A stretch of DNA of 64,000 bases, from positions 297,972,001 to 298,036,000 of the forward strand of contig OZ360220.1 of the NCBI GenBank assembly GCA_977017645.1, read 5' to 3'. This DNA comes from Torpedo marmorata. Lineage: Eukaryota. A program made the position numbers and the translations under genes. Of the stretch, positions 1 through 64,000 are shown piece by piece (within the stretch, counting starts at the first letter, position 1; each line of letters starts with the position of its first letter). The notes below the pieces were generated by a model. That model was not told the origin of the DNA, searched no databases, and was given only the letters and a program-made list of their open reading frames with translations.

Positions 1-518
1 GGTACCTGCATGGGTCCCAGCTATGCCTGCCTGTTTGTGGGCTTTGTGGAGCAATCCATGCTACAAGCCTACACAGGCAAGACCCCTCATCTCTTCCTCC
101 GTTATATCAACGACTACATCGGGGCTGCCTCATGCACCCGCGATGAGCTTGTCAACTTCATCCACTTCGCATCCAACTTCCACCACGATCTCAAACTCAC
201 CTGGTCCATCTCCGATAACACTCTCCCCTTCCTGGATCTCTCTGTCTCCATCTCAGGAGACAAGCTTTCCACCAACATATACTACAAACCATCCAACTCC
301 CACAACTACCTGGACTACACTTCCTCACACCCTGTCCCCTGCAAGGATTCCATCCCCTTCTCTCAATTTATCCGTCTCCGCCGCATCTGTTCCCAAGATA
401 AGGTCTTCCAGTCCAGATCTTCTGAAATGTCTGCCTTCGTCTACAAACATGGCTTCCCCTCCACCACCATCAACTCAGCCCTCACCTGCATCTCCTCCAT
501 TTCCCGCTCATCTGCCCT
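1..518 (+). mobile_element. Penelope-like retroelement (Neptune type), RT C-terminus/thumb; 5' part, interrupted by CR1
   Basis: ORF 10-534 has the PLE RT motifs MGPSYACLFVG, RYINDY (degenerate YIDD), LPFLDL and YYKPSNSHNYL...SIPFSQFIRLRRICS; the element resumes at ~1201. Confidence 0.9.
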
Positions 519-1195
519 ATATATAACCATATAACCATATAACTTTTACAGCACAGAAACAGGCCAGTTCGGCCCTTCGAGTCCATGCCGAACACATTCT
601 CCCACCTAGTCCCACTGACCCCGCACCCAGCCCATAACCCTCCACACCTCTCTCGTCCATATACCTATCCAACTTTTCCTTAAACATTAAAATTGAACCT
701 GCACAACTACTTCGGCCGGAAGCTCGTTCCACCCTCCTACCACCCTCTGAGTGAAGAAATTCCCCCTCATGTTTCCTCTAAACTTTTCCCCCTTCAATCT
801 CAATCCATGCCCTCTTGTTTGAATCTTCCCCTCTCTCAATGGAAAAAGCCTGTCTACATTGACTCTATCTTTCCCCTTCATAATTTTAAATACCTCTATC
901 AAATCACCCCTCAACCTTCTACGCTCCAGGGAATAAAGTCCCAGCCTGTTCAACCTTTCCCTATAACTCAAACCCAGAAACTCAGGCAACATTCTTGTAA
1001 ATCTCCTCTGCACTCTCTCTATTCTGTTTATATCCTTCCTGTAATTCGGTGACCAAAACTGCACACAATATTCCAAATTTGGCCTCACCAATGCCTTATA
1101 CAACTTCAACATGACATCCCAACTCCTATATTCAATACTCTGATTTATGAAGGCCAACATACCAAATGCCTTCTTCACCACCTTATCTACGTGTG
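519..1195 (-). mobile_element. CR1 (HER1-like) LINE 3' fragment inserted into the Penelope element
   Basis: ORF 687-1181 has LYKALVRPNLEYCVQFWSP...RLRGDLIEVFK...FFTQRVV, a typical CR1 ORF2 C-terminus; (ATAACCAT)n microsatellite tail at ~519-543. Confidence 0.92.
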
Positions 1196-1200
1196 GCCAT

Positions 1201-2133
1201 GGCCCCCTCTGCCCCCAGATGCAACAAACATAGAATCCCCCTCATCCTCACCTACCACCCCACCAGCCTCCGCATCCAACACTTTACCCGCCAGAATTTC
1301 CGGCACTTATTACAGGATCCCATCACCAGATACATTTTTCCTTCTCCTCCCCTCTCGGCCTTCCACAGGGACCGCTCCCTCTGCGATTCCCTCGTGCACT
1401 CATCCCTCCCCACTCATCGCACCCCCGGCACCTTCCCCTGTGCCCGCAGGAGGTGCAACACTTGCGCCCACACCTCCTCCCTCACCACGGTCCAGGGCCC
1501 CAAACAGGCCTTTCAAGTGAAGCAACACTTGTACTTCCAGAGGACTTATTTATTTCATCCGGTGCTCCCTTTGTGGCTTTCTCTACATCGGAGAGACCGG
1601 TCGCAGATTGGGAGATCGCTTCGCTCAGCACCTTCGCTCCATTCGCAACAACAGTGACCTCCCAGTGGCCAACCATTTCAATTCCGAGTCACACTCCCAT
1701 GCTCACATGTTTGTCCATGGCCTTATGTACTATCCCACACTGACCACCCGCAGATTGGAGGAACAACACCTTATTTTCTGTCTGGGCACTCTCCAGCCAG
1801 ATGGCATGAACATTGACTTTACTGCTTTCCACTAAACCTGCTAGCCTGCTCTTTCCCCTCCCCCCTGTCCTGTCTTTCCAGTTCTTCCACCCTGCCAGCC
1901 ATCCCTCCTCCCCCTCATTGCTGCTGTCCCCCTCCCTCCTTTCTCCACCTATCATCTCCTGCCTTTGCCACCCCTTCCCCCCCTCCCCAACTCTTTTGTT
2001 CGGACGCCTGCTGGCATTTTCTCATACTTTGATGAAGGGCTCAAGCCCGAAACGTCGGTTATGTATCTTTACCTTTGCTACATAAAAGACACTGTTTGAC
2101 CTGCTGAGCTTCTCCAGCAGTTTGTGTTTTTAC
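1201..2133 (+). mobile_element. Penelope-like element 3' part: Zn-finger linker, GIY-YIG endonuclease (frameshifted) and pseudo-LTR tail
   Basis: RIPLILTYHP, CxxxxCxxC linker, LIYFIRCSLC..YIGET.R.LGDRFAQH, EEQHLIF.LGTLQPDGMN; pyrimidine-rich tail that includes a hammerhead motif. Confidence 0.9.
2023..2063 (+). ncRNA. Minimal type I hammerhead ribozyme motif in the PLE tail
   Basis: CAUACU-UUGAUGA-A-GGGC UCAA GCCC-GAAA-CGUC-GGUUAUG: core with C3U, 4-bp stem II, stem I with one bulge, palindromic ACGU stem III; predicted cleavage after C2056. Confidence 0.75.
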
Positions 2134-2198
2134 ATCTAACAGGTGCCAGTGCTTGGGTAGGGTGTGTTGCCACTAAATCATGTTTTCTCTCTGACAAA

Positions 2199-2445
2199 GG
2201 GCAGCATTAATGTCGCGGTTAACGCAACGCTATTACAGCACCAGCGCCTGGGTTTGAATCTGGCGCTGTCTGTAGGGAGTTTGTACGTTCTCACAGTGTC
2301 TGTGTGGGTTTCCTCCGGGTGATCTGGTTTCCTCCCACCCTTCAAAATGTACCGGGGTTGTAGGTCAATTGGGTGTAATTGGGCGGCACGGGCTTGTGAG
2401 CTGGAAGGGCCTGTTACCGTGCTGTATGTCTAAATTCAATTTAAA
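2199..2445 (+). mobile_element. tRNA-derived V-SINE (HE1-like)
   Basis: tRNA-like head, V-domain GAGTTTGTACGTTCTC..GTGGGTTTCCTCCGGG..GGTTTCCTCCCAC, CR1-like tail GAAGGGCCTGTTACCGTGCTGTA. Confidence 0.85.
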
Positions 2446-2466
2446 CATTTAAAAACAGGGATAATG

Positions 2467-3070
2467 AATCAAAATCAGATTTATTGTCATGAACATGTGT
2501 CATGAAATTTATTATTTTGCCGAAGCAATATTATGCATTACAGGTGCAAAATTGCTATAAATTCCGAATCTGTAAATACAATATTTAAAAATAAGTAATT
2601 AGTGCAAAAAGGAGAAAAAGGTGAGGTTGTGTCTATAGGTTCATTGTCTGTTCATAAATCTGATGGTGGGGGGGAAGAAGCTGTTTTTGTAACATCAGGT
2701 GTTCGCCTTCAGGCTCCTGTACATCCTTCCTGATGGTAGCAGTGAAAAAAACGGCATGGCCAAGGTGGTGGGGGTCCTTGATGATAGAGGCTGCTTTCTT
2801 GGGACACTGTCTCTTAAAGATGTCCTTAATGGAATGGAGATTAATGCTCATGATGGTGCTGGCTGAGTTCACAACCCTCTGTAGCCTTTTCCTGTCCTGT
2901 GCATTGGCACCTCCGTACCAGACAATGACGCAACCAGTCAGAATGCTCTCCACAGCACACCTGTAGAAATATGCAAGAGTCTTTGGTGACATACCAAATC
3001 TCCTTTAACTCCTCACAGAGTATAGCTGGCGGCGAGCCTTCTTCATGATGACCTCAGGATAGATCTTCAA
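2467..3070 (-). mobile_element. Rex1/Babar LINE 3' fragment
   Basis: ORF 2633-2992 FYRCAVESILTGCVIVWYG...KAASIIKDPHH; tail CATGACAATAAATCTGA on the minus strand. Confidence 0.85.
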
Positions 3071-4290
3071 TGATGACGATAATGCATTTATTGTCAGACA
3101 CATAATAAGTACGTATGCACTGATATTCTTACTTGCTGCAGCCAAACTGCAAGGGAGGTGGATATGACAAGGTCATGCTCCAAACATCTTCTTTAGAGGA
3201 GGGTTCTGTTGGAATTATCTTTCTTGGCAATCACACCTTTCCAGGAAATAGTGTCGTTTGCCACCATGCTGCTAAGTTCACACAGATGGATCCATTTGTC
3301 TTCTTTGGACAATGTTGTTCAAGGTCAGAAGGAAAGTCATCCTTGGCCTTCCAGGACTGAACCATGTTCGTTCCATGTTATAGTTATCGAGACGTTTACG
3401 AAATGTTCACATGCTGAAGAAAAATGGCTGAGACACTACACCAGCTCATTCTGGAAGGCAAAGCCTACCGCATGATTCTCTACTCTTTTGCTTTTAGTCG
3501 TAGCCACTGCCTTGCTCTTTGAGCTGGGTGTCTCCTGCTGATCATATTTCACTGTGGAATGAAGCATCAATGCCAAAGTGTCTCGGCCTATGATATCAGT
3601 TGAAAGCAGGTCTGTTGCTCTTGAGGCAATCTATAAAGGTCCTGAAACTCAAGGTTGCCAACTTCTTTTTGAGGAGTTGCCTTTTTATTGACTCTTTTTA
3701 ATGCAAACCAGCTACCACATAATCCTGTCAAACCAAGTGACAGGGGATCCAAGGCGACTGGAGAACAGGCTCTGCTGTGTGGGTATTAACATGCATCTAG
3801 AAGTGGACAAACGCACAGGTGCCTGTGGGCACATATGCACTCTATCACGTACACGTGGAAGGGGTCACACACAGATACTGCCTTTTCCCCCTTCCGCTAT
3901 CCTTCTGGCTCTTCTCACTTGTCTCTGTACTTTAAATGGCTCTTATCCCCAAACTCCTCCCACTTCCTCAGCCCTCCAACTCTTACTCCTTCCTCTTTGG
4001 TACCATACCTCTTATCTGCCTCTTCCTTCCCTGCACCAACTCCACTTCCTCCTCTCTTTCCTCTGGCCTCTGCTCTCCCCCCTCTGGGTGTAGGTGAAAA
4101 ATTCATACCTTGTAATAACTTTGTAATATTGGAAGTTTGTGCCCACCTGTCAGCTATAGCTTCTTACTGGAGTTGTGGAAGTTTGATAGATGGTCAAAAT
4201 GGATGAGAATCAAGATAAGAATATTTTCACACATTTAAAATCCACAGGATTGTCTCCTTGAAGACCCATGTGCAGTAGGGTGACAAACCT

Positions 4291-5010
4291 ACACCTAAAA
4301 AATTGAAGAAATTTAATCCAGCATTATCAGATATGTGTTTTAGATGTAAAAGTGAAATAGGTTCTTTTGTACATTGTACATGGTTATGTTCAAAAATTCA
4401 AGATTTTTGGTTGAAAGTTAAGAATTTTTTAGAAAGAATTTTTAATGTTGGATTTACAATGGATCCTATGTTATTTTTATTTGGAGATATTAAAAAATTT
4501 AGTATTAGAAATAGATTAAATATGTATCAAGTAGAATTTTTACGTATAGTATTAGCAGTTTCGAAAAAGTGTATAGCTATTACTTGGAAGTCAGATGTGG
4601 ATTTAAGTTTAGAACGATGGCATGCAGAGTTACGCTCATGTATACCACTAGAAAAAATTACTTATAACTTGCGAAATAAATTTCATTCTTTTTTGAAAAT
4701 TTGGGGCCCATACATGAGGATTATGGGTTTAACAATTTAAATTCTCTAGATATCGGATCCACTGGCGAAAATAACCTCTAAGGTAAATTAGTTTTAAATT
4801 TGCTGTCTCCTCATCCTATATTTCTATCTTTCCTTTTTCTTTCTTTCTTTTACTATATTATATTTTATTTTTAGAGTAGTGGGGATATAGGGGTTAGGGA
4901 GGGGAGGGTGGGAAGGGGGGGAGAAAACGTATATCACATGTATTTTTGAAATGCAAAATTATTTTATGTATTTTGTGATTTAAAAATTTAAATAAAATAT
5001 TTTTAAAAAA
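4291..5010 (+). mobile_element. L1-clade LINE 3' end with 14-bp TSD
   Basis: ORF 4303-4740 with CFRC..HCTWLC zinc knuckle, AATAAA and A-tail; TSD AGGGTGACAAACCT at 4277-4290 and 5011-5024. Confidence 0.9.
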
Positions 5011-7754
5011 AGGGTGACAAACCTGGTGCAAGCAGGTGGGTTTTGATTGAGTAGTTATTTCTCAATTAGAAGAGATATGATGGGCTGAGTGGCCTCTCTG
5101 ATTTGTAAATTATATGAAAGGAACAGGAACTCTGGAGAAGTCAGAGTTACAGCATAAACATGAGAGAGTGGGAGAAGGTTGCTTTTGCTATCTATGTCAT
5201 TATGACAAGTGTATATATTATTTCAAAACTTAGTTAAACAGACTGAGTCGCAGAGCATCTATGCACACCCACAATATCCTGCCTTCTTTCCATAATAGAT
5301 AACGGTATCCATAAAATATTTGATGCAACTTTCTGCTGTGAAAGTGATGAAGTGTTGGGGTTCCAGTTATAACAACTCAAATACTCCGCAGACTCAATTT
5401 TTAATTTTATTCTTTTTTTTAAATTTTGCCCACCTCCAAGTGCACATGAAGGGGTACAGTTCACAGAAATCAAATGCAATTGTTCTCAAATAATTTTTGC
5501 TGTGTATGAAGCCCAGGCGTTCCAATTTTAAAAAGATTACAGTCATGCCTGGTCCACAGGCGTTCACTATTTATCCGTGAAGACCAATAGATCGATATAA
5601 AATACAAACCACAACTGATTTTTCTCTACCGTGGGTCAGGGCTATTAAGGCCAATTGCAGTGACAAAGATCAAATAACTGCACATACTGCAGTTTGAACC
5701 TTGAACCTTTCTAGCTTGCATCATTCCATTCCACACAGGGCAATATATTTAGCAACTGAGCACCAAGTAGTCTGCATCTGGATTTTATGACTGCCTTTAT
5801 GAGACATTATGTCCTTTTAAGACTCAAAACCCCATTCACAATACAACAATCTTAGTCGAGTAAAATCTTTGCAAAATCTTTGTAAACCCTTAGTGACTTT
5901 GCTTGACATTGGATTGTGTATGTTGACAAATTCTAATGTCAAACAAATGTCAAGAGAATGGTAAGTGCCTCCAGGCATGCTTTAATAGACTGATGTCATG
6001 CATTCTTTTACCCAAATATTTGGTGTTCAAATTACGGATTGCTGTTTTGGATAAAGTTGTATGAATTTTTCTAACAAGACCTGGCCTCTGTAAAATAATT
6101 TTTACCCAATCTCTTAAGTTAAAGTCCCACTTACACAGGAAGTGACTTTCCTGATGACTCAGATCAAACTGTCTTGTGACCTAGTGGACATTGCTAACGT
6201 AAATGAACATGAATAGGGCACATTTTACAGCCCCTACTTCTTGTTCTCCAGGCACGTATTAGTTTCAAATTGTTTCAATTCATTAAAAGATATGTACCGT
6301 ATATGAATAAATATATTTAGAGATGATGTCACTAAGAAATCCACCTTATGATGTTACTGCGGAAAGCAGTTTTATACAGTGCTTGGATTCCCATTGTAAA
6401 AAATAAAGCACATTTAATATTTAATGACTGTGGCAATGTTTATAAATTAATTCCCATGCATATTGTTTGCCATCCATTACCCACTCCCCATCTTACTCTT
6501 ATTAGGTTTTGGCTAATTGCTGGGGTATTTTTCCACAGATTTCAATGGAACTTTGCCCAAATTATGATTATGAGTTGAGTCTAGACAGGAAGTTAAATTT
6601 TTGGGGAAAAATGCTGAAGAACCCAGCACAAATGTAAAAATGATACACTTATTTCTGTTTTCCCAGAGCTTTGTGTCAAATGAGTGCTGGAACACTTGAG
6701 AACTTCACCCACTTTAACTGCAAAGAGGAATGTGGCTGAACTCCAAACCAGCTGCTATGTAATCTCCGAAACATGAATGATTGTTATTTACCAATAAGGA
6801 CTTGGAAATATGATCAATTTCCACCCCACCCCCAGAGGCCACATACTGCCTTAAATGAGACTGGCCACTTTGAAATGATTGGGCTTTGAACTTCACATTT
6901 TTCTGGTCTCTCCACTTTAGTCTTCATACTGCATAACTCTCTGAGCCACTGGGAAAGCTCATTATAAATTTTATTTGTATGGCAGATGGCTCAATGCACA
7001 AAAAAAAGAAAGTGGATGATTGAGAAAAATAAAGATTCATATTGAATCCCTTATTCACACAAGGAACCAGCCTTTTGTGCAGCATTGGGAATTCTAGCTG
7101 GCTGTGTAACCAATCATACTATATAGGTATTTCCTAAATCTGCACCATCACTCAAACCTACTATGAAAACATATTTTGCTTTGCACTGTAGTTTAGCTAC
7201 TGGGGAATTCTTTGCAGCCTGGATATAGAAAAAACAAGTACGGTATTTCTAGTTTCCTGGCAGATTCCCAAAACAGCACGTTCTGCAACCAGCTGTGTAT
7301 AATGTGGCTGGAAGAGCTGTATAAAAAATGCATTATAACAGAAGTTGATTTTTTGTGATTGATTAATTCCTTTGCGCCAGCTTATTGTGGAATATTTAAC
7401 TTCTGAATTGTTTTATCAGCTGTATATTTTAATGATGTTTAAACAGATTTAAATTCTCACACAATAACGTAACTGTCCAAAGCAATGCAGCATGCAGGGA
7501 AAGCTAGTTTGTGAATGACCATGTACTCTGATGTAGATTGAAAATGAATAAAAGAATATAATAATCATTGAATATTGAGTATAAACAATTCAGCTGGACC
7601 TGTTCAGAGCAATGTCTACACATCATTCTAGCCTTGTCCTCTCCTTCCTCAATTCACTCTGTCAACATTATCTTCTATCCTCTTATCCCTCACATTCTTA
7701 ATTAGCCACATTTAAATACATCAACACTAACCATTTCAGTGGCTCACTGTGTGT

Positions 7755-8560
7755 TGATGATGATGATGCTGAGTTTATTGTCATACACATTGTACAATGT
7801 ACACATGCGCCAACATTCTTTCTTGCTGCAGACAAACAGGTACTTGTAAACCACAATTGTAAACTAATTGAATTAAATTAAAAGGGACAATTAATACATA
7901 AAATAGATGTAAATATTCACAGTAATCCTTGTGCAAAAAAAAGTGTCTTGCAATAATGCAGACAATCCTTGATTAGTGTACCAAGGAGAGTTTTAAGAGT
8001 CCTATAGCTGTTGGAAAGAAACTGTTCTTGTTTTCAAGCTTCTGCCCAAAGGTAGCAATAAGTGATTGTGACTGGGGTGGTGGAGGTACTTCATGATGTT
8101 GGCTGCGTTCTTGAGGCAGGTCCTCACATAGATGTCTGCAATGGATGGGAGGTCAGAGCCTATGATGGACGTGGCTATGTTTACTATCTTCTGCAGCCTT
8201 CTATGTTCCTGGGCAGTTGAATTCCTAAACCAGGCTCTGATGCAATTCATTACCATATGTTTCATAGTGCATCTCTAGAAGTTTGATAGAGTGTCTGACA
8301 AAATGCTAAATCTCCTCAGACTCCTTAGGAAGTAGAGGCATTGGTGTGCCTCCTTCATGGTTGCCTCGTTGTGCTGGCTCCAGGAAGGTCTTCTGAAATA
8401 TGGTCTCCCAGAAATTTGAAGGTTCTGACTCTCTCCACCTCCTTCTCACCAATCCAGACAGGTGTGTGGTCCCTCGGCCTCTCCTTCCTAAAATCAACTA
8501 TTAGCACCTTGATCTTGATGAAGTTGAGAACAAGATTGCTGTTCTGCACTACCCAACCAG
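7755..8560 (-). mobile_element. Rex1/Babar LINE 3' fragment (older)
   Basis: Degenerate ORFs LVLN..K.KVLIVDFRK, VERV.TFKFLG.HISEDL, RRLQKIVN.A; ATGACAATAAA tail with (CAT)n. Confidence 0.8.
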
Positions 8561-9231
8561 TTTCTCAATCTCTCTGTAGTTAGTTCCATATTCCCACCAC
8601 TCGCAGATAAGGAAATTCCTTTTGAATTCCCCGCTTCATTACTTGGTAACTGAATTGTATTGACAGCAGTTGGTTTTCCTCTTTCCTCCATGTGGAGAGG
8701 CTTTCTTTCTCTGTGACTACTCTATCAAAACTAATGTTAAAAACTCTATTAACCTCCAGGTTAGTCTTTTACCTGTTTTTTTAAATGAAAACTCACCTTG
8801 TTCATCCTTTCTTTATGGACAGAGCATTATGTTTCTAGTCATCCTTGTAAGTTGTATTGCTGAATGTTTGATTTCATGTGGTTTGTTCTTGTACATAGTT
8901 GAAGAAAAGTATTACATTCCATTTTAGGGGGCCACTATATCCTTTATGTAATAAGTTGACCAAATTTGTTCAGCACTTCTCTGCTTGAAAACTCAATTGT
9001 TCTATCCTTTCTTTTTCTATTTTCTCTACTTGGCATTTCATTCCGTGTTGATATTTCAGCAATTTGTGCATTTGTTTTCAAAGATCAATTTCCTCCTTTA
9101 CCCGAAAGAGAAATTTACTTTTCAAGTGGTATGTGATCATACTTTTCTTCTTAAGATATAACACTTAGTTAAAAAAAAAACTTATTTGCCAGTTAATTGA
9201 AGCTCTGGAAATTTATTAAATCTTTTTTGTA

Positions 9232-9496
9232 ATGTGCAGCTCAGAATAAAACCATGTCCCTTTAGAACAGAGACGAGGAGAAATTTCTTCAGCCAGAAAT
9301 CTGTGGAATTTGTTGCTACAGATGGCTTGGGTATATTTAAAGCAGAGGTTGATAGATTCTTGATTAGTAAGGGTGTCAAAGGTTATGAAGAAAAGGCAGG
9401 AGAATCAGGTTGAGAGGAAGTGGACATCAACCATGATTTGAATGACGGAGCAGGCTCAATAAGCTGAATGGCCTAATTCTGCTCCTACACCTTATT
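9232..9496 (+). mobile_element. CR1 LINE 3' end
   Basis: CCCTTTAGAACAGAG..GAGGAGAAATTTCTTCAGCCAGA, GATAGATTCTTGATTAGTAAGGG, TGAATGGCCTAATTCTGCTCCT tail. Confidence 0.75.
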
Positions 9497-9832
9497 AAAT
9501 ATGTTGAGTCCTGTTTTGCATTGCTGTTCTACATAATTGTTTGTTAATATTTTGCTACTTCTTTCTCCAGCCCTTCAAAATCACCTTTTCTGGACTGTGT
9601 CACCTTGGCCTTTATCATATACATCCATTGTAATCATTGTTGTGGTGCATGATTTTTTGGTAACGAATATCTTGGCACTCCCTTATTTTTACTTTTCTTT
9701 TCTGCTCCATGCCATTCCCTTTTACTGGATCCTCCATCTTAAGCTCCCTTGTTAAGTTCTTTCACAGTGGGTTAGAATGGGAACTGTCCACAGTTTAAAA
9801 CACTTTTTCTTTATCTACCTCTTCCAACAAGA

Positions 9833-10075
9833 GTGGCACAGTTAACGATTAGCGGAACGCTATTACAGCGGCAGCAACGCAGGTTCGAATCCGACGCTGT
9901 CTGTAAGGAGTTTGTATGTTCTCCCCGTGTCTGCGTGGGTTTCCTCCGGGTGCTCCGGTTTCCTGCTACCCTTCAAAAACATTTAGGGATTGTAGCTAAT
10001 TGGTGTATTTGGGGGGCACGGGCTCATGGGCTGGAAGGGCCTGTTACCATGCTGTATGTCTAAATTTAAAAAAAA
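9833..10075 (+). mobile_element. V-SINE (HE1-like)
   Basis: B-box GGTTCGAATCC, V-domain, and the same tail as 2199-2445. Confidence 0.85.
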
Positions 10076-13000
10076 CTAACCATGATTAATTGTTTTTTAC
10101 TTACTCTATTTGTATATTTCTTCCTGTACTTTCCTCCCACTATTAGATGACTATGATTAGTACATTTGATACTTGATTATCTTTTGTCTCTGTTCATTTG
10201 GATTTAGACCTGTCTTACTACTTTTTTTACTCCCATGATGTTATCTCTTCACTGAGAACAATTACTCCCCTTTTCTTTCTCTGCTTTTCCTAGAAGTACT
10301 GTAGCCTTCAGTGTTTAATTACCAGTTCCCATTTTTTTTCAAAGCCAGTTTTCAGTAAGCTCTATATCTGGTTCTTTCCAAGCAGAAGTATTATTGTCTC
10401 CAGTTCCCCAATTTTATCACAGAAACCATAAGCACTGCACTGTAGACAGTTGAACTCATTTTAAATTGCATTTCATCCCATTTTATTTTCAAACATCTTT
10501 TACTCTTCAGTTACATTTCTTCATTTAACTCTTCTGTTCCATTTATTCATCCTGGACAATTGTGTCTTCCCTTAGTCTGTAACGTTTGTTGTTTCATTTA
10601 TATTTAGGCTTGTTTCATTTCTTGAAAGATATTCAAGATTATTTTTGTTCAAGATTATTTTACTGTTATGTAATAAAACAGAAAATGTGATATTACACTT
10701 TCTATTACAGATTACATATGACAGATTCACTATCAGCAGAAATTGCCCAGATAGCTTACAAGTTTAAAAAGTTTTCCAGCACTCCTTTTGCTCTTTCTCT
10801 ACAATATTGGTTCCACTCTTGTTGAGTGGAATTCAGTCCCATTAGTGCAGTTCCTTCTCTGTTCCTGTCATTTTGCTGGTATCCCACGAAAGCAGAACCT
10901 GTCTCATCCACACCAACCTTTTATACACGTGTTAATTCTGTTCCTGACAATAAAAATGAAATGCCAGACAATGGCTAAGAAAGAGTCACATTTAGGGACT
11001 TTTGACATTCAATAGTATTACCATCACTGCTTCCTCCATCATTAATATCCTGAGGGTCACCACTGACCAGAAACTCAAACAGGACAAGCAGATATACTGC
11101 AAGGCTACATGTTCAGGTCAAAGGCGAGGAATCCTGAGGTGAGTGACATGTCACCTAACATACTAAGGCCTTTCACCTTCTGCAAGGCACACATCAACTG
11201 CAGGTTGGGGTAGCTCAAACAGTCTGGAATATTTTGTGTGCAGCATTATAACTTGGTACGAGCTGAGCCATCCTAACCACCTAACCCTATGGGACTTGGG
11301 AGGCAAGCAGCTGGCAGTTGAAAATTGCTTCGTCTGTGGAGCTCAATGCTGTCACAAAACAGCCCGTGAATGTGGGACACAAGCAGTCTCTTTGAGCTAC
11401 CCAAACCTGCAGTCCCTCCAAGATCTCCCAGTACTCAAGTTGTCCAATCTTCTCTCATCCAATTTCCCCATCAATCTCTACAAACTAGAACTTGTCTGAA
11501 GGTCTGCACTCCATCACATCCTGACTGTTAATGTCCCAGCAACCTCATTTCAGGACTCTCACTGTTACTTCAAACCCTACAGTATAGTTGCTTTTAGTAT
11601 ATACTGTATTCTTTCAGCCTTATGCACCACTATGTAACTGCTGTTTCTTCACTTGTCACATTCTTAGCCTTTGGAATTTTCTTTCTGCAGTCCGGCATTC
11701 AAAAACTGCTCAGAACTCAGCAGATTTCACCTTCATATCTTGCTCCATCTTCTCTTATTTTCAGAATCCATATTTTTTTTCTTCTCAGTGCTTTGAAGGA
11801 TAAGAGATTCTGCAGAAAGGAAGATTCTAATGTTATTGTTGTGTGGTTAATAGTATAGATTGTTTTTGTCCTTCCTCTTTGTATGTTGCTCAAATTAATT
11901 CTCATGTTTTGGAAATTAATTGGTTCATTTTTGTAATGTTGTAACATACATGTATATACTAGCTGTGCTCCAGTGCATTTATGAAAGTCAATATGAAATA
12001 TTTGATGACCTTTTGCAATGTAAGATTTATGCGAAATGTTTATGAATGTATTATGTTTATGACTGTATTATGCTTGCACATGTCACCCATTTGGAAAACA
12101 TAATCCTCTATTGTTGTCCAACAATATTTGTATTATTTTACTCAGTGGTTGAGTTAAAAAAATTATACTTCCTCAGAATTTGACATTTATATTACTTTAG
12201 ACCAAACTATTCATCGTGCGTCTGGCATCATCTTAATGAGTGTGTGACGACAGAATAAAAAGTCCTGTGCATGAAAATATATTGAATATCCAAAATTTTG
12301 TTGCTGTCCACAAAAGGCGCAGAGAGCTTACTTAGACTTGGGTTAGCCATTGAAAAGGCAATCTGTTTATTTTACGGCAATTGCAAAAAGAATAAAAAGT
12401 AGCAAGGAAAACAAATGCCGAGCTAACTAATCAAAGCCTGATCTCAGGGCACATCTCTTTCTGAGAATTAGCTAATAAGCATCTTCACTCGAGAAGCTGA
12501 TTAGGTAAGTGTGAACATTATGTTATTCACTTTTCAAAGTGATCAATAATTGTAATAATTAAAATTGATAGCTGCAAATAACTGGCATGAATCCACTACC
12601 AGAATACAGATTGCATATTAGCTTCAGAAATATAGGCAGTAGTGTGGAACACTTATTCGCCAATTTGGTTTGAGCTGTGCACAAATTGCTTTAGCAGCAT
12701 CCAGCTGATTTAGACCTTTGCCTGGAGGTGCACTAGATTAATTGGTAGCTACACATTCATTGCTTGCAGAATGGACTCTGTAATTGGGGAAATTTGTTAA
12801 TGCCAGTTATAAAATAGCAATACAGTTCAGTTTTCCTGATAGCATTTCATTAGAGAAATCTGATATTTCACAGGCAAATAACATTGTCTTTAGATTTTAA
12901 AATCCATTATTGTGACTTAATATCTTTTAATTTTCATTAACTTTGGGGGGGGGTACTTATAACATTATGTGTATGAAAAATTAAACAATGACAGTTCAAC

Positions 13001-13247
13001 TGAGGCTTTAAGGGTGAGTGTAACACCTGGTATTGAAATGATATGAGCAGGAAGATTTCAAATTTGACGTACAGTCTTATGCAGAGTGAATTGACTGACC
13101 TCAGCCAATTATTTGGCTGATGATGCAGCACAACACCACATGTGCATTTATCCTTGGAGCTATCTGCATGTACTCACTGACCAGACGGAATTGAGCAGGA
13201 TGAAGCATTTTGTGCAGATAACCTTATTTGACAGTTGTTATATTTTA

Positions 13248-13471
13248 NNNNNNNNNNNNNNNNNNNNNNNNNNNNNNNNNNNNNNNNNNNNNNNNNNNNN
13301 NNNNNNNNNNNNNNNNNNNNNNNNNNNNNNNNNNNNNNNNNNNNNNNNNNNNNNNNNNNNNNNNNNNNNNNNNNNNNNNNNNNNNNNNNNNNNNNNNNNN
13401 NNNNNNNNNNNNNNNNNNNNNNNNNNNNNNNNNNNNNNNNNNNNNNNNNNNNNNNNNNNNNNNNNNNNNNN
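13248..13471. other. Assembly gap
   Basis: Run of N. Confidence 1.
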
Positions 13472-14783
13472 GAACATTAAAATGCACAACTTTGAATCCA
13501 TCTGCCTGTTTGGAAACATCAGAATCGAGGCGACTATATTGAACAGCCAAGGGCTGAAAAATCTCCTCAGAAAGACGAGAACTCCTTTTCCTCCATATAA
13601 TTATGGAGGTTGCAAGAAAGTTATGAGAGCATATGATTTGTGAGAATATATACCTAATTAGTGGACCATTAATTACAAGAACAAAACCATCCATTGGAGG
13701 ATTACACTCCCCTCTGCTGACTCCTTGAATATGTTTCTATTAGAATAATAAGAAAAATCATCTGTAGAACTGGGCTTTGAGGAAAGCTCTACAATAAAAC
13801 TAGGCTTCTCCGTTTCAACACCATGAATGAACTATTTATAGATACTGTGTCATGACCAGCAGAGATTTCTAAGTATCCCTAAAAAGGGAACTGACCAGAT
13901 AACTTGTGTGTGAGTCATCATCAAACTTGCAAGTGGAGATACTGTGCTAGTCCCGACAAATTCTATTTATACCCAGATGGTTAGGAGATCACGTAAAAAG
14001 AACAGACCAGAAATAGAGAACTGAGAAAATAAACCACCCCACATTTTCTAGACTGCACGTGATAGAAAAAGAAGCTGCAAAATTTAGCTAGCCAGTGGCT
14101 CAGTTAGAAGATAAGAAATAAAGGATAATAATGAAGGAAGCATGGCTCCAGTAAAATGTTGTTGCTGTCCTCCATTCCAGTGCTGAGTTGCTCATATGGA
14201 CCATAGTTTTGTAGGACTGGTCGAGAGCAAGTCTGGAGCAGAATTTCAGGCACTCCCAACTATGGGTAAGCAAATTAGAGAATTACCATACTTGTTCCAG
14301 GTAAGACATCACTCAAGGAACTCTTGGCCAGATTGTCTATTGTGTCAGATGCACACCCTTGGAGAATGGGCAAAATCAGATTTAATTTATTGAATGCTCA
14401 CCAAAATTATAAAATAAATAGATTGTGGTAAAATAAAGCTCTTTTAATAATAACCAATTTCAAGATTTGCAAAGTGCAGCTAATTATGAAAATTGGTCTT
14501 TCTTCTATGCACCTAATTATCCAAAGCAGTGGAACAGTTTCAATATAGCTATAGTAAGCGAGAATAGGCTTTGTCTATTATTGTGAACTTTAATTCAGTT
14601 ACTAAAGAATAAAATGTACATATGAATTGTAAAATTCTGAATTCCCACCATGTTGTCTGGAGCTACAAATGTGCTAAATGGGATGGACTCAGAACAGATC
14701 TGGCAGCTCAAAAACTGGCCATTCACAAGGCACTGTGGACCATCAAGGCAGCAGAAATTGACACTGGCGTAATCTTGTAATCA

Positions 14784-15373
14784 GAAGTAAAACACAAAAA
14801 TCTGTGGACACCGTGGTTGAAGTAAAAAACACAAATGCTGGAGAAACTCAGCAGGTCAAACAGTGTCTTTTATGTAGCAAAGGTAGAAATACATAACCGA
14901 CGTTTCGGGCTTGAGCCCTTCATCAAAGTATGAGAAAATGCCGGTAGGCGTCCGAACAAAAGAGTGAGGGGGGAAGGGGGATGGCAAAGGCAGGAGATGA
15001 TAGGTGGAGAAAGGAGGGAGGGGACAGCAGCAAAGAGGGGGAGGAGGGATGGCTAGGTAGCTGGAGAAAAACAGGAAGGACAGGTGAGGGGGGAGGGGAA
15101 GGGAACGACAAGCAGGTTTAGTGGAAAGCAGAAAAGTCAATGTTAATGCCATCTGGCTGGAGAGTGCTGAGACGGAATATGAGATGTTGTTCCTCCAATT
15201 TGAGGGTAGTCTGGGTGGGATAGTACATGAGGCCATGGACAGACATGTGAGTGTGGGAGTGTGACCCGGAATTGAAATGGTTGGCTACTGGGAGGTCGCT
15301 GTTGTTGCGGACGGAGAGGAGGTGCTCAGCAAAGCGGTCTCCCAATCTACGACCGGTCTCTCCAATGTAGAGA
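14784..15373 (-). mobile_element. Penelope-like element 3' fragment with intact hammerhead motif (14892-14932)
   Basis: LYIGETGRRLGDRFAEHL...EEQHLIFRLSTLQPDGIN; tail nearly identical to 1836-2133. Confidence 0.9.
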
Positions 15374-16479
15374 AAGGGATGTCTCAGCATATTTCTCACT
15401 CTACCATTACTCTCAAGCTCAGGAGTCAACCCTAGTTCAATGAGAAATGTCATGTGGGAAACAGAAAAAGGCATACCTAAAAATGATGTTCCAGCCTATT
15501 TAAGATGCAATCCAGGACTATTTGCTTGATGAACAAAAAGAAATCAGTGTGCAATAGATGGAGCTAGGTGATTTCACAAAAGATGAGTTCAAAGCTCTGC
15601 TATCCTACCATATCCAATCCTGTACAGTGGTGGCCAATTAATCAGCTAACCAGAAGAGGACACTCCAGGAAAATCCCCTTTCTCACTGATGGTGGGACCA
15701 GGCATGTGAGTGCTCAAGACAAGGCTAAAACATCCATACTCATGATCAGACACAAGGGCCAAATAGGTGATCCATCTTGGAGACACGAGAGATGGCAGAT
15801 GGTGGAATCTAGAGCAAACAAAAATACAAAACAGCTGGAGGAACTCAGCAGGTCAAGCAGCATCTGTGGAGGCAAAAGCATGGTTGAAGTTTTGCGTTGA
15901 GATCCTGCCTCAGGACATCTTGGCCTACTCCTGAATGACCCACAATCACAAAGGCAGGCTCCAGTTAATTTGGTTCACTCCGTGTGATATAGAGAAATGG
16001 CTGAGAGCACCAGATACAACAGAGATGATGAGACCAGACAATATTTGAACATCTGTTTTCAAGAACGACCCTCACCTTCCAGTACACTCACAACGTCATC
16101 TAACATTCACACTTTCACTGAAGCAGGAATCATTGGTAAATCTCAAGGGCACCGAAGTCCACTCATATCTTCTGAATGAAACCGATGTTAAATGTGGTTC
16201 AGAAGTTTTTTTTTGGGGGGGTGGGGAGATTCCAGGATGTTGACACCTTCAGCCTCAGAATCTAAAAGGTGAAAATGTCAAGATCTGAACACAAAATCAA
16301 AGTGCTGCATCGAGAAAATGTGTCTGCACTTTGACCTCCTTCATTGTTTGTAAAGTAGTGAAGGATGTTTTGCTGTGATGAATGGAAGCAAGTTCAATGT
16401 TTTTTTTCCTGAATTACTCCGTTCCTGCTGCTTTAAACTAGAATTGGTGCAGTCTTCAGATAAGATATCCAGATGAACC

Positions 16480-16760
16480 TGTCTCGATGGAGGTAATGGT
16501 ATCCATGGCAATATTTCAAAGGGCAGGAGTTCTCTTTTATGTTCTGGGAAATAGTTATCTTTTAACGAATATAATGAAAGAAAGAGAAATTATCTGATTA
16601 TTACTATGTTGCTGTTTTGGGATCACAGTTGAGTGAAAACTTGCTTTAGTATTTCCAGCATAACAATGACTCACTTGAAGTGTGTCTGCCCATTAAACAT
16701 CTTTCACTGGCTGTAATATATTTTAGGATATCCTGCTGTGGTGAATGGCATTGAATTCTT
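16480..16760 (+). mobile_element. Old Deu-domain SINE (SacSINE1/AmnSINE1-like) relic
   Basis: ATCCATGGCAATATTT..GGGCAGGAGTTCTC..TTATCTGATTATTA..TTGCTGTTTTGGGA..CACTGGCTGTAA resembles the Deu-domain consensus. Confidence 0.6.
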
Positions 16761-17979
16761 TTTTCTTCTTTCTGAATGATGCAGGTCCTGGTTTTAACCC
16801 AGAAGTAGCTTTCATGGAATCAGTGTTTGAATCATGGTTGATATATCTAGTGAAATACCAAAGTTATGTAATCGGCTGCCTACAAGTAAACATTCTCTTA
16901 CAGTTAGTTCTACTATAGTTAAACTCAAAATATGTGACAGGAATAAGTTTCATATTGAGCTCACAGCAACGGGGTTCAACAATATTCAGAACCATGAGCA
17001 ATTGGCTGGTTTTTTAATATCCTGAAATATCAGACTATAAAAGAAAAGTTAATGGTTTTTATGGTACGTAGACATCAATGAGGCTGTGCCCATTGTTCAG
17101 TTAATTTAATCTGTCAGTACGCCTCACATGAAGAATTAGGTGCTAACTTGATGGAACGCTGAAAGCTTCAGCAAAGTCTTAATTTAAAATGAACAGTACT
17201 GTTATTGTCAGCAATTCCAGGCAAGGATAACTGATGATGTATTTAACTCTGGCTTCAATTCTGCATATATAAATAACACAGCAGCTTAAGGTTTGACCCA
17301 GCAAAGATAATTAACAAAAATCAATACTGAGGGCTCTTGTCGCTGTTTCTTCCGATCTACATGATACATAAAAGGAAATGACATTGCACATTTGAACAAG
17401 CGCAGCCTTTAAAAAATAATATTGCATCGATTCCTGCAAATGCAATTAGTTTCAACTTCTCTCAGCACATATTAAATCAAAGAATACAACTTATTTTATG
17501 CTGAGAAAAGATACAAGATGAGACTGGTTTGGTCCATTTCCTTTTCCACAGTATTGATTTAATGAGCTCCTCACACTTTTGCAGCACTGATACAGTTCTC
17601 ATCGCCTTCACCCTTGGGTCTGAAATTAACATTAATGCTTTGCAAACAAGGCCTGGAATGACAAGGGATTTCACCTTGGAGGAACTGCTCTATTTATCTC
17701 TCAGTAAGGAGGAGACACCATGTAACATCAGTGTGCTGCTGAGCATTCTGGGCAACACATCAGCAACACTGGGTTGTGATGTTTCAAAGAAAGGTCACAA
17801 AGTGTGAACTTGAATGAAGCAACTACTGATTTACTCCTAGCGCAAGTGCAGGCACAAAACCGATAGCATGCTGCGGCTTCATACTTGCCCAATTCTATGG
17901 TTACATTTCCTATCATGCAGAGGAAAGAAGGTGTTTCTGTTACATTAACATGTTGCACAAGAAAAGACTCAACAACACA

Positions 17980-18892
17980 AATACGAAAAACATTTTTTTT
18001 TATTCTGATTGCCAAATTATTTAAGGCAAGTATAAAAAATGAAAGCATTCAATATACACTTTACATAAAATAAACTAGATTACAGCATAAAATAAGTAAC
18101 CAGGCAACTGCGCAAGTTCTTCCTAAATCTGGATAATTGTAAACATTTAAAACTGCCAAACTAGTTCAAGTAATAAACAATCACAGATGTCTTCTTGTAT
18201 GGGTGGGTGGAGGGGGGTATGTAGGCTATGGGGTAATCAGCCATTCAATATCATAAAGACATTTTATATTCACAGATGCTCATTATTTTCCATTTCAAAC
18301 CTGTACATTATATACACAATCTAATGACCCTCAGAGCCCTCTGCTTGTATAATCTTCACAATAAACAACAAAGCAGTGGACATATGAATACAGTTAGCAC
18401 ACAGATGCATTTAAATAGTTTTTTCAAGGAGCCATCAAGTATACGTATACACTGTACCAAAGTGTCACTGTCACAGCTAGCCTCTCTGAGGGGCTACAGA
18501 ATCTGTCTGAATGCCATACACGGTTCAAGGAAACACCTATCCAGAACAGTATGCTCTATAAAACCAAGCAATTGTTGTCTTTTACTGATAACACTGTCAG
18601 GAAACAGAAACGTACTGTGACAATTGCCAACAATAACCGACCCTGCCGTTGTGAGCCTGGTTACCAATTAAAAAAAAAAAGCAAAAAGTTAAAGAATATA
18701 TTTCAACAGAAGTTTAATTACAGCAACATTTGTAACTCAGTTATAAAATTTTCAATTTACAAATATGAAATGACTGGTTTTGCCTGACATCAAGGCATTT
18801 GAATTCAACACCATGGAACTGATGTCTGTATAAACCTCTTCTTCACGTGATCCAGTCACATGAGTTTAATTCAATATACACTCGCGATGCCA
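17980..18892 (-). other. ZNF608: ZNF608 3'UTR
   Basis: TE-free AU-rich stretch between the stop codon and the polyA signal; contains UGUAUAUA (18309-18316). Confidence 0.7.
17999..18004 (-). promoter_or_regulatory. ZNF608: ZNF608 polyadenylation signal AATAAA
   Basis: AATAAA on the minus strand followed by a U-rich tract and GU-rich element (TTTGTGTTGTTGAGTCTTTT), ~0.9 kb after the stop. Confidence 0.7.
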
Positions 18893-18899
18893 TCACTCC
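18893..18899 (-). CDS. ZNF608: ZNF608 terminal exon, coding part (AG|G GAG TGA = R-E-stop)
   Basis: Polypyrimidine acceptor TTTTGTCTTGGTCTTTGGCAG then GGAGTGA; gives the C-terminus QRRE* as recalled for human ZNF608. Confidence 0.8.
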
Positions 18900-19091
18900 C
18901 TGCCAAAGACCAAGACAAAAGATTAAAAGAGATTACAAGCAGTCCAATAGTCCCTTTAGGCAGCAGTGAATATCCAGAGGTAGAATTAGCTACCCAGATT
19001 TATGGTAAGGAATCCTGAAACAGGTGCTTAGATCCCTAACTGCATATGTAAAGGGACTAAAACATTTTGAGCATGAGTTGCAAGTCTACAC

Positions 19092-19297
19092 CAGCCATTC
19101 TCAACCTTTTATTGGCAATGGCCCTCCAAGGACTTTGCTCAAAGTCTATAGGCCCCCTTCCCTGTGAAGCGGTCAAGTTTTGGTTTCTTCCGTACTTCTC
19201 TCCTACTGACTACATTAAAAAATATTTATGTTACGTGAGGTGAAAATAAAACAAAGTTTTTACTTAAATGTGTTGTGGCCCCCGTTGAGAATGGCTG
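19092..19297. mobile_element. hAT (Charlie-like) MITE
   Basis: 14-bp TIR CAGCCATTCTCAAC / GTTGAGAATGGCTG; imperfect TSD gtctacac/gttctact. Confidence 0.75.
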
Positions 19298-19359
19298 GTT
19301 CTACTCTTATGCTAAGGACAAGAGCCGTGAACTAGAATATGGAATGTGCCACTAATGTC

Positions 19360-20230
19360 TGCAGAACACCTGGACAACAAGAACACTCACGTCAGTCTAC
19401 TATCTACTGATTACAGCTCTGCCTTCAACATAATAGTACCAAACAAACTCATTCCCAAACTACGTGACCTTGGCCTCAGCACCTCTCTCTGCAATTGGAT
19501 ACATGATTCCCTATCCTGCAGGCTACAATTGGTGAGGATTGGAAAAAGCACCTCATCCTCGATCATCCTCAACACTCGGACATCACAAGGCTGTGTACTC
19601 AGCCTCCTACAATACACCCTGTACATCCATGACCATGTGGCCAATCGCTGCACCAACTTCATCAATAAATTTGTGAATGACACCACTGTGGTGGGCAGGA
19701 TCTCTAACAACGACAAGTCAGAATACAGAAGGGAGATAGAAGGATGAGTGGCCTCCACAGGGGCACTCCTGAAAGCATCCTCTCGGGGTGGATTACTGTA
19801 TGGTACAGGAACTGCTCCACCCAAGACCGCACAAAAACTGCAGAAGGTTGTGAACGTGGCTCAGGCCATCGCACAGGCCCCTCCCCTCCATATATCACTC
19901 TCGCTGTCTTGGAAAAGCAGCCAACATATTAAAAGACTCATTCCATTCCCGGCCACGCTCTCAACCCCTCCCATCAGGAAGAATTTTAACAAGTGTGAGG
20001 TAACTCACCACCAGATTCAGTTTATTTCCTGCTGTTATCAGACACCTAAGTGAACCTTAAAATAGTAAAATTATGTTGTCTTTGTTCTGTACCAACTGAC
20101 CTCTCTCTGTAACTTTGCATTTTTGTACCGTGTCTTACTTGTACTCTGAATGTGATGTCTAACTGGTCTGCTCAAAAAACAACCTCTAGCAATGCATCTT
20201 GGCACGTGACGACAAACTTGAACTTGAACA
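19360..20230 (+). mobile_element. Rex1/Babar LINE RT fragment with internal deletion
   Basis: EHLDNKNTHV.LL..DYSSAFN.IVP.KL, SQGCVLS, KFVNDTTVVG; ESILSGWITVWY; tail GTGACGACAAACTTGAACTTGA. Confidence 0.8.
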
Positions 20231-20268
20231 TTTCAATTGGACAGTTGTCCTTTAAGTATATTCCTCAC

Positions 20269-20350
20269 CTTCTCTGTGCAGGGAAAATGGCAGATGCAGA
20301 AGCTTGTGCAGCCACCTGCTGACCGGCAACAATGGCAGCGGACGTCAGCC
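20269..20350 (-). CDS. ZNF608: ZNF608 penultimate coding exon ([28 protein letters not shown])
   Basis: Acceptor tttttacag, donor AG|gtgagg; phase 1 in, phase 2 out; matches the ZNF608 C-terminus. Confidence 0.92.
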
Positions 20351-20552
20351 CTGTAAAAAGTACACAAATTCAGAATTAGTGGGACTCGTGATCAACATAT
20401 CCCAGAACTGAAGAAAATTGTAACTCTAAGAGCATTAAAATGACATGAAATGAAGATTTTCAAAGTGAAATAACTGCTTGTATTATAATAGATAACTAGT
20501 CAATAATTTATCTCCAAAAAATGAAACGTCAGTGAATGAATTAGGTGAATAC

Positions 20553-20712
20553 CTTGATATGGGTCATATTGGCCTGGTATCAGTGGGTAGCCCATTCCCA
20601 CGTGGGTGTGGTGATGGGTGTGAACATGTCGTTGTGCAAAAGGTGAATGGCGTTCTCTTTCTCGCTCTCGTTCAGCTTCCCTTTCACGTTCTGGTGGAGC
20701 CTTTTCAGCAGG
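20553..20712 (-). CDS. ZNF608: ZNF608 exon ([16 protein letters not shown]...[26 protein letters not shown])
   Basis: 160 bp, ttctctag acceptor, G|gtattc donor; conserved HTHHHTH motif of ZNF608/609. Confidence 0.93.
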
Positions 20713-21749
20713 CTAGAGAAGGAAAATATTGCACCAATTCAGAAAATGTATGATTCTGCAGAATCAGACTAATTACAATATAAATGATCAATTCCAACTC
20801 TTCAATATTTAGATCATAAACATTGATCAAGTTGCACAATTTAACATTCCATTCTCAAACCACTGGAGTAAGAATAAACTAAATAAAGGAACCAGAAACC
20901 CTTAGTTCAACAAAACCCTTTGAACAAAAATCAAAAAAGAATCATGATTATTTTAATGAAATGATAAAAGGTTGCACGCATTTAGGTAGCATTTGTCTGT
21001 GATGAACTGCGCATATATTGGTGGCTCTGCCAACAGCAGGGTATGCTGACATTTCGGATTTCCTCACAAAGCTAAAACTTTAACCAAAAATGATGCTCCA
21101 AAAATATCATATTCACTAATATGAAAATAAGAAATTATATTTGATGTTTAAAAATGTTGCTTTGAAATTGGACTGCACCCATTTTTGGTGTTTCATTTTT
21201 GGTGTTTTTTGGTAATAATGCCCACTCAGTTTGCTCACAAAACAAATTGCAAGATTGGCCAAAATCAAATTTGAAATAGGATCAGCGATTACATCCAGAA
21301 TCAGGTGCCAATATGTGACCTGCGCTGTGAGTGACAGGGTCAGGGTCCAGTCAATGGAGCGGAAAACTCTCTGCTACATAACAATCAGCCCAGTAAGGCA
21401 CCATCTTTGTGGCAACCAAACAGCATCAACACACAAGATGTCTGCCATAGAGAAAATGTTTGCAAAGACGAAAGCTCCATAATTCTCTGAAAGGGGGACT
21501 GAAGAGCAGAGATAATCAGCAGGAGGGGCACCTTGTGCATCAGGGGAAGACAGGACACCCATTAGAACTCAGTAAGAGATGACTCAAGTCCACCCCAGCA
21601 GAGACTTAAGGTGCAGAGCAATGTCACCAGAAATGCCATAATCTTACAAGATTCGTCAGCGTGAGCGTCACAACACTGTAAACAGTGTTCACACAGATTT
21701 ATCCATACAAATGCACACCCACAAAATAAACACCCAAAGTGCTGCTTCA

Positions 21750-22080
21750 TACACCTGACACACACACACACACACATACCTCACACACACACACCCACCT
21801 CACACACACATACCTGACACACACACACACAAACCACACACACACATACCTCACACACACACACACACACCCACCAACCACACACACACATACCTCACAC
21901 ACACACACACACCCACAAACCACACACACACATACCTCACACACACACACACAAACCACACACACACATACCTCACACACACACACCCACCAACCACACA
22001 CACACATACCTCACACACACACACACACCCACAAACCACACACACACATACCTCACACACACACACACCCACCAACCACA
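21750..22080. repeat. Compound (CA)n microsatellite with higher-order unit (CATACCT..CA n..CCAC/AAACCA)
   Basis: Directly visible; abuts an assembly gap. Confidence 0.95.
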
Positions 22081-22362
22081 NNNNNNNNNNNNNNNNNNNN
22101 NNNNNNNNNNNNNNNNNNNNNNNNNNNNNNNNNNNNNNNNNNNNNNNNNNNNNNNNNNNNNNNNNNNNNNNNNNNNNNNNNNNNNNNNNNNNNNNNNNNN
22201 NNNNNNNNNNNNNNNNNNNNNNNNNNNNNNNNNNNNNNNNNNNNNNNNNNNNNNNNNNNNNNNNNNNNNNNNNNNNNNNNNNNNNNNNNNNNNNNNNNNN
22301 NNNNNNNNNNNNNNNNNNNNNNNNNNNNNNNNNNNNNNNNNNNNNNNNNNNNNNNNNNNNNN
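22081..22362. other. Assembly gap
   Basis: Run of N. Confidence 1.
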
Positions 22363-23331
22363 CTCAGTGCCTGTTGCATCTTCCCTTCAGGCTAAGGCAG
22401 CAAGAAATTTGAGGGGAGATACCAGCATGTAGAAGGTGGGGAGGGGGAGACATCTGAATCTTTATAGACAGAGGGGCTACAGAGATCCAAATCACCCAAG
22501 AGTAGAGAGTATAAGAAATATGCAGGAAAGTTCATTAATATTGTTTCATTATGATGACTACTACATTGCCTTTGATTCAATCTTCAGGAAGTCTCCTTAT
22601 TTACCATTTGGGCCATGCTGTCACAATAAAGATTTAGGACACAGTTCACAATCACTACTATTTTGTAAACAGTGTTTGGTCTTTACAGGGTGTTGAGAGG
22701 AGAAACACCAGAACACCGTCACTCAAGCAGAAGGAGAAGCTGGAGTGGGGATGGGGATGAGGGTGTAAGGATGATGAAGGTAAAAATGAATAATTTTGAG
22801 ATCCTGTAACATTACCTCCAAAGATGCACTTCCTGTGGTGAGCAGGAGATCAGAGTGATCCAGGAAAATACAGCAGGAACTATTGAGCTAGAGTCTTGGG
22901 TAGACATGCTTCCACACTGCTCTACAGGGCTCAGATGAGGGCCACGACTAGGAGTTGACATCTCCAGATCATACATTCAGATAATGAGCATGTTGTCCAA
23001 CCAGTCCGACTGAACGCAGAAGGTGACAAAGAGCATGAGGACTCCAAACTACATAGGAGATTGTGTGGGTTCTGGAGTCCTGGACACTTTGCCTCAGCAG
23101 TTTATTACAAAGGTGCAGTGATAATCCTGCCACACTACACCACCTGATGCAGGTAAACACCGATAGAGGCTACATCATCTCTCTCTGTTTGTGCAGTTTC
23201 AGCCTAATCTAACTTTGAAGCCCTAAAGACACAGCAATGTGGCAGTGGGGGACAGTTTGGCATTCTCGCAGAGCAGAAGTTCACCACATGAGCACATCAT
23301 TGTCCTCACTGAGTGGTGAGATGTCATTCTT

Positions 23332-23947
23332 TTTTTTAAAATTAAATATTTTATTTAAAATTTTAAATCACAAAATACATAGAATAAAATATAAAATTAT
23401 CAAAAATACTTGTGATACATTTTCACCCCCCTCCCACCCTCCCCTCCCCAACCCTGCCAACCCCACTAATCTAATAAAATATAAAAAAGAAAGAAATAGA
23501 GGAGAAAAAGATAAAGTAAGGAGAATGTCAATCTAATAAATACATCTATAAACTAATTCTATTATGGAGGTTAGGTAGCTAGTAGATCCAATGTCCAGAG
23601 ATCTTCAAATCCTTAATCCAACAGCTTTCATATAAGGGCTCCATATTTTCAAAAAGAAATGATATTTATTCCGTAAGTTATAAGTAATTTTTTTCAAGTG
23701 GTATACATGAACGAAGTTCTGCATGCCATCTTTCTAGCCCTAAATCAACATCAGATTTCCAAGTAATAGCAATGCATTTCTTTGAAACAGCTAAAGCAAT
23801 TCGCAAAAATTCTACTTGATACATATTTAATTTCATCTTAATACTAAATTTTTTTATATCTCCAAACAAAAATATTATAGGATCCATCGGAAATATAATC
23901 TTAAATACTTTATCTAAAATTTTTTTTAACTTTAAACCAAAAATCAT
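23332..23947 (-). mobile_element. L1-clade LINE 3' end with 13-bp TSD
   Basis: Same family as 4291-5010 (KKCIAITWKSD..WHAELRSCIPLEK); TSD AGATGTCATTCTT at 23319-23331 and 23948-23960. Confidence 0.9.
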
Positions 23948-24481
23948 AGATGTCATTCTTAAGCAGACTGGTACTCTCAATGGACACAAGAATGTTCCCC
24001 ATCAAGAGTTCATGGTTCTTCAGGAGATCAGTGACGGGGTCTTCTGCACCACAGAGGTGCAGCACATGAAGAGACTGCTCTCCTAGTGGAGAAGAGAGAC
24101 ATAATTCATGGGTCGATTTCTCTCAAACAGGTGCAGGAATGTGACAGGTTGATCCTGTCTTTCTCTTGGTCCTGTAGGAGTGGCAATGTATCACGACATT
24201 CACATACATCCTCAGAATGCACAGAGAGCTAATTCCAACGAGAAGTGTGGACCCAGGTACACTGTGCTATGGGGCTGTCACACTGCATCTGAGTGCTAAT
24301 AGGTTGCTGCACCAGTGTCCAATCAGCCACCTGACACAACTCCTGGAAGGAAATGCTGCCTAACCTCACATGCTTACCACCTCAACTCCCATTTCACCCT
24401 CTCGGGCAGCATGCCATCCCTAGTCCCAAGCTGTTCCTTCAGTTGGCACTATGCAGCCACCTGAAGCCAAACCGCCTAGGG

Positions 24482-24859
24482 CAGTGGTTTTCAAACTGCC
24501 CCCCTAAACTCACATTCCACCTTAAGCAATCCCTATGCCATAAGTGCTCTCTGATTAGTAATGGATTGCTTAAGTTGGTATGTGAGTGGGGAAAAAAAAA
24601 GGTTTGAAAACCACTGTTTTAATCGTACCTAATTGACTCGTTATGTGCACGGTTTCATAACTCCAAAGGAAATGGGCCAATGAAAATTTTTCTCAAGCAA
24701 AATATTTCAGTAACAATTGGGTCTAGAGCAGTGGTTCTCAAACTTCCCTTCCCACTCACATACCACCTTAAGCAATCCCTTACTAATCACAGAGCACTTA
24801 TGGCATAAGGATTGCTTAAGGTGGAATGTGAGTTTAGGGGGGCAGTTTGAAAACCACTG
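24482..24859. mobile_element. Composite hAT/Charlie-like MITE: two inverted ~133-bp units around a spacer
   Basis: Units 24482-24616 and 24729-24859, each bounded by CAGTGGTT(T/C)TCAAA...TTTGAAAACCACTG; the second is preceded by GTCTAGAG. Confidence 0.8.
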
Positions 24860-25139
24860 GTAGAGCAAGAGGTTCTCTTGAGTCCTTCAAGGACATCAAA
24901 CGTTCTGCAGCCAGACTGCAGTCACACTGGGAACACTGTGACATTGTGCAAGGATTTTCAGACCCACTTACAAAGTTGTGAATCAGGAAAAGCACCTGCA
25001 CAGGCATATTAATTAACTGCAAAGCATTATTATTTCCAGTCAATTGATCAGGCTTTGTTGCAAAATATTCTCACAACACCAGCACAGTTGAAAAGCATTC
25101 TCATTTAGTACAAGTAACATACTTAACTGTGTAAAGTCA

Positions 25140-25540
25140 CAATGCATACATCAGGATGCTCTTTATCGACTACAGTTCAGCATTTAACACTATCATCCCC
25201 TCAAAATTGATCTCCAAGACCTGGGACACAACACCCACTGTGTAATTGGATCCTGGATTTCCTCACCTCTAGACCACAATCAGTGAAGATTGGTAAGAAC
25301 TTCTCCTCCACAATCTCCATCAGAACTGGAGCACCACAGGGCTGTGTTCTTAACCCCCTGCTCTACTCGCTTTACACCTATGACTGTGTGGCTTGGTACA
25401 ACAACACCATCTACAAATTCGCTGACGATACCACATTAATGGGTTGTATAAAAAGGGGCGATGAGTCAGCATACAGGAGGGAGATTGTAAACTTGGTTGA
25501 AAGGTGTATCAACAAGAACCTCGCACTCAATGTCACCAAG
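25140..25540 (+). mobile_element. Rex1/Babar LINE RT fragment
   Basis: [44 protein letters not shown]. Confidence 0.85.
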
Positions 25541-26002
25541 CTAAACGTGCCATTGTTGCAATTGTCCTGCTATTGCTCATACATCACCAGTTATGCCTCA
25601 CTGTGCACCTTGAAATAGTCAGTGGTGCAGTGGCTTAACATGAACCTCAGATGAAGACTCATGACCGAGTTCCCACTGCTGACTGTGATTTTGAACTCCA
25701 CTGTCCTTAAAAATTGGTGCCTTAACTGCATTTCCCACCCAAAAAATGTAAATCTGATCAATATAGTGCGATATGCATTATTCTCCTCTGCTGTGGTTAC
25801 AATGCAGACTAGCGACAGAAGGATTCAAGATTTCAAACACTGTTTATTACCCCTGCAGAGAGGAGTTGACCTGAGGAAAGTGTTTTTGTCCAGAGGTCAT
25901 TGTTGAGCAACGTTTCAATGTAATGAGGTTTGATTGGTCATTTGGCTGATTAATGATGTTTTATGTTTGAATTAAGGGCAAAATGGAATGCTCTGTTTAT
26001 GG

Positions 26003-26336
26003 CCTTCATCAAGGTATGGAAGAATGTCAGCAGGCGTCCAAACAAAAGGATGGGGGGGAAAGGGGGGGGGGGCAAAGGCAGGAGATGATAGGTGGAAAAG
26101 GGAGGGAGGAGACAGCAGCGATCAGGGGGAGTGGGTGGGTGGGTGGAAGGGGAAGGGAGGGGGGAGAACTGGAAAAACTGGAAAGGGGGAGGGGAAAAAA
26201 GGGCTCAAGCCCGAAACGTCGGTTATGTATTTTTACCTTTGCTACATAAAGGACACTGTTTGACCAGCTGAGTTTCTCCAGAATTTTGTGTTTTTACTTC
26301 AACCACGGTGTCTATAGATTTTCGTGATTTACTTCT
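26003..26336. mobile_element. Penelope pseudo-LTR fragment with internal inversion breaking at the hammerhead
   Basis: 26003-26200 is the minus-strand upstream tail ending ..CATACCTTGATGAAGG; 26201-26336 is plus strand starting GGGCTCAAGCCCGAAACGTC. Confidence 0.8.
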
Positions 26337-27175
26337 GCAGTGAAGGAATACTGTACACTTGCACTGCTGAGGTAGGTACCTGTGGAATAAGTATTTCAGC
26401 AGCTAAATGCTAAACAAAAAAAAAACACTCACTGTGAGTTGCAGCACACTCTGTAGACTTTGGAAGGTGTTTGAGCAACCTGTAGCCACTTCTGATGCTG
26501 CCCAGTCAGGTCTCCTTATATCAGCAGAGTGTTCCTTGAATAGTAAAAAAAGCAACAAGCTATCGCAGTGTACTCCTCGTCCTACTAGCCTGTTCAAGGA
26601 GACGCTTATGCTCCAATTTATGTTGGTATGGGATGAGATGTGTTACATGTACAATGTTGTCATTTCTTGTGTGCTTGATGACTGGAAAACATCAGGGCCA
26701 CTGAAGTGAAAAGCACACTGTAGTTTTGTGGTCCGGTGTGATTTCACCAGGAAACAATCACAATTCAGTCTACTCTGGGTAAACCTGAAATTGGACCATG
26801 TAGCATACAAACATGAGCACTACTCAATCCAATTTCTGGGCTTGTATTCACTCATAATCAACCCCCAGGAGTGTAGCTTTTGAAAGCACTACAAAAATAA
26901 TTTAGGAATATGCAACAAAGTCACGTGGTAATAATGTATCATGGCCAGTCCAGAATTTTATATCATGTGTTCACTTTGGATGCCCTTATCTGCAAATTGT
27001 AGAAATGTACTACAGCATGCAAGACACATGAAAGTTACCGGTAATCGTAAATGACTAGATTTATATCCCATCTACGTTTATTGGACAGCTGAATTTTTAT
27101 GATGCAGCATGCCTTTGGCTTGTGCTATTCTCCAAGCTTGAACATTCTTGGCAGGCCTACAGTTATCCTACTCAC

Positions 27176-27348
27176 CCCAGGAGACTTGCTGCGGTACTGA
27201 TTGGCATGCTGCTGAAGTAGATCTAGTGCCTTGGATTCAGCCGCTGGTTTAGTGCTTACATTGGGACTTGTGCTTGATTTCTCGCTTTCCTCTCGGCTGG
27301 ACATCTTCCCGTAAACGGGGTAGTGAAACCCTGGAGAAAGGTATGCCC
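27176..27348 (-). CDS. ZNF608: ZNF608 exon ([17 protein letters not shown]...[19 protein letters not shown])
   Basis: 173 bp, tccacag acceptor, GGG|gtgagt donor; phases fit the neighbouring exons. Confidence 0.93.
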
Positions 27349-27845
27349 CTGTGGATTGACAAGAGACATGAGTTTTGTCCAGCTTGGTTTTGAAGGGGGA
27401 TCTAGCACTCTAATGAGCTCCTTTCCTCTCCTCCTCAATCCTGACAAAACATCTCTGACCTGAAATGTGAACTCTGTTTCTCTTCTCACAGCTAGGACTT
27501 GATCTGCTGATTACCTCCAGATTCTTCTATTTTTTATTTTTATTTTAGATTTCAAGCATCTGGAGTATTTTTTAAAAAAGATTTTCAGCAATGGATTTTC
27601 CTGTTTGCTAGGTTACACAATTCCCAGTGCATTCATTGCCTAAACTAGAGGACTTGCATTGGTCATATTGTTAAAACTACCACCAATTTCTGTATTTCAT
27701 ATTTCTTTAGTTAATATTGATAAACAAATACATTATAATTGAAAGAAAGTGCTTATCAATTCTGTACTTTGACATCTGACTTTTCCTGTTCACAACATCG
27801 ACTATTATCGATCATCACAACTTCTATATTTTATTATCTTGTTAA

Positions 27846-28088
27846 AGGGCGGCACGGTTGGCATAGCGGTTAGCGCAACGCCTTTACAGCGCCAGCGATC
27901 GGGACCGGACTGGGGTTCGAGTCCCGCGCTGTCTGTAAGGAGTTTGTACATTCTCCCCGTGTTTTCTCCGGGGGCTCCAGTTTCCTCCCACCGTTCAAAA
28001 ACGTTCCGGGGGTGTAAATTGGGCAGCACGGACTCATGGGCTGAAATGGCCTGTTACCGTTCTGTATGTCTATATTTAAATTAAAAAA
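27846..28088 (+). mobile_element. Young V-SINE (HE1-like) ending ~17 bp from a ZNF608 splice donor
   Basis: GGGCGGCACGGTTGGCATAGCGG head, GGTTCGAGTCCC B-box, V-domain, CpG-rich. Confidence 0.88.
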
Positions 28089-28105
28089 TTTATTCCATGA
28101 CCTAC

Positions 28106-28514
28106 CTGGATAACTGTGCATCAGCACTGGAGACACTGCTCGATAGGCTGGGTCATATATCTGTGAATAAGGATTATAAGCGTGCAGATACTGAATGTAA
28201 GACTGATGCTGATTCATTGGTGATGAGACAGCAACACGAGCTCCTCTAGAGTCCTTTGCAATGACAGGAGTCTTGCGATCATCGCCTTTACTTTTATGTT
28301 CCTCCATTGACAGAGACTGGGATTTGGCCTCTTTTGGTTCCTCTTTTATGCTGCTGATTGTAACGGGAATGTTAGATATATTTCCCTCTTTACTGGAGGC
28401 CTTGGTTGGACTGTCTTCTTTCTGTTTCTTCTCTCGTTCAAAATCATCTGTTTTTTGCTGTTCCATATATTTAGGTTGGTAAACATAATGATGCCATGCC
28501 CGTGTATCTGGCTC
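28106..28514 (-). CDS. ZNF608: ZNF608 exon ([16 protein letters not shown]...[11 protein letters not shown])
   Basis: 409 bp, acacag acceptor, G|gtaggt donor; matches ZNF608. Confidence 0.95.
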
Positions 28515-29391
28515 CTGTGTATAAAGAGCATGTCACTGAGATTTCTATTTCCACACTTGATAAAACCTGTGCAGTAAATCGCTATACTGTACATTACACA
28601 TGCAAATATCAGACAAGCACATTTTAATGAAATGGTGTATAGATTAGGCTGATTTTAAAATAAAAATCAATCATGGTTATCTTCAGTGTATTAAAGGGAC
28701 TTTATATCTCATAGGAAGAGGAATTATCAGGGGAAGCTCCTCAAACCTTCTCGATAAGATCTGCAGGAAATAGAGATTCTTACAAGCTTTTTCGGATTTT
28801 TTAAATATATATTATATCTCTATGCAGAATAGAACCAAGAGCAATCCAGTTAATTTTGATAAGCAGCTCTTTAGAACCAGTGTCCTAAAATGTATGTGTA
28901 TAACAAACTGTAAAAATTCTACAGGTATTTTGGCATTGACAAAGGGTGGAACTGAAAAAGTGTGGTGATGAGGAGTAACACATAGTTTAAAATAATAACT
29001 TCAATAACATTTAGACATATTGTCACTTCCACATTTCGCAATTGAAATCATTACACATGTGCCCATTGAATTTTCATTTATTTTTAAATTAGAGTTCCTT
29101 TAGACTTGATAGTTTATTGGAAGACACTAAAACAAAGCCTAAGCATAGTTTCATCAAGCCATCATTCTCAAGCTTTCCCGGTCAAGGGACAGTAATTGGG
29201 AAAAGCAACACCGATTTCCCTCATCCTTTTCGTTCCTGCAATCAATTGCAATGCCTCTATCACTGTTACAGCTTTGTTGGCAGCAGAAGTCATAGTTTAA
29301 ACCTTTCATTTCCTATATTTCTCCGTTCTTATTCGACAGAACTCCCTCTGTCATCTTTTCCATTTGACACTCTTTAAAAATTATCATCTTA

Positions 29392-29810
29392 TAAATCATA
29401 GAATTCTACAGCATGGGCCCTTTCCACGCACCCCGTCCATCTGTGCTGCCTATTTATGCTCATCCCATTTGCCTGCAATAGGCCCACACGCTTCAATGCC
29501 TTTTCCATCCAGGTATCTGTCCAAATGCCTCGGAAATGCTGTGATTGTACCAAGTTACCATCTCTTCTGGCAGCTTGTTCCAGATATTCACCACCCCGTG
29601 TGAAAAACATCTCTTAGATCTCCTTAAATTGCTCCCCTCTCATCTTAAATGTATGCCCCTGTCCTGGGGGAAAACACTCTAACTGTGCCATTCATAATCT
29701 AATAAACCTGCACAAGGTCGCTCCTGAGCCTCATACATTCCAGAATAAATCCAGCCTACAAATCTCTCATAACCACAGTCTTCCATTCCAAGCAGCATCC
29801 TGACCTCCAA
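29392..29810 (-). mobile_element. Degraded CR1 3' end
   Basis: ATCATAGAA..TACAGCATGG tail, CAGCTTGTTCCAGATATTCACCACC..GTGTGAAAAA motif. Confidence 0.7.
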
Positions 29811-30053
29811 ATTGTCAATTTTTCATATTTTCTCTTCTTCCACGTATAATTTCGTAGGACAAATGCTTTGTCAGTGCCATTCAGAAATATCAGATTACCT
29901 TATGAAAATGCTATTACATTTATAAACCTCAACACACAAGCTTGAGGTTTATCTATTCAGTAACCATTTGGAAAACAGATAAGTAGATTTTATTAAAAAA
30001 CAGAACTGATAACTTTCACACTTGAGTATTCCTGACACTGTCCAGCCGCCCAC

Positions 30054-32541
30054 CTGTTTAAAGCGCAGGGTGGGATCCATTCCTGTCTGTTTCATAGAGT
30101 CCATGACAGACTTCATTTCTACCGCTTCCTTGATGAGCTGGTGATTCTCCATTTGTTTGGCTTTAAGCCCTTCAGTTGCCAGTTGCTGCTGCATCTGTGC
30201 TTTCACAACCTCGTCTGGTTTGCTGGTGATCCCAGACTTTGAGGAATCTGACAGCAAGAAAGAGTCCTTCCCCTTTGTGTTGTTTTTGTTTGGCTCTGGG
30301 GTGGAAGGGGCTTTTGAGATTGTAGCAGTTGGGATATTTTTCTGCTTTAGCTCTTCTTTTCCCAGTTCCTTTTGTTGGCCTTCTCCTTTTCTTTCATTGT
30401 CCCTCCCTATCTGTTGCAGTTTCTGCTCTGCAAACCGCTGCTCTTCGTAAAACTTCTCATACTGCTGCCTGTAAGAAGGATTTGTCATTATTGACTTCTG
30501 GTCAACGTAACACAGCCCATATGCATACTGTCCATAATAGAGAGACTGAGCAAGTGTTGGGTGTCTTTGTGTGATGACGGATTGGTGCTGAGCCTGAATG
30601 TTTACTGCACTTGTGTCGTTTTTCTTAACGTCCAAAACCTCCACCTTATCCTTCTTCTCAGTCTCTTCCTCTATCTCTTTTTTCACTTTCGTGCTCTGCG
30701 ATGAGGAAGTGTTCCCTGCTGTGGTGTTACTGACCTGACTGGGGTGCATGTAATTAGGGGAATAGTAAGGCTCATAACCGTGGTAAAAAGGTGAATGAGT
30801 CTCTTTGCTTTGTGCTGGCTGAGAAGAGGCTGAGGAGTGTGTTTTTACAACAGTGTCCTTGGAGGAAATGGTGTCTGTAGGAGAATTAGTCTTTGACCTG
30901 ATGCTCTCTGATCTACTGTCCGAGCCTCCGTCATCAGCAGCATCAGAAATGTCCGAGTAAGCAGGGCTGTTAGTTTTAGTAGCAGTCCCATCACCACCAT
31001 TTTGTGTTAAAACGTGCAATGGCGTCATGGGAGATTGTCCATTAACCAGACTACTGCATTCCAGCCTGCAGGCACTCCCGATAGAAGGGCTGGGAGCATT
31101 GTCGGTGAATGTGTAAACCTTATCAGCCTCGGCTTTAATGCTGGCCATTCTGCTCTCCTGAGAGTCACACAAACCATTCACAAGCACTTCACTCTTATTG
31201 AGATGTTCTTTTAAAAATTGTGCAGCCAGCTCTTTTGCAGAAGTCTTTAAATCCTCGGGTTTCCCCAGTTTAGTCTCCATCTTTGGGCTTACTGTCTCTT
31301 TGCCCTCTTTGTCTTTCAGTTTTCGCTTCTCTTTCTTCTTTTTATCCTTGAGCGAGGACAGGGCTGGGTTTACTGTACTCGGCTCTCCCATAATTGTAGG
31401 CTTTGGTTGAATAGGTTTCAGTGGTGGGCTCTTTGGAGTTGCCTGGACAACTGTTGTAGTGAGAGAGGGCAGCCCTGGTATTGTTCCTGCAGTGGTCGTT
31501 GTGAATGTAGCAGTGGGAATAGCAATCAGCTGTGGTGGGGGAGGTGCAGGAGCAATGGGTCTAGTTGTCTTCAGCTTCGATAACATTTTGTCCACTTTTC
31601 CACTGCTGTTCTTTTTGCCTTTTTCCTTTTCGGCCGAGCTTTTCTTATCTATCACCCCTTCAACTTCAAGCTTCGGCATTTCCGAAGCTGGGCACCCGTC
31701 AGGGACTGAGCAACTTTCCAATGCAGCCGTCATGTTGGAAATCACCGGCAGGTTACTCAGGTCACTGCTCAGACCTTTCTTTTTGCTGGTGTTTTTCCCG
31801 GACTTGGAGTTGACCACTGGGCTCTGAGCGCTGTTCGTGATGTCCCGGCGCCCTTTTGGCGTCCCTGGCAGGCTCATAGAAATGGGCGACGGTGGCGCTT
31901 TCACCTGCTCGTAAGTCAGCCTGGTGCCGGGAAGCAAAGTGCCGTTTCCGGGCTCGGCCGGCTCAACGCCAATTGCCACGTTATTCAGAGCCTCGTCGCA
32001 ATCTGACATTTTGTCTTCGAGGTCAGGCTCAAATTCCAGCTTGCTTTCGGGATCTAAATGGGCATGAGCCTGGTGGTAACGCAAGCCATTGATGTGCTTG
32101 TACTTCTTGCTGCAGTTTGGATGGGGGCAGTCGATCAGTACTGGGGACGAGCAACCCTGGTCTACAAACATGGGCTCTGGCTTCCCTTGCGGGGTAGTTG
32201 GAGTGCTTCTGGAATTTGTGCGAACCCTCTTCCCACACTTGGTGTCCTCCGAACTTGAGTTCAGGTCCAGCTCCATGGGAAGCTTGCTCTTCCTTTTATT
32301 GACAGGCGAGGGGCTGGTTTTCACATCCTCTGCAGTACAATTGGGAGGCGTCCTGCGACCGTTCGAGTTCAGACTGCCCCGCCGTCCTTTCCCGTTGGCG
32401 CCGGCCCTGTTCTTGTTTTGCATGCCTCTGGACTCTGTGAAGCCAGCATCGTTCATTGGAGCGTTCGCGACAGAGCGTGCCCTTTTTCCTCGGCCTCGGC
32501 TGGCTCGCATTTCAAGGTCACTTGTGGGTGATTCACAAAAT
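30054..32541 (-). CDS. ZNF608: ZNF608 large exon (2488 bp) containing the single C2H2 zinc finger
   Basis: [12 protein letters not shown]...[26 protein letters not shown]...[20 protein letters not shown]...[10 protein letters not shown]...DPTLRFKQ; ttccacag acceptor, CAG|gtgggc donor; closer to ZNF608 than to ZNF609. Confidence 0.97.
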
Positions 32542-32859
32542 CTGTGGAATGAAAACATCTCAAATCAGTATCAGCACGGACTGCATTGTATACATTGGAA
32601 GTCATTCAAAAGGAAAGGAAGTAGAGAAAGTTGCTTCTATGGAAGTTTAAATGAAGCTTTGACATGCCATGAGGATCCCATATACCTTGAGGATATTCTT
32701 TCACTGTTTTCAGTGACGGAAACAAGCCCTCCAGCCTACCACACCAACCACCTGACAAGTGTTTGCACTGATCCAACACCAATCTCCCAGCGTTTTCTTC
32801 TCCCAACACTGCTATCAACTTCCTACGACACGCCTCCATCTACACACGAAGAGCAGATC

Positions 32860-33000
32860 ATAATGGCCAATTAACCTCTGCAACGTGGGAGCAAACCCAC
32901 GTGGTGACGGGGAGATTAGGCAAACTCCACAAAGACAGTGGCAATTGAATCCAGGCCACTGGAACTGCAAGGCAGCAGCTGAACTAACGCACCACCATAA
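32860..33000 (-). mobile_element. Older V-SINE fragment
   Basis: GGCCAATTAACCT..AAACCCAC..GGGGAGA..GCAAACTCCACA.AGACAG..ATTGAATCC, the reverse complement of the V-SINE head and V-domain. Confidence 0.7.
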
Positions 33001-34084
33001 CACCCAGTCCTTTTTGTGAAAGTTGGTTGCCAATAATTCTCTAATCTTTAAAGATATAGTAGAACAAAAGACTGTCCATTTTCCTGACAGGAATACTGAA
33101 AGATAATGGATTAGCTCTGGCTCTTTAACTCGGTGAACTAGATCCAAAGCCAGTCTTGATGGAACAGTCCGGACGAATGATCTCTCCGTTGCTGTTAAAT
33201 TCCTGCGTCAAATGAGTTTGCCCAATTTCAACATTGGGATTGCCTCACAATGTAAGAGTGCTGGACACTTTGGCCGCTGCTGTTAAATTGGCTGCAATAC
33301 ATGGTGCTGAACGTGGAGAGATTGATCGCAGATAATCAATGCAATCCAATGGTTAAAATGACTAATGCATAATCACCCTATATTGCTAAATTGATAGGAT
33401 ATCCTTTAAACGTTGATGTGCTGAACAGTACAGAGCTCTGGTCAGGCAACACCAGAAGGAATGTGTCCAATCACAGAGTGAGATATGAGACCAAGAGCCA
33501 CATATCCAGGTAGTAGACTCAGAGGGCTAAGTCATTGGACGTTTCAAAAAAAACCTATACTAATCAGTCCTCAAGATATTGGAAATGGAAGCAGATCACA
33601 GAGGTGAGGGTAATTTAAAGTAACAAATGAAATGAAGCAGACAAAACCTAAGCACACCTTTATGCACAACTCAGAATACGGAGACAAAAATACAAATCAA
33701 GCAAAGAAACATATAGGACTTATGTAAAAACACATTTTTTTAAATTCAAAAATCTTTCAGGAGGCAGTGGACTCAAAATTAGTTCTTATAAAGGCAGTGA
33801 GAATATGTGATCAGAGGGTCTAGCAGGTTGAATTGCATCCCTATCTTCTTTGTATTAATCAGCCTTTCCCTATTTATTGTTGATTCTAGGATCACGTCGA
33901 GTATTATGCGCTCACAAAACCAGAGAAACCATCTCAATGGATGCAAGAGCACAATTTGACCCATTCGATGTATTTTTTGCAAGAGTTTTCCAAATGGTGG
34001 TGATTTCATTACACAGAAATCAAAGGTCGTCCTGCCATTATCCTGGATACAGCAAGACATTGAATAGACACAACATGGGCTTAC

Positions 34085-34172
34085 CTTGGGGGAGCCCAAT
34101 CATGCTTTGTGCAGTCCAGCAGTGTGCCTACATAGGTCTTATTTCGCCAGGTCACATTTACTACCAGGACAC
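34085..34172 (-). CDS. ZNF608: ZNF608 88-bp exon ([30 protein letters not shown])
   Basis: Brakeless/ZNF608/609 conserved domain; cttgcag acceptor, AG|gtaagc donor; absent from the ORF track. Confidence 0.95.
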
Positions 34173-35162
34173 CTGCAAGAAAACCAAGATAAAAAAAAGA
34201 CTTTAAAAAATGTTTCTTATATTTGGGACACATTTTATCTTTTCTCCCACAGCACACTTAATGCATATTTGTTTTCTAAAGCTGCAGCTTTGCATTCTTT
34301 CATTCTCTGGCTTCACTGACCTCCAGTCAAGACTACAGGAAATTGGTTTTTTTTTGGTGTGTAATCGAGATAAGGCTGACAGAAGGAAATGGTTCTTGCC
34401 ACGTCCTGCTGTAAAACAGCAACACTCACCTCTTAATTTTTGCTATTATTACACGTAATTGCTTTTGCTTGGCAATCTGCCAGCACACACTGAACCAGTC
34501 TTCAGAACTAAGAAGCTCAGCTTGCCGTGGGTAATCTGTGAGCTTCTTTCATTTTTTCTTTTTTGCTGAATTGGAAAAGCGAGGTAGTGGGGAGAGGGGT
34601 GGGGGCATGTTGGTACACGATTGAGGAGGGAAAGCCAACTACTTTTCCTTTCCAGAGATCTAAATCGGTCAATCAAACTCCTGCTCAAAGCTCTCATTTA
34701 CGGTTACTTGGTTCGGCCACTGAAATGCTGCCAGATAAAGGTTTCTTCCACGACCAAAATCAATAGAGTTATCTCTGCTGTAAAATGATTTGAAATCATC
34801 GTGTGCACAAATTGCTGGTACATTCTGGATGAAACAAAATCATGGTCTTCAGACTAAGATTTTAAAGTTGAACCTGAGGAGCAACATTATAAAAATTCAG
34901 GAAAATAATTAAGGAGTACTCAACATAACTAAAATCATTATTCAACCAATTCTCTAAAATTAGCTTTAATCCATTGGCTATCCTACATGTAATCTTGGTT
35001 TACTGGTGAGTAATTTTGTACAAATCCCTTATTGTTCTCCTGTTGATTTTACTGTAGTGTACAAAATATACAATGGCCATCCTACAGTAAAATTGACTGT
35101 GGGCTTTTTTTGTCTAATCAGTTGGAATTACATATCATCCCTCTTATGGCATATTTCTCATA

Positions 35163-36192
35163 CAGGTAGTCCTCGACTTACGACCGTAATTGCGACCGAA
35201 GGCGTGGTCGTAAGTCGGATTGGTCGAAAGTCAGATTCATCCTGCCGCGCATATCTGCTACTACCCCCACTACCATCAACATTATTTCCAGTTTAAAGCC
35301 TTGATTCCAGCTCTAGTTGTATTTACTTGGGTTCTGGTCCTAGCTAATTCAAGGGAAACCCATCCTTATGGAACAGCTCACCCATCCGAGCTCCTGACGC
35401 CCAGACCGCCTGCCCATCCGAGCTCCCGACGCACCAGCCACCCGCTCATCGGGGTTCCAGATGCCCTGACCCCCCACCCATGCGAGCTCCCGACGCCCAG
35501 ACCGCCTGCCCACCAGAGCTCCTGACGCACCAGCCACCCGCTCATCGGAGCTCCAGATGCCCTGACCGTCCACCCATGCGAGCTCCCGATGCCTCGGCCA
35601 CCCGCCCACCAGAGCTCCCGACGCCCCCGACTGCGGATCCTTGCCTGGGCCGCCCGTCCATCCGAGCTCCCGACGCCTCAGCCACCCGCCCACCGGAGCT
35701 CCCGATGCCCCGACCGCGGATTCTTGCCTGGGCCGCCCGTCCATCCGAGCTTCCCGACGCCCCCCGACCGCGGATCCTTGCCTGGGCCGCCCGTCCATCC
35801 GAGCTTCCCGACACGCCGAACATGTCTTCATTACCCATAATCCCCCACGCAGCTGGAACCGCTCAGCGTTTCCCTGGCGCTGGCAGAGCGGTTCCAGCTG
35901 CGTGGGGGATTATGGGTAACAAAGATGGCCATTGATCCCGCATTGAGCTGCCACTCCTGCCTGACGCCCGACTCCAATGACTACTTCTAACGAGTTTAAA
36001 CATGCTGCTGAGCAGTGTTAAGCTGTCAGCATTCAGCGTCGTCGCACACTTTATTATGCGATTTTTATGAACTTCAAGTAAATACTGTAATAAAGTATCT
36101 CAACATATATACAGTACTTTAATACAAAAAAAATCTTTGTCGTATGTGCAAGTGGACTTAACTCGCGTAGGTCGTAAGTTGAGGACTACCTG
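35163..36192. mobile_element. Non-autonomous Tc1/mariner-pogo (Tigger-like) DNA transposon with GC-rich minisatellite
   Basis: TIR CAGGTAGTCCTC(G/A)ACTTACGACC, TA TSD on both sides; tandem array at ~35380-35815. Confidence 0.88.
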
Positions 36193-36317
36193 TACTTCTT
36201 TCATATTTCTTCTCCCAGGAATTACTGGGGAAAGGTAACTCTTCATTCAAGGGCCAATTAAATTCATATCAGTATTTTCACACTTTCAGAACTACAGAGA
36301 ATTTGGTTTTTTTAAAA

Positions 36318-36615
36318 TGGAGACACAAGACAGCAGATGCTGGAATCTGGAGCAAAAAAAAACAAATGGCTGAAGAACTCAATGAGCTGACCAGCATCAG
36401 TAAGGAGAAAGGAATTTTCCCAATCTGTCCTGATTACAAAGTGCCTGTTCGGCTGCAGCAAGTAAGTGGTGCATGTGTACATTGTACAATGCATATGACA
36501 ATAAACCCATTATCATTACCAAATGATGCAGGGTCTCGACCAGAAAAGTCATCAATCCCTTTCCCCTCACCATATGCTGCTCGACCCATTGAATTCCTCA
36601 AGCAGATCTTTTGTC
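36318..36615. mobile_element. Older PLE-derived fold-back element (inverted tails, degenerate hammerhead ~36523-36552)
   Basis: Minus-orientation CAGATGCTGGAATCTGGAGCAAAA..GAAGAACTCA..CAGCATC arm, then plus-orientation TGATGCAGGGTCTCGACCAGAAAAGTC..ATGCTGCTCGACCC..TTCCTC.AGCAG arm. Confidence 0.6.
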
Positions 36616-39537
36616 TTTAAAAATACTGACAAATGCAACATGCTGCACTTTTTTCCAGTGAGAAATGTGAATTAATTTGCTCTTTCAAAGCAGATATTTT
36701 CAAAACTTCTAGATCTTTTCCGTACATATTTTATCTGGATATACGTCAAAGCTGGTTACCTTCACAGCCTCCATTATCAACAACTCCATCTACACTGAAA
36801 GTAACCACAAAACATCCTGCCAGCCATCCAGAAGGAAGGAAACTCCTCTAACTCAGGTCCCCAAAGGCTTATAAACGGAGCAACCCTGCAACTCAATTCC
36901 CTTAAGGCTGACAAAAATGCTGCTGCGGGGAGGACTCTAAAGACACAAGTTTTATTAAGTGCATTTTACTGGATGAGAAAAGTGATGCTGACTTGCTGCA
37001 AAACAATACACTAATAATGTGCCAGTATGAGCTTTTCTACAACTGCCCTACCCCTAATACACAATAAGCACTCCATCTGGCAAAGCTACGAAATGATGGT
37101 CACAACCCATGGAAATTCAGACCTTCCAGCTGCATCAACATTATTTACATCATTAATGCATTTGTATTGCCAGAGGGATTTTTCTCCTCCCTCCACCCAT
37201 CCCAGAGAGAGATTGCTAGTTCCAGTCACAACTGCAGCAGTGCAGCTGTGGTAAAAGAAAGAAAGCTAAACATAAATGTACAATTAAAATTTTCTACAGA
37301 AAAAGAGCTTTAGAATTTTTTAAAGCAGAAAGGGACAAGCAAGACCATTCAAGAGCAGGGCAATAAAATTGTGAAGACGAAAGAGCGGAGAAGACACTTA
37401 ACATTTGTCTGCAGTGAAAGCCTTTGTTTAAGCATCTCCCTTCAGGGTTACGCATTGCCAAACCAAAGAAGCCACTTGATTGGCTCGCTCCTGCTGGGAG
37501 CACTGAAAGCTGATTGGTCCTTTCTCAGCTCTGCAGTACAGAGCACAAAGAAATGGGTTCTTGAAAGAGATGGGTGCATGAAAGAAAAATACTGCAGCAA
37601 AAGTAAAATGTTTCCAATGACTGAAAATAATTCAAATGGGAGCTCAGCAAAGGAATCCTTGATTTTATAAAATATAGCAATGTTCGCTTCTGACATAAAG
37701 GCCAGCCTGCTTTTTCTGGAATCACACCAAACATGAGTCTAATGGTTGATGGTTCAATCGACCAGAGAAAGAGGGGAAAAAAAAAGGTTTGATCAATTGG
37801 AACTACTGCCAAGAACTGTGAATCAAATTAACCTTTTCTCTCATAGTCGCAGCTAACGATAAATCAACACCCAGGTCGCAAGCCGGAACCTTATCCAAAT
37901 CGAAGATTTTCTGTAGAAACCAGCAGAGCAGCAACGCAGCCAGCTCCGGAATTCCAAACATCCTCACGTAAACAGCCTCTGACCTTTTCCTTAAACTGCG
38001 AGGGGTTTAGTGAAGCATGCTGCAAAGCGCCATGCCTTCTTAACCACAGGACTCATAAAAAATTACACTGTTAAATTACAGTCATGAACACGGCACAGAG
38101 GCCCTGTCAGAGCTCCACTCAACACTTTCAATCTGTTAGCTCTGACAAATTTAGCAGCAAAGAATCCTTTCGTAGCATGCAGGCCAAACAACCGTAAATA
38201 CTCCTCAGTATTTAGATAATGTCAAGACAAATAAAGCTTTATGGAAAAGTGCAGACTGCCAAGTCTGTCCAGCTTTCTTCAAGGCAAACATGAACCGACT
38301 GCAAAAACATGTTTTTTTTTCTGGTGACTGACTGCACAAGGTAGTATCTGAATACAAGGTGAGAATTTGCAGAATTTCTCATTTGTGGAAAAACTCCAAT
38401 AGGCTCACTTTAAGTATGGCATAGTGCCCAGGCAAATCGAAGCTTAGTTTTGGATTAAAGTCTTTGTTAGTGTGCACATATCTGCTGAATGAACAGTGAA
38501 GCTTCTGCTCAAATTTAACAGTACCAAATTTCTAAGTAAACTGGCAGTGGGTGAGTTTGCCAGACACTCCCAGTTAAAAACGTTTTGACAATATAACAGA
38601 ATTAAGAGTACGCACAGTCCACCTCTATTTCCTTTTATATTTTCCCTCTTAATCAAGCAGCTTTTTTAATTTTGATGGTTAAATAAGGTGTGGGACCCGT
38701 CATTCTGGACTGGGTGCAGGTCAATGGGACTAGCGGAATAATGTTTCGGCACAGACTAGAAGGGCCGAATGGCCTATTTTCTGTGCTGTAGTGTTCTATG
38801 TTTTTTTTCTAATCACCTCAGCAACCATAGAATGGGAATGGAAGCATATCATCCCCTTGTTGGAAGCCCCTACGGACTGCCTAAAAAGGAAGAATAAGGT
38901 GCAGCCAGAGGCAACCCAACAAGGAGTAATCTCTCACAGTTTTGACCTGGCCACTGTTGTGATGGTGGAAAGATTTGAAAACATTGTTCTGCAGTACAAA
39001 AGAGCAACATATTTCCTGCTGCTTAATGCAGACTACATTGCAGCAGTTAGACTACACTTCAAAAGCCCTTCACTGGCTGTAAAGCACTAAGTCGCTTCAT
39101 AATTGCAAGCCTTTCTTTCCTCGAAAAAAGCAAACCTGCTTCAAAGGGACGGCTAGGCATTTTGTTTTGGACAATATTCTAAACCCCAGGGAGCTGTGCT
39201 ACCTGGGAGAGGCGGGTGTGAGGTTTCACAAGTAATAACGAGTGGATTTTGGGATTGCTCCACAATGTGAGAAGCAGTTAATTTACGCTCTTGTTGAACT
39301 GCTCCAGTCTAAGTCTGGATGGAGAGCCCAACATGACCCCTTGGAGGTCTCACAGAGTCATCGAGTGGTGCAGCTTAGAAGCCGGGCCTTTAGCCCACTG
39401 TCTCTGCTGACCATCATGCCTTTCTGTACTAATCCCACTTGCCTGCATTAATTCAAGTACCTGTCAAGGTGCCTCTTAAAGGTTGTTACTATTCCTGCCT
39501 CCGGCACCTTCTTTGGCAATTAATTCCAGATAACAAC

Positions 39538-39739
39538 TAAAGGTAAAGGTTCCATTATTGTCACGTAATACTACATTTTGAATGTAACATACATGAAATT
39601 CTTTAACTTTGTCTCCCGTAAGGAAGACAGAGAGTCGCTACTTTGTCCAGTGCCCCTCACAGAAATGAGGCCCCAGCAAGGAACGAACTCGCAACCCCTG
39701 GTTTACAAGACCAGGGCTCTAACCACTGAGCTATGAGCT
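39538..39739 (-). mobile_element. SINE with near-intact tRNA-Thr(TGT) head and Rex1-like tail
   Basis: The head 39739-39668 is tRNA-like; the body ends GTGACAATAATGGAACCTTTACCTTTA; the body recurs at 60886-61018. Confidence 0.75.
39668..39739 (-). pseudogene. tRNA-Thr(TGT)-derived sequence (SINE head)
   Basis: AGCTCATAGCTCAGTGGTTAGAGCCCTGGTCT-TGT-AAACCAGGGGTTGCGAGTTCGTTCCTTGCTGGGGCCT; intact D and anticodon arms, damaged acceptor stem and T-loop. Confidence 0.8.
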
Positions 39740-39983
39740 GTGTGTGAAAAATGTACCCATCACAGCCCTTTTAACCCTACTCCCTCTCACCTTTAACCTG
39801 TGCTCTGTAGTTTGAGACCCTTATCACAGGAAACAGATACTGGCTATCTACCCGATCTATGCCCCTCATAATTTTATACACCTCTATCATATCACCTTTC
39901 AGCCTCCTTCGATCCAGGGCAAACAAACCTAACCTGTCCAATCTCTAACTCAAGCCCTCCAATCCAGGCAACACCCTTGCAAA

Positions 39984-40192
39984 AGTAAATCACAAAAATC
40001 TGTAGACACCGTGGTTGAAGTAAAAAAACACAAAATGCTGGAAAAGTTCAGCAGGTCAAACAGTGTCCTTTATGTAGCAAAGGTAGAAATACAACCAACG
40101 TTTCGGGCCTGAGCCCTTCGGCTTTGCTACCTTTGCTACATAAAGGACACTGTTTGACCTGCTGAACTTTTCCAGCATTTTGTGTTTTTTAC
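39984..40192. mobile_element. PLE-derived fold-back mini-element with partial hammerhead in the loop
   Basis: Inverted arms ~40020-40086 and 40127-40192; candidate TSD ACCCT(T/C)GCAAA at 39973-39983 and 40196-40206. Confidence 0.8.
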
Positions 40193-41949
40193 AAAACCCT
40201 CGCAAACCTTTTCTGTTTCTCTCTATCATAATCATGTGATGTGGTCCCCTTTATTTGACAATGCATTTAGTGTAACCTGGTGTAATTTCAGATTAGGGAA
40301 AAACTGCATCCTCCCATTTGTTTTTTTGAAGCTAGTGGCTATAAATGTATGGGTTGAGAAAATGAGGTTTTCCTTTAAAACATGGCTCATGACCCAAATC
40401 TAGAAAGGGCTTTGAGAAATAAGCTCCAGCTCCCTTACACATCACTCCACCTCAGATGCACCTTGCCCTTTAGTGTAAATAAGACCCCTCCCACCCACTT
40501 TGACCTTCCTTCCACAGTCCAATCACACAAACCTCTGCCCACCAAATATCAAATCCCATGGGTGGAGGGAGGGAAACTTGGGATTTGGAATTCCCCCTTT
40601 CTGGGTCACTTGCCCTCAACAAGACGTTAGGGAAACTTTGTTGCCAAGCCAGTCTGCAGCTATTGGTCACAGCAATTCTGAAACTGGAGTGGATTTTAGG
40701 AGTTAGCATTTTGCGCTCTACCATACTTAACAGCAGTTGTGTTTATGATTACAGTTGATTACTTATGACGGCTGCAAAAGCAGCCCCATGAAAATATTAT
40801 CCAAGACGCCCATTTGTGAAGTTAAGGCCTGCTGCCTTGTGTCATTACCCATAATTCTATAATGTTTACAGACAATACTGTATACATTTGCATGAGAGTG
40901 TTAAGAAACTGCCGAGGAAGATTGCATAACGTAAAATTGTGCAAGGAGATTGCATATCTGTCATCGTGCACAACCAGGTCTGCTCTCCTCTCTGGCTGAT
41001 CTTCCTTATACAGCTATTGTCGTAAGTCAGGGAGAGGCTGTATTCCTCCCAATGACTTAGAATGCGAGGAAAGTCAGCATCCTCTAAAGCTGGTGAAAGC
41101 TTAACCTTGGTAGATGGCTGCCTTATGTCTCATATGATTGGTAGTTTTCAGAGTACCTCAGGATTTCCTTATAAAAGCACAGCATTGCTGGAAGTACTGT
41201 AATTGTGCTGCCCAAACTGTCCAAATCTTTTAGGCAGGGAAACATCAGCTATTACTCAGCAGCAAACTACCTTGAGTACAAAGGCTGATTAGTAAGCCCT
41301 TGTAATGCGAAGGACAAAAGCTTATCTGTTCCAGTAACATGTTGTAGTAGAGTGGAGGGCAACCGCACAAGGAGAAAGAGAAGGAAACACTATGCTCTGG
41401 AGCATGTTGTGCCGTAAATTGTGGGGCTGACTCCACCATTTGTCTTTTGTGAAGGGGTAGATAAATGATGCTGGGTTATTACTGACTGTCTCGTGACTTG
41501 CTGCTGTTTGTGCTGCAAAATGGAAAAGGAAGATTTAAGAATAATCTAACACTGTAAACACTGGTTCTGACACTGTTAACATTTAGATATGAATGAAATG
41601 GACTCCAGGGTTTAGCAAATTAAAATAAAAGATGTTCAATTTGCCACAAACTTTTTTTCATGTGCAATAAAAATCTTTTGAAAAATTACTGTCATTCAAA
41701 ACTATTTTCCCAATGAGCAGGCTCTGATTTAAAACCAGAATTGTACAGCATTTTGACATTCAAGAAATTTGTACGGTCTTCAATGGAAACAAGAATATTT
41801 CCACTCCACACGTCTGCAGGTTTTCATGGGAGCAACAATGAGAACCTGAAGCCTTCGCATGCATGTTGTACCGAGAGAGGGGTTGCAGTGTGATAACTAA
41901 ACAACATCCTCCAGAGCCCAGCATCACAGTGTATTAGCTGTGGCTTGGC

Positions 41950-42440
41950 TGAACTTCTACAGGTGTACCGTGGAGAGCATTCTAGCTGGTTGCATCACTG
42001 CCTGGTATGGTGGTGCCAACTCCCAGGACAAGAGCAAACTCCAGAAGGTTGTTACCTCGGCCTGTGACATCACGGGCACCAAACTTCACTCCATCGAGGA
42101 CATCTACATGAGGCGATGTCTTAATAAAGCAGCCTCTATCCTCAAGGACCCCCACCACCCAGGCCATGCCCTCTTCACGCTGCTTCCATCGGGGAAAAGG
42201 TACAGGAGCCTAAAGACGAGCACTCAACGGCACAAGGTCAGCTTCTTCCCTGCTGCCATCAGATTACTGAACAATCAATGAACCAAAGACACTAGTGCAC
42301 TATTGTTTATAATTTTTATATAGTAATGTCGTTAGAATGGTTAATATGAATGTTAATTGCACTATGATGCTGCCGCAAAGCACCGAATTTCATGACTTGT
42401 TCATGACAATAAATTCTGATTCTGATTCTGATTCTGATTC
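41950..42440 (+). mobile_element. Rex1/Babar LINE 3' end
   Basis: ORF 41940-42281 NFYRCTVESILAGCITAWYG..HPGHALFTLLPSGKRYRS..SFFPAAIRLLN; tail CATGACAATAAA(TTCTGA)n. Confidence 0.9.
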
Positions 42441-42868
42441 TAGTACTCCTACTGTGTTAGAACATTTGGAGTTTAACTCCTGTAGCTCGACCCCCAGCTA
42501 TAGAATAGACAACATTAAGCTGGAAAGGGTGCAGAAACTTCATACACCCACCTCTCCCACGTAGCATAGTTCCCTGTGGCTTAGAATATTGTCCAAAGCA
42601 AAATGCCTAGCTGGCATTTGAAGCAGGTTTGCTTTTATAAAGAAAATTATGAAGCGACTTAGTGCTTTACAGCCAACGGAGTGTAGTCAATGCTGCAATA
42701 TAGTCTGCATTAAGCAGCAGGAAATGTGTTGCTCTTTTGTACAGGGAATAGCAGTCATGAATGATAAAGAAAGGCTCGATAGTGTGGGATTTTCTCCCTG
42801 GGGTTTAGGAGGCTGAGAAATGGCAGGGGGAGAGGGGGTGGGGTGTCTCCCCTCTCTCTCTCTCAATT

Positions 42869-43230
42869 ATGGTTTTTACACAGTCGCTGCGTAACGGGAA
42901 ATTATTGCAAAATTTCCGCAACGCAGGCTGTGTAAAATGTTCGGAACGGAAATGATTTACTCATTCCCGTTCCGAAATTTTTCCTGCGGCAGCCCTAGAC
43001 ATAATTGCGGACTGCCTGCAGTCTAAACTGAACTGCAGGCGGTCCGCAACAATGGGCTAATGAATACGACGTCGACCCACGTCCAGGTACGTAAGTACCG
43101 CGCCTCAGGTACTTAAGTCTAAAAACGCGGCGATATCCATACAGAGGTCGTTCTGTGTGAACGGCCACTCCGCAAGGTAGGTGTGAAAATTGCCGACGGA
43201 AAAAAACCGTCGGTTATGTGTAAAAACCAT
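42869..43230. mobile_element. Harbinger-like MITE
   Basis: TIR ATGGTTTTTACACA / TGTGTAAAAACCAT; shares internal sequence with 53101-53579 in the opposite orientation; superfamily call is inferred. Confidence 0.65.
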
Positions 43231-44604
43231 ATCTCTCTCTTTCCCTACCCTCTGTCCCCTTTGCTCCAGCTCCCAACTCCCTTCTCCATTCAGAGAGCTA
43301 ACCCCTTCCCATATCACCACATTTTTTTCTCTTCTACCCTCCCACCCACATCCACCTATGACCTCTTGCCTGTGGGCCTGTGTTCCTCCCCTGCCCCTCC
43401 CCCCACTATTTTATTCAGGCGCCTGCCAGCTTGTTGCTCATACTGAAAAATGTTTTGGAACACTCTCAAGAGATTGCAAGAAATAAATGAATGTTTGTAT
43501 TTTGTTTACAACTAGGGCAAGGCTTTCACAATGTTAACGAGACAGCGTCAGGTCATAAGTTAAGTCCCAGGGCTCAATGTTTTTTGGTTCAGAATAGGAA
43601 ATATTAACTGGCAACTTTCCTGATCCTGATTGATATTCAATGTTTTTGCAAAAAAGTACATTGTGTGTTTACGTGGAGTCTGATGTCAACAGCTATCAAA
43701 TAGCCTGACAAAACAGTTGAATACCATTTACTTGAACTGAATAGCATGGGGCGATAACATCAGAGTGAAGTCCAGACCTTCACTGGAAAAGCAGCAAGAA
43801 AAGTAAGATCAAATCTCAACAAGTTCTCAAACACCCAAAGCAGTGACCTCTCATTTCTGGACAATACACCAGCTACTTATTTCACCAGAACTTCCCACTA
43901 TCCTCAGAAGTCTACAAATTTGCATTATTTAAATCCTTCCAGGACAGTCAACAAATCTATTTGAAAAGGACAGCTTTCACCAAGGTGCACACCCCTCCAT
44001 TACATATTTACATGATGTACACAACTGAAAAATTGCCACTAGCCACCAACACAACATTTGTTAGCTGTCAACCTTACCCATTTTTATCTGTTACCATCAA
44101 ATACTTGTTCTCATCTACAGGGAACATGATCCACTGAAACAAACTCCAGCACAAAAAGGAAAAATGTATGCCACCAGGGACTGTATGTTCCAATGCACCA
44201 AGATTTCGATCACTGTCACATCTCTGCAGCCTTTGTTCTGCTGCGTGATGTTTCGTATTGATCCAAAAAAAATCATTCCTGTCCTTAAAAAATAAAGTAC
44301 ATTCAAGCATCTTCACTGCTTAAAGCTAAAAGGTAAGTCTAAATAGATCACCAACACAATTCAAAAGTTCTTGGAAACCCTACAGCTCTCCCAATGCATG
44401 CACGTGCAGCCAATTATTTTGTGGGGTAGGGCTAAAGCGTAGAAAAATGTGCAGAAATTTACTGCATGTTCCACTAAGATCCAAGTTAAATCATTCCTTT
44501 CAGCTACAAGATATGCAAGGACAAACCTACAATCACAGCTCCAATTTACCTACAACTTGCGTGCCAGCACTCGAAATTAACTTTGGAAAGCTGATTAAGT
44601 AAAA

Positions 44605-45175
44605 TACAATGATGCAGTTGTGTAAGACGTTGGTGAGGCCCCTTTTGGAGTATTGTGTTCAATTCTGGTCACCGTCCTACAGGAAAGATGTTGTCGAGCT
44701 GGAAAGCGTAGAGAGAAGATTGACGAGGATGTTGCCAGAATTCGGGGGCCTGAGCTGTAGGGAGATGTGGAGCAGGCTAGAGCTTTATCGCTTGGAGCAC
44801 AGGAGGGTGAAGGGTGATCTCAAAGAGGGGATACAAAATCATGAGAGGAATAGATCGGGTGAATGCAGAGTCTTTTGCCCAGAGTAGGGGAAATCGTTAA
44901 CCAGAGGACATAAGTTTAAGGTGAGGGAGAAGTGATTTAACGAACCTGACGGGTAGCTTTTTTTTTTAAAAACAGAGTGATTGATGAGTGCAAGGAACGA
45001 GCTGCTGGAGGTGGTGGTTGAGTTGGTACAATTGCAACGTTCAACAAAAAAAAATTGGACGGATACATGGATAGGTTCAGAGGGATATGGGCCAAACGCA
45101 GGCAGGTGGGACTGGTCTGGGTGGGATATTTTAGTCGCATGGAAAAGTTGGGCCGTAGAGCCTATTTCCATGCTG
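44605..45175 (+). mobile_element. CR1 LINE 3' fragment
   Basis: KTLVRPLLEYCVQFWSPSYRKDVVELE; CR1 3' tail. Confidence 0.85.
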
Positions 45176-45266
45176 ACAAGAATATTTGAGAAAATGTCAA
45201 TATTATTTAATTTTAAGTTCAACTGTTTACATTATATAATACAATGATGTGTTCATTATTAATATA

Positions 45267-45569
45267 CAGGTGCTCCTCTACTTACGATGGGGTTACGTTC
45301 CGATAAACCCATCGTAAGTGGAAAAATCATGTCGAAAAAGAATGCCGCACCTACCGATCATCATAGCCTAGCCTCCCTTAAATGTGCTCAGACCACTTAC
45401 CATAGCCTACAGCTGGGCAAATTTATCTAAACAAAGCCTATTTTATAATTAAATGTTGAATACCTTTTATTCCACACTGAAAAAAAAAACAATTTTTAAT
45501 CATAAAATATAGCGCCAGCGTACCATCGAAAAACCATAAGTCGAGCCATCGTAGGTAGAGGAGCACCTG
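45267..45569. mobile_element. Tigger-like (pogo) MITE
   Basis: TIR CAGGTGCTCCTCTAC(T/C)TACGATGG, TA TSD. Confidence 0.88.
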
Positions 45570-46831
45570 TACAAGCTTCAATTTACATGGTTCTTTTTTA
45601 ATATTGTCCTAAAATGCTTCTTAGCCATAGATTCAATTTGTTTGCAAGTGTTTTTAGTTGTTCGGTTGGCTAACATGGTTGCCACTCCAAGGTCTCACAA
45701 ACACAAAATGAGTAAACAGATAAACTGGATGTTTCAAGCAGTTCTGTAAAGCTTCAGATACACAAGTTGTTTCAGTCAGTCAGGTCGCTATGAACGACCT
45801 CAGAATCGTTGAACTGGAACAAACACAATGGCCAGGGTTCCTGTTCCTAACAAGTTTACAGTGACCGACCTCTCACTGGAGATTCACTCTCACACAACCA
45901 CCAGCCAACCATGGAGTCAGGCTTGGCTGTGAAACCTTGCGCCCCCCCCCCCCCCACCCCATCCCCCACCCAAATGGATTGTACGCCAGATCTGAATCAT
46001 GAAGGGCTGCTGGAACATATGTCTTCATAAACATATGTCTTCATAATTAAACTGTGTTTAATCGTCAGACCATGGTAAGTAAGAGGAAAACAGAAGTGAG
46101 AGTAGAGAGATGATGATGGGTACAGATAGAGAAGTACACTTCTTGTATCATTCAGTTTGCAACCGTGCGTGACCTCTGAACTGTGCTAATCCAGCTCTCA
46201 ATAATTCAAGCAACGTGCTTGATTGCTCCTTTTTGAATTTTGGTCTGGAGATTTGGAAAAGGCTGTTGCGTCATTCAGACTTTGTGAATAATGCATAAAT
46301 CAAAATTCTCCAGATTCAGCAAATGTGAAATATATGCGTTATTGAAAGCATGGACTTCAGCTTCGAAAACAGAAATTGGGATGCCATAATCGTACTTTTC
46401 TCAAGGATTACAAACATTACAAATTCTTCATTGGCAAAAGTGGTCACTTTTCAGGGCAAATGAAAAATAAATTGTGAATACTTTCCCTTCCACTTGATTA
46501 ACACCCATTGATGCTACTTTGCCCATTAACAACCCCTTTTTGACAATTACCCTCAGACCAACCCCTGAAAATGCGGTTCAAACTACATCATCCTCTAAGC
46601 ATGCTGTCCAGGAAGAGGTATATTCTTAGAAAATACTAACGCTCAAATCATGTGGCTCTCGAACAAACTGAACCATGAGCAACACACAGTGCTGGAGAAC
46701 TCAGCGGGTCAGTCAGCATCCATGGAATAGCTTTAGCTAGGACATGATAAAATACAGGAACCTCATAAATAACAAGATGAAATACATGGTTTTTAAAACG
46801 ACGTTATATTACAAATCACCTCACAATAGTA

Positions 46832-47755
46832 CAGGTTGAACCTCTTTAATCCGGTGATGTCGGGACCTGGCCATTGCCGGACCACAGAAAATGCCGGAAA
46901 ACAGAAATTGACCCCTAAGGGAACCCCCTATGTAAACATATCAAAGGTAGAACAAAGCTTAAAACAGGAAATAATACTGTGGGGCATCACGGTTAGCGCA
47001 ACGCCTTTACAGCGCCAGTGATCGGGACATTAGTACAGTACATTTCCGATTATCTGAAAACCACTTTACCGAAATTCTCAGTTATCCGAAAAAAATTTTG
47101 GCGACGACATGACGTTACAAGTTGAAATTTCTTTTTTACCCGCCGTGCTCAAGTTGGACTCTGATGCGCTGTTAGCGCCATTTTGAATCCAACGGATCTC
47201 TCATGTACTCAAGTGTACTCAAGGTAAGAATTAAACTTTATTTCATACTTGAAAAACCTTCCCTTGTTCTTTGTTGTTGTTTTATGCTGGGATCGGAGTG
47301 GGGACCTCGGGTTCCCGGGCAGGTTCGGCAACGGCAGTGGAGAGGTGTCGGGGATCGGTGACGGTGGCAGGAGCAGGGACCTCGGGCTCCGGGGCAAGAT
47401 CGGCGACGGCGGTGGGGAGGTGTTTGGGATCGGAGCGGGGACCTCGGGCTCCCGGGCAGGTTCGGCGGCGGGGTGGTGTCGGGGATCAGCGAAGGCCGAT
47501 ACAATCTGCTGATGCTACTGGGCTGCTTAAAGCCATTTCTCAGTTATCCGAAAAATGCAGTTAACCTATACATGTCTGGTCCCGAGCTATTAGGATAATC
47601 GGAAACGTACTGTACAAACTCCTTACAGACAGAGCGGGACTCGAACCCCAATCACAATCGCTGGCGCTGTAAAGGTGGAATCGGCGGTAGATTCAAAACG
47701 TGCCGGACCACGGGAGTTGCCGGACCATTGAGCGCCGGATAATAGGTTTAACCTG
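46832..47755. mobile_element. Tc1/pogo-like MITE containing SINE-head fragments and a nested MITE
   Basis: TIR CAGGTT(G/A)AACCT..T.ATCCGG, TA TSD. Confidence 0.78.
47036..47612. mobile_element. Nested Tc1/pogo-like MITE with GC-rich minisatellite
   Basis: TIR CAGTAC(A/G)TTTCCGATTATC, TA TSD; GGGACCTCGGG.TCCCGGGCAGG repeats at ~47290-47490. Confidence 0.82.
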
Positions 47756-47964
47756 TATTTTGGTGTTGCTTCAAAACTTTGCAAAACACCTCATTAAAAT
47801 TAGGCCTCTGCCTCTGAATGAGTTTTGGTTTGATCTCAATTCAGTTCAAGGCCTTTTACCAACAGCCACTTTCTTTCATATCAAATTCAAAAAGCCTTTT
47901 GATTAATCCCATGAGCTGACATTTAAACTTTTCTTCAAGGACTTCCACTCCCTGTAAATCACAC

Positions 47965-48308
47965 GCACAAAAGAATAAACTCCAGAGAGTTGTTAACTTG
48001 GCCTCAGCCTCTGTCCTCAAAGACCGCCACCACCCAGGCCATGCCCTCTTCACTCTGCTACCATCGGGAAAAAGGTACAGGAGCCTAAAGACAAGCACTC
48101 AACGGCACAAGGACAGCTTCTTCTCCGCTGCCATCAGATTCCTGAATAATCAATGAACCAAAGACACTGCCTTACTTTTCGTGCACTATTATTTATATTT
48201 TTTTATAGTAATGTCGTAAGATGGTAATAATATGAATGTTTGCACTATGATGCTGCCGCAAAACACCGAATTTCATGACTTCTTCATGACAATAAATTCT
48301 GATTCTGA
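47965..48308 (+). mobile_element. Rex1/Babar LINE 3' end
   Basis: Near-identical to the 42020-42430 tail (CACCCAGGCCATGCCCTCTTCAC...CATGACAATAAATTCTGATTCTGA). Confidence 0.88.
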
Positions 48309-48829
48309 ATATCATATCCGATCAATATTAATGAGTGCCACTGTGTCCCTTGGAGGAGTGGGAACTGGTAGCATGCAGTGGTGGATTAACCATTAGGCTG
48401 AGTAGGCTGAAACCTAAGGGCCCGGAAGGTAAGGGGGCCCAAGCCGACGCATTATGGTCTGATTAAACTGACTTAACAAAAACAATGAGGTTCATTATTC
48501 TCCTTCATCCTTTGTGTTTGTTTGATCTCATTAAAAATTGCAGGTAGCCTCCCAGCAGATGAAAAGTTCTGGGTGAGTGAGTCAGCCGGGCAATTCTTTT
48601 CTGTTGTGCTAACGAAATCATCGAGGCGTCGAAACTATTTATAAAGTAGCAGAAATGGACCACATTGCTGCAGGTTGGAGAAGAGCGCGCATATATATAC
48701 AGGAGCATGGAGCGCCGTAGCCACAGCGCTGCAGGAACCCGGTGGGACATTTGCGGCCCTTCCTCCCCGCGTCTGCACCCGGGGCCGCGGTGGGTTTCCG
48801 CGGTTGCCCACCCGACCTGAGCGGCACGG

Positions 48830-49321
48830 CAACCTCTCCCTGCCCAGCAGGACGGGGGCTGGGGACCTCTCCCTGCCCAGCGGGACGGGCCGGCGACCTC
48901 TCCCTGCCCAGCGGGACAGGGCCGGGGGACGGCGACCTTTCCCTGCCCAGCGGGACGGGGGACGGGACCGGGCGACCTTTCCCAGCCCAGCGGGACGGGG
49001 ATGGCGACCTCTCCCTGCCCAGCGGGACAGGGCCGGGGGACGGCGACCTTTCCCTGCCCAGCGGGACGGGGGACGGGACCGGGCGACCTTTCCCTGCCCA
49101 GCGGGACGGGGATGGGGGACGGTGACCTCTCCCTGCCCAGCGGGACGGGGGGTCAGGCCCGACGACCTTTCCCTGCCCAGCGGGACGGGGGACGGCTACC
49201 TCTCCCTGCCCAGCGGGACGGGGGACGTCAACCTCTCCCTGCCCAGTGGGACGGGGGATGGCTATCTCTCCCTGCCCAGCGGGACGGGGGACGGCGACCT
49301 CTCCCTGCCCAGCGGGACGGG
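48830..49321. repeat. GC-rich minisatellite (~33-bp unit GACCTCTCCCTGCCCAGCGGGACGGGGGACGGC)
   Basis: Directly visible tandem array; explains the overlapping repetitive ORFs. Confidence 0.95.
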
Positions 49322-49682
49322 CCCACCGTTTTAACATTTCGTTGAAATTGGCAGGGTCAGCAAAAAAAGGTTGTACATTAAATTAATTGTTGGATTTATA
49401 TATTAAACTAAATCACTGATTTCTCTTCAAATAATACAACCAAAGGTGATAGCGATTGTTTGAACTTTAATATGTCTATGTTTTTAAGCATCGTTGTGCT
49501 GTTAATTTGCATAATCAAGTTTTATTAATAAATGAAAGCCTAATTCGTTCCTTCGCTGCAGGGATATTTAGTCGGTTATTATTCGTGCGACAGCTGTAGA
49601 AAACGTGTAATGTATAAATGGTTTTGAATGAAATCTCAGCAAAACAAAAGGGAGAAGCCGAACTCGCGTTTGTAAATTGAGT

Positions 49683-49862
49683 TGGAAAATCACAATGCTA
49701 GAGGATCTCAGCAGGTCTCGCAGCATCCGTTGGAGGTAAAGATGTATTACCGACGTTTCGGGCCTGAGCCCGTTTTTAAGGTATCTTTACCTCCTGTGGA
49801 CGCTACGAGACCGGCTGGGTTCCTCCAGCATTTCTGTGTTTTACCACAGTCACAGTGTCGGA
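49683..49862. mobile_element. PLE-derived fold-back mini-element with degenerate hammerhead (49745-49784, minus)
   Basis: Arms AATGCT.GAGG..CTCAGCAGGTCTCGCAGCATCC..GGAGGTAAAGAT / ATCTTTACCTCC..GGACGCTACGAGACC.GCTG.GTTCCTCCAGCATT; loop has GGGCTCAGGCCCGAAACGTC. Confidence 0.75.
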
Positions 49863-50239
49863 CGAAGGATGGGGGCCATGGGGCAAGGTCGGGGGGGGGC
49901 CTTACTAAAGTTCAGCCTAAGGCCCGGGTGGTAGTTAATCTGCCACTGGTAGCATGGCAAAAGCTCCCCCATCTCCAGTCTTCAGCAGTAGAAACCATGC
50001 CTGTTCTTTCTCCCAGCCTTCGACGCTGGTGTACATCAATGGTAAGTTCCTGCCATGTCATTAATGACAGGAGAACTGAAAAGCTTTATTGGAAGGAACA
50101 CACACACACGTTACTAGAAATATATACTGTGTTTCAAAAAAAAAGTTTTTTTTAATAAAGTTTAAAGGGTATTTATTGCAAAAACAACAAATGCAAACAC
50201 ACTGTGTTTTATATATGGTAACCTATGACCATGTCCTCC

Positions 50240-50374
50240 NNNNNNNNNNNNNNNNNNNNNNNNNNNNNNNNNNNNNNNNNNNNNNNNNNNNNNNNNNNNN
50301 NNNNNNNNNNNNNNNNNNNNNNNNNNNNNNNNNNNNNNNNNNNNNNNNNNNNNNNNNNNNNNNNNNNNNNNNNN
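50240..50374. other. Assembly gap
   Basis: Run of N. Confidence 1.
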
Positions 50375-50641
50375 ATTTTAAATCATTTTTATTCCTTTTT
50401 CATACATCAATTAAAGCTTTATCACTCTAAATAACAATCCAACAAACATATTTACTGTTTATTCTTTCTGATAAATATTACCTAACATGTCAATCTGACC
50501 TTATTACTTTAATACTTTTCACATCTGTGCTTAGTGAACATAACTTTTTCTCTGAGAAGTTAACAGTCAACACCACAAGGCTATTACCGTAGATCTTCAA
50601 CAACTTGTAAAAATGCCTTCCCACCATGCATCCTTCACAGG

Positions 50642-52551
50642 CAATGTTCCCTCTAATTTTTAGTAGTAGTCAGTGTGTGCAAAAATCTTATGTTGTGCAA
50701 ATTTTTTTCCTGTGACAAAAGTATGTGCGCACTGAATGCTTGTGCAAATGTAAACTTGAAATTGTTTCAAGATAATTTTGGCACAGCCTATCTCTCATGG
50801 CTAATAAAACTGTATTGGCATGTTTTAATATAATACAAGTATGATTGCATTCTAATAAGTAACGTATTTAGTTAAGATTTTATTTTATAGGAAATTTTTG
50901 TGGAAAGGAAAGTTAGCAAGAGCAAGTATGGAAAAGTTAACTTGGAATTATGAGTTGGGTGGATTGCAACCCTAATTTTCAAAATTATTATAAAGCAGCT
51001 CAATTAAAATTTGTTAATGAATTTTTCGATTTAAATAAAACTTCGGCTTGGATTAAAATAGAATTAAATAATATAGGAGAGAATTTTAAAGAAGAGATTA
51101 TCTATAAATGGGATTCTAAATTAATATCAGTAAAAAAGAAAAATTCACCGATTATTAAACATTTGTTAGAAATATGGGGTAAGTTGGATAAAGAGATAGG
51201 TGGAAGAGGATTAATTTCTTTAAATATGCCTTTATATCAAAATGGACTTATTCCATTTACTATTAATAATCAGTTATTTAGAATTTGGTTTCAAAAAGGT
51301 ATTAAGAAGATTAATGATTGTTTTGAAGCTGGAAGACTTATCACGTTTCAAAGAATGAAAGATAAATTCAATATATTAGATAATACATTTTTAGCTTATT
51401 ATCAAGTTAAAGCTTTTTTAATCGAGAAATTAGGTCATGCTTTGATTTTACCAAGACAAAATGAATTAGAATTATTAGTTACTAATGGAGAAGTTAATAA
51501 ATTTATTTCTCAAATGTATAAATTGTTTCAAAGGAAAATGCCTAAAGTAGGAATTCATAAATCAAGATTAAAGTGGGAATTAGATTTGAATATACGAATA
51601 GATGAGAATCATTGGAAAGAATTATGTAAATTAAGTATGACGAAGATTATTAATGTTAGATATAGATTAGTACAATATAACTTTTTTCATCAATTATATT
51701 TAACACCAAAAAAATTAAAGAAATTTAATCCGACATTATCAGGTTTATGTTTTAGATGTAATAATGAGGAAGGTTCTTTTGTACATTCTACATGGTTTTG
51801 TCCAAAGATTCAAGATTTTTGGTTGAAAGTAAAAAAAATTTTAGATAAAGTATTTAATATTACATTTCCAATGGATCCTATGTTATTCTTATTTGGAGAT
51901 ATTAGAAAATTTAGTATTAAAAAGAAATTAAATATGTTTCAAGTAGAATTTTTACGAATTGCTTTAGCAGTTTCAAAAAAATGCATTGCTATTACTTGGA
52001 AATCTGATTTAGATTTAGGATTAGAAAGATGGCATGCAGAACTTCGTTCGTGTATACCACTGGAAAAAATTACTTATAATCTACGTAATAAATATCATTT
52101 CTTTTTGAAAATTTGGAGCCCATATATGAGAGCTGTGGGTTTAAGGATTTGAAGATCTCTAGATATCGGATCTGCTTGCAAACTTGACCTCTGTAATAGA
52201 ATTAGTTTATAGATGATATTCCCCTCATTCTATCTTTTCCTTTCTTTCTTTTTTCTATTTTTATTTTTATTGTTACTTTATTATTAGATTAGTGGGGATG
52301 GGGGGGTTAGGGAGGGGAGGGAGTGAAAATATATCACATGTATTTTGATAATTTTATATTTTATTCTATGTATTTTGTGATTTAAAAGTTTAAATAAAAT
52401 TTTAAAAACTAAAAATAAAAAAAAAATGTTTATTTTATACTTTGAACTACATTATTTTAGGTAACTAACCTTTTGTGCGCACATTAATTTCCTTTGTGCC
52501 CTGGTTGCAAAACGTGTGTGCGCATACGCGCACAGCTTAGAAGGAACAGTG
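50642..52551. mobile_element. hAT-type MITE interrupted by an L1 insertion
   Basis: TIR CAATGTTCCCTCTAA / TTAGAAGGAACAGTG; TSD (T/C)TCACAGG at 50634-50641 and 52552-52559. Confidence 0.75.
50891..52427 (+). mobile_element. L1-clade LINE 3' 1.5 kb (ORF2 C-terminal domain still open)
   Basis: 400-aa ORF 50950-52152: PNFQNYYKAAQL, W..KGI, KWELDL, CFRC..HSTWFC; AATAAA and poly(A); candidate TSD TTTATTTTATA. Confidence 0.9.
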
Positions 52552-53100
52552 CTCACAGGAACCTCCCAGACCAACAGAACAGTCAGGTTGCTTCAACAAT
52601 CTTCATATTATGTCATTTTGTTGCATTTTTTAATAAAATTTCTTTTGAAAAATATTTATTTAGTAAAAATAAATGCTGGAACATTAAACTGTTTATAGTT
52701 CCAAAGCTGTGAGAGTTCATAGCTTCCAATGTGCTTGAAAGCCCGTTAATGTCTTTTTTAAATGTTGTACAATTTGTGCCAGCACCAGGCTTTTTTTCAA
52801 TCAGTTCCAAGTGAAACAAAAAACATTCATAATCCTTCTTGGCACCCAGCTGTTGTCTTCCTAAATCTGCACTCTCTTAACCAGCTCTTTATTACCATGG
52901 CTAAAGAAATAACTTGTTTTTAAAATGCAGCGCCTTGCTAACCACAGGCTTAAAATCATATTTAAGTCTGGCACTACAAAAAAAAACTAGGATTAAAAAT
53001 TGGCATGCCATACTTATGAAAACATTCTGTGTGTTAGTGAGGGTAAAAGAGCTCACTGCTGTTTAATCCAGGCCTCTATCTGCTTGTTCAGGAAGATACT

Positions 53101-53579
53101 TACCATTTTTACACAGAGGTAATGGGATTTTTCCGTCACCAATATGCATACTTACCCTCCGGAGTGGCCGTTCACACAGGATGGAGGTTTACACTGACCT
53201 GCGGCATGTTGGTGATTCCGGAGGGTGGACGTGGGTCGACGGCAACTGAGGAGGGAACGAGAAGGTGGGTTGAGGGAGCGGGAGGCACGGCAGATTGAAC
53301 CCCCTGGAGAGATGGCCGGAGAGGTTGGAAGAAGGTCGAGGGGATTTGGAGGGGCAGAGGCAGGAAGAGGGAGACCGTCATCAGGTACGTCGTATTTTTG
53401 CGGACCGCCTGCAGTTGGATTTAGACTGCAGGCACTCCGCAAATATTACTAGGGCTGCCGCAGGAAAAATGTCGGGACGGAAATCATTTTGTGATTTCTG
53501 TCACGACATTTTTACACAGCCAGCAGAACGTGAAATTTCCGACAAATTTCCGTTATGCTGGGGATGTGTAAAAATGGTA
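53101..53579. mobile_element. Harbinger-like MITE
   Basis: TIR TACCATTTTTACACA / TGTGTAAAAATGGTA; related to 42869-43230. Confidence 0.65.
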
Positions 53580-53597
53580 ATAGACTACCCTGTGACA

Positions 53598-53812
53598 CCA
53601 GTCCTGGCTAACAGTTGTTCCTACCAAGACCACCAGAGGAATAAAAACAAATAACTGGTCATTTATCACATTGCCAATTGAGAGTCCTTGTGTATACATC
53701 ACGTTTACCTATGTACCAACAGTGATGGGCACTTCAAAAATAATTGATAGAGAGATGTATTGGACAAACTGAACATGTGAAAGGCGGCATACAAATACAT
53801 CCATTTTCTTTA
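53598..53812 (+). mobile_element. Old Deu-domain SINE relic
   Basis: GTCCTGGC.AACA..AAAACA.AT.ACTGGTCATTTATCACATTGC..AACAGTGA..CACTTCAAAA..GTGAAAGGCG..ATA.AAAT. Confidence 0.6.
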
Positions 53813-55220
53813 CATTGTCATCATGCTTGGTTAGAGTATAGTCTGTACAGCACTTCCAGCTTTGCTCAGATATCAAAATGGGGAAATGACAAGTACTGTA
53901 TCAAAGATTTTGGTGCGCTAATACTGATACATTGACAACACTATTTGATGAAACCTACTGACAGCCATGGCTTATGGCTTCAAGCAAAGACTTAAAGTGA
54001 CAGCTACTGTGCCTATCTTCTTTAGCTTTCACCAATGCACGGATTTGTCCATCTACTTTGTGCAGAGTTTACTTCAAACAACATACACAGGTACTGTATA
54101 TGTATCCGTTTTTTTTTCTTTAAACAAGGTGGTTATGTGTATACTTTACACTGGCTCTCCCAGCCCTCACTCTGTGTCACTGCCTTACATTCTTTATCCT
54201 CAGCATATAATTCAAACACAAATACTTCAATCATGTGCTTAGAGACCAGTGCTTTTCTGTAAACAAGACTAATGGAGTGCAACTAATAGACTTCTCCAGG
54301 AGTATGGTTCGTTAACAGGGTCTTTTTGTCAGCAATCACTGAAGCAAAGTCGCCTTTTGCTTGGATAGGAGAAAAATCCCCATTCCCAGAAAAGCCTTCA
54401 CTTTGCTGGTTACACATTGACTTGCCTGAATATGTGTCAGCATTATACAATCAGCACCTTATCTTCCTTGCAGAGCACATGTTCAATTCAAAAACTCAGG
54501 CCTATTTACTTCTTCAAGTTCACAGGCAGTACAATTTTGTTCTGCAGTGTTAATTGAACCTTAATACCTTTACAATGTAATTAGTCAAAAATGTTTTTTT
54601 TTTGCAAAATAACAGTCAGTTACTTAACCCTTAGCAGTGAGAGAGACCAGGGAGTAGAGATACTGGGTCAAGTATGATTACTCAGTACCACATTTATCAG
54701 TGGATTGGGATGCTACAGTCTTTCCCATAACTTCCTGTGTGCCAATTAGTTGGACATGTCTTGATCAAGGATGTCTATCCATTGCTCGTAAGGTCACCCT
54801 CTGGTTTCTGTTGATGTCCGCTCGAGCAATTTCTTAAAGAGCCTTTTCTCATCTGTCCAATGTGCACGTCCAACCTTCTTTAGGCTAATCTTCTTGGTAA
54901 TGCTGAACACTGGCTGAATCTTCCTGAAGCAGTGATTGTGATTTGAATTTACCATCATATCCCTGAAACGGGACAGACAGAAAATAGGGTTGTAACGAGT
55001 CCAACCTTGTATTATAGACCAAAGAATCTCAACCATATTCTCAGTCTTGGTGAAACAATTTGGATTTCTGTTAGATGTATGGTTAAAGCAGTCATTCATA
55101 TTGCCATGGGCTCCTGAGTCTCTGCAGTTCTTGGAAAGCTACATTTACTCTTGTCTCTTGCTGACTCCCATTAGTATTTAATTCCCAAAGCAAATGTAAT
55201 TTCTACCTCTTTCAGAGTAA

Positions 55221-56708
55221 TGCCGGCAACGGTAGTGGAGGTGGATACGTTAGGGTCCTTTAAGAGACTTTTGGATAGGTACATAGAAAAATAGAGGGCT
55301 ATGGGAAAGCCCAGTAATTTCTACGGTAGGGACATGTTCGGCACAACTTTGTGGGCCGAAGGGCCTGTATTGTGCTGTAAGTTTTCTATGTTTCTAATTT
55401 GCAATATGTGTGAAATAAGGCAGATGACTTTAATGATTTTGATTAACTGGCTGGTTTTTTAAGGTTCTGGATATATATTTAATCTGTAGCACAAATTGGA
55501 TATGCAGTATATGGAATTTATTATCCAGGATTGTAAGCTGATCTGAAAATTGCAGTATCCATCAGAAGGTAATCAGCACATAAACTATCTGTCAAAGTTG
55601 GACTTTATACTAATCCATGGAAGTTGATAATGAGAAATCACTTGGTCCAATTGCATGGATGTAGGATGGCAATACTCTTTTTTTGAATATTTTATTTAAA
55701 TTTTTAATAATACAATTTTACCCCATCCCCCCCCCACAAAATATGCATTTATATCACAAATATATATAAATATTAAAAATATAGAAAAAAAAAGAGAAAA
55801 AATAAATGTTTGGATTGCATAGAGGCACATCTCAACATATATAAATACATTTAGAGAATGATCTTGCATTTCTGGAGGTGTTTAAAATCTCTTTACAAAT
55901 TTAATCTCATTATTTGGGTGTACGGGCATAATATTTGCAAAAAGGTAGAATATTTATTCCTCAAATTATATGTAATTTTTTTCTAAAGGAATACAACTTT
56001 GAATTTCAGCATGCCACCTTTGCATATCCAAAGATGTATTGCTGTGACTTTGAAATCTGATACATCTTTGGATATGCAATGCAAAATTTTATTTTTTTCT
56101 CTTTTTTTTTCTATTTTCTCTTTTTTTAATACTTATAGATATTTGTGATACAAATGCATATTTTGTTGGGGGGGTTGGGGGAGGGATGGGGTAAAATTGT
56201 ATTATTAAAAATTTAAATAAAATATTCAAAAATTCAAAATTGGTATTCAAATATTACCATCCATGCAATTGGACCATGTGATTTCTCACTATCAACTTCC
56301 ATGGATTAGTATAAAGTCTAACTTTGACAGATAGTTTATGTGCTGATTACCTTCTGATGGATACTGCAATTTTCAGATCAGCTTACAATCCTGGATAAAA
56401 AATTCCATATAATGCAATTTGTGCTACAGATTAAATATATATCCAGAACTTTAAAAAACCAGCCAGTTAATCAAAATCATTAAAGTCATCTGCCTTAACA
56501 GAATGGTAGGTTATTTCACACATATTGCAAATTAGAAACATAGAAAACTTACAGCACAATACAGGCCCTTCGGCCCACAAAGTTGTGCCGAACATGTCCC
56601 TACCTTAGAAATTACTGGGCTTTCCCATAGCCCTCTATTTTTCTATGTACCTATCCAAAAGTCTCTTAAAGGACCCTAACGTATCCGCCTCCACTACCGT
56701 TGCCGGCA
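55221..56708. repeat. Large inverted duplication (palindrome), arms ~600 bp, spacer ~250 bp
   Basis: 55221-~55821 is the reverse complement of ~56072-56708; each arm has a CR1 tail, unique sequence and an L1 tail. Confidence 0.92.
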
Positions 56709-56771
56709 GCCCATTCCACGCACCCACCACTCTGCGTAAAAAACTTACCCCTGACACCTCCTCTGTACCTA

Positions 56772-57470
56772 CTCCCCAGCAATGAAAGTAAGCATGCAGG
56801 TACAGCAGGCAGTGAAGAAGGCTAATGGCATGTTGGACTTCATAACAAGGGGAGTTGAGTATAGGAGCAGGGAGGTCCTTCTGCAGTTGTACAGGGCCCT
56901 GGTGAGACCACACCTGGAGTATTGCGTACAGTTTTGGTCTCCAGGTTTGAGGAAAGATATTCTTGCCATTGAGGGAGTGCAGCGTAGGTTCACGAGGTTG
57001 ATTCCCGGGATGGCGGGACTGTCATATGTAGAAAGATTGGAGCAGTTGGGCTTGTATACACTGGAATTTAGAAGGATGAGAGGGGATCTGATTGAAACAT
57101 ATAAGATTATTAAGGGATTGGACACACTAGAGGCAGGAAACATGTTCTCGATGTTGGGGGAGTCGAGAACCAGAGGCCACAGTTTAAGAATAAGGGGTAG
57201 GCCATTTAGAACGGAGTTGGGAAAAAACTTTTTCACCCAGAGAGTTGTGGATCTGTGGAATGCTCTGCCTCAGAAGGCAGTGGAGGCCAATTCTCTGGAT
57301 GCTTTCAAGAAAGAGTTAGATAGAGCTCTTAAGGATAGCGGAGTCCAGGGATATGGGGAGAAGGCAGGAACGGGGTACTGATAGTGGATGATCAGCCATG
57401 ATCACAGTGAATGGCGGTGCTGGCTCGAAGGGCCGAATGGCCTACTCCTGCACCTATTGTCTATTGTCTA
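56772..57470 (+). mobile_element. CR1 (HER1-like) LINE 3' end, young
   Basis: Open 199-aa ORF 56782-57381 (LYRALVRPHLEYCVQFWSP...FFTQRVVDLWNALP); tail GGCCGAATGGCCTACTCCTGCACCTATTGTCTATTGTCTA. Confidence 0.92.
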
Positions 57471-58936
57471 CACCCGTGTCCTCTTGTGGCAACCATTTCA
57501 GCCCTGGGAAAAAGCCTCTGACTATTTACACGATCAATGCCTCTCATCATCTTAAACACATCTATCAGGTCAAATATTTCCATACTGTTCATAATCCACA
57601 ATCCGGTAGAAAGTGACCGAGTTTCCAAATGTCTTTTTTTGTTCAAATATCTGTTCAAACCCATTTGTTTACAACTTTTATGTAAAGCAACCCATAACCT
57701 TTCACAGACAGACACTTGGTTAAGAGTGTGTTTTTTTAAAATTGTTTTTAAAAGTATTTTGGATGTGTCTAAGAATGGAACCTGGTGGGGATTATTCAAA
57801 ACAAGTATTTTAATAACTTTCCATTCTGACACCCTCAGTGAAGCCCATTTTAAATAAATATATTTAGAGAACTATAGATCAGTATTTAGTATTTTCATTG
57901 ATCTTCAATTAACTCAATAATTCTCTCTGATAGACCGATGAAAATGCCAAATTTAATAAGTATCTTTTCATGTCTTATCATCTAAAAAAAAACTAAATAA
58001 CCTCCTTGAAGGTCTGTATGTCATCACAGTTAGGAACCACCTATGGTGAGTTCCTGAGAGAATTTCTTGACGCGATGATCACGGAAACTTAACTTGCATG
58101 GGCGTAGCTGGCACTTGAAATTCACTTGGTGCTCATTTTGACAGATTTTGGACAAATTGACCTGACAGTTCCAGCACAAACCAGGAAAAACTCTAAGCTA
58201 TTAATGAATACTTTGGATATAAAAACCACTAAGTAAAAAATGGATAGAAAGTGGGTGAGTTTGGATACTATCCAATTTCTAAAGTTAGTATTTTCAAGGT
58301 TTGGTTGTACAATGTGTTCAATGGGTAGTCATGTTTTGTAACTTCTATACGTCCATTTTTCTTTTCCCCTTACCACTAATACTAAATTCTTCCTGTGACT
58401 GTGCATCAGGTGAGCACTCTAGACAATAGGCTTTGACAAATTACTATGTATCATGGATACTCATAGCCAAGCCTAATCATATTCAATGTGTCCATTTCAC
58501 TTTGAAGCACAAACAGGTTCTCTGAGCCAACTTTTCCTTTTTTCTGGCCAATAGTGGCATCCTGCTCAGGCCACATATCCCAAAAATATTTAACTACAAA
58601 GACATTGCAAAATGTTGCCATGTTGCATTTTGAGTGAATATTACAATTAATTTAAATGTAAAGTGCATGACATTAACTGTCAAATTATCATGAGAAATAT
58701 TCTGCCTGTTACTTCATTCTCAGGAGATAGTCAATATAGCATGGTTTTTGTTTTTAACAAGTGGACAGAAATTAGAACTTCAAAATTATATTTTTTACAG
58801 CAGGGGTGTAAAGTCAGGGGACTTTGATCTGTGTTCCAGAACTCCAGAGTTGGTTGTATCAAAGAAGATCACAATATATCCCCGGTTATCTATTATCCAT
58901 TCACTTGTTTCATGTCACTTTTCTCTCAGTATTCAT

Positions 58937-59363
58937 CAGGGTCGGCACCAAGGGGGGGGCATTCGCGGACATTGCCCCCCCAAGCGAGGTGCTGTGCCCC
59001 CATACGCTCGCGGCCATCGCTCGCCGTCAGACCCGCCCCCACCCTCGTCACTAGCTTGCGTCAATCGTCGCTAGCGTCTAGCTTCACACACGATAGTGAC
59101 TCTCCACCTGCACCCGCCCGCGTCACTAGCGTGCGTCAAGAGTCACTAACGTCTAGCTTGACACACGCTAGAGACTCTCCATGCAGTAAAAGCAGCGCTT
59201 TCGTCTGCTACGTCGGAGGGATGGAGGATGTTAACGTTCGTTCGTCATGTAGGTACCAGCACCCCCCCCCCACCACACTGAGCGAGTTTACAAGTTTTGT
59301 ACTGTGCCCCCCCCCCGGTTACTCTAATGCCCCCCTCTAACACTTGTACTGGTGCTAACCCTG
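58937..59363. mobile_element. hAT MITE with perfect 8-bp TSD
   Basis: TIR CAGGGT(CG/TA)GCACCA; TSD GTATTCAT at 58929-58936 and 59364-59371; internal ~60-bp duplicated CGTCACTAGC unit. Confidence 0.88.
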
Positions 59364-60084
59364 GTATTCATGGCTGAATAAATGCCATAAAGTCACACTG
59401 TTCAAGGCCAAGTACCCTGACGTTGCCTCTGCTCAGTTTTCCCAATGTAGTTAGCTTGGTCATTGTACTGGTGTTTCACAAAGTTAATGGTGTTGTTTAA
59501 GATCTAACTGCCATTGCAAGTCTAATAAATACCTTTCTGGACAAAGATTTGCATCATAACATTTAACTGCTAGGCAGAGTGCACTGCTTCTGACAAGTAA
59601 TTTATAGATTAAAAAAAACAACCATGTGAGTATCATCCAAGAGTAGAGCACAGATTTGGTGTACTAAATTACTGATCACACTTTGCCCTTATCTCAAACA
59701 TTGGGCCCTTCCACTGATATGCTCAACCTGGATGGCACATCAAGCCCTTACAGAACAGACAAGAACATTATTGCCTTGGACTAGAGACTGTAGGACTAGA
59801 GCCAATCAATCAATCTTCTGACAGCTTTTACAACCTCTTTACGCAGCCCAATTTGGCCTGCAGGCTTCTTTGTTCATTTTTCTCCTTTCACTCTGCCAAG
59901 GCCAATCAGCGTGGTGATTTGCAGAGACACAGCACCATTGTAAACAGCAGAATTCTTTTAAGTTATTTGTGAATCAGCCGAAAGACTACAGTAGCTTCAA
60001 AATGACACAACAATGTTTCACAAACAGTAAAAATATTTCATTGTCCAAAATAGTAAATCACTAATATATGTTTTAGTTGTAATT

Positions 60085-60576
60085 CTTTATTTTTTTTTAG
60101 ACATATAGCACAGTAATAGGCCATTTCGGTCCACGGGTCCGTGCCGCCCAATTTACACCCAATTAACCTACACCCCCGGTACATTTTGAACGGTGGGAGG
60201 AAACCGGAGCCCCCTGGGAAAACCCACGCAGACACGGGGAGAGCGTACAAACTCCTTACAGACAGCGGTAAAACACGAAAATCTGTTGACACCGTGGTTG
60301 AAGTAAAAACCACAAATGCTGGAGAAACTCAGCAGGTCAAACAGTGTCTTTTATGTAGCAAAGGTAAAAATACATAACCGACGTTTTGGGCTTGAGCCCT
60401 TCATCAAAGTATGAGAGTTGGCGCCTCCATACCAGACAGTGATGCAACCAGCCAGAATGCTCTCCACGGTACACCTGTAGAAGTTTTCGAGAGTCTTCGG
60501 TGACATACCGAATCTCCTCAGATACCTCACAAAGTATAGCCGCTGGTGAGTCTTCTTCGTGATTGCATCAATGTCA
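60085..60576 (-). mobile_element. Contiguous V-SINE 3' part (60085-60268), PLE tail with hammerhead (60269-60415) and Rex1 fragment (60416-60576)
   Basis: Each piece matches other copies in this window; all are minus strand; the hammerhead copy has G12 mutated. Confidence 0.8.
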
Positions 60577-60885
60577 CGAAGGGTCTTCCAATCTATTTTG
60601 AGCTCCCTAACAGGGCAAATGAGTGAGGGATAAAGTAGAGTAACAAGGAGACCAATAGGAACAGGTTCTGGCAACTCAAAACATTTGCTTTAAAGGGGAG
60701 CTGAAGAAAAGTACTGCTGGGTGTGGCTGTCACTGGGATCAGTGCAAGAGATCAGGAAGATTTTTCGTTTGATCTCAAGCCTGTGTTGACTCCTGAATAC
60801 GACTGGGATTGTCTGATCTCGGAAGCAGGCACAGGAATGGTCAGTACTTGGAGGGGAGACCGCCCGGGAACACCAGGTGCTGTAG

Positions 60886-61018
60886 TTTTCTGTGAGGGGC
60901 GCCGGACAAAGTAGCGACCCTCTGTCTGCCTTACAGTAGACAAAAATTAAAGAATTTCATGTATGTTACATTCTAAATGTAGTATTACGTGACAATAATG
61001 GAACCTTTACCTTTTACC
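60886..61018 (+). mobile_element. Headless copy of the tRNA-Thr SINE body
   Basis: TTTCTGTGAGGGGC..GGACAAAGTAGCGAC..GTATTACGTGACAATAATGGAACCTTTACC matches the reverse complement of 39538-39666. Confidence 0.8.
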
Positions 61019-63099
61019 TGATCTTCTTCAGTTGGCTTGGGGTTGTACAATTAGTTGCATCCCCTCTGAATTCCCAAGGGAAATGACTCCTAATTGCTAT
61101 GCTGTCTGGTGACTGACTGAGGACAGAATTGTGGTCAGTATTCACCCATAATGTTTCTCAGTAAATAATTACTTGGCCCAAGGGCAATAGCCACCTGCGG
61201 ATGTCAGTGGCTGTGAATGTCTTTGGGTAGATGAAGAGATGGAGAAAAAACTGAGAAATAAAGTGCTACTGAATAATTCTCAAATTCTGTAAAAGAAAAT
61301 AAGTATAATTTATTTCACTCAGAATGAAAAATCTATTAATGTTATTGACTGCAATAAAAATAAATGTTAAACTCTTGAACCGTCCAGTTTTAAAGTATTT
61401 GAAAAGGGCACAGATGCTGCATGCAATAAAAGCTGAAGGTAGCTGATGATTTTCATCCAACCCTGCTTCAGTGCCTGTCACACCTGCCACATTTGTTGTG
61501 ACCGAGTCCTCCGATAAGACATGACAGCTCATTTCAGCAAGCCTGTCAGACACTGAATCTCTGCAATCACTGGCAGCCAAAAGTGGGAATCTGTATGCCA
61601 ATTCCATCCCATCTTTCAGACTGCCTGTTCAACATTAACTGACTGCACTGCAGCCGTCCGTAAAGGACAGTTTACCAGTTCCTGCTCAACTGAAACAAAC
61701 GTTTGTTTATCTTGGCATGCAAGTCAGGAAAGCAGTGTCTTATAGTGAGTGCTGAAGTGTGTGCACAATGTCTGGAGTTACAAGACAAAAACCACCAATA
61801 TTTTCAGTTCAGTCTGATGGTTGATGTCATTTGCAACATCATTTCTGAGGCCTCACTAACACCTGAGAAGACATAATTTACAAAATGACATCCAGGACTT
61901 CAACTGAAATTAATCCAAAGCCTTTCTGCTTCAGATAAACAGTAGGATTTCTCCATTCCTGTCTGCCGTCACAAAAGCTAAAAGGTTTCAGCAATCCACA
62001 TTTTTTACAGTTCATTTTCAAGCACATTCTAAGTGTGGTATTAAAATGCAATTTGATTTGTGGTTTTTGCACGTCCTCTGTATTATCCTCCTTGAAGAAC
62101 GGACAGGACTGATGAAGTATTTAAACAGATTAGTGAAATTCAGCTGGCCTGCAGAACAAGAGCTTCCCATCTGTTAAATTCCCCCAGACAGAAAGGCCTG
62201 TCTGTTTAACCATCACTCACATTCAAGCCACAGCTTACAAAGGGAGGGTGGAAATGGGGGTTGCGTGATGGAGAAGGAGTTACCTCTGAGCAGGATCCAC
62301 TGGGACCAAGCTGCACTGAGACTGAGAGGAATGATGAGACACTGTGCTGCAATCAGTGGTCACAAAAAACAAAATCGATCCACACGGAGTGCAGCTTATG
62401 GTTTAATGTCACATCAGCAAGTTTCAGGCACTTGATCTTGGCTGTGGATACCTTGGATTTAATGAACAGCTAGGTTCAATGTTGTTCGTAGTAGCAGACT
62501 GACATCCGTAGTGCATGAGTTCCACATGATACTGAACTGTGGTGATGGAGTTATCACTTTTTTCTTAAATACATTTCCAGATGTTCTACAGGAATAGCTA
62601 TAAAAAGGATCTTCTTAAAACAAAACCAACAGAGCGGAAAACTATTACACCATAATGGAAATAAAACTGTAGACGCCCTGAGGCAATTTCACTAGAAAAT
62701 TATTGCAAATTTTCATACTGTGTGTCTTCAATCCCAATGTTAACGAATTGAATACATTTTATTTCAATACCACACAAGATGCTTTCAATTAAGAACAAGA
62801 GTGAATTCTGTTAACTCTTTGAATCACAGACTCCATCAACAGGTATTGAATAATCTCCATTGAAGTTATTACTGAACCCCATACCATGGAACAGGTTTCA
62901 GGCAATATATGTGACAAATGCTACCTTAAAGAACCTCCTTAAATGCATCTCAAAAGCCAATAGATTGTACCACTAGACTTGCTGCAGAAACAAGTGTTTT
63001 AAGCAAAACACATCGCAGTTCAAATTTCTGCTTTTAGTATTGCTTGTACCAAGGCAAATGACACGGAAAAAAGAGACACATAAAAGACACATACAATTA

Positions 63100-63950
63100 T
63101 TTGGATAGCCAGAAGCTGCTTAGGGATAGTCAACATGGCTTTGTGCGTGGTAGGTCATGTATAACCAATCTTATAGTTTTTCGAGGAGGTTACCAGGAAA
63201 GTTGATGAAGGAAAGGCTATGGATGTTGTCTACATGGACTTCAGTAAGGCCTTTGACAAGGCACCACATGGGAGGTTAGTCAGGAAGGTTCAGACGCTCG
63301 ATATTCATGAAGCAGTGAACTGGATTCGACAATGGCTGGACGGGAGAAGCCAGAGAGTAGTGGTGGAAGATTGCTTCTCAGACTGGAGGCCTGTGACTCG
63401 TGGTGTGCCTCAGGGATCGGTGCTGGGACCATTGTTGTTTGTCATCTATATCAATGATTTTTTTAAAAAATTTAGACATACAGCACGGTAACAGGCCATT
63501 TAGGCCCACGAGTCCGTGCTGCCCAATTTACCCCAAATTAACCTACACCCCGGTACGTTTTGAACGGTGGGATGAAACCGGAGTCCCTGGAGAAAACCCA
63601 CGCAGACACGGGGAGAATGTACAAACTCCTTACAGACAGCGCGGGATTCGCTGGCGCTGTAAAGATGTTGCGCTAACTACTAAGCCAATTATCTGGATGA
63701 TAATGTGGTAAATTGGATCAGCAAGTTTGCAGATGACACTAAGATTGGAAGTGTTGTGGACAGCAAAGAAGGTTTTCAAAGCTTGGAGAGGGATCTGGAC
63801 CAGTTGGAAAAATGGGCTAAAAAATGGCAGATGGAATTTAATGCAGACAAGTGTGAGGTGCTGCATTTTGGAAAGACAAACCAAGAAAGGACATAAGCGG
63901 TAAATGGTAGGGCATTGAGAAGTGCGGTAGAACAGAGGGATCTGGGAATA
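63100..63950 (+). mobile_element. CR1 RT fragment interrupted by a V-SINE (~63460-63688, minus)
   Basis: QHGFV.GRSC.TNL, DVVYMDFSKAFDK.PH, GVPQGSVLGPLLF.IYIND, then KFADDTKIG after the SINE. Confidence 0.9.
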
Positions 63951-64000
63951 ATCAAGATTCAATTTATTGTCATAGTAATAAGACAGTGTCATATTCCATG

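Follow-up and report, generated by a model that had tools for sequence, protein, structure and literature searches.

This locus raises the question of whether a hammerhead motif with U in place of C at position 3 of its core, opposite G8, a U3-G8 combination that strongly slows minimal hammerheads, is a working ribozyme or the remnant of one. In the 64-kb stretch of DNA analysed here (the window), the 41-nt motif is intact in two places, at 2023-2063 on the plus strand and at 14892-14932 on the minus strand, and both copies read CAUACU-U3-UGAUGA-A-GGGC UCAA GCCC-GAAA-CGUC-GGUUAUG, with a stem III that consists of the ACGU palindrome only, as the original prediction had read directly from the letters. 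The window holds 2 matches to the 23-nt core pattern, and 100 shuffles gave 0. All positions of the minimal hammerhead core of Penelope-like elements (PLEs), CUGANGA-H...GAAA-N-palindrome-N-U-H, fit the motif except C3, which is U here, and a published member of the class departs from the core in the same way. The Rfam search that had been proposed as a check gave 12 matches at E ≤ 10, none of them to a hammerhead family. The identification of the motif as the minimal hammerhead of a PLE pseudo-LTR (pLTR) is supported and, as the rest of its core stayed conserved, this wobble-core motif probably acts as a slow ribozyme and is not just a fossil.

Table 1. Features of the Penelope element at the start of the window, of its hammerhead, and of the other copies in the window.
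Feature	Position	Strand	Remarks
RT-domain part of Penelope-like element	1..518	+	open frame; extends upstream beyond the window
LINE 3' fragment inserted in the element, breaking the copy	521..1195	-	element positions 3199 and 3195 flank the gap
Cys-rich linker (CX3CX2C) and GIY-YIG endonuclease	1196..1835	+	frameshift near 1530
Pyrimidine-rich 3' UTR / pseudo-LTR 5' of the hammerhead	1836..2022	+	
Initiator-like TCATACT	2022..2028	+	A2024 is the likely RNA start; overlaps the 5' strand of stem I
Minimal type I hammerhead	2023..2063	+	
Stem I	2023-2028 paired with 2057-2063		U2059 bulged
Core strand	2029-2035		U3 = 2029; U4-A9 = 2030-2035; extra A = 2036
Stem II	2037-2048		
GAAA	2049-2052		
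ACGU	2052-2055		
C17	2056		predicted cut 2056/2057 (GUC/G)
Tail 3' of the hammerhead	2064..2131	+	start of the next unit
Second Penelope copy, 5'-truncated	14777..15376	-	endonuclease end, pLTR, intact hammerhead 14892-14932, long tail
Strongly decayed older relative with C3	15820..15917	-	
Rearranged pair	26003..26336		minus piece 26003-26131 ends in the core; plus piece 26199-26336 starts at A9
Head-to-head stub pair	39983..40192		minus copy (motif 40092-40119) starts at G8; plus copy starts past the motif
Older M2 subfamily stub and inverted partner	49683..49842		motif 49745-49784 (-) with core mutated to UUAAAAAC
Short stub	60268..60416	-	begins 9 nt ahead of position 3; motif 60373-60413 with G12A

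All of the partial or mutated copies that had been noted at 26003/26201, 40092-40119, 49745-49784 and 60373-60413 are present (Table 1). The pair at 26003-26336 has no intact core, since 26003-26045 (-) holds the 5' half only and the piece from 26199 onward lacks the 5' core. The further claim that every readable core has U3 holds for both intact copies; a qualification is the strongly decayed relative near 15,917 (-), which has C3. A host gene, whose motifs suggest that it is ZNF608-like, lies on the minus strand with its stop codon at ~20,265 (-); a Pfam search of this gene returned no match. Both intact hammerhead copies lie past this stop, by 5 and 18 kb, and are thus outside the coding exons, beyond them, whereas the four minus-strand copies inside the gene are all truncated or core-mutated, none with an intact core, which makes intronic cleavage unlikely. 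The proposal that copies in a ZNF608 intron are transcribed in the ribozyme sense therefore does not hold in the form given. Other features of the window are a tRNA-like sequence at 39672-39737 (-), which scored 44.3 bits, above the Rfam gathering score, was not called by ARAGORN and is likely the head of a tRNA-derived SINE; a near-perfect 89-nt palindrome at 35831-35919, which ends a tandem-repeat tract and gave weak matches to miRNA models; and long tandem-repeat tracts at 48505-49382, 35348-35935 and 21730-22432 in the region of the ZNF608-like gene, which yield spurious open frames.

We characterized the carrier element by scoring 150 of 102,685 first-look protein-search candidates and fetching the 19 loci with the longest open frames, together with the flank of the window. 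All hammerheads found at these 20 loci, 19 of which were thus chosen by frame length, have U3. The element at 1-518 is 95.9% identical to unit L088; this unit and L075 are tandem units of 3.9-4.0 kb with the U3 motif at both ends, that is, in both pLTRs. The hammerhead is located 3' of the GIY-YIG stop codon, in the pLTR, and the ATG of the ORF lies ~180 nt past position 3 in tandem copies. [quoted passage not shown] The GIY-YIG domain of the window copy scored above the Pfam cutoff (E = 2.9 × 10−5), and the 1138-aa open frame of L079 gave matches just under the Pfam cutoffs for both RVT_1 (E = 2 × 10−6) and GIY-YIG (E = 5 × 10−4). The LINE 3' end at 521-1195 (-), which from its features is presumably CR1-like, overlaps an RT-like frame (687-1241, -), has a short tandem tail and is inserted at the RT/linker border of the Penelope copy. 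Between RT and endonuclease lies a Cys Zn-finger-like linker of the Neptune type, CARRRCNTC; as a Cys linker is a definition common to Neptune and Nematis (PMC8557442), the carrier appears to be a Neptune-like Penelope, placed by a linker that fits Neptune or Nematis alike. A non-LTR retrozyme (short noncoding tandem repeats with a hammerhead in each unit) was rejected as the carrier because the copies in the window are scattered ends of a unit that is 3.9-4.0 kb long and coding.

Several arrangements recur among the copies of this family. Head-to-head short pairs are common (L008/L009, L291, L301, L303, L306 and others) and are often joined via microhomology from the hammerhead stems, and L078 and L081 are long fold-back (inverted) pairs, near full-length, with the U3 motif in each copy. 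At G000:C2:260820650, L258:4158 and L292, deletions between the stem I strands remove most or all of the core, as would be expected if the reverse transcriptase skips a folded hairpin. The match lists also hold tandem arrays of pLTR pieces with periods of ~75, 455 and 46 nt (G000:C2:245852958-245853141, G000:C31:169865716-169866658 and G000:C1:5814638-5814711), possibly retrozyme-like units.

Genome-wide, we identified 63,716 exact matches to the 27-nt core, of which 62,851 have U3 (~99%) and 257 have C3 (0.4%), the latter being fewer than A and G together at position 3 (≤608). In a random sample of 140 stretches of 10 kb (1.4 Mb), the 86 usable copies had U in 71 cases, C in 11, A in 3 and G in 1. 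The consensus of the family across the genome thus has U3 and a conserved core, and U3 occurs in copies with whole RT-endonuclease frames, in agreement with the original prediction that U3 is a family trait and not decay. The carrier family is young and very abundant (>60,000 exact copies), and older C3 families account for 3,459 and 101 matches to two looser patterns. We rejected a hidden C3 master of the U3 family, given the rarity of C3 and given that many of the 30 C3 copies fetched out of 257 are junctions, single reversions or members of older families. In RNA contigs from organisms A-D, the 40 of 97 difference rows listed include T>C at 2028 and 2033 and none at 2029, and a second alignment listed no differences; at most, this hints that related species also have U3.

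To compare the core with its surroundings, we collected 275 copies, 250 of them with a placeable core, and sorted the U3 copies into 8 subfamilies, each with 6-82 members. Across these 8 U3 subfamilies, a majority change is seen once at the 10 canonical core sites, compared to 8.9 expected from the spacer rate (P ≤ 0.0014), a rate that is inflated by the definition of the subfamilies on the spacer; the inner tree branches sum by hand to ~0.8 changes per site, which gives a similar expectation. The sole core majority change, G12A, is at a CpG site and occurs in 4/7 M1 copies. N7 changes at least 3 times, including to A and G, and the subfamily majorities at position 17 are only C or U, both of which are permitted by the NUH rule (PMC3884650). 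In 26 representative copies, 87.6% of stem cells are paired, and 15 cells are changed on both sides, a count that 0/500 shuffles reached; the number of distinct pairs changed on both sides is 4, which 161/500 shuffles reached, and the shuffles ignore relatedness. Stem II is 98% paired, and stem I, which is 81% paired with 3 pairs altered on both sides, covaries across the subfamilies; stem III has no loop. Taken together, these comparisons are evidence that the U3 hammerhead core remained under constraint across the eight subfamilies. Coding constraint on the core, with N7 as the third codon position in one frame, was rejected because that frame ends inside the tail, the M and Y groups differ by a 7-nt indel in the spacer, and the ORF starts well downstream. 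Later changes that weaken the fold further, turning pairs into wobbles, are C2.1U in Y1 and Y2 and C11.1U in 13/15 Y1b copies. The very young Y1b copies (L074, L078, L079, L080, L082, L086, L089), with N7=A and a G10.1-U11.1 wobble, are frequent among copies with whole RT-endonuclease frames, and have a further weakened motif in what is possibly the most recent lineage.

If the hammerhead cuts its RNA, some insertions might begin at the cut site. We scored 5' ends in 107 copies, with RT-selected loci and C3-selected centres excluded. Ends at -9 to +9 of position 3 were found in 23/107 copies, compared to 24 in the 91 nt at offsets 10-100 (p = 6 × 10−7), and ends at offsets 22-30 around the cut in 3/107. 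Four of the 107 copies start on the A in TCATACT, which resembles an Initiator (consensus YYANWYY); this motif is found in 72/82 Y1a, 3/12 M2 and 1/6 M3 copies. A purine before the A at -5 occurs in 827 genome-wide matches, with junctions in 4/6 of those checked, and a purine before the cut site in 289/65,584, compared to 208 for the preceding position and 348 for the following one. Ends at the front edge of the motif are thus far more frequent than ends at the cut site, so that most templates are likely uncut and start at this front edge; cleavage was rejected as the chief source of 5' ends.

A weaker signal is seen at the cut site itself. Among copies with a purine before G1.1, 11/20 are junctions (7 without partner microhomology), compared to 0/7 and 0/7 at the two neighbouring positions (0/14 together; Fisher p = 0.0007 and 0.026). 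A search for copies with a break anywhere from offset 24 to offset 31 yielded 642 matches; of the 100 listed, 97 were tallied by hand, 3 with small indels being dropped. Among the matches listed, starts at offsets 24-31 numbered 12, 14, 7, 2, 26, 5, 15 and 16, the cut being at offset 28, where the spike of 26/97 differs from a uniform distribution (p = 1 × 10−4), as does the 19/72 that is left among the matches listed without 25 self-derived or tandem rows (p = 0.001). The spike is not robust: offsets 27, 28 and 29 taken together show no enrichment (p = 0.79), offset 28 compared to the second highest offset yields p = 0.08, and unevenness is also seen among the remaining offsets (p = 0.007). 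The junction sample and the offset tally overlap on contig C1, and GG microhomology could be the source of the spike. These ends are suggestive only of a cleavage footprint and, if real, cut-site starts make up ~0.3-0.5% of copies.

It is possible, if rather unlikely, that the U insertion put an end to catalysis and that the motif has since been retained for its use as an internal promoter, composed of an Initiator and a downstream element, and/or as a rod hairpin to which the protein of the element binds. The predicted fold of the monomer is consistent with this, as the rod (-11.8 kcal/mol) lies 4.1 kcal/mol below the open hammerhead (-7.7 kcal/mol) in nearest-neighbour energies, which exclude tertiary contacts. 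Stem II and its loop are, moreover, fixed to about the same degree as the catalytic bases, so that the whole block may be kept for another role, and 5' ends occur at the Initiator-like site. Among known elements, Penelope of Drosophila contains an internal promoter that includes a DPE (PMC2377424), hammerhead mutants of the Anolis element PAc insert normally in vitro (PMC11167929), and Naiads spread without canonical hammerheads (PMC8557442). Conversely, the pattern of constraint speaks against a dead motif: N7 is free to vary, including to the A and G that break a rod pair, whereas A9, G12, A13 and A14, which are unpaired in the rod, stay unchanged. The same holds for a position 17 that follows the NUH rule, for double changes in stem I that keep the hammerhead register, and for the weak end spike at the cut site.

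Cleavage of a free RNA dimer, in which two copies within one transcript would pair via ACGU, cleave and release unit-length or circular RNA, appears quite improbable. The ACGU palindrome is invariant in all 8 subfamily majorities, there are tandem units whose two motifs lie 3.9-4.0 kb from each other, and dimeric Schistosoma mansoni motifs cleave weakly in vitro (PMC4209133). However, the predicted energy of the double hammerhead (-13.7 kcal/mol) compares poorly to those of two monomer rods (-23.6 kcal/mol) and the best cofold (-31.0 kcal/mol), at most ~0.5% of copies begin at the cut site, and the 3' motif is kept in every long copy and the 5' motif in most short copies. The same energies lend no support to the dimer-dependent ribozyme of the original prediction.

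The origin of U3 was traced in a tree of the endonuclease end and UTR, with the core excluded, for which 32/136 candidates qualified. A single clade (support 95/96), separate from the U3 copies, unites five old C3 copies, and three further C3 copies, which came from C3-selected searches, are nested among young U3 copies. Copy divergence is 0.11-0.12 in the C3 groups and falls to 0.014 in the youngest of the U3 groups, which suggests that C3 is older than U3; the direction of change and the root of the tree are set by this divergence, without an outgroup. The C3 group O1 reads AC/C-UGA in 10/20 copies, and the U3 groups read ACC/U-UGA or ACU/U-UGA; the 3' strand GGUUA is common to O1 and the U3 groups, and the predicted fold of several O1 copies pairs C3 with this strand. 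On the simplest reading, U3 likely arose by the insertion of one U after the old C3. The 3' strand of stem I would have become GGUUA in the older C3 family, drawing C3 into pairing with G1.1, and the inserted U would then have restored the seven-base core strand, with the old C3 as position 2.1 and the new U as position 3. The insertion would thereby have replaced a slipped pairing by a regular stem I, at the cost of the U3-G8 wobble. It is highly improbable that the old C3 has instead kept its pairing with G8, with the inserted U bulged out and a core of CU(U)GANGA: U3 does appear to come from an insertion after C3, and saltern hammerheads with insertions beside C3 have low activity (PMC3088659), but the old C has G1.1 as its partner within the covarying stem I and is U in the dominant young Y1 and Y2 (74/82 Y1a).

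On balance we moderately favour the reading that the U3-G8 pLTR hammerhead has remained a self-cleaving RNA, slow and probably assisted by protein, with most templates uncut. Transcription would begin at stem I, on its front edge, the RNA would rest in the inactive rod, and the protein of the element would reverse-transcribe from the tail to the RNA 5' end, a small fraction of the RNA having been cut at GUC/G beforehand. The full chain of events, in which a one-base insertion re-registered a slipping hammerhead whose U3-G8 was kept in eight subfamilies and which, overlapping the start, cuts few RNAs in vivo and leaves a fossil spike of ends, is doubtful as a whole.

Comparison to known systems shows where the family differs from them. 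The minimal hammerhead class of PLEs and a compensated U3-A8 variant have been described (PMC4209133), and the PLE-associated Saccoglossus kowalevskii(1) row in Fig. S3 of that study, UUGAAGAA, has U3 with G8. Like those hammerheads, the window motif is placed in the pLTR and has an extra base between A9 and G10.1, G10.1-C11.1, a palindromic C15.2-G16.2 and an NUH site; the layout of the Acropora Neptune row is nearly identical to it (PMC4209133). Unlike in the main text of that study, which presents U3-A8 only, U3-G8 is fixed here in >60,000 copies of a dominant young family, which, unlike the cases there, has an apparently traceable origin of U3 and eight subfamilies. In PAc, a Poseidon element of Anolis (Frangieh et al. 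2024), the hammerhead is protein-assisted, uncut RNA is the main substrate, no RNA-seq ends were reported at the cut site, and both DNA strands are extended (PMC11167929). The present family resembles PAc in its pLTR hammerhead, tail ends and probably mostly uncut templates, and differs in having U3 and an ATG ~180 nt downstream, whereas PAc has C3-G8 and an ORF that starts inside the motif (PMC11167929), and in a Cys linker that points to Neptune/Nematis. Natural core variants with rare changes and low but real activity are known (Perreault et al. 2011, PMC3088659; Naghdi et al. 2020, PMC7151607), among them a halophile variant, U2a G2b U3 U4 G5 A6 C7 G8 A9, with U3 and G8 (PMC7151607; see PMC3088659). 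These are single prokaryotic or viral motifs with a full stem III, unlike the high-copy animal retrotransposon considered here. Related literature includes PMC6765202, PMC7229834 and bioRxiv 2026.07.22.740005.

Both the motif class and the U3-G8 state are thus already in print. Lunse et al. 2017 reportedly described dimer-cleaving small hammerhead variants of PLEs, which share the diminished stem III and the PLE association; those alignments aside, our literature search turned up no account of a family with fixed U3-G8, nor of how it originated. Added here are the likely origin by insertion, evidence for continued constraint and a weak putative cut-site footprint, and the gain, given the precedents, is a testable case and not a new system. 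The role of PLE hammerheads has been called unclear, and PAc inserts without cleavage in vitro (PMC11167929). The present family is a natural experiment, in which a core pair held to be essential was weakened and yet the lineage became dominant (>60,000 exact copies). C3 relatives persist in the same genome, which enables side-by-side comparison, and the ends of insertions offer a genomic read-out of template cutting. If the full chain of events set out above is true, the genome would record the ratio of cut to uncut RNA of a PLE ribozyme.
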